Assembly: GCA_016176525.1 (NCBI GenBank)
Contig: JACOWZ010000003.1
Span: 603,925 to 644,793, forward strand
Direction: 5' to 3'
Origin: Candidatus Colwellbacteria bacterium
GTDB lineage: Bacteria > Patescibacteriota > Minisyncoccia > UBA6257 > Colwellbacteraceae
DNA: 40,869 bases
Below the pieces are notes generated by a model that saw only the letters and a program-made list of their open reading frames with translations, had not been told where the DNA came from and ran no database searches. The position numbers were made by a program, and so were the translations under genes. Shown here piece by piece: positions 1 through 40,869 of the stretch. Numbering within the stretch: the first letter of the stretch is position 1; every line of letters starts with the position of its first letter.

Positions 1-759
1 CTCTGGAATAAGCATGTGGATTGGGCCGATCTTTTCGCGCTCTTTCTCTTCTACGTGCTAACAGCCACCGGCGTGGGCATCGGTTTTCACCGCATGCTCA
101 CACACAAGAGCTTTGAAGCTCCCGCGCCAGTAAGGTTTTTATTTCTGGCGTTTGGCAGTATGGCTCTGGAAGGTCCGGCAATAGAATGGGCAGCAACACA
201 CAACAAACACCATGCAAAAAGCGACAAAGAAGGCGACCCACACAGCCCACTGGAAGGATTCTGGCATGCACACCTTGGCTGGCTATTCCGAGACCGCTTT
301 ATAAGAAGCGGAGTCTGGGCAAAGCCATACGAGAATGACCGGACAGCGCGAATAGCGGACAAAACATTCGCCTTTTGGGCAGTGCTTGGCTTTATCCTGC
401 CGGGACTTTTAACCCTGTGGATTGGCTCCGGTTTCTGGAGCGGGGTGCTCTGGGGCGGATTGGTGCGCATTTTCCTTGTGCACCACATTACGTGGTCCGT
501 AAATTCAGTCTGCCACACATTCGGCCGGCGAGTGTTCCGTTCCAACGACCGAAGCCGCAACGAGTGGATAATCGGTATTTTGGGCCTTGGCGAAGGATGG
601 CACAACAACCATCACGCTTTCCCGAAAGCCGCATACCATGGAATGCGCTGGTGGCAGTTTGATCTAAACGGCTATGTAATCCGCCTGCTAAAATGGCTGC
701 GCCTTGTGCGAAATGTATGGATGCCCAAACGAGAAGACATCCAAAAGCGCTTAATTTAG
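1..759 (+). CDS. Membrane acyl-CoA/acyl-lipid delta-9-type fatty acid desaturase (5'-truncated by the window edge)
   Basis: His boxes HRMLTH, HNKHH and HNNHH, plus GDPHSP, NSVCH and GEGWHNNHH motifs and hydrophobic segments. The frame is open from position 1. Confidence 0.92.
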   Translation, partial: LWNKHVDWADLFALFLFYVLTATGVGIGFHRMLTHKSFEAPAPVRFLFLAFGSMALEGPAIEWAATHNKHHAKSDKEGDPHSPLEGFWHAHLGWLFRDRFIRSGVWAKPYENDRTARIADKTFAFWAVLGFILPGLLTLWIGSGFWSGVLWGGLVRIFLVHHITWSVNSVCHTFGRRVFRSNDRSRNEWIIGILGLGEGWHNNHHAFPKAAYHGMRWWQFDLNGYVIRLLKWLRLVRNVWMPKREDIQKRLI

Positions 760-3656
760 GCGCTTTTTTTATTCATACCCCTTAATCTGCAAAATTCACA
801 TTTCTTATCACCACAATTTTTGTTCCAGAATTTCAAGCCAAAAATCTCATCAGCAACTCTTTTTATCAGTTTTTGTAAATCCCAAATTTCGTCATCTCCA
901 ATCTCAAATTTCTCTTTCTTATATCTCCCTTTTTTATCCGGCTCAATAAAATCTATAACGCCAACTTTCATTTTGTATTTGCCGTACAAATTTAAAAGCA
1001 GATTATAAAACACAAGCTGACGTTTGTAATTACCTTCTGACAGTCTAGTTTTACCCTCTATAGAATTGCGCGATTTTGGCTGGGCAGTTTTGTAGTCAAC
1101 AACCGCAACCTCATTTTTGGAGTTTAACACATCAACTCTGTCTAGCTTACCGGTTAACTTTATTCCATCTAAACTTACGCCCTCTACTTTAAATTCGTTT
1201 AAGAACTTCTCTGGAAAAGACTTTTTATACGCGTCGTGCCAGCCGCGAAGCGCCCGCTCGCCTTTTTGCATAGACTCTTTAAAATCCTGCGAATTTAATG
1301 GCTCGTGCTCCAGATTTTTACGTAAAGCGCTAAGTAAAAACTTTTTGTCGGCTTTCTTCCCCTTCTTGCATGCCTCAAAAAAATCCTTTAACGCAGCATG
1401 CACCGCAATGCCATACATTTGCGTTTTTTGCAGTGCAGTAGGCACACGCAACAGGTTGTTATAAAAATATTTCCACGGGCATTCAAGGTAATTATTAAGC
1501 GCAGTAACAGATAAACCATACTCTTTAAACAAGTTGTTTAAATATTCTTTATCTTTCACCCCAGGTTTTTTGCTCTTTACTGGTTTCCAGATTTTATGCC
1601 TTTCTTTACGAAACTTCTCTTCGTAAGAGCGCGTGTCGTGCGCCTTAATAAGATGCTTACTGATTTCTTCTATAAACTGGCTTGGCAGGCGATGCGAACC
1701 GTCCGTGCTTTTTGATGAATAAGTTATACTAATAGACTTTTTTGCCCTAGTTAGCGCAACATAGAAGAGCCTACGCTCGTCGTCATTTGTGCCGGTTGCG
1801 CTGCCGAGTGCCGCAGGCAGTTTAATTGCAACAGGCGCTCTACGGTTGCCAAAATGGCCGTCGTAGGCGTGGGTAATATATACATAATCAAACTCTCTGC
1901 CTTTGGAGCGATGCGCGGTCATAATGCGGACTTTCTCAGAAAAAACAGATGCAACAGGAAAACTGCGTTTTATTGCTATATTGTGGTTTTGCATCAAGTC
2001 TATGTAGTCTAAGAATGTTTTAAGGCCTGCATCGCGGTGGTTTTCTACCAAGGTTTTAACTTCGTTAAACAGCACATTTAATTTATCCAGTTTAGAAATT
2101 GAATCTGGGGTGTTGATAATGTAATCAAGAAATCCAGATGTGTTAACAACATCTTCAAATAAATCTATAAGGCCTATGTTTTTGCTGCGGCTATGCCAGC
2201 GGGATAGTTGGTTATAAAGTTTTGCAATTTGTGCAGACTTTGAATTGCCTAATAACTCCAGTAAACCGCCTGACCTTTTTCTTGCTTTCAAGAGCATATA
2301 AATATCTGCGCTCTTAACGCCTAAAAAGTCTAAATGTAGAAAATTAAGCAAGTGTTCATCTTCACCAAAATTTTCTATGGTTCTAAAAATAGTTATTAAC
2401 TTTGAAATATCTATATCTTCTAAAATATTTTCTTCGGACTCTACTTCAAATGGAATATTGTACTTGCCTAAATAACGCGCAAGCGGAAAAGCATCTTTGT
2501 TATCTCTGTAGAATACTGCAATCTCCGATGGCGCGACTCCATTCTTTAATTTTGCTGCAATATCTTCTGTGATAAAAAAATATTCCGCTTCCGGCTCGGT
2601 AAACGCGTAGAGGTTTATGCTTTCGCCACCCTTCTTGTTTGCTTTAAGCCCGCTTTTTAAGAGAGAATCAGCAGCATCTAAAACCGTTTGCGTAGACCTA
2701 TAACTATTTGCCAAACGAATTACCTTCGCTCTTTTGTAAAGCTTAGTAAAATATAGAAAGTTGTTTAGTGATGCTCCCTGAAACCTAAATATAGCCTGCT
2801 TTTCGTCACCTACCATAAACACGTTAGGGTTGGAGTGAAAGCTTGCTAAAAGTTCCAGAACTTTGTTTTGCGCGTTGTTTGTATCTTGGTGTTCGTCAAC
2901 CAAAATGTATTGATTTTCTTCTTGTAGGCTTAAAAGCAGTTTTTTGTGGAGCGTGAGCGCACGGACGGTTTCTATAATCATATCGTCATAATCATAAAGA
3001 CGGTTTTTACTAAGTTCGCTCTCGTATATTTTGTAGAGCTTTAATAAATCTTTATTTTTACTTATCTCTTTTTCTGCCGCCAGTTTTTCGCCTTCGGAAA
3101 AAGTCTTTTTCTTGTGTTTCAACTCCATCTCAAAATTGCGTAACAATCTCGTAAAATCTTCTACACCAACATTTTCGCGCTTAAGTGCGCTTATACTAGC
3201 CAATATTGGACGCAGGTAATAAAACTTGTCGCCATATGGTTTTAGGCGCGAAAGCTCTGTAGAATCAATGGCATTTTTAAGAATTTTTATTGCATCTGCT
3301 TCGCTTAAATTCGCACCGCCTATAATTTGCGGGAACTCCTCTGGAAAACGCCTAATTATATCGTTGCAAAAGCCATGGAATGTAAATATTTTTACACGGT
3401 AGGCAGCGCTGCCGATAATCTCTAAAAGTCTTTTGCGCATTTCGTATGCCGCGACCTCTGTAAAGGTGAGTGCCAAAATATTTTGCGGAGCAGTGTCGGT
3501 TTTACGCAAAATGTTTGCAATACGCAGTGTGAGCACGGTGGTTTTGCCTGTGCCGGGGCCGGCAATTACCATAATTGGCCCCTCAATCGTATCAACCGCC
3601 TCTCTTTGCTCGGAATTAAGTGAATTATATGATTCCTTAAATTTTTGCGATGTCAT
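756..3656 (-). CDS. UvrD/PcrA-family SF1A helicase fused to a C-terminal PD-(D/E)XK (RecB/AddB-type) nuclease
   Basis: Helicase motifs AGPGTGKT, LVDEHQD, VGDEKQAIFRFQGA and EERRLFYVALTRA-like. Nuclease motifs GKLDRVD, VVDYKT and QLVFY. Cys pattern YLECP...CGDKKCEFC. Confidence 0.9.
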   Translation of the reverse strand: MTSQKFKESYNSLNSEQREAVDTIEGPIMVIAGPGTGKTTVLTLRIANILRKTDTAPQNILALTFTEVAAYEMRKRLLEIIGSAAYRVKIFTFHGFCNDIIRRFPEEFPQIIGGANLSEADAIKILKNAIDSTELSRLKPYGDKFYYLRPILASISALKRENVGVEDFTRLLRNFEMELKHKKKTFSEGEKLAAEKEISKNKDLLKLYKIYESELSKNRLYDYDDMIIETVRALTLHKKLLLSLQEENQYILVDEHQDTNNAQNKVLELLASFHSNPNVFMVGDEKQAIFRFQGASLNNFLYFTKLYKRAKVIRLANSYRSTQTVLDAADSLLKSGLKANKKGGESINLYAFTEPEAEYFFITEDIAAKLKNGVAPSEIAVFYRDNKDAFPLARYLGKYNIPFEVESEENILEDIDISKLITIFRTIENFGEDEHLLNFLHLDFLGVKSADIYMLLKARKRSGGLLELLGNSKSAQIAKLYNQLSRWHSRSKNIGLIDLFEDVVNTSGFLDYIINTPDSISKLDKLNVLFNEVKTLVENHRDAGLKTFLDYIDLMQNHNIAIKRSFPVASVFSEKVRIMTAHRSKGREFDYVYITHAYDGHFGNRRAPVAIKLPAALGSATGTNDDERRLFYVALTRAKKSISITYSSKSTDGSHRLPSQFIEEISKHLIKAHDTRSYEEKFRKERHKIWKPVKSKKPGVKDKEYLNNLFKEYGLSVTALNNYLECPWKYFYNNLLRVPTALQKTQMYGIAVHAALKDFFEACKKGKKADKKFLLSALRKNLEHEPLNSQDFKESMQKGERALRGWHDAYKKSFPEKFLNEFKVEGVSLDGIKLTGKLDRVDVLNSKNEVAVVDYKTAQPKSRNSIEGKTRLSEGNYKRQLVFYNLLLNLYGKYKMKVGVIDFIEPDKKGRYKKEKFEIGDDEIWDLQKLIKRVADEIFGLKFWNKNCGDKKCEFCRLRGMNKKSA

Positions 3657-3703
3657 TCAATGTATTGTATCGAAAAAGGCAATAAGAGAAAACTCTAGAA
3701 AAA

Positions 3704-3732
3704 TTGACGCATGAATAAATAAATGCTACTCT
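3704..3732 (+). promoter_or_regulatory. sigma70 promoter for the 3757 ORF
   Basis: TTGACG-17 nt-TACTCT with an extended -10 TG. Confidence 0.55.
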
Positions 3733-3756
3733 CCCGTCAGTACATAAGGGAGACAT

Positions 3757-4023
3757 ATGACACGCAAAAATTCGCCCCTAGGAAAAGAGTGGAATGCAAT
3801 GCTTAGAGCGCGAGATCAAGCGGACGCCGCGCTCGCCAAATTAGAGAAATCAATGCGCAATAATCCCAAAAAGGCTTTTGAGATTCTTCGCCGCCAGTTC
3901 CCGCGAATTGACCACATCCTGCGCAAAGAGAGGGTTGCCCTAGATAATTGGAAAACTCCAACATCTATGGTGATAGAAGCTTCATCTCTCAAATCCAGCA
4001 ATCCACTAGGAGAACAACCCTAG
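3757..4023 (+). CDS. Hypothetical 88-aa orphan protein
   Basis: ATG with SD-like AAGGGAG, own promoter upstream and terminator downstream. Confidence 0.65.
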   Translation: MTRKNSPLGKEWNAMLRARDQADAALAKLEKSMRNNPKKAFEILRRQFPRIDHILRKERVALDNWKTPTSMVIEASSLKSSNPLGEQP

Positions 4024-4028
4024 TCCCA

Positions 4029-4053
4029 AGCAGCCACTCGGCTGCTCTTTTTT
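4029..4053 (+). terminator. Intrinsic terminator
   Basis: AGCAGCC-actc-GGCTGCT followed by a T run. Confidence 0.7.
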
Positions 4054-4054
4054 A

Positions 4055-5062
4055 TTATCCATGTCGAATTTCTGTTACATCACCATCTTGAAAAATATAC
4101 TCCTTCCCTTCTAAACGCAGCCAGCCTTTTTGTTTGGCTTTTGCCCAGCCGCCAGCTTCCAGCAATTTATCTGATTGGATAACCTCAGCGCGAATAAATT
4201 TCTTTTCAAAATCAGTATGTATTACCCCAGCAGCTTGTGGGGCATATGTCCCGCGAGCAATAGTCCAAGCGCGAGTTTCGTCTTCCCCCGTCGTAAAAAA
4301 ACTTATAAGCCCTAAAACCTCATATGCTTTTTTAACAAGTTCATAAACGCCGGCATTACTTGCAAGATTAACAACCAAATAATCTGCGCCAAGTTCTTTT
4401 ATTTTATTTTTAAGTTCCTCACTTACATCTGTTGGTTCGCCGTTTAGTAAATAAATTTGTTTTTTCGCGGTCAAAAGGTTTAGCTCGTGTAAAATTTCGG
4501 CGCCAAGAAGTTCTTGCGGCAACGTAAAAAGCAGTTTGCCGGCTTCAAGCTCGCTTTTAATTTTATTTACAATTTCTAGGTCTTTAATTTTCTGTTTATC
4601 GCCAGTTCGAGCCTCCCCTTCTAACTTGCTTAAACGCTTTTCTATGGTTTCTAAGTCTTTAAGCTGGAGCTCTGAATTTATGGTTTCAATATCGCGCATT
4701 GGGTTAACGCTTGCATCAACATGAATAATCTCATCTGACTTAAAAACGCGCACAACCTGGACAATGGCCTGAGTTTCGCGGATATGACTTAAGAATTGGT
4801 TGCCGAGCCCCTCGCCTTTGTTTGCTCCTTTCACGAGCCCGGCGATATCATAAAACTCCACAACCGCAGGAATCACTTTTGCTGATTTATTCATCTCTGC
4901 AAGTTTACTTAGCCGCTCGTCCGGTACAGGCACAATACCAATATTTGGGTCAATAGTCGCAAACGGATAATTTGCGATAGTTATAGGGATATTAGTAAGT
5001 GCCTTAAAAAGCGTGGACTTACCCACGTTTGGCATACCAACTATGCCGATACTTAGTTTCAT
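4055..5062 (-). CDS. ychF: Ribosome-binding ATPase YchF
   Basis: GMPNVGKST, ANYPFATIDPN, DIAGLVKGA and a C-terminal TGS domain (AAGVIHTDF). Confidence 0.97.
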   Translation of the reverse strand: MKLSIGIVGMPNVGKSTLFKALTNIPITIANYPFATIDPNIGIVPVPDERLSKLAEMNKSAKVIPAVVEFYDIAGLVKGANKGEGLGNQFLSHIRETQAIVQVVRVFKSDEIIHVDASVNPMRDIETINSELQLKDLETIEKRLSKLEGEARTGDKQKIKDLEIVNKIKSELEAGKLLFTLPQELLGAEILHELNLLTAKKQIYLLNGEPTDVSEELKNKIKELGADYLVVNLASNAGVYELVKKAYEVLGLISFFTTGEDETRAWTIARGTYAPQAAGVIHTDFEKKFIRAEVIQSDKLLEAGGWAKAKQKGWLRLEGKEYIFQDGDVTEIRHG

Positions 5063-5094
5063 AGAATAAAGATATTACACTATCAATAGTTTTA

Positions 5095-5122
5095 TTGACA
5101 AATATACTAAATGTAGTATTAT
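5095..5122 (+). promoter_or_regulatory. sigma70 promoter for the 5163 ORF
   Basis: TTGACA-16 nt-TATTAT. Confidence 0.6.
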
Positions 5123-5162
5123 TTAAACATAGTTCTTTTCGAACTTTTTGGAGGAAAGGAAA

Positions 5163-5384
5163 GTGCAGAAGCAAATACAACAGATCGAGATCGGACAGGC
5201 CGGCAAGTTTGCTGGCAAAGGAAGGCAATGTGTTGAACATGGCCGACGAGTACAACCGACCGATAAAAAGGCGGAGCCACCTGAACAGCGGGGATGGTTG
5301 TTCCAAAAATTTGCACCTGAGCGCCTCTTCAAGTGCCCAACAGGGCATCTGGTAGGAGAAAGCAAAACGAAAATCGTTACCTAG
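5163..5384 (+). CDS. Hypothetical 73-aa protein with CxxH/CxxxH pairs (possible Zn finger)
   Basis: GTG start after GGAGGAAAGG SD. CVEH and CPTGH motifs. Own promoter and terminator. Confidence 0.65.
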   Translation: MQKQIQQIEIGQAGKFAGKGRQCVEHGRRVQPTDKKAEPPEQRGWLFQKFAPERLFKCPTGHLVGESKTKIVT

Positions 5385-5404
5385 ATAAGACTACACAACG
5401 AGTG

Positions 5405-5454
5405 CTAAGCATCACTCGTACAACAAAAACTGCTTATTTTTTTTATTTTATAAA
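5405..5454 (+). terminator. Terminator-like element, copy 1 of a direct repeat (copy 2 at 6028-6070)
   Basis: TAAGCA...TGCTTA plus T run. CAAAAACTGCTTATTTTTTT(T)ATTTTATAAA is shared with 6041-6070. Confidence 0.7.
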
Positions 5455-5476
5455 AAGCACACTATTGATAGTGCTA

Positions 5477-5505
5477 TTGACAAATATATTATTCTATGTT
5501 AAAAT
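5477..5505 (+). promoter_or_regulatory. sigma70 promoter for the 5619 ORF
   Basis: TTGACA-17 nt-TAAAAT with an extended -10 TG. Confidence 0.7.
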
Positions 5506-5529
5506 TAGATGTTCATTTAAAATTTAGAA

Positions 5530-5577
5530 ATAAGGCGAGTTCCCTGATTCTAATGGGAACCAGAGAACTCGCCTTAT
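5530..5577 (+). other. Strong 5'-UTR hairpin
   Basis: Perfect 13-bp stem ATAAGGCGAGTTC/GAACTCGCCTTAT with further inner pairing. Confidence 0.7.
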
Positions 5578-5618
5578 CGTTATGGTTTGGCGGGAAAATG
5601 AAAAAGAGGTATGTCGTT

Positions 5619-6005
5619 ATGGCAACCAAAGAAAAACTAGAGATCGTCGAAGGACCGAGCAAATGGGACCTAATCGTGGCACTCGGAGAGAAAGGCAAGC
5701 GAGTTCGCTTCACTCTGAAGAGTCTAGGCGGCCGCAAATATACGCCACCACCTCTATACGGCCCCTCCTTTCCGAAAGAGTTGGTCTCTCAGGGCGTAGA
5801 GATAACGGCAGAAGTATGGCTCCAGGGGCTCGAGACGGAAGATGGATCTCACGAAAGCTGGCTCATAAAGGGCCGTTTCGATAGCCGCCTCGAGATACAA
5901 GACGGTGGGCCAGCACACGAATTCGAAGGTTATTATCACAGCCGCACCCGAAAAGGCAACATAACTGTGATCTGCGATAAAAGCCGCGAACTAGCACCTC
6001 TATAA
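5619..6005 (+). CDS. Hypothetical 128-aa protein (GPSKWDL...EDGS...GYY..RTRKG motifs)
   Basis: ATG at 5619 after SD AAGAGGT. Own promoter and terminator. Confidence 0.75.
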   Translation: MATKEKLEIVEGPSKWDLIVALGEKGKRVRFTLKSLGGRKYTPPPLYGPSFPKELVSQGVEITAEVWLQGLETEDGSHESWLIKGRFDSRLEIQDGGPAHEFEGYYHSRTRKGNITVICDKSRELAPL

Positions 6006-6027
6006 GCCCAACTCATCCCAAAAAGTC

Positions 6028-6070
6028 CTAAGCATGACTTCAAAAACTGCTTATTTTTTTATTTTATAAA
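6028..6070 (+). terminator. Terminator-like element, copy 2, overlapping the uvrC stop codon
   Basis: CTAAGCATGACTTCAAAAACTGCTTATTTTTTTATTTTATAAA. Confidence 0.7.
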
Positions 6071-7270
6071 TCCCCTGCTTCGCAATGCTTTGTGGTAACC
6101 GACAGCAAACCTGTGCGCTTCGTCACGAACACGGATCAGTGTTTTTTTATCAACACTGGTCGGCACAACGCTGATAAATTCATTCTTCTTACGCTTTGCG
6201 CCTTTGGCAATGCCAATAACCGGAATTTTTATGCCGAATTCTTCTAAAATGGCTTTTGCGCCATTTACCTGTCCTTTGCCGCCATCAATTAAAATTATGT
6301 CCGGCGTCCCCCACTCTCTATGACTCATCCGGCGGCGGAGAACTTCTTTTATCATACCAACATCGTCTGATTGATGGATAGTTTTAATTTTAAATTTTTT
6401 ATATTGATTCCGCGCGGGTTTGTCGCCCAAAAACACAACCATTGAACCAACTGCATAGTCACCCGAGATGTTTGAGATATCGTAACCCTCTATTCTAGTT
6501 TGTAGTTTGTAGTGAGTAGTTGGTAGAGTAGAATCGCTGATCAGCGCGGTGTCTTGAATGTGTTTTAATGCGAAAATCTTGCCGCGGAGCTTTGCGGCTA
6601 TTTCAAACTCTTGCGCCCTAGCTGCCGCTTTCATCTCGCGCTCAAGGTTTTTGATAATTCGAGCTTTTTTGCCTTGGAACAGGAGCTTAATATTGCGGAT
6701 ATTTTTTAGATAATCAGCGCGATTTATCCCACCGATGCAAGTGCCGGGGCAAAGCCCGATTTGATAATCAAAGCACCCACGCACCTGTTTCCTATCAGAA
6801 AGGGTGCGGGGCAAGCCCACTCCTTTTTCGGGATGAACAGAAAATGGGAATATTTTGCGGATTATTCGTAGAGCTTCCCTGATTTGCGAAGCTGAAGTAA
6901 AAGGACCATAGATAGTTTTTAGAGTTTTACCACGAACTAGAAGTACACGCGGGAACTTCTCGAGTGTAATTTCTACATATAAGAAACTTTTGTCGTCTTT
7001 TTCTTTAATATTGTATGGCGGCTGATATTTTTTGATTAGCTCTGCTTCTAAAATAAGCGCCTCAAGTGCAGAGTCGGTTTTTTTATAGTCAATTTTTTTG
7101 ATTTCGCTAACCAACTTTTCAATACGGGAATCATGCGGCCTTAGAAAGTAACTAGAAACTCTGCGGCGTAAATTGCCTGCTTTTCCAACATAAAGAATCT
7201 TGTCGCGCGGGCTCTTCATCAGATAAACACCCGGCGTGTCTGGTAGATTTTTGTATAATTTATTCTCCAT
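6059..7270 (-). CDS. uvrC: Excinuclease ABC subunit C, short form without the C-terminal (HhH)2 domain
   Basis: GIY-YIG domain (PGVYLM, LYVGKA, ALILEAELIKKYQPPYN), UVR coiled coil, RNase H-like domain (IEGYDISN, IDGGKGQ, RDEAHRFA). Start moved to the ATG at 7270. Confidence 0.93.
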   Translation of the reverse strand: MENKLYKNLPDTPGVYLMKSPRDKILYVGKAGNLRRRVSSYFLRPHDSRIEKLVSEIKKIDYKKTDSALEALILEAELIKKYQPPYNIKEKDDKSFLYVEITLEKFPRVLLVRGKTLKTIYGPFTSASQIREALRIIRKIFPFSVHPEKGVGLPRTLSDRKQVRGCFDYQIGLCPGTCIGGINRADYLKNIRNIKLLFQGKKARIIKNLEREMKAAARAQEFEIAAKLRGKIFALKHIQDTALISDSTLPTTHYKLQTRIEGYDISNISGDYAVGSMVVFLGDKPARNQYKKFKIKTIHQSDDVGMIKEVLRRRMSHREWGTPDIILIDGGKGQVNGAKAILEEFGIKIPVIGIAKGAKRKKNEFISVVPTSVDKKTLIRVRDEAHRFAVGYHKALRSRGFIK

Positions 7271-7298
7271 TACTCTAAATATACTACTACAATAGATT

Positions 7299-7322
7299 AG
7301 GCCTCGATATGCATCGAGGCCT
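7299..7322 (-). terminator. Hairpin downstream of the 31-aa ORF
   Basis: AGGCCTCGAT-atgc-ATCGAGGCCT, a perfect 10-bp stem. No clear T tail. Confidence 0.55.
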
Positions 7323-7346
7323 TCATTTCTACGGGAAGAGATGCGC

Positions 7347-7442
7347 TCAGTCAGACTTGGAGCCAACGCGCTCGGTAAGCTCCCAGTCGTCCGCTACAAG
7401 GCGGACCCAGTTTCCTTCCATCACTGCTTTCTGTGCTTCCAT
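7347..7442 (-). CDS. Small 31-aa protein MEAQKAVMEGNWVRLVADDWELTERVGSKSD (not in the ORF track)
   Basis: Near-perfect SD AGGAGGTG, promoter TTGACA(7505-7500)-17 nt-TAACAT, downstream hairpin. Confidence 0.65.
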   Translation of the reverse strand: MEAQKAVMEGNWVRLVADDWELTERVGSKSD

Positions 7443-7514
7443 CCTTTCACCTCCTCTTCTTAGAGGATCTGCGCACATGTTAGCACAACAAATTAATTAT
7501 GTCAAATGTTTGCG

Positions 7515-7624
7515 AACCAAACCCATTGTGTCGAGAGTCATCTTCGGAGCCTGACGAGGCGAGAAAAAGGCGAAAATTCAGTAAGAATTTTACGCCGGTG
7601 ACTCGAGATACTGTGGGTTTGGTT
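7515..7624. repeat. 110-bp structured element with 11-bp terminal inverted repeats
   Basis: AACCAAACCCA/TGGGTTTGGTT ends, an inner GAGTCATC/GGTGACTC stem and two internal hairpins. Confidence 0.6.
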
Positions 7625-10175
7625 ACTTCAATACCTTACGTAAATACTCCCCGGTGGCGCTGCCTTTTGCGCGGGCAATTTGTTCCGGAGTGCCGTGGGA
7701 TACAACCTCCCCGCCACTGTCGCCACCATCAGGACCTAGGTCAATTACCCAGTCTGCGGTTTTAATTACATCTAAATTGTGCTCAATAACTACAACCGTA
7801 TTCCCCCGTTCAACAAGCCTGTTTAACACATCAAGCAGTTTATGGACATCGGCAAAATGCAGCCCCGTTGTGGGCTCGTCTAATATATAAATTGTTTGCC
7901 TTGTGTCGCGCTTACCGAGTTCGGAGGCGAGCTTTACTCTCTGTGCCTCGCCGCCGGATAAAGTTGTTGCAGACTGGCCAAGTTCTAAATAACCCAAGCC
8001 TACCTCGTCTATTATAGAGAGTTTGTCATTTAGCCAAGGAATGTCTTTAAAGAAATCACGCGCCTCTTCAACTGTCATTTTTAGAACATCGTGAATATTT
8101 TTGCCTTGATAATTTACCTCTAAGGTTTCGCGGTCAAAACGCTTACCCTTGCAAACATCGCAGGCGACATAAACAGTCGGCAAAAAATGCATTTCTATGC
8201 CGATGTAACCGTGGCCTTCGCAGTTTTCACACCTGCCGCCCTTTACGTTAAAGCTAAATCTTCCCGGCTTCCATCCGCGCACGCGGGCGCCTTCTGTTGC
8301 CGCAAACAAATCTCGAATGTGCGTCCACGCGCCGATGTATGTCGCCGGGTTAGAGCGCGGAGTGCGGCCAATCGGAGACTGGTCTATGCTTATAACCCTA
8401 TTTAGGTATTCAAGGCCGAGAATTGATTTATGCGCACCGACTTTGTTATTGGCGCGGTTCAACTTATTAGCAAGATGTTTGTAGAGCACCTCGTACACAA
8501 GCGTGCTTTTGCCGGAGCCGGAAACGCCAGTGACTGCCGTAAACCGCCCCAACGGAATATCAATGTTTATATTTTTTAGGTTGTTTTCTTTAGCGCCGCG
8601 GATTTTAATATGCGGAATGGTTTTATCAACTTTTTTGCGTTTCTGGGGAACCGGAATAAACTGTTCGCCGCGCAAATAGCGCAATGTAGATGTGCTTTGT
8701 TTTTTATCTTTTATAATCTGGGGTATCTCGCCTTGTGCTATTACTTTGCCGCCGTGCACTCCCGCGCCAGGTCCAAAATCTACCAAATAATCTGATTCTC
8801 TTATTGTTTCTTCGTCGTGCTCCACTACAATTATGCTGTTGCCCAAGTTTCGCAAGTCGTGAAGGGTTTTAATAAGCTTTGCGTTGTCGCGCTGGTGCAG
8901 ACCTATAGTAGGTTCGTCCAAAACATATAGGGCGCCGACGAGCCGAGAACCAATTTGGCTAGCAAGCCGGATTCTTTGCGACTCGCCGCCAGAGAGAGTG
9001 CCAGCGCGCCTATCAAGCGTTAAATATTGCAAACCCACATCTATCATAAATTTAAGTCGGCTTCTAATTTCACGAAGCGGCACTTCTGCAACCTCGCTTT
9101 CTTTTGCCGAAAGTTTTTTTTCTAAAGAGCCGAAGAACTTGTAAGCATCCGCAATTGAGGAGCCTGTTACAGTAACAATACTTTTATTGTCTAGCATAAC
9201 AGAAAGTGCCTCTCGCTTTAGACGTTTGCCTTCGCACTTTGGGCAAATATCGCCAACTCTTTGCCAACCTGCGGCTTCTTCGTGCTCCCAATGCAAGCTT
9301 ACATCACCTATGCCGTGGCACTCTTCGCAAGCGCCGTATGGGCTGTTGAACGAGAAGAGCCGCGGTTCAATCTCTGGAAAAGAAAATCCGTCACGCGGGC
9401 ATGTAAACTTCGCAGAAAGAGAGGTTTCTTTATCACCGACAATCACGGTTACAACATCATTGCCGTATTTTATGGCACTCTCTACCGCTTCGGCGAGACG
9501 TAGACGATTGTCTTTTTGGCTAAAATCCAACCCACCTGGAATTCGGTCAACAACAATTTCTATTGTGTGGGCTTTATATCTTTCTAAATTTATTCTTTGG
9601 CGTAAATTACGAAGCTCTCCATCTATGCGCGCTTCGCTGAAACCTGCGTTTAAAAAATCATAAAGCATTTGGTAATACTCACCTTTGCGGCCGCGCACTG
9701 CGGGAGAGAGCACAACTAGATTTTTATTTGTTTTGTCTTGTTTATAGAGTTCTATAATCGCATCCACAATTTCGGAGGGCGTCATTTTGCGAATTTGCGT
9801 TCCACATTCCGGGCAATGCGGTTTGCCAGCGCGGGCAAAAAGCACGCGAAGGTAATCGTAGATTTCTGTTATTGTTGCAACGGTTGAGCGCGGATTTGCA
9901 GAGTGCGCTTTTTGGTCAATAGATATCGCAGGAGAGAGTCCTTCAATTTCGTCAACATCCGGCTTATCAAGCTTGCCTAAAAACTGCCGCGCGTAGGCAG
10001 ATAGCGATTCAATATATCGTCTCTGCCCCTCGGCAAAAATGGTGTCGTACGCAAGCGAAGACTTGCCTGACCCAGAAAGACCGGTAAAAACTACCATCTT
10101 ATTGCGAGGAATCTCTAGATTTATATTTTTTAGGTTGTGCTCTCTGGCTCCCTTAACCTTAATTTTGTCTTGCAT
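7623..10175 (-). CDS. uvrA: Excinuclease ABC subunit A
   Basis: Two ABC ATPase modules (GLSGSGKSS, GVSGSGKST, LSGGE, LDEPT) and Zn-finger CxxC pairs. Confidence 0.98.
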   Translation of the reverse strand: MQDKIKVKGAREHNLKNINLEIPRNKMVVFTGLSGSGKSSLAYDTIFAEGQRRYIESLSAYARQFLGKLDKPDVDEIEGLSPAISIDQKAHSANPRSTVATITEIYDYLRVLFARAGKPHCPECGTQIRKMTPSEIVDAIIELYKQDKTNKNLVVLSPAVRGRKGEYYQMLYDFLNAGFSEARIDGELRNLRQRINLERYKAHTIEIVVDRIPGGLDFSQKDNRLRLAEAVESAIKYGNDVVTVIVGDKETSLSAKFTCPRDGFSFPEIEPRLFSFNSPYGACEECHGIGDVSLHWEHEEAAGWQRVGDICPKCEGKRLKREALSVMLDNKSIVTVTGSSIADAYKFFGSLEKKLSAKESEVAEVPLREIRSRLKFMIDVGLQYLTLDRRAGTLSGGESQRIRLASQIGSRLVGALYVLDEPTIGLHQRDNAKLIKTLHDLRNLGNSIIVVEHDEETIRESDYLVDFGPGAGVHGGKVIAQGEIPQIIKDKKQSTSTLRYLRGEQFIPVPQKRKKVDKTIPHIKIRGAKENNLKNINIDIPLGRFTAVTGVSGSGKSTLVYEVLYKHLANKLNRANNKVGAHKSILGLEYLNRVISIDQSPIGRTPRSNPATYIGAWTHIRDLFAATEGARVRGWKPGRFSFNVKGGRCENCEGHGYIGIEMHFLPTVYVACDVCKGKRFDRETLEVNYQGKNIHDVLKMTVEEARDFFKDIPWLNDKLSIIDEVGLGYLELGQSATTLSGGEAQRVKLASELGKRDTRQTIYILDEPTTGLHFADVHKLLDVLNRLVERGNTVVVIEHNLDVIKTADWVIDLGPDGGDSGGEVVSHGTPEQIARAKGSATGEYLRKVLK

Positions 10176-10251
10176 ATACGAAAATTTGCCCGGGTTTTGC
10201 TTTTACACCGGGTATACAACAAGCTTACGCGTCTAGAAACCGGAAGTCAAT

Positions 10252-12240
10252 TTATATTTTTGTTTTCTTAGATAAGGCTTTTATCTCATCGCGGATGAGT
10301 GCTGCGAGTTCAAAGTCCAGAGATTCAGCGGCTTCTTTCATCTCGCGTTCTTTTTCTTTAATAAGCGATTTTAATGCCTTATCAGTTTTGGGCAAAGGCA
10401 TAGTTTCTAACTTTAAGATTTCTTCTGCGGGTAAAATGTCTTTTACTTCTTTAATAATTGTCTTTGGAGTAATGCCGTGTTTTTTGTTATACGCAATCTG
10501 TATCTCACGCCGCCTTTCCGTCTCCCCAACCGCGCGTTTTATAGAGCCGGTGATGTTGTCTGCATATATAAGCACCTCGCCGTTAACGTTACGCGCCGCA
10601 CGGCCAATGGTTTGGACTAAGCTGGTTTCGCTCCGCAAAAAGCCTTCTTTGTCTGCATCTAAAATTGCAATTAATGACACTTCTGGCAAGTCCAAGCCTT
10701 CACGAAGAAGGTTTACGCCGACAATTACATCATACGTTCCCTTGCGAAGCCCAGTTAGAACTCTGATACGATCCAACGTTTTTACGTCACTATGCAGATA
10801 ATTAACTTTGATTTTTAAGTCCTCGAGATAACTTGATAAATCTTCTGCCATGCGTTTAGTTAGCGTGGTAACAAGCACGCGCTCTTTCTTTTCTATCCGT
10901 TCTTTAATGCGTGGAATCAAGTTTTCTATTTGTCCGCGAGCAGGTTGGATTCTAACTTTTGGATCCACAAGGCCCGTTGGGCGAATTATTTGCTCAACTA
11001 TTCCGTCTTTTTCGCTCTTTTTTAATTCATACGGGCCCGGCGTTGCTGATGTATAAATAACGTTTGGCATACGCGCTTCAAACTCGCTGAACTTTAATGG
11101 ACGGTTATCTGCGGCTGATGGAAGCCGAAATCCGTATTCAACAAGCGTTTTCTTGCGCGAGGCATCGCCGGCATACATTCCATTTAGCTGTGGTACTGTA
11201 ACGTGCGACTCATCTATAACCATCAAAAAATCGTCTGGGTAGTAATCTAAAAGCGTGTCTGGCGGCTCGCCTTCTCTGCGCCCAGATAGATGGCGCGAGT
11301 AATTCTCTATGCCGTTGCAATAGCCGATTTCGCGCATCATTGCCAAATCTGCTTTTGTGCGCCGTTCAATCCGCTCGGCTTCCAAATATAATTTGTTATC
11401 TTCAAAATATTTGAGCCGTTCTTTGAGTTCTTCTTGAATATTCTTAATTGCACTATCGCGTGCATGGTCTTCTGTAATAAAATGGCGCGCGGGAGAAATA
11501 AATACTTCTTCCACTTTAGGCGTCTTGCCATGTATAAATCCTTTTACAGGGTCAATCTCATATATTTCGGCGATTATCCCCTTTTTGAGAACAAGATTAT
11601 AAATCTTTTGTTCGCCCGGCGGCATAATTTCCCAGTTATCGCCACGCAGACGAAATGTGCCGCGCTTTAAATCCGCGCTCGTGCGGTTAAACTGCATTTT
11701 AATAAGCTTTGTTGTAAGTGATTTTCTATCAACTTTATCCCCTACCTTAAAGTGGATAATATGTTCGCTATATGTCTCCGGTGCGCCCAAGCCATAGATG
11801 CAAGAAACAGACGCAACTATGATTACATCTTTGCGTGTTAGGAGCGCTGATGTAGCCGCATGGCGGAGTTTATCTATCTCGTCGTTTATCATCGCCTCTT
11901 TGCCGATGTAGGTGTCGGTTGTGGGCATATAGGCCTCTGGCTGGTAGTAGTCGTAGTAAGAAACAAAATAATGCACGGCATTGTGCGGAAAAAGGTCGCG
12001 AAACTCGTTGCAAAGTTGTGCGGCAAGAGTTTTGTTGTGCGCAATTACAAGTGTGGGCTTTTGTACCTTCTCAATAACATTCGCGATGGTAAAAGTTTTG
12101 CCAGAACCAGTAACACCCAAAAGTGTTTGGTGTTTTTTATTTTTCTCCAACCCCAAAACAAGCGACTTTATCGCTTTCGGCTGATCACCCGCAGGCTTAT
12201 TAGGGCTTACAATTTTAAATTTTGAATTTTCAATTTTCAT
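10252..12240 (-). CDS. uvrB: Excinuclease ABC subunit B
   Basis: [18 protein letters not shown] beta-hairpin, [13 protein letters not shown] and a C-terminal UVR domain. Confidence 0.98.
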
Positions 12241-12357
12241 TGAATTTTTAATGTTTTAATTTTCAAATACAAAACTCCCCATGCTTTAGCCATAGGGGTA
12301 ATACAAAGTCAGTTTATTCTTTTCAATTTTGTAAGTCAAAAAAAAGAGCCCACTAGG

Positions 12358-12591
12358 TTATTGCCTTTTGGGCTTACGCGGGTGTTTCGGCGAAGCATTT
12401 TCTAAATCCCCAAGCTCTTTCTCGAGTTCGCGAATTTTGGATTTGAGCCCATTCGTTAACCGACCAGCAAACTTGGCACCCTGCATATACAAGAACTTGT
12501 ATACAAAGAGCTGGAATTCTTTTGTTCTTTTACGAACCTCTACACTCGTGTCTTCCGACACTGCCATTACCATTCCAACGATTCCAACCAT
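12358..12591 (-). CDS. Hypothetical protein, possibly the 3' part of a frameshifted gene starting at 12629
   Basis: 77-aa ORF followed by a hairpin and T run. No SD. Confidence 0.4.
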   Translation of the reverse strand: MVGIVGMVMAVSEDTSVEVRKRTKEFQLFVYKFLYMQGAKFAGRLTNGLKSKIRELEKELGDLENASPKHPRKPKRQ

Positions 12592-12642
12592 ATCAGGTCA
12601 CCTATAAGCAGTCTCGCGAACTGCTCCATACAAGGATAGCAC

Positions 12643-12666
12643 AAAAAGAGTCCGCGTGGCGGACTC
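12643..12666 (-). terminator. Intrinsic terminator of def
   Basis: GAGTCCGC-cac-GCGGACTC-TTTTT on the minus strand. Confidence 0.75.
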
Positions 12667-12675
12667 GTGTTCAAA

Positions 12676-13305
12676 CTATTTCTTTAGATCTTTCGGCAAA
12701 GCACCTTTGGTTTTGGCGTACCACTCGTGTGTGATGATAGCACCCGGCAGAACTTTGCCATTTCGAACGACAATGCTCTCCGCGCAGACCTTTCCATCTA
12801 GATGATCAATTTCGTGTTGAAAAAGTATCGCGTGAAAACCATTCACACGTTGCTTTACGCGGCGGCCATTGATGTCGGTGTAAACAACATCAACCCATAA
12901 CGAACGCTCGGTCATGTACCTTATTGAGCCGGGTGGGTTGCTGAGACACCCTTCCCAATATCGGTGGGTTTTGCTAACCATAACACCATACTGCTTAGCC
13001 TTAGAGCGACCAACGATATTCGGATTGATGATGACCGTCGGCTCAAGAGGTGGTAGTAAAGGGAGTTCTGGCTTCGGCTTGATGACAAGGATCGCGAATC
13101 TTTTCGGTATCCCGACTTGATTTGCTGCAATCCCAAAGGCACCAGTTATATCTGCCCACTTGAACATCCGGCGCAGAGTTGACCTGAACTTTGGACTCTT
13201 GAGTTCAGTCGCCGAGACCTTCTTTGTGGGCTTTGAGAGTACCGGATCACCCCACTGAGTAAACTGCGGCGGTTTCTTGGTTTTTGACTTAGTAGTTTTT
13301 ACCAT
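12676..13305 (-). CDS. def: Peptide deformylase
   Basis: Motifs (A)FGIAANQ, EGCLS and QHEIDHLDG. ATG at 13305 preferred. Confidence 0.93.
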   Translation of the reverse strand: MVKTTKSKTKKPPQFTQWGDPVLSKPTKKVSATELKSPKFRSTLRRMFKWADITGAFGIAANQVGIPKRFAILVIKPKPELPLLPPLEPTVIINPNIVGRSKAKQYGVMVSKTHRYWEGCLSNPPGSIRYMTERSLWVDVVYTDINGRRVKQRVNGFHAILFQHEIDHLDGKVCAESIVVRNGKVLPGAIITHEWYAKTKGALPKDLKK

Positions 13306-13340
13306 AAGAACTAGCCTAAAAAGTATCAATAAAAACTCTA

Positions 13341-13859
13341 TTAGTCAATATAAAACCTATATTTTCGGCTAGACCAATACTTGCCTGCGAAGTCTATGCC
13401 TATACGAGCAGAAGATTTAATGTCTCGCGGTTTGATTTTCACTCCCTTATCTTCAATCCATAACCCCGCCACACGCCTGGCGGGTTTATTATTAAAACTT
13501 TTGTCTATTCTTAAATAGTTTGTTACACGTCCCGGACCGTTTATACCCTCCACACCACGAATCAAAACCGCCGCAGGATAATCTTTGGGACCAGTGACGA
13601 TATTAAGCATCCAGTGCATACCGTATGTAAAATACACGTACCACTTACCTGCCTCACCAAACATCGGCGCATTCCGCGCAGTTTTGCCACGCGAGCCATG
13701 CGCCGCTTTGTCTTTATGGCCGTCATATGCCTCTACTTCTGTAATCATAAAAGCTAGTTCTCGTTTACCAGCACGTTTAACTAAATATTTACCCAGTAGA
13801 TCTTTTGCAACCGCCACAGTTCCCCGCTCAAAAAACTTCTTGTTTAGTAATCCTTTCAT
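13341..13859 (-). CDS. mpg: 3-methyladenine DNA glycosylase (MPG/AAG family)
   Basis: VAKDLLGK, ITEVEAY, YVYFTYGMH, AVLIRG, GPG and RIGI motifs. Start moved to the ATG at 13859. Confidence 0.93.
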   Translation of the reverse strand: MKGLLNKKFFERGTVAVAKDLLGKYLVKRAGKRELAFMITEVEAYDGHKDKAAHGSRGKTARNAPMFGEAGKWYVYFTYGMHWMLNIVTGPKDYPAAVLIRGVEGINGPGRVTNYLRIDKSFNNKPARRVAGLWIEDKGVKIKPRDIKSSARIGIDFAGKYWSSRKYRFYID

Positions 13860-13921
13860 GATTCTGCTGCTGCTTGTGTTGGTGTTATGATTGATCATAA
13901 CACCTAACCTTATTAATAAAT

Positions 13922-14221
13922 CTATATAATTTCTCTTATCTCTTTTATAATTTCTTTCGGTAGGGGTTCGCCTGCTTTGGTGCGTCCCGGATAGCGCCAC
14001 GCAGAAATAACTCTCAGGTTTTGAGCTTTAGGTTTATTAACCATCGCCCATATTTCGTATGGACGTTTAGCAGTTGTAACGGCTTGTAGCATAGCAACAG
14101 TATCCGGCGCTATTCCCTCTTCCACACGCAATGGCGAACGCAAAACCCGCTTAACCCGCTGTTCGGATAAGCGATAATATTTCATTTTGAATTTTGCGTG
14201 AGATGTCCAGTTAATCTGCAT
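13922..14221 (-). CDS. Small hypothetical protein, DUF4258/BrnT-like
   Basis: W-T-x-H-A N-terminus and VISAWR near the C-terminus. TATATT box 6 nt before the ATG at 14221. Confidence 0.6.
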   Translation of the reverse strand: MQINWTSHAKFKMKYYRLSEQRVKRVLRSPLRVEEGIAPDTVAMLQAVTTAKRPYEIWAMVNKPKAQNLRVISAWRYPGRTKAGEPLPKEIIKEIREII

Positions 14222-14243
14222 TTTTGTAATATAATTAAACCAT

Positions 14244-15437
14244 ATGTTTGTAAGCAAATATATTCTTCCATTTATAGTACTCGCAATTCTAGTCGCAACT
14301 TCTGGTGCTGTACTTATAACTTCGGCTGGACACGATTCTGTAGTTATAGGTGAATTCTACGATGTGCGCATAATACCAATTATTGCCGGACTTGTTTTGA
14401 TAGCCCTAACTTATTTTGTTTCCAGAATAAATTTAGGTAGATGGTGGGCGTTGTTGCCCGCTGTACTCATCGCATCCTCTCCGGCGTTTTTAACATACGC
14501 GCGTTATTTTACTGTTGATATATTCGGCGCTTTAATTTTCTTGATAGCTGTTTTTGTAATTCTGCGGCTTGCTCCGGCCATCACCTATCGCAGAATACCA
14601 AAGCGAATAAAACCAGTTCAATACATTGCCTGGATTGCTATTTTTGCGTCAATCGCAGCTCTAGTAACTCTAGAATGGCAAAGAACAAACGGGTTTGCAG
14701 ATTTTTTAGCAAACGATATTGAGTTCTGGAGAAACTATCTTCTAAAAGAGTCGATCCCAATAATGATACTCACGGCATTTGGAATAATTTGGCTAATATG
14801 CCGCATACTAAAAGAAGGAGTAAAACTCCACCTAGAAGAAACAGTTATGCTTGTAATGCTAGCACTATACAAACTTTTTATAGTTAGCGAGTCTCTAACA
14901 ACATATTCGTACTTTTTACTAATGCTGCCGCTTGTATATATTCTTGCATCTCTAGGAATAAAAGATTTTATCGCAGATTCGCGAACAAAGGTTATTGGAC
15001 TAGCAGCTTTTCTTTTGTGGCATGGCGCAAGTATGGGGCTTGCTTACCCCAACTTCAGCGTCTATATAAACGAGATAATTGCGGCTGCGCCGCATTTGGA
15101 ACAAAAAATAACCGCACAATATGACTTGGGCCAAGACTTAAAGCGGTTTTCGCAATATGTTGAAGAAAACAATATTTCTAAAATAGCTTTGGACTATTTC
15201 GGTGAAGATTCTCCAGAAAAGCACTTAGGCGAAAAATATGTAGAATGGCAATCAAGTTATAGAAGCCCAAAAGAGAAAGATATTGAGTGGTTTGGCGTAT
15301 CTTTTAGGAACTTATATGAAGCCCGTTCTACAAGCTCAGGGCAAGCCCGTGACCCGGAGAATCAATATTTATGGCTATTAAACTGGGAAAACCCAACAGC
15401 AAAAGTTGGAAATATTTGGATATATAAAATTCAATAG
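14244..15437 (+). CDS. Polytopic membrane protein, GT-C/PMT_2 glycosyltransferase-like (apparently shortened)
   Basis: Many TM segments, SP.FL..AR...D loop motif and a C-terminal Y.NE...DLGQDLKR...DYFG soluble domain. Confidence 0.6.
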   Translation: MFVSKYILPFIVLAILVATSGAVLITSAGHDSVVIGEFYDVRIIPIIAGLVLIALTYFVSRINLGRWWALLPAVLIASSPAFLTYARYFTVDIFGALIFLIAVFVILRLAPAITYRRIPKRIKPVQYIAWIAIFASIAALVTLEWQRTNGFADFLANDIEFWRNYLLKESIPIMILTAFGIIWLICRILKEGVKLHLEETVMLVMLALYKLFIVSESLTTYSYFLLMLPLVYILASLGIKDFIADSRTKVIGLAAFLLWHGASMGLAYPNFSVYINEIIAAAPHLEQKITAQYDLGQDLKRFSQYVEENNISKIALDYFGEDSPEKHLGEKYVEWQSSYRSPKEKDIEWFGVSFRNLYEARSTSSGQARDPENQYLWLLNWENPTAKVGNIWIYKIQ

Positions 15438-16141
15438 CTGGGGTATGCTCGGCCGGGGACGGTAAGGTTTATGGATTTTATGCGCGCCCAATCTGCCATA
15501 TCTCCCATAAGTTTGCGAAGCGCAGTTTCTACAAAAGTTGTTGCAACATTTGTGCTAAAAATAATAAGAGTACCATCGCTTAAATCTACTTCTAGTTCGC
15601 GAAGATTTAAATCTCTAATTCTTGCCTCCGCAACACTAAGATTAAGAGTCTCTAAAATATCAAAAATCTGAATTACGCGTGCGTATTGAATATTGTCTAA
15701 CACATTTTCGCCTAAACGCGGTGGCGTGTCGCCCCTAAAATCTTTAACTGATTTTATAAGGGCACCGCTTACTTCCGGGGCTTCGGAAAAAAGAATACCA
15801 TCTTTGTCTACCCAATAACAGACATTAATACTTCCAAAACACCAAATTATTTCTTTACTCCTCTCTTCTGCAAACACTGTAAGTTCACGCCTTATATAAT
15901 CTTTGCGTACAACGAGGCGCGAGAACTTTATATCCGGCGCTTCACTCGACGCCGTCCAAAAAAGTATATTTTTACCAATAGGATTTGAAGATAACGGCTC
16001 GGCATCACCTTCTAGGTTAACTGCCGTAATATTAAAAACTCCGGAGTACCACACTAAATATATGGCGCCTGCTATAAAAAGCGGTAATACTGCAAAGAGA
16101 TTAATCCAAAGCCAAACCCGAGATTTTCTTTTTCTTAACAT
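15431..16141 (-). CDS. FtsQ/DivIB-like bitopic membrane protein
   Basis: Basic N-terminus, one TM, POTRA-like ITAVNLEG...V.EER, YWVDKDG and a C-terminal INLTVPGRAY similar to FtsQ 'IDLR'. Confidence 0.6.
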   Translation of the reverse strand: MLRKRKSRVWLWINLFAVLPLFIAGAIYLVWYSGVFNITAVNLEGDAEPLSSNPIGKNILFWTASSEAPDIKFSRLVVRKDYIRRELTVFAEERSKEIIWCFGSINVCYWVDKDGILFSEAPEVSGALIKSVKDFRGDTPPRLGENVLDNIQYARVIQIFDILETLNLSVAEARIRDLNLRELEVDLSDGTLIIFSTNVATTFVETALRKLMGDMADWARIKSINLTVPGRAYPSY

Positions 16142-17336
16142 AACCCTGTAAGGCTTTAGGTATAGTTACACCGCCGTCTTCGTTTTGATAGTTTTCAAGT
16201 ATTGCTATAAGAGTGCGCCCTATTGCAAAAGCCGTAGCGTTCAACGTATGAACAAAATCTTTCTTTTCACCTTCCCGATATTTAATATTCAGTCCTCTTG
16301 CCTGATAGTCGGTGGTATTCGATGTGGAACAAAGCTCCCTATATTTCCCCTGCCCCGGCAAGTAAACCTCAATATCAAACTGCTTATAATCACCGAAGCC
16401 CATATCACCAGTGCAGTTTGCAATAACCTGATATGGCAATTTAAGCACCTGCATCAATTCTTCTTGAATACCGAGCAAAAATTGATGTTCTTTCTCTGAA
16501 TCTTCCGGCTTGGTAAACGAAAACATTTCTACTTTATCAAACTGGTGAACGCGCAAAATGCCTTTTGTGTCTTTGCCATATGAACCCGCCTCTCGTCTGA
16601 AACAAGTTGAAAAACCGGCATAGCGACGAGGGAGACTCTTGCCGTCGAGTACCGAATCCATATGAAGCGGCCCAATAGAATGCTCCGATGAGCCAACTAA
16701 ATATAAATTATCTTTTGCTACATGAAACGCATCATCGCCTTCAATAAACTTTACCTTCCCCATGGCCTTCATAATTTCGGGCTTCACCATAACTGGAGGC
16801 ACAACTGGGATAAATCCTTTTTCTACAAGCTTATCCATCGCAAGTTGAACTAAGGAAAACTCTAGTAAAACTAAATCGCCTAAAATATAACCAAATCGGC
16901 TGCCAGAAACCTGGCCCGCTGACTCCATATTTATCATATTCCCTGCGAGGGCCATATAATCTTTTGGTTTGAATTTAAAGTTCGGCTTTTCGCCTACTTC
17001 ACGAAGCACAACATTGCCGCTTTCGTCTTTGCCAACAGGCGCAACATTAGCTGGAATATTAGGGATTAAAACTAGGGTTTTATTTCTCTTTTCCGAAACT
17101 TCTTTTATCTCTGCATCAAGTTGCTTAATCTGGCTCTTTAAATTTTTAGCGTCGAGAGACGGCCCTTCTTTAATAAAGCTTCTATCTCTACGCAAGTTAT
17201 CTAACTGCGCAGTTAGAGTTTTCCAGCGCTCATCTAAAGCCAAAAAATCATCAACAATTTTGGGTGAAATGTTTTTTCTCTTAACACCCTCCTTAACCAA
17301 ATCCTTCTCTTTGCGGATTAGATTTACGTCTAGCAT
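16101..17336 (-). CDS. serS: Serine--tRNA ligase
   Basis: N-terminal coiled coil, FRREAGSYGKDTKGILRVHQFDKVE and HTLNATAFAIGR. Confidence 0.98.
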   Translation of the reverse strand: MLDVNLIRKEKDLVKEGVKRKNISPKIVDDFLALDERWKTLTAQLDNLRRDRSFIKEGPSLDAKNLKSQIKQLDAEIKEVSEKRNKTLVLIPNIPANVAPVGKDESGNVVLREVGEKPNFKFKPKDYMALAGNMINMESAGQVSGSRFGYILGDLVLLEFSLVQLAMDKLVEKGFIPVVPPVMVKPEIMKAMGKVKFIEGDDAFHVAKDNLYLVGSSEHSIGPLHMDSVLDGKSLPRRYAGFSTCFRREAGSYGKDTKGILRVHQFDKVEMFSFTKPEDSEKEHQFLLGIQEELMQVLKLPYQVIANCTGDMGFGDYKQFDIEVYLPGQGKYRELCSTSNTTDYQARGLNIKYREGEKKDFVHTLNATAFAIGRTLIAILENYQNEDGGVTIPKALQGYVKKKKISGLALD

Positions 17337-17348
17337 ACAATAAGTATA

Positions 17349-17807
17349 CTACGAAATCTTTACAATTTTATATTCTATTTTTCTGCCGTCTGGAGTATCA
17401 ACAGAAACTACTTCACCAATCCTGCGATTGATAAGTTTTGAGCCTAGAGGAGATTCGTTGGATATATAACCCTTGTCGGGTCTCGCCTCGTTAGAGCCGA
17501 CTATTGAAAAAGTTAAACGCTTACCGTTTTTTTCTACCTCAACCGTCGAACCTATATTTACAAGGCCGCTCCCGCCGCCTTTTTTTATTATTTCTGCATT
17601 TTCTATAATTTCTTTAAGTTCCGATATTCTATTCTCAACGCGTTCTTGTTCGTTGCGAGCCTCGGTGTATTCCGCGTTTTCAGACAAATCGCCGAGTTCC
17701 TTGGCGCGTTTAAGCCGCTTAGAAACTTCTATGCGCTTCTCTGTAGCGAGCTTTTCAAGCTCTGTTTTTAGCTCTGTTAACCTCTCTTCGGTTAAAAAAT
17801 ATGTCAT
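17349..17807 (-). CDS. greA: Transcription elongation factor GreA
   Basis: GDLSENAEY and ISNESPLG. ATG at 17807, just after the rpsI stop. Confidence 0.96.
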   Translation of the reverse strand: MTYFLTEERLTELKTELEKLATEKRIEVSKRLKRAKELGDLSENAEYTEARNEQERVENRISELKEIIENAEIIKKGGGSGLVNIGSTVEVEKNGKRLTFSIVGSNEARPDKGYISNESPLGSKLINRRIGEVVSVDTPDGRKIEYKIVKIS

Positions 17808-17808
17808 A

Positions 17809-18216
17809 TTATCTCTTTCTCCATTGATGGGCGCGCCTGGCTTTGCTAAGCCCATATTTCTTTCTTTCTACCTTACGAGCATCGCGTGTAAGAAAGCCTT
17901 CTTTTCTAAGATTTTTCTTGTGGTCCGCCTCGAATTTTACCAAAGCGCGAGATAAACCCAAACGAACTGCTTCTGATTGGGCAGAAATTCCACCCCCGCT
18001 AACTTTTGCTTCTGCCTTGCCTCCTAATTCTAGAACCTTAAACGGAGCAAGTACATTTTCTTTATATCTTTGCACTGTAAAATATTTATCGTAAGGCTTA
18101 CCGTTTACAACAATACTCACAGATTTATTAACTGCCGGATAAAGACGCACGCGTGCAACCGCAGTCTTGCGGCGACCAACAGCTTCTAAATATTTATTTG
18201 TGGTTTCTTTTACCAT
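17809..18216 (-). CDS. rpsI: 30S ribosomal protein S9
   Basis: GRRKTAVARV, GGGISAQ and LTRDARKVERKK. Confidence 0.98.
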   Translation of the reverse strand: MVKETTNKYLEAVGRRKTAVARVRLYPAVNKSVSIVVNGKPYDKYFTVQRYKENVLAPFKVLELGGKAEAKVSGGGISAQSEAVRLGLSRALVKFEADHKKNLRKEGFLTRDARKVERKKYGLSKARRAHQWRKR

Positions 18217-18218
18217 AA

Positions 18219-18566
18219 TTATTCTCCTATTTTTAGCATATTCATTCTCTTCTGGCGCAGGCGGTTCTTAGGTAGCATATTATACACTGCTCTCCTTAAA
18301 ACCTCTGCAGGCTGCCTTTTAAACAATTCTTCATATGTTTCTTCTTTTATGTGCCCCATATAACCTGTGTGCCTGTAGTAAACCTTGCCATCTCCCTTTG
18401 CTTTACGACCCGAAACTTTAATAAGTTTAATATTTTTTACGATAACTTTAACATCGCCTGCATCTTTTGGGTCATAAGTTGGTTTTTCTTTGCCTTGCAA
18501 AAGCACCGCAATCTTACTTGCGAGTCTGCCAAGAGTTTCATTTTTAGCATCAATAATGTGTTCCAT
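18219..18566 (-). CDS. rplM: 50S ribosomal protein L13
   Basis: IDA...LGRLAS, YYRHTGY and AVYNMLPKN. Confidence 0.97.
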   Translation of the reverse strand: MEHIIDAKNETLGRLASKIAVLLQGKEKPTYDPKDAGDVKVIVKNIKLIKVSGRKAKGDGKVYYRHTGYMGHIKEETYEELFKRQPAEVLRRAVYNMLPKNRLRQKRMNMLKIGE

Positions 18567-18916
18567 TATACGAATTCAATTATTACTTGTGGGGCCGCGT
18601 CTCTCATTCTGCCCTTTGCGAGTTTTGTTATGCGCAAATATCCCCCACTCCTATTTTTGTATTTAGGCGATATCTGGTAATACAGTTTTGTAGCGGACTT
18701 TTTAGGGAGCCTAGATGTTAAAAGCCTCAAAGCCGCAACATTGCCTTTTTTACCTATAGTTACAAGCTTTTCAACCTTCGGTTTAATCTCTTTTGCTCTG
18801 GAGTCTGTTGTCTGTATGCGTTCTTTGATAATCAAATTATGCATAAGTGAGGCAACAAAACTTTTGCGCCTTCCGCGAATTCTTCCGAATTTTCTGCCTT
18901 TGTTTAGATGCCTCAT
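18566..18916 (-). CDS. rplQ: 50S ribosomal protein L17
   Basis: MRH..GRKFGR, RSGGYLRI and RDAA. Confidence 0.97.
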   Translation of the reverse strand: MRHLNKGRKFGRIRGRRKSFVASLMHNLIIKERIQTTDSRAKEIKPKVEKLVTIGKKGNVAALRLLTSRLPKKSATKLYYQISPKYKNRSGGYLRITKLAKGRMRDAAPQVIIEFV

Positions 18917-18925
18917 CTTAGTCGT

Positions 18926-19705
18926 TTACTCTAAAGCTTTTCTTGTCTTCTTTGCTTTTTTACCCTCTTCTGCGGTTAGAGGCGCTGCTTCTTCAGCATC
19001 TTTTACATCTAAATCCGATATTATCTTAAAGTGGTCTAGCAATATCTTTGATGCCTTGTGAAGCGCGCGTGACGGAGAAAGTGTGCCGTCTGTTTCTATG
19101 TTTAACGTAATTTTGTTGTAGTCAATGCGCTCTCCAACACGCATATTAGATACAGAGAAACTAACATTCCTTACTGGCGAGAAAATTGCATCAAGTGCCA
19201 TTGTGCCAACCGGCAACTTACCGGTTTTCTGCGCGAGCACTGGCACATAGCCCAAACCTTTTTCAATCGTTAATTCCATATCTAACTCGGCGTTCTTGCC
19301 TGTTAATGTTGCAATGTGCTGATCGGGGTTCTTAACAATAACATCTGCATTTCCTTTAATGTCGCCCGCTTTTACTTCTTTCTCTCCCTTTACTTTAAGG
19401 GTTAAAACCTGCGGCTCTTTTGCATTAAATGTAAAGCGCACAGCCTTTAGATTAAGGCCAATTTCTACAACATCCTCTATAACACCGGAAACGGCTGTAA
19501 ATTCGTGGCCTACGCCCTTTATTTTAAACCTTGTTATTGCAGCTCCGGGCAAAGAAGAAAGCATTACTCTGCGCAACGCATTGCCGATTGTTACACCATA
19601 GCCGCGGTACAAACCCTCTAACTCAAACGTACCATGAGTTTCGTTCTCTACTACTCTTAGAATTTTTACGCTATCACTTAAATACGCGTATCCTGCTTGT
19701 TCCAT
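18926..19705 (-). CDS. rpoA: RNA polymerase alpha subunit, N-terminal domain only
   Basis: GYGVTIGNALRRVMLSSLPG, HEF, DAIFSPV and ETDGT motifs. Canonical position between rpsD and rplQ. Confidence 0.96.
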   Translation of the reverse strand: MEQAGYAYLSDSVKILRVVENETHGTFELEGLYRGYGVTIGNALRRVMLSSLPGAAITRFKIKGVGHEFTAVSGVIEDVVEIGLNLKAVRFTFNAKEPQVLTLKVKGEKEVKAGDIKGNADVIVKNPDQHIATLTGKNAELDMELTIEKGLGYVPVLAQKTGKLPVGTMALDAIFSPVRNVSFSVSNMRVGERIDYNKITLNIETDGTLSPSRALHKASKILLDHFKIISDLDVKDAEEAAPLTAEEGKKAKKTRKALE

Positions 19706-19720
19706 AATTTTTTATATTTT

Positions 19721-20332
19721 TTATCTTGAATAATAATCTACGACCTTGTTAATATCGAAGGGTGTTTCTACCTCTTTTGGGATAGATTTTAACTGCCCTT
19801 CAAGCTTTGCTTTATCTAGTGTTAACCACGGCTCTACCTCATAATTCTTTAATTTTTCTTGCAAATTCTTAAGAGTAGGAATATCTTTAGACCCCTCTCT
19901 TATCGCTATTGTCTCGCCCATGGTTACAAGGTAAGACGGAATTGTAACCTTTCTGCTGTTTACAGTAAAGTGGCCGTGGCTAACCATCTTGCGTGCGACG
20001 GAACGGGATGGAGTAAACCCAAGTCGATAGACAATATTATCCAAGCGTCTTTCTAAAATAGACATTACAACCATAGGAGTTGGTTCTTTTGCTTTGTCAG
20101 CTCTTGCTATAAGCGCTTCTAACTGTTTGTCTGTAAGCCCATATGTAAACCTTATTTTTTGCTTCTCTTGCATCTGCAAGCCGAATTCTTTTTTCTTGTT
20201 GTGTTTTCCTCCATGCATACCCGGCCCATGTGGCTTTCTAATTAGCGCACATTTTGGAGAATTGCAGCGCTCCCCTTTTATTGAGAGTTTTACGCCTAAA
20301 CTTCTTTCTCTTTTCTCTAATATTCTTTGCAT
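19721..20332 (-). CDS. rpsD: 30S ribosomal protein S4
   Basis: EKQKIR, LERRLDNIVYRLGF and an S4 domain. Confidence 0.97.
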   Translation of the reverse strand: MQRILEKRERSLGVKLSIKGERCNSPKCALIRKPHGPGMHGGKHNKKKEFGLQMQEKQKIRFTYGLTDKQLEALIARADKAKEPTPMVVMSILERRLDNIVYRLGFTPSRSVARKMVSHGHFTVNSRKVTIPSYLVTMGETIAIREGSKDIPTLKNLQEKLKNYEVEPWLTLDKAKLEGQLKSIPKEVETPFDINKVVDYYSR

Positions 20333-20334
20333 TG

Positions 20335-20775
20335 TTATACTCTTCTAACTTTCGGAGGCTTCGGCCCGTTATGTGGAATAGGCGTAACATCTTTAATTAA
20401 GGCGAGCTCAAAGCCGTGGTTTAAAAGCGACCTTACAGCAGAATCTCTGCCAGAACCAACCCCAGAAACATACACTTCTACCTTGCGAGGACCTGTTTTC
20501 TCTGTTTTTTCTGAAACAGCTGCAACAATTTTAGAAGCGGCAAACGGCGTTGCCTTTTTGGGTCCGGAGAAACCAAGAGAACCCGCAGTTGCCCATGTTA
20601 AAACATTGCCTTTATTGTCGGTTATAGTTACAGACGTGTTGTTGTAAGAAGCGAGTACATAAACTCTGCCTTCTTCTACTTTGCGACCAGATTTTTTAGC
20701 GAGCGCAGAAACTTTTGCGGTTTCGGCGCCTTTAGAAATATCTGCCTTTTTTTCTACAACTTTATTTTTACCCAT
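20335..20775 (-). CDS. rpsK: 30S ribosomal protein S11
   Basis: ASYNNT, KKATPFAA and DVTPIPHNG. Confidence 0.98.
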   Translation of the reverse strand: MGKNKVVEKKADISKGAETAKVSALAKKSGRKVEEGRVYVLASYNNTSVTITDNKGNVLTWATAGSLGFSGPKKATPFAASKIVAAVSEKTEKTGPRKVEVYVSGVGSGRDSAVRSLLNHGFELALIKDVTPIPHNGPKPPKVRRV

Positions 20776-21158
20776 TATTTTAAGTCTACCTTTCTCTTTC
20801 CGCTACCGGCGGTTTTGCGAATATTACCCCTAATAGTTCTGGAATTTGTTTTTGTTCTCTGCCCTCTAACCGGAAGGCGTCTCATATGCCTTACGCCACG
20901 GTAAGATTTAATATCTTTTAATCTTTCTATGTTTTGGCGCACAATTTGGCGAAGCTCGCCCTCTATCTTATGATTCTTCTCTAGAATTTCTTTTATTTTG
21001 TTTAATTCCTCCGGCGTTAGATCTTTTGCCAGTTTGTTTTCGTCAATCTTTACAGAGCGCAGAATATTGCCAGCCGAAGTATACCCTATGCCGTAAATAT
21101 AAGTTAGGGATATCTTAACTTTTTTATTATCTGGTATGTTAACTCCTACTAATCGCAT
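20775..21158 (-). CDS. rpsM: 30S ribosomal protein S13
   Basis: LTYIYGIG and RGVRH..LPVRGQRTKTNSRT. Confidence 0.98.
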   Translation of the reverse strand: MRLVGVNIPDNKKVKISLTYIYGIGYTSAGNILRSVKIDENKLAKDLTPEELNKIKEILEKNHKIEGELRQIVRQNIERLKDIKSYRGVRHMRRLPVRGQRTKTNSRTIRGNIRKTAGSGKRKVDLK

Positions 21159-21163
21159 GTTTG

Positions 21164-21277
21164 TTATCCTTGTCTTTGTTTATGTTTTGGGTTTGAACAC
21201 ACAATATAAACCCGGCCTTTGCGGCGAACTACTTTACAATTTTTACAAACTTTTTTAACTGACGACCTAACTTTCAT
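21164..21277 (-). CDS. rpmJ: 50S ribosomal protein L36, Zn-binding form (not in the ORF track)
   Basis: Manual translation [37 protein letters not shown]. Confidence 0.97.
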
Positions 21278-21281
21278 TTAT

Positions 21282-21512
21282 TTAAAATCTTCTTGTTATC
21301 CTGCCTTTACTCTTGTCATACTGGCTAACTTCCACACTTACCCTATCTCCGGGCAGTATTCTTATTCTATACATCCGCATCTTGCCAGAAATGTAGGCGA
21401 GTATTTCTCTCTCATCGCCGTCTAGCTTAACCCTAAAGGCTGCGCCTTTTAAGGCCTCTACCACCACTCCGGTTTCAACGGATGTCCCTTTGTTATTAGG
21501 CGAGCGGTCCAT
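21282..21512 (-). CDS. infA: Translation initiation factor IF-1
   Basis: [21 protein letters not shown] and KGRITRR. Confidence 0.97.
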
Positions 21513-21609
21513 CAATTTAGAGCTTAATCATACGAGCTGGATTGCGCTTACCCAGGGATTTTGGGAAATTAACTTTTGACACAAGTGCCGTAGATACTAG
21601 CATAAAAGG

Positions 21610-23130
21610 TTATTGGAGGTCAATAGTGATCTTATCGGGGTTTTTAGGCACGCTTCTTACCCAAAAAGGCCATAGTTCAACGCGCACTGCGTTTATCCCG
21701 GAGTCCCGGCCAATCTGCAGCCCCAAGTCATTGCCTTTTTTACCTTTAATTGCTTCTTTTAATGCATTTAAATCAAGGTCTCTACGCCAAGTCGAGTTTG
21801 CGCTAAACCGTAAAGTCATCTCACCTTCTTTAAAATCCAACTCCGGTTCGCCGTAAACAAAGTTCTCTTCTATAGCAACAAGCCCTGTATTAGAGCCTAA
21901 ATGCCGGCTTATAGCATCTATTAGATCGGTTTTACTAAATCCAAAAAACCTGATTGTTGCCGAAGAGGTAAGCCTAAAATTGCCAGCGGAGTTAACATTC
22001 TCTTCCACATTCTCGTCCGTAATAATAAAATCGCTAGCACCGTCTATAACAATAATGTCTTCTGGAATATCAATGCGCATCTTTGCCCTAAGCCCGGATT
22101 CTAGTTTGCGCCTTAAACTTTCTTTTGCCTTAACCAAATCTTCATTAGTCGGCACCTGGATTGTGCCTACAATACCCCCTGTCATTGGAGCATATGATTC
22201 CGCATAGAAACCTTCGTAGCGCGCTGTGCCTTGAAAACCCGGAATTCTAAATTTTGTAGCTGCGATATTGTACTCTTCGCCGGGCTTATCGGCTACAACT
22301 TCTACATTAATCGTTGAAGGCACTATCTCGTTGTTTACAATTTTTGCACCGGGAACAGTAACACCTTTTGATATTCTATAAATTTTTCCGTCCGGCGCAG
22401 AAAAACGGGTAGTTGCAACAAGGGGTTGTGGCTCGGAGCTGTATGCATTAAATATAGTTAAGGTGCCGGATGCATGCTTTTCCACCTCTTTTTGAGCGCT
22501 AGCCGGATATAACTCTCCATGTGTTGCTTTTTGCTGGAATAATTCGCCTTTTATAACTATTTGCGAATTTGCAATCTGGGTATTCTCCGTTGGTGAAACA
22601 AGCATTGTGCCGCTAAAATCCCAACTAAATTTTTCCATGGTTAGCGTAATATCGGCTTTGGGCAAAATATAAAACCCGCCCAAGAAAACAAATATTACCA
22701 AAGCAATTAGAATGTAATTTATAATGCTTCTCTTTGCAGTGTGATGCTTCTTTTTTGTATGTGATTTTGCCGGTTTAACTTCTTCAATATCTTCCGGACC
22801 AACCTCTACTGGAACATCTTTTGTAATTCCGCCCTCTCGCGGGGAGAAAATGTCGGAAACAGTTTTTTTATTTTTACGGAAAAAGGGATTACTACTTTTT
22901 ATACCTACAGACTTTGCAAGACGAAGAACATCGTCATCAACAGATTCAATTTCAAAGCTTTTTCCAAGATTTTCTATTTCGCGTTTTAATAGCTTGAAGT
23001 CTTTAGGCTCGGAAGAAATCTTGGAAAAACGAGGGATATATATTACAACAGCGCTTGCTTCTGCATTTGCAGTTTTTTTAACAATAGAAGAAACCGAATC
23101 GCTTTTTTCTATATAAATCTTTTCTTTCAT
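21610..23130 (-). CDS. Bitopic membrane protein with an extracellular baseplate-J-like beta domain
   Basis: One TM segment, then ASGTLTIFN...LVATTRF...VVADKPGEEYNI...MTGG. I recognise this pattern from a CPR-common family. Confidence 0.6.
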   Translation of the reverse strand: MKEKIYIEKSDSVSSIVKKTANAEASAVVIYIPRFSKISSEPKDFKLLKREIENLGKSFEIESVDDDVLRLAKSVGIKSSNPFFRKNKKTVSDIFSPREGGITKDVPVEVGPEDIEEVKPAKSHTKKKHHTAKRSIINYILIALVIFVFLGGFYILPKADITLTMEKFSWDFSGTMLVSPTENTQIANSQIVIKGELFQQKATHGELYPASAQKEVEKHASGTLTIFNAYSSEPQPLVATTRFSAPDGKIYRISKGVTVPGAKIVNNEIVPSTINVEVVADKPGEEYNIAATKFRIPGFQGTARYEGFYAESYAPMTGGIVGTIQVPTNEDLVKAKESLRRKLESGLRAKMRIDIPEDIIVIDGASDFIITDENVEENVNSAGNFRLTSSATIRFFGFSKTDLIDAISRHLGSNTGLVAIEENFVYGEPELDFKEGEMTLRFSANSTWRRDLDLNALKEAIKGKKGNDLGLQIGRDSGINAVRVELWPFWVRSVPKNPDKITIDLQ

Positions 23131-23144
23131 CCGGTTAAACTAAA

Positions 23145-24851
23145 TTATAGAACATTTGCGCGAATACGCCGAATACCTGCGGAGGCAGATTCTTCTTTTA
23201 AGATCTTAAACTCCCCAACTTCCTTAGTATTTTGCACATGCGGCCCGCCACAGAGTTCTTTAGAGAAGGCACTATCCAGTGTTTCGCCTGCATAATAGAC
23301 GTTTACCTTCGCTGGATACTTACCTTTAAAGAAATACAATGCGCCGGTTTTTTTAGCTTCTTCAAAGGGCATTGTCTTTTTTTGCATAGGTAGAGCCTTT
23401 TTAACAGCCTCGTTAACTAAAGCCTCTGCTTTTTTTAGCTCTTCTCCAGTTACCTTGCGCGGGAAAGCAAAATCAAACCTTGCGCGCTCTGCCGTGATAT
23501 CAGACCCTCTTTGTTCTACCTCGTTACCTAGCACTTTGCGCAAAGCGGCTTGTAGTAAGTGTGTTGCGGTATGCAGTCTCGTAACTTTTCTTAGTTCTTC
23601 TTCGTTTGCGGCCTTAAGCTCGCCTGTGTCTAATATAAGCCCATGCCCGCCGAATTTTTTCTCTCTGCCAGCGCGAGAAATTTTTTGATGCTTTTCAAAT
23701 TCTTTGTCAAAGTCTTCGCGTTTTAATGCGCGGGCTTTCTCGCTGGCAACATCTTTTATAACTTCGTATGGAAGACCAAAAGACTCATACAACTTAAATG
23801 CAAGTTTGGGGTCTATTCTATCTGCTCCTTTTAATTCTTTAATGCCGGCTTTTAAGGTTTTATCAAACTTTTCTTTCTCCTTACTAAAAACCGATAAAAT
23901 TGCTTCTAAATTTAGACTTGGATATGTTTCGTTATACAAATTAATAACTCGCGAAAACAACTCTTTTGAATTTATATCCACTAAATGCGTTATCAACCTA
24001 CGCATAAGCCGGCGTAAAATATAGCCTGCCTCTTTATTTGATGGCCGCACGCCGTCGGAAATTAGAAATGCAATTGCGCGGGAATGGTCAGCGATTATCC
24101 TTTTTTTGCGCGAATTTAAATCTTTTGGAAGCAAATCTATAATTGGCTGAAGTAAATCTGTCTCAAAAACGTTTGCTTTTCCGTCAATGATCATCGCCAT
24201 TCTCTCAAGCCCCCAACCAACATCCACACCCTTTTGAGAAAGCGGGGTTAGTCCCCCGTCTTTTGCACAGAAATATTCCATAAAAACAAGTGTTGCCACT
24301 TCCATACCGTCAACATACACCTCATTTGCCGCTCCACATGGGCCTTCTGGTCCTGGAGGGCCCCACACATTGTCCGCACGCGGACCTTTTTTTATCTTTG
24401 ATTCCGGTAAAAACTTAACCCAAGTATTATATGATTCCTCGTCAAAAGGAATTTTATCGTCACCTGCAAAGACTGTTGCAGAAATTCGGTCTTTCTTGAT
24501 GCCGAAAATATCAGTCAATAATTCGTATGTCCATTTAATGGTTTCTTTTTTAAAGTAATCGCCGAAGGAAAAGTGGCCTAGCATTTCAAAGAATGTGAGG
24601 TGGCGCTCATCCCCGACTTCATCAATGTCTGAAGTTCTAAATGATTTTTGAACCGAAGTTGCGCGGCGAGCGCCAAAATCTTTCATCGGGTCGGCTTCGC
24701 CTAAAAAGTATGGTTTAAACTGCTGCATACCTGCAGTTGTTAAAAGCACAGACGGGTCATCCGGCACTAAAGACGAAGAAGGCACAACCTTGTGCCCGCG
24801 TTTCTCAAAAAAATCTAAAAACTTTTTGCGGATCTCTCTGGATTGAATCAT
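23145..24851 (-). CDS. alaS: Alanine--tRNA ligase, compact form without the C-Ala domain
   Basis: TTAGMQQFKP, HLTFFEMLG, ADHSR, and editing motifs HTATHLL and ELCGGPHV. Confidence 0.97.
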   Translation of the reverse strand: MIQSREIRKKFLDFFEKRGHKVVPSSSLVPDDPSVLLTTAGMQQFKPYFLGEADPMKDFGARRATSVQKSFRTSDIDEVGDERHLTFFEMLGHFSFGDYFKKETIKWTYELLTDIFGIKKDRISATVFAGDDKIPFDEESYNTWVKFLPESKIKKGPRADNVWGPPGPEGPCGAANEVYVDGMEVATLVFMEYFCAKDGGLTPLSQKGVDVGWGLERMAMIIDGKANVFETDLLQPIIDLLPKDLNSRKKRIIADHSRAIAFLISDGVRPSNKEAGYILRRLMRRLITHLVDINSKELFSRVINLYNETYPSLNLEAILSVFSKEKEKFDKTLKAGIKELKGADRIDPKLAFKLYESFGLPYEVIKDVASEKARALKREDFDKEFEKHQKISRAGREKKFGGHGLILDTGELKAANEEELRKVTRLHTATHLLQAALRKVLGNEVEQRGSDITAERARFDFAFPRKVTGEELKKAEALVNEAVKKALPMQKKTMPFEEAKKTGALYFFKGKYPAKVNVYYAGETLDSAFSKELCGGPHVQNTKEVGEFKILKEESASAGIRRIRANVL

Positions 24852-24882
24852 AATAAGATTTTATCAATTATTCATATAAAAG

Positions 24883-24928
24883 AAAAAGGACGCGGTTCAT
24901 GGATGTTTTTACAACATCTCCCCGCGTC
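24883..24928 (-). terminator. Extended intrinsic terminator
   Basis: GACGCGG/CCGCGTC stem with an inner GATGTT/AACATC hairpin and T run on the minus strand. Confidence 0.6.
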
Positions 24929-24935
24929 AACGAAT

Positions 24936-25469
24936 CTAGTCTGCGATGATATAAGGTCGCCTCGCATGTGCTTTCACCCACTCATCAGCAAATATTGCCA
25001 ATAGGAGAAAGCCGAACACTCCAGCGACTGAACCCCAGGCCCACCAAGCAACCCCGACGTTGTGCGGGTAGATACTGATGCCGCCGGGATGTACAGTTTG
25101 CAAGGTCATCTTTAGCTTAACGAGAACCAAATTCTTCTCGTGCGGAGTTGAATCGGCGCTCAAACGCTCAAGATCGCCCTGCACTGCTTTCAAATTGGCA
25201 TACCAGAAGCCGACGTCATCTTGCACAGAACCCTTACCAATGAGAGTTGAATCTCCGTGTGTAAGTCCCCGCGCCTCAATGTTCGCGATCGCGATCTGAA
25301 GCTCCGGCAATGCAAGCTCAACAGTATTTGCCGTGCCGGCGCGCTCGAGGTGATCACCGATCTCGTTGTCGTAGTTTTCAGCCATCACCATGCGCGTTAT
25401 ACCCCAGCCGCCCAAAGAGACAGCAGATGCCGCGGCAAGTGATATCAGAACTGCCGTTATCCATTGCAT
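24936..25469 (-). CDS. Hypothetical protein with N- and C-terminal TM segments
   Basis: ATG at 25469 after SD GGAGGA. ANTVELA and DVGFWY.NL motifs. Own promoter and terminator. Confidence 0.75.
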   Translation of the reverse strand: MQWITAVLISLAAASAVSLGGWGITRMVMAENYDNEIGDHLERAGTANTVELALPELQIAIANIEARGLTHGDSTLIGKGSVQDDVGFWYANLKAVQGDLERLSADSTPHEKNLVLVKLKMTLQTVHPGGISIYPHNVGVAWWAWGSVAGVFGFLLLAIFADEWVKAHARRPYIIAD

Positions 25470-25539
25470 TTTTTTGGTCCTCCAACTTGTTGTTAAGGTC
25501 CAGACTAGCACCGCTAACCCTTCATTCCTTAGGAAATTA

Positions 25540-25605
25540 ACTATAACGTATCAGCATGTTCTTGTCAAGAGCACTATTGACAAATAGTGCGAATAGTGAT
25601 ATAAT
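25540..25605. promoter_or_regulatory. Back-to-back divergent sigma70 promoters
   Basis: Minus strand TTGACA(25568-25563)-17-TATAGT. Plus strand TTGACA(25577)-17-TATAAT(25600) with TG. Confidence 0.8.
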
Positions 25606-25699
25606 TACATGGTAAGCTTCGATCGTGAGGGGCGAAATCTGCCCCGCGGTGCGGGGCCGAAATAGCTCTTTAAATTGAAGTAAAAAGGAGGAAAAAGAA

Positions 25700-26161
25700 A
25701 TGGAAACCAAGCAATACGCAGTGATCGCGGGCTTACTCGCCTTGATCGTGATTGGTCAACTCGCCACCGTGGCGACGATCGTAGTCACGCAGGGTGAGCA
25801 GAACGCCAAGGTTCCAGACCAGGGTGCGGAGACAAACGAGCAAGCAACACAAACCAGCTTTGCGTTGCCGCCAGATGGAGTACGATACTTCACTCTGGAG
25901 GTTGGGCCCGAAAGATGTTTCGGGGACACAAACCAGCTATACTCGCCATATCAAGCAGAATGGTATGTGAACACCGGCGAGAATGGAGTGGGAATGGCGT
26001 ATGACGCAGTCATGGAAGGTGGCGGCGACAAAGAGTTCGTGACGAATGGAGAGTGGTGGCCTTTGGCCGTCACGTCTTATCCATTCGATTTCTGTTTCTT
26101 CACTGAAGATGGAGAAACAGTTACGATCGCGCTGGCCCTACTACCGCCCCAAAAAGGCTAA
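25700..26161 (+). CDS. Hypothetical membrane-anchored or secreted protein
   Basis: SD AGGAGG, N-terminal hydrophobic segment and acidic beta-rich C-terminus. Confidence 0.8.
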   Translation: METKQYAVIAGLLALIVIGQLATVATIVVTQGEQNAKVPDQGAETNEQATQTSFALPPDGVRYFTLEVGPERCFGDTNQLYSPYQAEWYVNTGENGVGMAYDAVMEGGGDKEFVTNGEWWPLAVTSYPFDFCFFTEDGETVTIALALLPPQKG

Positions 26162-26174
26162 CTCTCCTCCCCTA

Positions 26175-26228
26175 AACCCCATCTAGCAATTATTCCACAG
26201 TGAATAACCTAGAATGGGGTTCTTTTTT
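26175..26228 (+). terminator. Extended intrinsic terminator
   Basis: AACCCCAT...ATGGGGTT with inner CTAG/CTAG and TTATTC/GAATAA pairing, then a T run. Confidence 0.7.
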
Positions 26229-26267
26229 GTCTTATTACCAACCTGCGGATAATATAAATACATAAAT

Positions 26268-26897
26268 ATGACTATAGAAAAGTTAAAAAAGGCTCATGTG
26301 GCGAAGAAGAAAGTGATAGAAAAGCGCCTGCGAGAATTCAGAAAAATGCGCGGGCGCGAAGATAAGGCAATATTTGCGGAGCTCGCCTTTTGCTTATGTG
26401 TACCGCAAACTTCCGCCAAAAAAAGTTGGGCGGCCATAACCGAGCTTGCGAACAGCGGCGAGCTCTACAGAGGAAAGAAAAACAGCATAAGCAATGTACT
26501 TTTGAAGCGAGGCGTGAGATTTCACAATAATAAGGCAGACTGGATTACGAACGCGCGCAAGAACTTCTCTAATATAAAGTTTGCTATAAAAAACCTTAGC
26601 GATCCGCACGAACTTAGAGAGTGGCTCGTAAAAAACGTAAAGGGAATGGGGTACAAGCTTGCCGGTCAATTTATGCGGAATATTGGTGTGTATGATAAGC
26701 ACACCATATTAGACGTGCATATTTTAAAAAACCTACAGCGTTTTGGGGTTATTCATGGCATACCGAAAACAATATCTGTAAAGCGCTATTTTGAGATAGA
26801 GAATAAATTTATAGATTTCTCACGCAAAGTTGGCATACCTATAGCTCACTTAGACTTACTCTTTTGGTCCAACGAAACCGGTGAGATATTTAAGTAG
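26268..26897 (+). CDS. ogg: N-glycosylase/DNA lyase (archaeal/Thermotoga-type 8-oxoguanine glycosylase)
   Basis: ELAFCL, RFHNNKA, HhH VKGMGYK..FMRNIG, ILDVHI and C-terminal LDLLFW..ETGEIFK. Confidence 0.88.
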   Translation: MTIEKLKKAHVAKKKVIEKRLREFRKMRGREDKAIFAELAFCLCVPQTSAKKSWAAITELANSGELYRGKKNSISNVLLKRGVRFHNNKADWITNARKNFSNIKFAIKNLSDPHELREWLVKNVKGMGYKLAGQFMRNIGVYDKHTILDVHILKNLQRFGVIHGIPKTISVKRYFEIENKFIDFSRKVGIPIAHLDLLFWSNETGEIFK

Positions 26898-26950
26898 TAC
26901 TAGTAATCGTTAACTAGTAAAAACAAAAAAAGCCGCACTTTAGTTAGAAA

Positions 26951-27340
26951 CTAAGGTGGGCTCAAGAGCGAAGGGAAGAGAACGCAGTTGCCAAACGCGG
27001 TTGGCGCAAGGATGATCCAGATGAAAGCCTTGTACTCGAGGTAAGGCTCCAGCTCTCCGAGCTGCTCTTTCAATTTTGTCATGATCTCCTCGCAACGCTC
27101 GTCGAGGTTCACTTTTCGCTCGGCGTAGTCGTGAGCAAAGACCATGATCTGAATAGGAGGACCTCCTCGATCCAGATTAAAGTCCCCGCGACGGTGTCGA
27201 ACGCATATTTCATCCTCGGTGAGCCCGCCTCCTTCCTTGCAGTTCAGGGCATTCGCAACGACTTTCGGCAAAATGACCGAAAGACTCTTTCGAGTTTCAT
27301 CATCTACCTGCTCTTGGGTGTAGACCTCAACAACTGGCAT
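26951..27340 (-). CDS. Hypothetical protein, possibly tautomerase superfamily (Pro-1)
   Basis: SD GGAGGT, Met-Pro start and a beta-alpha-beta-like pattern. Promoter TTGACG-17-TATCTT overlaps the rpoD end. Confidence 0.7.
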   Translation of the reverse strand: MPVVEVYTQEQVDDETRKSLSVILPKVVANALNCKEGGGLTEDEICVRHRRGDFNLDRGGPPIQIMVFAHDYAERKVNLDERCEEIMTKLKEQLGELEPYLEYKAFIWIILAPTAFGNCVLFPSLLSPP

Positions 27341-27386
27341 ATTTCATACCTCCATTTTGGAGAACTGACGCCAAGATACTACAAAT

Positions 27387-28571
27387 TTAATAATCCGTCA
27401 ACTTTGTAGAGCGCTCGTGGAGTTTGATGCGCTCTAGGGCCTTGGATTCAATTTGCCTTATGCGCTCGCGGGTTACACTAAATACTTTACCAACTTCCTC
27501 CAGCGTGTGCACAACGCCATCTTTTAGTCCAAAGCGCATCTCCAGAATCACCCGCTCGCGCTCTGTAAGGTCGCCCAAAATTTCTTTTATCTGGTCACGC
27601 AAAAGCTCGTGGGATGTAAAGTGTGAGGGGCTAATAGTTTTTTCGTCTCTTATAAATTCCGCCAGTGTTGACTTGTCGTCTTGGTCGCCTACTGGAGACT
27701 CTAAAGAAATCACTTCTTGCGATATTTTTTGTATATGGCGCACTTTTTCTACCGGCAGATTCATCTGTACGGCAATTTCTTCTGCCAAAGGCTCGCGGCC
27801 AAGCTCTTGGGCAAGCTTACGCTTAACCTGCGTAAATTTTGATATTGTTTCCACCATATGCACCGGTATGCGGATTGTGCGGCTCTGGTCTGCAAGCGCA
27901 CGGGTAATCGCCTGCCGTATCCACCACGTAGCATATGTAGAAAACTTGAAACCTTTTGTGTAATCAAACTTATCTACTGCCTTAAAGAGCCCAATATTCC
28001 CCTCTTGGATAAGGTCCGAGATGCTCAAAGGCCCGCGGTTAATGTAGCGCTTTGCAAAAGATACAACCAAGCGCAGGTTAGACTTTATAAGCCGCTCGCG
28101 CGCCGCCTCGTCGCCTTTTAATATGCGCTTTGCAAGTTCGCGCTCTTCAGCCTTTGTTAAAAGCGGAGTGCGACCGATTTCTTTTAAGTACATCTGCACA
28201 TTGTCGGGTAATGGGCCTTCAACTTTTGTAGCATCCTTTAATTCTTTTTCGCTGACTTCATCTGTCGGCGATTCTATTAGAGACTCAACTTCAACAACAC
28301 GAATATTTTCTGCCGCAAGTTTGTCGTAGACAACATCCAAAAAGCCCACACTTTCTTCTATATTCGGGAAATAATCTAAAATCTCTAAATCTGTAACAAA
28401 CCCCTTCGGTCTGCCGCGTTCAATAAGCTCCGCCAGCTGTTCTTGGTTCTTTTGTTCAACCTCTGCAAGCTTAGCAGAAGCTTTCTTCTTACGTGGAGCA
28501 GATTTTTGTTTAGTAGACTTAGATTTTCGGGCAACTTTTAAATTGCCTTTTTTGTGGGATTTAGAAAGCAT
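27387..28571 (-). CDS. rpoD: Primary sigma factor (sigma70)
   Basis: Regions 1.1-4: [40 protein letters not shown] and TRERIRQIE. Confidence 0.97.
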
Positions 28572-28585
28572 AGGGCTAAATAGAA

Positions 28586-30292
28586 TTAAGACTGCCTAAT
28601 ATCTTGCAATTTCTTAGTCAGCTCGTCAAATTCCTTAAGTTTAGCGGCTAATTCTTCTTCTCTACCTGCCGCCTCAATTAGGGCTATGTGCCTTTTTATT
28701 GAGCCCATCTGCATACGCAAATACTCGACTTCAAGCTCGCGCAGCAATTGCCTAAACTCCTCTTCTTCGTACTTGTCTTCTTGCCGCAGAGAAATCATGT
28801 CTAAAATATGTTCAACTTTAGCATCACTACTCCCTGGTTTTACTATGCAACTATATGCCAACCGGCAATCAGACGGCATAAAATGGAGCACGCGCTCTAT
28901 CTTCTCTTGTAAATTTTTATCAATATATAACAACTGTAATAGTCGTATCGAAATAAGATCTAAGCGGCTTAAAACTGTTTTGGTTTTTTCGTTCTTTATT
29001 ATTTCGTTACCTATTGCTACGTCGTTATTCTTTATTTTTTCCATCTCTTCGCGTAAATCGTCTTCTCTTACACCAACTATATGCGAGAGTTCTTTTAGCC
29101 AATGTGCGCGCTCAATGGCACTATATAAATTTTGAATTTTCGTAAGAATAGTTCTAATGTTACCTTTGTTATTTGTTACTTCGTTATCTATTACTTTTAG
29201 ATATTTATCAAAGTAAAACTGCATTGCAGTTCTTGTATTATTCTTGTTTGGTATAACAGCTTGCGGATCTACCTCGGCTGCCTCTGCAGGATCTTTGTAA
29301 TCTTTTAGGTCAAAAACAAGGGCGCTAAAATCATGCTCACCCAACAAGTCCAGCGCGCGCTCGGAGGCAGTACGGCCTGCTTCGTCGTTATCAAAATTTA
29401 ATATAACTTTATTTGCAATAGGCCTAAGAGCCTTAAGATGCTCAGGGGTTAGCGCCGTGCCAGAAGCAGCTCCAGCGTTTTTTACCCCAGCGGACCAAAG
29501 CGACAAAAAATCCATCTGCCCTTCAACCAAAATTGCGACGCCATTTTCGCGAATATCGCGCTTACTTTTCCAAAAACCATATAAAACTTTTGATTTATTG
29601 AATATCGGACTTTCTGGAGAGTTAACATACTTACCCATTTCTCCGGTGTCGTTCTGCGGCAAAACCCTGCCGGTAAAACCGACAATTTTGCCGAAATGGT
29701 TGTGTATCGGGAACATTATGCGGCCTTTAAACCTGTCGCCTACTCTGCCCCCATCAGTCTTATATGCAATGCCAGCGCGCACAATGTCGTCTTTACTAAA
29801 TCCCTTCTTCAACAAGTGGGCGGTAGTACCGTCAAACATATCGGGTGAAAAGCCAAGCTCAAACTCCGCTGCAACTTCGCCGGTTAACTTTCTGCTCTTT
29901 AGATAGTTTTTGGCCGGATCACTTCTACGCAAACTATCAATATAAAAATTCTTGGCCGCTTCGTTTATTTCGTACAAAACCCCAAACTGCCGATGGTTTT
30001 CGTAACTTAAACTCTTTAGTTCCACACCAGCTTTCTCTGCTAAAATTTTTAGCGCCTCATAGAACTCAATATTCTCATATTCCATTACAAATTTAAAAAT
30101 ATCGCCTCCTTGGCCGCAACCGAAACAATGCCAAATCTGCCGATCGCGCGAGATTATAAAAGAGGGGGTTTTCTCCTGATGAAAGGGGCAATTTGCCTTA
30201 AAATTCCTGCCCGCGGCACGCAGCTCAATATAGTCTTTTAAGACGTCTACAATATCCAGCTTGCTTTTTATTTGCTCAGAGGGTTGCTGCAT
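28586..30292 (-). CDS. dnaG: DNA primase
   Basis: CPFH..CFGC Zn ribbon, KYVNSPES, and TOPRIM VEGQMD/FDND. Confidence 0.97.
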
Positions 30293-30312
30293 TATTATTT
30301 AAGTTTTAAGTT

Positions 30313-31254
30313 CTAATTTCTAAGTTCTAATGCGCTTGTGTCTATGGTGCGTAGAAAACAAGTATATCCTGCACTGTGGCTCCAGTTTGAATCGGAAAAC
30401 TCAAATTCACGAGAAGCTGGCTTTGGTGTATTTATGGTCTCTTCAGTTACAGTTGCAGTCTTAAAAGTAGCACAAAGTCTAAAAGATTTATTGTCCACTA
30501 CCTCGTAAACATAGGGCTCCACTGTTTCAGGATCAACCGGGATAAAAACATTGCCGCCGAACTCGTCGCGAATTTCGTTAAGTGCCGTGGGCAAAGAACC
30601 CTGTTTAATAAAGTGGTCGCGAACTTGCCATTGAATCTGCGATAGATCACTTACTCTTTGGTCATCCAAACGGCGAGTCCGTTCGCTGCCCGGGCTGCCT
30701 ATAAAGAAAAAACTAGAAAGCACTGCAACAGCGACAACTGCAATTATTGCATATGTAAATTGGCGTTCGTACTTTAGAGTTCCATTGGGAGTCTTACGCA
30801 AATCTAGGGCGTAATAACCAAATATTGAACCAGCGACAAATAGAATTACAAAGACCTTAAGCAAAAAACGAAGTGTAAGCTCGCCGGACAAGAAGTTGTT
30901 TATAAGAGCGACTAGGTCGCCGATAATTACAAGTGAAGCGATAAAAAGGGTTAACCCAATAAGCCATTTACGCACTTTAACTGTTTTTCTCTCTGGCTCG
31001 CGCTTATATAATTTATTAAGAAAAACTGAAATAAAAATATATATAGGGAAAACTATAAGAAGAGTCGCCACCGAGAACCTTATTGTGCCGGAGCCGTAAT
31101 AGTACCTGCCCTCCAGAACGTCTGGCAACAATATGTTTATATATTGGTATAAAAGCGCTATAAAGGCGCCCGCAGAGGCATAGAGCGTAACTACAAGGAG
31201 CAAATGCAGGAAGAAGTCTTGAGGCGTAGATTTAACTTTGGGTTGGTCCGCCAT
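30313..31254 (-). CDS. DUF5671-like membrane protein
   Basis: DFFLHL, multiple TMs, GELTLRF, R.RRLD.QRVSDL, DPET..Y.Y and LCATF. Confidence 0.7.
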   Translation of the reverse strand: MADQPKVKSTPQDFFLHLLLVVTLYASAGAFIALLYQYINILLPDVLEGRYYYGSGTIRFSVATLLIVFPIYIFISVFLNKLYKREPERKTVKVRKWLIGLTLFIASLVIIGDLVALINNFLSGELTLRFLLKVFVILFVAGSIFGYYALDLRKTPNGTLKYERQFTYAIIAVVAVAVLSSFFFIGSPGSERTRRLDDQRVSDLSQIQWQVRDHFIKQGSLPTALNEIRDEFGGNVFIPVDPETVEPYVYEVVDNKSFRLCATFKTATVTEETINTPKPASREFEFSDSNWSHSAGYTCFLRTIDTSALELRN

Positions 31255-31334
31255 GTTGGACTAATTGTACTAAAAATGCTAGTATTTCGACAAATAGGGC
31301 CAAATGCCCATTTTTTATTGCTATAATAAGCTTA

Positions 31335-32918
31335 ATGATACAACAGCCAATACAGGACTTGCTTGCGCGGTACGCGGACTATTTAAAGAAAAAAGATCCT
31401 CTGGAGGAGGCGCCTAAAATACACGTCGATGAAATAGCCACCAAAGTAGCTTCTTTTTATGAAAAGATAAGAAGCGTTATTGACTACCGAGAAGAGCATT
31501 TACTGCGCAAGAATTTTATAGACCGAGTTTTTCGCCGAAGAATGTTCCTAAAAGACATCAATGAAGATGTTGCAGAACCCCTAATTAAAGAAATAATACG
31601 CGGAGGCAGACTGCCAAACGACTATGTGCCCGAATCCAAAATAAAAGAGGTTGAAGCGATTATTGATAACTCCCATATATTAATAGAAAACTTTAAAAAA
31701 TTAAGACAAAAGAATTCAGATGAAATAATAAACTGGCTAACAACAGTAACTATAAGCGCCATTGAAGAAGCGCTGTTTCCTCCAATAAAGGACGAGATAG
31801 TAGCAGAGGCTATGTTTTGGACTATTAAGAAAAAACTCGCTGTAAGTGGGGCACAAATTGGAGAAGAAGAAACAAGTTTGCAACTTTTTATAGGAATACA
31901 AAGAGCGCTTTTACGCGTTGATGAAGCGCAACTGCAATATAGGCTCTTAAAGTTTATTTACCCGGAGTGGAACAATCCGGCAGCCGGCAACAAGGCATTA
32001 ATTGCTAGAGATTTACCCGCGGTATATGCGGCTATAGAGCGGCACCTTAGACATCCCCAGAGAAAATATTTCTTTAAACTCTGCAACCACTACAACACAA
32101 TTTTTTATCTATTGGGAGATTTAGTAGAAAAGCATAAATCCCCAGAAGAGTTGAAACAGATATTTGAAGACGAAAATCTGCTAGAACGTGAAATAAGTGC
32201 AAATTATCAAAAAAGATACGACAAAGAGCGTTCGCGGTTGAATAAAATGGCATTTTTAAGCGTTCTTTCTATATTCTTGTCTAAAGTGCTGGTGGCCCTC
32301 GCTATTGAAATACCAATAGACAGGTACATATTAGGCGAATATTCAGTATTGAACACTTCTATAAACATAGTGTTCCCCGCCTTTTTGATGCTTATAATAG
32401 TGCTCTCTATTAAGATGCCGACTGAAGCCAACGAAGACTTAGTGGTAAAAGAGGCAAAAAAAGCAGTTTATGGCAACGGCAATGGCGGATACCAACTTAT
32501 AATCCCTAAAAAACCAAAAATCTTTACAAGATTGATAATAAGGACAATATACTTGGCGCTTTTCTTTGGAATGTTTTATGCCTTAAGTATTGCGCTCTTA
32601 GAAATTGGATTTAGCGCAACAAACATAGTTATTTTTGCTTTCTTTACATCTCTTGTAGCCGCCGCTGGAATTAAAATATCCAACCGCTCCAAAGAGATAA
32701 GCTTGGAAGAAAAAAAGGCAAAATTCGGCGGATTTGTAATGGATATATTCGCGCTTCCATTTATAACCGTAGGGCGCTGGGGATTAACGGCACTTAGCAA
32801 ACTTAATATTTTAGTAGTGCTATTTAATATAGTTATTGAGCTTCCCTTCCAACTAGTGGTTTTGTTTATAGAAAACTTCCGCAGTTTTATAAAAAGCGAA
32901 AAAGAAGAAATACACTAA
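31335..32918 (+). CDS. Hypothetical protein with C-terminal TM helices
   Basis: 527-aa ORF with a FYEKIR..DYREEHLLR motif. TATAAT box 7 nt before the ATG. Confidence 0.85.
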   Translation: MIQQPIQDLLARYADYLKKKDPLEEAPKIHVDEIATKVASFYEKIRSVIDYREEHLLRKNFIDRVFRRRMFLKDINEDVAEPLIKEIIRGGRLPNDYVPESKIKEVEAIIDNSHILIENFKKLRQKNSDEIINWLTTVTISAIEEALFPPIKDEIVAEAMFWTIKKKLAVSGAQIGEEETSLQLFIGIQRALLRVDEAQLQYRLLKFIYPEWNNPAAGNKALIARDLPAVYAAIERHLRHPQRKYFFKLCNHYNTIFYLLGDLVEKHKSPEELKQIFEDENLLEREISANYQKRYDKERSRLNKMAFLSVLSIFLSKVLVALAIEIPIDRYILGEYSVLNTSINIVFPAFLMLIIVLSIKMPTEANEDLVVKEAKKAVYGNGNGGYQLIIPKKPKIFTRLIIRTIYLALFFGMFYALSIALLEIGFSATNIVIFAFFTSLVAAAGIKISNRSKEISLEEKKAKFGGFVMDIFALPFITVGRWGLTALSKLNILVVLFNIVIELPFQLVVLFIENFRSFIKSEKEEIH

Positions 32919-33457
32919 GGTTTGAGGCCGGGGTACATTCTTGCTTTATCGGCGGAGTACGCTGACATAATAAGCTGTTTTACTTCCTCTGGATTTGCTA
33001 CGTCGTGTACAAGTAGCTCTTTTGTCTGACCGGCGGTTTGGACTTGAATATCGCCGAATTTAAGCAATGTTCTTGTAACTCCAGCAACTTCCACTGTTAT
33101 GTCTTGAATATTTGAAAGAGGCATAGACGCTATGTCTCTTCTAAACAAACCAATCTGCTCAACATCAATAAGGCGCCTATCTGTAATTATTAAAACATCC
33201 AAATAATAATCAGTCCAAGCAACAAAAAATATAACCCATAGAATAACGAGCCAGGAAGCCGCGAAAAACGAGGATGCGGCAATGAATTTTGGCTCGCTAA
33301 AGATAGCTAAAAGCTCGGGAAAAAAACTAAATAATAAAATCACCAAAATTATCGGAGCGAGCATAAGAACACCCACAAACGTACCGGCTTTTGATATTAC
33401 AAACCAGTGCTTGCGCGCTTCGTATAAAATTTTCTCGTCTTCGTGAAGTTCCAACAT
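32915..33457 (-). CDS. Bacterial PH-domain membrane protein
   Basis: RKHW, two TMs, ITDRRLID, IQDITV and FGDIQVQTAG. Confidence 0.8.
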   Translation of the reverse strand: MLELHEDEKILYEARKHWFVISKAGTFVGVLMLAPIILVILLFSFFPELLAIFSEPKFIAASSFFAASWLVILWVIFFVAWTDYYLDVLIITDRRLIDVEQIGLFRRDIASMPLSNIQDITVEVAGVTRTLLKFGDIQVQTAGQTKELLVHDVANPEEVKQLIMSAYSADKARMYPGLKP

Positions 33458-33469
33458 TTGATAAAAAAT

Positions 33470-33697
33470 TTAAATTAAATAATAGACGAGTATTGTGACT
33501 ATCATTATGCCGAAGAGGGTTATAGAGGTGTTGTAATAAATCGTCTTCAACTTTTTAAAGCTTTTTTCGCTTACTCCATATTGCTTCCAGTGGAAATTCA
33601 TAATACCTGTAAGAATGCCGAAAATCGCCATCACAACCAAAAACCACACTGCCATGGCTTTAGAGATAAATTCAACAGTTAAAAACTCGAAATCCAT
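33470..33697 (-). CDS. Small two-TM hypothetical protein
   Basis: Two hydrophobic helices around FHWKQYG. TATAAT box 7 nt upstream. Confidence 0.7.
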   Translation of the reverse strand: MDFEFLTVEFISKAMAVWFLVVMAIFGILTGIMNFHWKQYGVSEKSFKKLKTIYYNTSITLFGIMIVTILVYYLI

Positions 33698-33737
33698 CTT
33701 AACAATTATAACATTCTAGGTTATATTGGTACTCGAA

Positions 33738-33821
33738 GGAGGAGTCGCATAGAGGCCTAGTGCACCATCTTGGAAAGATGGCCACCTACGGGTGACGTGG
33801 GTTCGAATCCCACCTCCTCCG
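33738..33821 (+). tRNA. tRNA-Ser(GGA), CCA not encoded
   Basis: Acceptor stem GGAGGAG/CTCCTCC, anticodon arm CCATC-TTGGAAA-GATGG, long variable arm, T arm GTGGG-TTCGAAT-CCCAC and discriminator G. Confidence 0.95.
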
Positions 33822-33824
33822 CAA

Positions 33825-34724
33825 CTAAACTTTCATACCCCGAAGTGCTTTAACCCTATCCTCTGTTGGAGGGTGAGTCAAAAACATTTTGTGGAAAAAA
33901 GATGTGCGGTTTTTGCCTTTGAACGGATCTTCCAACCAAAGGTGTGCAGTCGTGTTCGAGGCAAAGCGCATAGGGGTCGTGTCAGAGGAAATTTTTATAA
34001 GTGCAGATGCAAGCCCTTCTGGGTAACGGGTTAAAAGCGCTCCGGATGCATCTGCCAAAGATTCTCTGCGGCGAGAAATAGCCAAACGCATAAGTGTGGC
34101 CGCTATTGGCGCTAAAATTGCAAAAACTATCCCCAAAAGCATAACTACTGCTTGCCCCTGCCCCCTACTGCGGCTGCGCATTCCGCCATAAAAGAGCGAA
34201 CGCAAAAAAATGTCTGCAAGAATTGAAATAAAGCCGACTAAAATAACCGCAACAGTGCCTACAAGCATATCACGGTTCCCTATATGCGAGAGCTCGTGCG
34301 CAATAACGCCCTCTAGCTCTGTGCGATTAAGTTTTTGTAACAGCCCATCTGTTACGGCTACCACAGCGTGTTTCGGGTCTCTGCCTGTTGCGAAAGCATT
34401 TGGCGCTGGTTCGTGGACTATATATATTTTCGGCAGCGGCAACCCTGCAGTGATAGCTAAATTTTCCACAATGCGATAAAGCTCCGGGGCGTTTTGCATA
34501 CTAACCGGCTCGGCATGGTGCATTTTTAGAACAATTTTGTCTGAATACCAATAGCTAATAATCGCCATAACAGAGCTAAATATCACAGCTATCCACAAAA
34601 TTATGGAGCTGTCGTAAATATAGCTGAATATCCAACCGATACTGATTACAACAGAGAGAAAAACAATAAACAGGAAATAAGTCTTCCTTATATTGGAATC
34701 TCGATGAGTATATAACGACGCCAT
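33825..34724 (-). CDS. htpX: Zinc metalloprotease HtpX (M48)
   Basis: PNAFATG, AHELSH, SRRRESLAD and THPP. Confidence 0.95.
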   Translation of the reverse strand: MASLYTHRDSNIRKTYFLFIVFLSVVISIGWIFSYIYDSSIILWIAVIFSSVMAIISYWYSDKIVLKMHHAEPVSMQNAPELYRIVENLAITAGLPLPKIYIVHEPAPNAFATGRDPKHAVVAVTDGLLQKLNRTELEGVIAHELSHIGNRDMLVGTVAVILVGFISILADIFLRSLFYGGMRSRSRGQGQAVVMLLGIVFAILAPIAATLMRLAISRRRESLADASGALLTRYPEGLASALIKISSDTTPMRFASNTTAHLWLEDPFKGKNRTSFFHKMFLTHPPTEDRVKALRGMKV

Positions 34725-35273
34725 TTAGAACTTAACTTGTATGGGTTCTCTCTCTGCAGCGTTTTCAAGCTCAAAGAATTTTTCTTCTTTAAACCCAAAC
34801 ATACCCGCAACCGTATTTACAGGGAAAGATTGAATTTTGTTATTTAAGTCGTTGACAGTAGAGTTATAGAATCTGCGCGCGGCTTGCATCTTATTTTCCG
34901 TGTCGGAGAGCTCTCTTTGGAGTTCTAAAAAGTTCGCGTTAGATTTTAGGTCGGGATAGTTTTCTGATACTGCAAAAAGGGTTTTTAGAGTGCTCGATAA
35001 TATGTTTTCTTGGTTAGCTTTCTGTAGTTGGTCCCCGCCGGCGCTCATTGCGGCTGTGCGAGCCTTCGTAACATTTTCAAGTACGGTTTTCTCTTGCTTA
35101 ACATAGCCCTTAACAGTTTCTATTAGATTAGGTATAAGGTCGTAGCGCCTTTTTGCTTGCACATCTATATCAGAGAGTGCTTCGTTTTTACGGTTGCGCA
35201 AAACTACCAAGCGGTTGTAGGTCCATATAAACCAAACAACTATAACGCCGAGTGCTATATATAAGTAAATCAT
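34725..35273 (-). CDS. lemA: LemA family protein
   Basis: YN.LV, KRRYDLIPNL, ENYPDLKSN and ARRFYN. Adjacent to htpX. Confidence 0.95.
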   Translation of the reverse strand: MIYLYIALGVIVVWFIWTYNRLVVLRNRKNEALSDIDVQAKRRYDLIPNLIETVKGYVKQEKTVLENVTKARTAAMSAGGDQLQKANQENILSSTLKTLFAVSENYPDLKSNANFLELQRELSDTENKMQAARRFYNSTVNDLNNKIQSFPVNTVAGMFGFKEEKFFELENAAEREPIQVKF

Positions 35274-35294
35274 GTGTTTATTATAACACAGCTC

Positions 35295-36956
35295 TTACAT
35301 TCCCATACCCATGCCGCCCATCGGCGGCATTCCACCAGCCGGCGGATTTTTCTCCGGAATTTCGGTAACGGCTGCACCAGTCATCAAATAATTTGAAGCA
35401 ACAGACATCGCGTTTATAAAAGCTTGCTTTGTAACTTTTAAGGGGTCGATGATTCCTGCTGACTTCAAGTCGGCGATTTTATTCGTGTCGGCGTTAAACC
35501 CTTTCCAGTACCTTTCGTTCATATCACTCACTGATTCTTTTTTTCTAATTAATTCTCCAAGCGTTGTATCTACACTCTCGCCGCTGTTTTCAAGTATCGC
35601 CCTAATTGGAGACTCAAGAGCGGTGCGCACAATTTTGCCGGCAACTTTTTGTATTTCATCGCCTTCGGATAATTTCTTTATGCTCAAGCTGACATTCAAA
35701 AGCGCCATACCTCCGCCCGGCACAATACCCTCTTCCATTGCAGCGCGAGTAGCAGAGACTGCGTCTTCAACTCTCTGCTTCATTTCTTTTTGAGCTGATT
35801 CGGTCGGAGCGCCGACTTTAATAACAGCTACACCGCCGGCAAGTTTACCTAATCGCTCTTGGAGTTTTTCTTTGTCAAAGTCAGAATCGGTCTTTTTAAG
35901 TTGAGATTTGATTTGGTTAACACGGGCATCGATGTCGGTCTTCTTGCCTCTGCCGCCCACAATAACAGTATTGTCTTTTGTAGCTATGACTTTGGCGGCA
36001 TGCCCAAGGGAATTCAAATCAGCAGACTCAAGTTTCCTCGCAAGCTCTTCAGTAATAAAACTTCCACCGGTTACCGCCGCAATGTCTTCAAGCATCTCTT
36101 TTCTTCTGTCGCCAAAACCAGGGGCTTTGACCGCTAGAATATTCAAGATGCCGCGAAGTTTGTTTACAATTAAGGTCGCCAAAGCCTCACCTTCCAAGTC
36201 ATCGGCGATAATAACGAGTTCCTTTTTCCCAGACTCCATAATTTTCTCGAGCACTGGCAAAATTTCTTTTATTGAAGAAATTTTCTTGTCGGTTATCAAA
36301 ATATATGGATCCTCAAGCGCTGTTTCCATGCGATCGGCGTTTGTAATCATATAGGGAGAGATGTAGCCACGATCAAACTGCATACCCTCAACTATTTCGT
36401 AGCTATTCGCGACTGTGTTTGAATCCTCAATAGTAACAACTCCCTCTTTGCCCACTTTACCCATAACTTCAGCAATTAATTTTCCAATTTCCTGGTCTTT
36501 GGCAGAAAGCGACGCCACTTCTTTAATTTTAGCGTTGTCGTTTATAACTTCGCGCTGATTTTCCAAGCCTTTTATCACTTCTGGAATAGCGGCTTCAAGT
36601 TTTCTTACCAGTTGAATTACGTTAAATCCCTTTTCTTGTATGGCTTTATCCCCCTCGCTGATGATCGCATGCGCGAGCACCACAGAAGTTGTAGTACCGT
36701 CTCCAACATTATCATTTGTTTTGTCAGCCGCCTGCTTTATCAAGTCCGCTCCCAAGCCTTCAAACTTATCCTGGAGCTCAATTTCTTTGGCAACCGTTAC
36801 GCCATCAAAAGTCACTTGCGGCGCTCCATAGCTCTTTTCAACCACAACCGCGCGACCTCTGGGACCAAGCGTCATCCGCACTGCTTCAGAGAGCTTATCA
36901 ATCCCTTTTTTTAGGGCTTTACGCGCTTCATCGTTAAATAATATTTGTTTTGCCAT
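35295..36956 (-). CDS. groL: Chaperonin GroEL
   Basis: TLGPRG, GDGTTT, EGMQFDRGY, KAPGFGDRR and a GGM tail. Confidence 0.98.
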   Translation of the reverse strand: MAKQILFNDEARKALKKGIDKLSEAVRMTLGPRGRAVVVEKSYGAPQVTFDGVTVAKEIELQDKFEGLGADLIKQAADKTNDNVGDGTTTSVVLAHAIISEGDKAIQEKGFNVIQLVRKLEAAIPEVIKGLENQREVINDNAKIKEVASLSAKDQEIGKLIAEVMGKVGKEGVVTIEDSNTVANSYEIVEGMQFDRGYISPYMITNADRMETALEDPYILITDKKISSIKEILPVLEKIMESGKKELVIIADDLEGEALATLIVNKLRGILNILAVKAPGFGDRRKEMLEDIAAVTGGSFITEELARKLESADLNSLGHAAKVIATKDNTVIVGGRGKKTDIDARVNQIKSQLKKTDSDFDKEKLQERLGKLAGGVAVIKVGAPTESAQKEMKQRVEDAVSATRAAMEEGIVPGGGMALLNVSLSIKKLSEGDEIQKVAGKIVRTALESPIRAILENSGESVDTTLGELIRKKESVSDMNERYWKGFNADTNKIADLKSAGIIDPLKVTKQAFINAMSVASNYLMTGAAVTEIPEKNPPAGGMPPMGGMGMGM

Positions 36957-37071
36957 ATTTCTATTAATTTCTAAGTATTAATTTCTAATTTCTATTGAAG
37001 TTCTATTTACTTAAGTCTTAATTGATTAGATCTTGATTAGAAATTAAGACTTAGGGCTTATAATTTATAGC
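36957..37071. repeat. Degenerate heptamer arrays in inverted arrangement
   Basis: ATTTCTA-type units followed by TTAGAAA-type units. 12-bp inverted repeat at 37012-37023/37042-37053. Confidence 0.65.
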
Positions 37072-37073
37072 GA

Positions 37074-37367
37074 TTATTGACCGATAATCGCAAGTATATC
37101 ATCTTCGTCTCCGACCAAGTATTTTTTGCCGCTTACCTCTATTTCGTCCATTCCATATTTTTTAAAAAGCACTTCGTCCCCTACTTTAACAGACATCTGT
37201 ATTCTTTCACCCTTATCGCTAAACTTGCCGGGGCCTGCGGCTACAACTTTGCCGCGTATCGGCCGCTCTTTGTCTGCGGTGTCAGGAATTACAATTCCCG
37301 ACTTTGTTGTCTTCTCCTCCGGAGAGGGCTCAAGGAATATATGGTTTGATAAAGGTTTTAACTGCAT
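37074..37367 (-). CDS. groS: Co-chaperonin GroES
   Basis: LKPL, TKSGIVIPDTA, VKVGDEVLF and EDDILAII. Start at 37367. Confidence 0.97.
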   Translation of the reverse strand: MQLKPLSNHIFLEPSPEEKTTKSGIVIPDTADKERPIRGKVVAAGPGKFSDKGERIQMSVKVGDEVLFKKYGMDEIEVSGKKYLVGDEDDILAIIGQ

Positions 37368-37377
37368 TAGAATAAAA

Positions 37378-37410
37378 ATTATAAAAGGGGCTGACAAATT
37401 GTCAACCCCT
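37378..37410 (-). promoter_or_regulatory. groES promoter embedded in an inverted repeat or terminator
   Basis: AGGGG-TTGACA-atttgtcagccccttt-TATAAT (16-nt spacer). Confidence 0.65.
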
Positions 37411-37993
37411 AAGCGGCAGAGACCGTTATGCTTTTGTGCATAAAACGGGTATGGCCGTCGATGGACCAAATAGTTGCCACAACTTCGTACTCGCCCGCCT
37501 CGCAGTAAAAATGGGTGGTTGGGTTCTTGGTCCAATTCCCTTGGTTAGTGGGAACCTTAGGCCCATACCGCGGTTGCCCATTATTTATCTGATCCCTTAA
37601 GCATGGCTCATATTTGCCAGCATAAGAGAAGTAGGCAGTGCAGTTTCCGTCGTAGTAGCCGCAGTCTTCGCTACAATTCCCTTCCTCGTAGCAGACCTCC
37701 ATTGCGCGCTGGAACTCTTGGCGTATGCGCTCCTCATCACCGAATTGCCATCCCCAGTGAGAGAGCTCAAAGCCTTTATTCTCCGGATGGTCTTTCAGTT
37801 GTGCGGCAAAGCCCACCTTCTGGTAAACCGAAGAGTTGGCTGGCCTAGATATAAAGTCAACCAAGTCTCCTTCATGCACATAAGTGCTTGTTCCAGAAAA
37901 CGTGCCGGCGACACACCCGCTAAAGGCCACTGTGGAGACCAGAACGATGACTGCTGCCACGAAGCTTTGGTTTTGGTTTTTTTTGTTTTGCAA
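37409..37993 (-). CDS. Putative lipoprotein with a split PKD-like domain
   Basis: TTG start after SD AGAGGTGA, signal peptide with AFSG-C lipobox, WQFGD and H.Y..AGEYEV motifs. Confidence 0.7.
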   Translation of the reverse strand: MQNKKNQNQSFVAAVIVLVSTVAFSGCVAGTFSGTSTYVHEGDLVDFISRPANSSVYQKVGFAAQLKDHPENKGFELSHWGWQFGDEERIRQEFQRAMEVCYEEGNCSEDCGYYDGNCTAYFSYAGKYEPCLRDQINNGQPRYGPKVPTNQGNWTKNPTTHFYCEAGEYEVVATIWSIDGHTRFMHKSITVSAA

Positions 37994-38067
37994 CTAGTTC
38001 ACCTCTGTTTGGTAAGGAACGAGTCCTTATACTATTTAAAAAACTACCAATATTTATAAAAATTGTC

Positions 38068-38096
38068 AAAAAAAGACTCCGACAAGATGTCGGAGT
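38068..38096 (-). terminator. Intrinsic terminator whose T run leads into the next -35 box
   Basis: ACTCCGACA-tct-TGTCGGAGT-C-TTTTTTT-GACA. Confidence 0.75.
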
Positions 38097-38129
38097 AAAT
38101 GGGTAGAGATTGCGTGTGTTGGTTCTGTT

Positions 38130-38996
38130 TTAGGCAGTGCCGTCTTGCCAGAACGGGCTTTTGGCTACATCTGGGCAATCGTCGCGGCCATGACCGTAGT
38201 AGTCGTCGCGTCCGAAGTCCAGAACGATTGGATCCTCTGGATCTGGCAAGGGACCAGGCAATCGGTAATTGTACATTAGATCTTGTGGCGAGTCCGAAAC
38301 ATGGCTCTCTCCAGACTTATGCGGAGCGCAACTAGGCACTGCTCCAAGAGAGTGGAAAATCTCATGGAAGATTCCAGTTGTCCGCTCCTCACGGAAAGAT
38401 TCCAGTTGCGGGGCAAAGGGATCCCGAGGATCACCGCAGTTGTACAAATATACGATTGCCCACGAGACACTTTCACTAATCCCGCAGAACGGACCAGAGG
38501 CGCCATAATGCACAGCGTAAAGCTTGTTGGTAGTGTTGAAGCCAGCCAACCTAAGCTCCTCGTACATTAGACCTGGAGTTTTTTCGAGCTCGGCTTCTGT
38601 TCGCGAGAACCTGTAGAAGCTGACATCCAGCATACCATTCCATGTGTCCAGGCGCAGACGCCTGCCGTCGGTCTGGTTTTCTAACCAGCGCTCTCCGGAT
38701 TCCATAGAAACGGCAATTGCGCCAGATGTGTCGTAGCCTTTGTCCTCGCCGTCTGAGGGAAGCACATACACGGCGTGTATCTGCTTTTCCCCAAGCACAT
38801 CATCCGGCCTGTCCGCAACAGAACGCTCCTTTATGTACCTGTATGTATATACAGGCGCTTCGGGAGCGGGTTCTGGTCCTGGCTGCCACTGTTCTCTAGG
38901 CCAAATGTCTTCTGCAAACAGCGCCCCGCCGAGCGCCGTAATGCCCAACACATACACCGTAACTACGGCTCCTCCTACGGAAAACTTGTTTTGCAG
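38130..38996 (-). CDS. Secreted or membrane-anchored zincin-like metallopeptidase
   Basis: HEIFHSLG...H...DLM (Met-turn-like) and an N-terminal hydrophobic segment. Start uncertain: CTG at 38996 or GTG at 38957. Confidence 0.7.
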   Translation of the reverse strand: MQNKFSVGGAVVTVYVLGITALGGALFAEDIWPREQWQPGPEPAPEAPVYTYRYIKERSVADRPDDVLGEKQIHAVYVLPSDGEDKGYDTSGAIAVSMESGERWLENQTDGRRLRLDTWNGMLDVSFYRFSRTEAELEKTPGLMYEELRLAGFNTTNKLYAVHYGASGPFCGISESVSWAIVYLYNCGDPRDPFAPQLESFREERTTGIFHEIFHSLGAVPSCAPHKSGESHVSDSPQDLMYNYRLPGPLPDPEDPIVLDFGRDDYYGHGRDDCPDVAKSPFWQDGTA

Positions 38997-40148
38997 TTAT
39001 CTCACCTCTTTTGGTTTCTTAAGGAACTGGTCCTTATTCTTTTGAATTATACACCAAATTTAGAGATTTTGTCAAGTAATTTATGGCCGCCACTCTCCGG
39101 TAGAAGTGCCATCGCTTCCTATCCAATAAGCGCCACCATAGTTCTTATTAACAACTAAATTGTCGTTGTCCCACACCTTCCACCAGTGAAGCGCCCAATC
39201 TCCGGCTGAACTGTTGCCATATAAGGTTTTGTGTATCCTAAAATATCTTGCTTGCGGCGGTATATTTACACTGTAAGTATGTGTGTTGTTTCTCTCAAAA
39301 TCATTTGCATCAGAATCTAGAACCTGGCAATTATTGCCCTCTGTATACCCAACAGATGGATCGTTGTTATACCACTCAAAGCAAACTTGATTGTCTGTGC
39401 CAGCCCACGTAACATCTGCGGTGTGTATTTCAATTCTGTCCGTCCCAGAATTTTTTGTTACAACCGCAGAAGAAGCTTGCTCATTTAACGAACCTAAACT
39501 AGAGCTATTCCCCGAGTAAGTTAAATCCGTAATAAAATCACTTGTACTGCTGTCATAATATCCATGTTTAAAAAGAGTGGCAGAATATCCTGGTGCGAGC
39601 TTGAGCGAAGACGCTCTGTCGTTAAAAGAGCCTAGATTGTTAATATCTGTGTTAAACCCAACACAAGCACCTTGAAAATCTCTATCTTCGTAAAGAATAA
39701 GATTGCCTGTTGCAGAACATGCCGGCGGGTTATATTCGTCTGTGTCGGTTGCCGATGAACAGCCTGGATCATTTGGGTGATCTACAAGGCCATCGCCATC
39801 GTTGTCAGTGCCATCGTTGCAAGCTACCGGCGGAGTGTAATTAAACCTTACAGATGATGGTTGGTTATTCATAACAGAATCTAAATTGTGATTGCCTGCG
39901 CCAAATGTTTGTGATACTCCGGTATAATTTGTGTCTTTAAACAAAGTCATCGTGTTCCCGGACGCAACTGTTATTGAAGAGGCGGTGTCATTGCAAGTGT
40001 TAGATGGGCTACTATCCCAACCCGTACATTGGGAAAGTCTGGTAAAGTCAGGCTGGTCGCTTGTAAAGCATACCCATGCTCCACTTTGGTTTGCGTGCTG
40101 ATACATTCTGCCCTTCTCGGAGCCAGACCCGCCGATACACCCCGGGCC

Positions 40149-40286
40149 ACCATAGCCGCCTTGATAATAACCTTGGCCGTAGCCATAACCCCCCTGCGAA
40201 TAATAGTCTCCTTGCCCATAGTAATAACCTTGGCCGTAGTAGTAGCCTTGCCCATAGTAGTAACCTTGGCCGTAGTAATAACCTTC
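40149..40286 (-). repeat. 18-bp coding tandem repeat (GQGYYY units)
   Basis: EGYYYGQGYYYGQGYYYGQGYYYGQGDYYSQGGYGYGQGYYQGGYGG. Confidence 0.9.
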
Positions 40287-40343
40287 TGCGTACGGTACAA
40301 AGCAATCTGCAGTGCCGTTAGATAAACTAAACGAGCGCATTAT

Positions 40344-40442
40344 CTGGCCTGCCGGGCAAGAAATAGACGAGCTTGTTATGCAATTTGTATTGCTATTAAG
40401 GCAAAATCCACTGTCGGCTCTGATATTCCCGCCCACATGGAG
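40344..40442. repeat. 99-bp perfect direct repeat, copy 1
   Basis: Identical to 40771-40869. Encodes LHVGGNIRADSGFCLNSNTNCITSSSISCPAGQ. Confidence 0.95.
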
Positions 40443-40551
40443 TTTGGAGGGTTAAGCGGAGGGGTATGCCACTGGCCATCGTATGCAAAAAGAGGAGTAA
40501 TGCCAAATAGCGACACTACAACAAGCGCAAATCCAACTACTAATATACTTT

Positions 40552-40869
40552 TCATTTAATAAGAGCCTTCAATTCCCCTATCTCTTTCTGCTGTTCTCTT
40601 ATTATTTCGAGCAATTCTTGCTCTCTTGTAGAACTTGAATTGTTAGCAAATGCGTTTTTTATAAAACTAGGCAGCCAAAGTGTTGCGGTTTGGAAATTAG
40701 AGGAGTTAGGGCCAGAAGAAACCGATGAGCAAGTTCCTGTTCCATTAGCAAGGTTAAATCCGCGCAGAGCCTGGCCTGCCGGGCAAGAAATAGACGAGCT
40801 TGTTATGCAATTTGTATTGCTATTAAGGCAAAATCCACTGTCGGCTCTGATATTCCCGCCCACATGGAG
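40552..40869 (-). CDS. 3' end of a paralogous surface or fibre-like protein (5'-truncated by the window edge)
   Basis: Same LHVGGNIRAD module, then a C-terminal coiled coil IREQQKEIGELKALIK. Confidence 0.7.
   Translation of the reverse strand, partial: LHVGGNIRADSGFCLNSNTNCITSSSISCPAGQALRGFNLANGTGTCSSVSSGPNSSNFQTATLWLPSFIKNAFANNSSSTREQELLEIIREQQKEIGELKALIK
40771..40869. repeat. 99-bp perfect direct repeat, copy 2 (runs to the window end)
   Basis: Identical to 40344-40442. Confidence 0.95.

Follow-up and report, generated by a model that had tools for sequence, protein, structure and literature searches.

Between uvrC and ychF in a Candidatus Colwellbacteria genome of 656 kb (42.5% G+C, four contigs), within the 40,869-nt stretch of DNA analysed here (the window), lie what appear to be two self-contained accessory transcription units, which would carry differing cargo inside matching regulatory bookends. 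In our estimation the chances are about even that these constitute a real cassette pair of a non-integron kind, similar to the promoter-early stem-loop (PeSL) cassettes of T4-type phages, with bookends reused via ordinary recombination or duplication and with a mobility that is putative.

The uvrC-ychF interval and its repeated flanks

On the minus strand the genes are ordered uvrA, uvrC, ychF, and both small genes occupy the plus strand between the latter two. The original prediction had placed two promoter-gene-terminator units in this interval, and these were found, with a correction of orientation: as ychF and uvrC are both encoded on the minus strand, the units are convergent with uvrC and divergent from ychF. 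The features of the region are as follows.

4055..5062, minus strand: ychF, 335 aa, without a Shine-Dalgarno sequence (from the open reading frame list and tblastn relatives in loci L021 and L026)
5072..5101, minus strand: promoter-like TTGTCA-18-TAATAT facing ychF (9/12 in a consensus scan; predicted function)
5077..5109, plus strand: left bookend, copy 1; palindrome ACTATCAATAGT at 5079-5090, -35 TTGACA at 5095-5100, -10 TATTAT at 5117-5122
5163..5384, plus strand: gene 1 (P0002), 73 aa, basic, with a GTG start behind GGAGG
5398..5454, plus strand: right bookend, copy 1; stem P1 ACGAGTG/CACTCGT at 5398-5404 / 5413-5419, loop CTAAGCAT at 5405-5412, linker 5420-5430, TGCTTA at 5431-5436, T8 at 5437-5444, ATTTTATAAA at 5445-5454
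5455..5458: filler AAGC, 4 nt, at the inner terminator-promoter joint
5459..5491, plus strand: left bookend, copy 2; palindrome ACTATTGATAGT at 5461-5472, -35 TTGACA at 5477-5482, -10 TAAAAT at 5500-5505
5512..5618, plus strand: 5' leader of gene 2, its start predicted from the -10; hairpin with 21-bp arms at 5530-5577, fold z -3.9
5619..6005, plus strand: gene 2 (P0001), 128 aa, with an insertion at about residues 36-64 relative to its family of about 100 aa
6023..6070, plus strand: right bookend, copy 2; stem P1 AAGTC/GACTT at 6023-6027 / 6036-6040, loop CTAAGCAT at 6028-6035, linker 6041-6047, TGCTTA at 6048-6053, T7 at 6054-6060, ATTTTATAAA at 6061-6070
6059..7270, minus strand: uvrC, C-terminus ...GFIK*
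7623-10175, minus strand: uvrA

Synteny of uvrA and uvrC is frequent among relatives, and ychF follows uvrC in only two of 80 related metagenome loci (L026, at a distance of 79 nt, and L021, at 2 kb). The uvrC products of relatives end in ...AFIG*, ...GFLN* or ...AFI*; the ...GFIK* terminus of the window resembles these and looks native, the closest uvrC match found being 70% identical. Gene 2 occurs in none of 60 relatives, a set that holds no genome of the same genus. With a G+C content of 51-53%, the units are atypical when set against the 42.5% of the genome as a whole.

A repeat search matched the left flanks (5077-5109 and 5459-5491) at 28 of 33 positions (85%) and the right flanks (5396-5454 and 6019-6070) over approximately 55 nt with one 6-nt and one 1-nt indel, the latter comprising subrepeats of 25 nt at 92% (5424-5448 and 6041-6065) and of 21 nt at 81% (5396-5416 and 6019-6039). 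On the left, the 12-mers at 5079-5090 and 5461-5472 are exact reverse complements of one another. The left 30-mer has only two copies in the genome at up to four mismatches, the next best site having seven (Hamming scan), while the right repeat reaches an E value of 8.8e-6 against the whole genome (blastn-short); a genome-wide self-blast returned no further partner for the flanks, and shuffled windows gave zero matches to either. The matching left and right flanks of the original prediction are therefore upheld, being unique to this locus in two copies each and holding against shuffled DNA. Searched as an exact pattern, the left flank gave zero matches in metagenome, genome and viral collections; a right-flank 20-mer gave seven in unrelated taxa among genome contigs, which are taken as chance or as further copies of the motif described below. 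The bookend copies have diverged by some 15%, which suggests either that the event is not recent or that the copies are of different sources. Three identical 5-mers, ATAAA, stand at the cassette borders (5066-5070, 5450-5454 and 6066-6070), the first of them 4 nt from the start of ychF, and these would mark the unit boundaries.

The interiors (5110-5395 and 5492-6018) compare at the level of shuffles on both strands (z -0.5 and +0.5). Furthermore, the two proteins align with a BLASTP E value of 0.44, and hhalign assigns gene 1 and the gene-2 family a probability of 0.11%. The dissimilarity of the encoded proteins had been anticipated, and their remote paralogy is ruled out by these three comparisons.

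Promoters and pseudoknots of the bookends

Each left bookend contains a 12-nt palindrome (6-2-6), centred on CA in copy 1 and on TG in copy 2, and 4 nt after it begins a promoter, TTGACA-16-TATTAT in the first copy and TTGACA-17-TAAAAT, its -10 with an upstream TG, in the second; on a consensus scan both agree with the sigma-70 consensus at 11 of 12 positions. The palindrome is probably an operator. The promoter-like site on the opposite strand stops 9 nt short of the ychF start and has its -35 region in common with the unit-1 promoter, and, because ychF is devoid of a Shine-Dalgarno sequence, a nearly leaderless ychF transcript from this divergent promoter is suggested. NrdR boxes are 16-bp palindromes, usually paired, that are bound by the ATP-cone domain protein NrdR, and both left flanks agree at 13 of 16 positions with the NrdR-box consensus. 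This identity for the operator was rejected: 25 genome sites are equally good, as compared to 11-22 in shuffles, and the genome is without an ATP-cone protein.

The right bookend reads as an H-type RNA pseudoknot with a U tract behind it. Its plan consists of a variable stem (P1), the loop CUAAGCAU, an A-rich linker, UGCUUA able to pair with the loop, and the U tract, beside which the loop-tail helix (P2) comprises six pairs, two of them G-C. The P1 stem of copy 1 is present in the minimum-energy fold, and the T8 of this copy reads T7 in run X3. Both copies lie 13-17 nt past the stop codons of their genes, and they differ in the variable parts of the motif, namely P1 (two compensatory pair changes) and linker length. 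Outside the motif, both continue past the T run with the same 10 nt, and copy 2 overlaps the uvrC stop and last three codons (6059-6070). The proposal that copy 1 duplicates the end of uvrC is sound for these 10 nt (5445-5454); the greater part of the right-flank likeness is invariant RNA motif. An att or target-duplication footprint, as also envisaged, retains the trailing 10 nt only, the flanks being promoter and conserved pseudoknot as opposed to att sites.

As for its role, the 3' bookend most likely terminates or stabilises the transcript. A standard scan for intrinsic terminators (stem of at least 5 pairs, at least 3 of them G-C, loop of 3-8 nt, T run) listed neither 3' flank, and the terminator function is accordingly putative. 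The window element resembles an intrinsic terminator in having structured RNA and then 7-8 U behind stop codons. It differs in that the helix at the U tract pairs with the loop of the upstream hairpin, producing the pseudoknot, and in that phages of unrelated hosts share the sequence of its loop and 3' strand, a conservation that plain terminators do not show.

Fifty-two IMG/VR viral contigs matched a motif pattern with no stem requirement; 46 of them have at least four consecutive P1 pairs adjoining the loop, with 26 distinct stems. A second viral scan left two positions free per strand of the loop-tail helix, and 80 of its 103 matching stretches were examined; among the instances with a valid first stem and a short linker, the second helix presented the combination G-C/C-G in 32, a U-G wobble in nine and a change of G-C to A-U in two. 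One inner copy replaced C-G by U-A, and no mismatch was seen among these instances. Over 39 distinct instances of fixed length, 98.5% of cells pair, versus 82.5% in shuffles (none of 500 as high) and 19-43% with slid partners, in a count for which four of the six second-helix pairs are fixed by the search pattern. Compensatory changes occur at all four P1 pairs and at the two P2 pairs that the pattern left free; both helices of the pseudoknot covary.

The motif is present in Microcystis phage MaMV-DC, Synechococcus phage S-SM2, Clostridium phage phiCT19406B and Streptococcus phage Javan407, and directly behind the holin gene in Geobacillus phage GR1, the hosts of phages that bear it encompassing cyanobacteria, Firmicutes and Proteobacteria. 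The strict pattern was found in one of the 401 CPR genomes searched, that of the window itself, and E. coli genomes gave no match. In about 22 of the 52 viral contigs an upstream ORF stops 5-9 nt ahead of the stem, and the neighbours are diverse (46 upstream proteins fall into 30 clusters and 34 downstream proteins into 24); as such, a generic element of transcript end or processing fits better than a riboswitch. The 10 nt ATTTTATAAA vary among viral instances at the corresponding position and yet are identical in the two window copies, which argues for the common descent of the latter. Sigma-70-like promoters are not enriched after the viral motif (7 of 40; controls, 6 of 40 in upstream and 4 of 40 in shuffled sequence), so that the composite of terminator and promoter is not a module common to phages.

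Rfam 15 returned no meaningful match at E values up to 1 on positions 3500-7700 or on locus L138, nor at E values up to 10 on stretches of 86-91 nt that contain the motif. A literature search by the letters of the motif yielded nothing but primers and a single CRISPR-like repeat of Listeria, which is similar to the 3' half of the motif. The portion of the phage pseudoknot literature covered here holds no fitting motif, and the supplements of the phage-RNA catalogue (PMC10690425) may contain it. With clear covariation and no Rfam match, the pseudoknot appears to be undescribed.

The cargo genes and their relatives

Gene 2 has a coding score of 0.165 (real genes, 0.217 +/- 0.068) and so scores as coding. 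Its 77 remote relatives, some 100 aa in length, share the conserved blocks GPSKFDL, EDGS.ESW and GYY..R.R.G. Counting that of the window, 15 of 401 phylum genomes and 19 of 401 class genomes carry the family, and the source of one homologue labels it Candidatus Staskawiczbacteria; on these matches gene 2 is assigned to a patchy, CPR-specific family of small proteins. It belongs to no Pfam or PHROG family. Its AlphaFold model has a pLDDT of 80.5, and a CBF-beta fold was considered and discarded, the best structural match (Z 6.0) being under the stated noise level of the tool. The family gene is always solitary and in varied contexts, with no recurrent neighbour gene in 28 loci; three loci other than that of the window adjoin tRNA genes. 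A search with one peptide pattern found the family on no viral contig.

Ahead of the family gene there is a leader that, judging by comparison of the loci, is conserved and covarying: a hairpin whose loop reads G(U/A/G)AU on many different stems, more hairpins, and a conserved start region, GGAGGUG.CGUAUG. At least six of seven pairs of the stem are kept in 19 of 27 loci, a figure biased towards pairing by the choice of the best hairpin per region. The leader of gene 2 in the window is a diverged member of this class, of the L118/L122 subtype. Rfam gave no match over the leaders of nine family loci, and the leader RNA seems to be undescribed. Elsewhere in the CPR, gene 2 and its leader form a lone module with ordinary hairpin terminators and other promoters, which indicates that the bookends of the window belong to this locus and did not come with the cargo.

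Gene 1 has a good ribosome-binding site and a weak coding signal. Its coding score is 0.0 (real genes, 0.213 +/- 0.082) and its fold model, with a pLDDT of 49, is unusable. A word-index search limited to near lengths disclosed no relative among 5.8 billion proteins, no match better than E 0.004 was obtained in 400 other CPR genomes, and the Atlas held no match. Gene 1 is an orphan, and may be a young gene or not a gene.

Local duplicates of a terminator adjoin the gene-2 family gene in four of 27 other loci (88 kb in total), versus three of 80 uvrC neighbourhoods used as a control (551 kb), a difference with a Fisher p of 0.066 and a per-base Poisson p of 0.0013. The duplicate in G268 (50 nt, 90% identical) and that in G548 (53 nt, 98% identical) are each unique in their genomes; in G548 one copy is the 3' end of a convergent gene, just as copy 1 of the window reproduces such an end. 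Those in G620 and G572 are at contig ends, and the core of the latter is dispersed in its genome. In one control locus (L006) a single gene right after uvrC is flanked by two copies of one terminator.

Origin of the pair and its relation to known cassettes

The outer bookend copies are tied to core genes: the promoter region of copy 1 would also drive ychF divergently, and the tail of the outer pseudoknot (copy 2) encodes the last residues and stop of uvrC. The inner pseudoknot-AAGC-promoter joint may then represent the scar left by addition of the second unit. It is reasonable to postulate two routes to this arrangement, neither of which would need a dedicated recombinase. In one, homologous recombination between bookends would involve a circle or a tandem duplicate carrying promoter, cargo and terminator, the circle entering in Campbell fashion through bookend homology as has been proposed for PeSL cassettes. 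In the other, a tandem duplication would have been followed by cargo replacement; this had been offered in the original prediction as a unit duplication with ORF replacement, and it is still a live reading, consistent with homologous bookends, unrelated cargo and the identity of the inner copy to the uvrC end. We infer the order of events and the recombination route, as we do terminator activity, operator function and an original uvrC-ychF overlap. Contigs of four runs contain the two-unit form only, with no joint across a unit, and rare forms would be masked in contigs.

PeSLs are mobile regulatory cassettes of T4-type phages; as set out in two reports (Arbiol et al. 2010, PMC2839356; Comeau et al. 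2014, PMC4122927), small orphan genes are bracketed by a stop codon, an AT-rich stretch, a structured terminator, a strong sigma-70 promoter, a Shine-Dalgarno sequence and a start, there are about 50 copies per phage genome, and genes are proposed to be inserted, deleted or swapped, without an integrase, through recombination between the short conserved elements. The inner joint of the window (5398-5505) is built alike, with a pseudoknot and U tract, then AT-rich spacer and filler totalling 14 nt, a palindrome, and TTGACA-17-TAAAAT. In contrast to PeSLs, which reside in phage hyperplastic regions, number about 50 and employ a G/C-rich stem-loop, the window has two copies, in a CPR chromosome between uvrC and ychF, and a sequence-conserved pseudoknot. 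Neither a sister genome with an insertion or deletion nor, in the contigs of the four runs, a mini-circle is at hand for the window. Against a PeSL-like reading, moreover, stand the limitation to two units, the lack of either bookend elsewhere in the genome, and homology arms that, at 33-55 nt, are short for RecA-type recombination. No paper listed in a literature search links PeSLs with Patescibacteria or the CPR.

Another known form of self-contained gene insertion deserves comparison. Morons are promoter-gene-terminator inserts between two genes, and were defined in prophages. The window units are similarly autonomous, with their own promoter and transcript end, and are of atypical G+C within an older, operon-like row; unlike morons, they are not flanked by phage genes, and they have common bookends, which morons are not expected to have.

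A plain tandem duplication by slipped or illegitimate recombination, of which one interior was later replaced by an unrelated indel, would leave the bookends with no role in gene traffic, retained only for the promoter and end that every unit requires. This we regard as rather unlikely, though it agrees with outer copies anchored in ychF and uvrC, with an inner joint bearing a 4-nt filler as tandem duplication gives, with bookends unique to the locus and with the absence of a mobility enzyme. It requires, however, a second event that removes cargo precisely and spares both bookends; the pattern, furthermore, recurs beside the gene-2 family elsewhere and is commoner there than in control loci, and a 3' bookend that is otherwise phage-borne, and confined to one of 401 CPR genomes, points to imported DNA. 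Import of each unit separately, for example from related phages, would explain the likeness of the flanks by shared function and source, and is in our view improbable. The identity of the right flanks is indeed mostly the invariant motif of the 52 viral contigs and named phages, every variable part of the motif differs between the copies, and a divergence of about 15% is in keeping with separate histories. Yet the 10 nt past the T run are the same in both copies and not conserved in viral instances, the left flanks agree at 28 of 33 positions, palindrome included, and have no like in the metagenome, genome and viral scans, the gene-2 family went unseen on viral contigs with the one peptide pattern, and both units would have to land head to tail in a single gap.

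An integron-like array, as suggested in the original prediction, does not withstand these results. The window is integron-like in presenting a tandem row of unrelated small genes with a recurring structured element between them, and the companion statement that the window holds no attC or integrase proved correct: the sole PF00589 match, at C1:200383-200898, is a tyrosine recombinase approximately 400 kb away, the only one of the genome, which has no serine recombinase. There is no adjoining IntI-type integrase, nor were attI or attC cores met with on reading the sequence. Integron cassettes are promoterless and end in attC hairpins, whereas the window units possess 11/12 promoters and their recurring element is a promoter and an RNA pseudoknot with compensatory changes between copies. 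With integrase, attC site and inverted terminal repeat all absent, the integron reading fails. A transposon or insertion sequence is likewise not apparent, as a repeat search found no inverted repeat pairing the unit ends and the units contain no transposase-sized ORF; the one likeness to a target duplication is ATAAA at the three boundaries. The broader notion that a recombinase of an integron-like or small integrative element inserts cargo at a short core such as ATAAA, with the bookends as recognition sites, draws on that repeat and on the three other family loci beside tRNA genes. In addition, reading the sequence across a 5070-6071 join yields a uvrC ending in ...GFIL*, its TGA overlapping the ychF ATG. 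That overlap is a hypothetical ancestral state, tidy and at most faintly suggested by the join. Site-specific capture nonetheless seems to us very improbable, given the remoteness of the one tyrosine recombinase and absence of a serine recombinase, the lack of attC-type cores and inverted terminal repeats on sequence reading, the weakness of a 5-nt AT-rich repeat, an in-frame overlap that would arise by accident about one time in three, and flanks that have other demonstrable roles.

Beyond the locus itself, it is conceivable, if doubtful, that the 3' bookend represents an undescribed class of small H-type pseudoknot, borne mainly by phages of many host phyla directly behind stop codons, that acts as a portable transcript-end module and, together with a matching promoter module, as a socket in this CPR chromosome that takes up unrelated orphan genes through ordinary recombination. 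Two by-products may be of wider importance, namely a short pseudoknot with clear covariation that has no Rfam match and occurs in phages whose hosts are cyanobacteria, Firmicutes and Proteobacteria, and a conserved leader RNA ahead of a CPR-specific family of small proteins. Were the socket reading true, cassette shuffling of the T4 type would also occur in ultra-small bacterial genomes, with parts that are in some measure phage-derived. CPR genomes are tiny and rich in orphan genes, and such a socket would provide them with a simple route to gain or swap genes without an enzyme of its own.

Pseudoknot at the right end of each unit

The right bookend of both units between ychF and uvrC is an H-type pseudoknot. 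Its 4-6-bp stem is variable and carries the loop CUAAGCAU; an A-rich linker comes next, then UGCUUA and a U tract.

Window 5405-5444: H-type pseudoknot, copy 1
Window 6028-6060: H-type pseudoknot, copy 2
L138-L229: viral contig loci with the pseudoknot
L243-L247: named phage loci with the pseudoknot

The motif is conserved in at least 52 viral contigs and is also carried by named phages whose hosts are unrelated; covariation is observed in both of its helices, and comparison with Rfam 15 gave no family match. Our guess is that it is a candidate transcript-end element. In Listeria monocytogenes genomes, a 23-nt repeat that was described as forming a small CRISPR-like array (PMC12041059) is similar to the 3' half of the pseudoknot (stem arm, A-rich linker and TGCTTA). 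Because of that resemblance, arrays of the motif may exist in bacteria.

Leader of the gene-2 family

Upstream of gene 2, which encodes a 128-aa member of a CPR protein family, lies a 5' leader that is conserved ahead of other family genes.

Window 5512-5618: conserved 5' leader of gene 2
L090-L099 and L118-L133: the same leader upstream of the family gene

The leader combines a hairpin, whose G(U/A/G)AU loop sits on many different stems, with further hairpins, an apparent anti-Shine-Dalgarno stretch and a conserved start region. An Rfam search with the leader returned no match, and we consider it a candidate cis-regulatory RNA of this CPR-specific small-protein family.

Repeats in the genome and bracketed genes elsewhere

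Several repeats occur in the 656-kb genome (positions on its contig C1 unless noted).

Window 7513-7623: ~115-nt repeat, between uvrC and uvrA
11592-11705, 410843-410969, 474712-474826, 513946-514059 and others: further copies
39946-39973, 40559-40586, 169040-169067, 599474-599500: perfect 28-nt palindrome, outside the window
551969-552037 and 554266-554334: 69-nt stretch, 94% identical

The ~115-nt repeat, dispersed in at least 14 copies, shares a 68-nt core with a second family of ~130 nt; Rfam gave no match to it in the stretch searched, and it could be a MITE-like or small RNA family. One of the four palindrome copies falls inside a ComF-like ORF. The 69-nt repeat comes from the 5' end of one gene, and its second copy, at a distance of 2.3 kb, opens a response-regulator-like ORF.

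In other CPR DNA, lone genes are flanked on both sides by copies of one terminator-type sequence.

L006:5253-5289 and 5830-5866: pair enclosing a 170-aa gene directly after uvrC
L135:10118-10170 and 11183-11235: pair enclosing an M50-protease-like gene; one of the two copies forms a convergent gene's 3' end

Small ORFs along the uvrA-uvrC-ychF row

Two further small ORFs, each of raised G+C and followed by a hairpin, occupy neighboring gaps.

Window 3757-4023 (+): 88 aa, helicase-ychF gap; rated coding (coding score 0.105)
Window 7347-7478 (-): 43 aa, uvrC-uvrA gap

Small inserts seem to collect along the whole uvrA-uvrC-ychF row.
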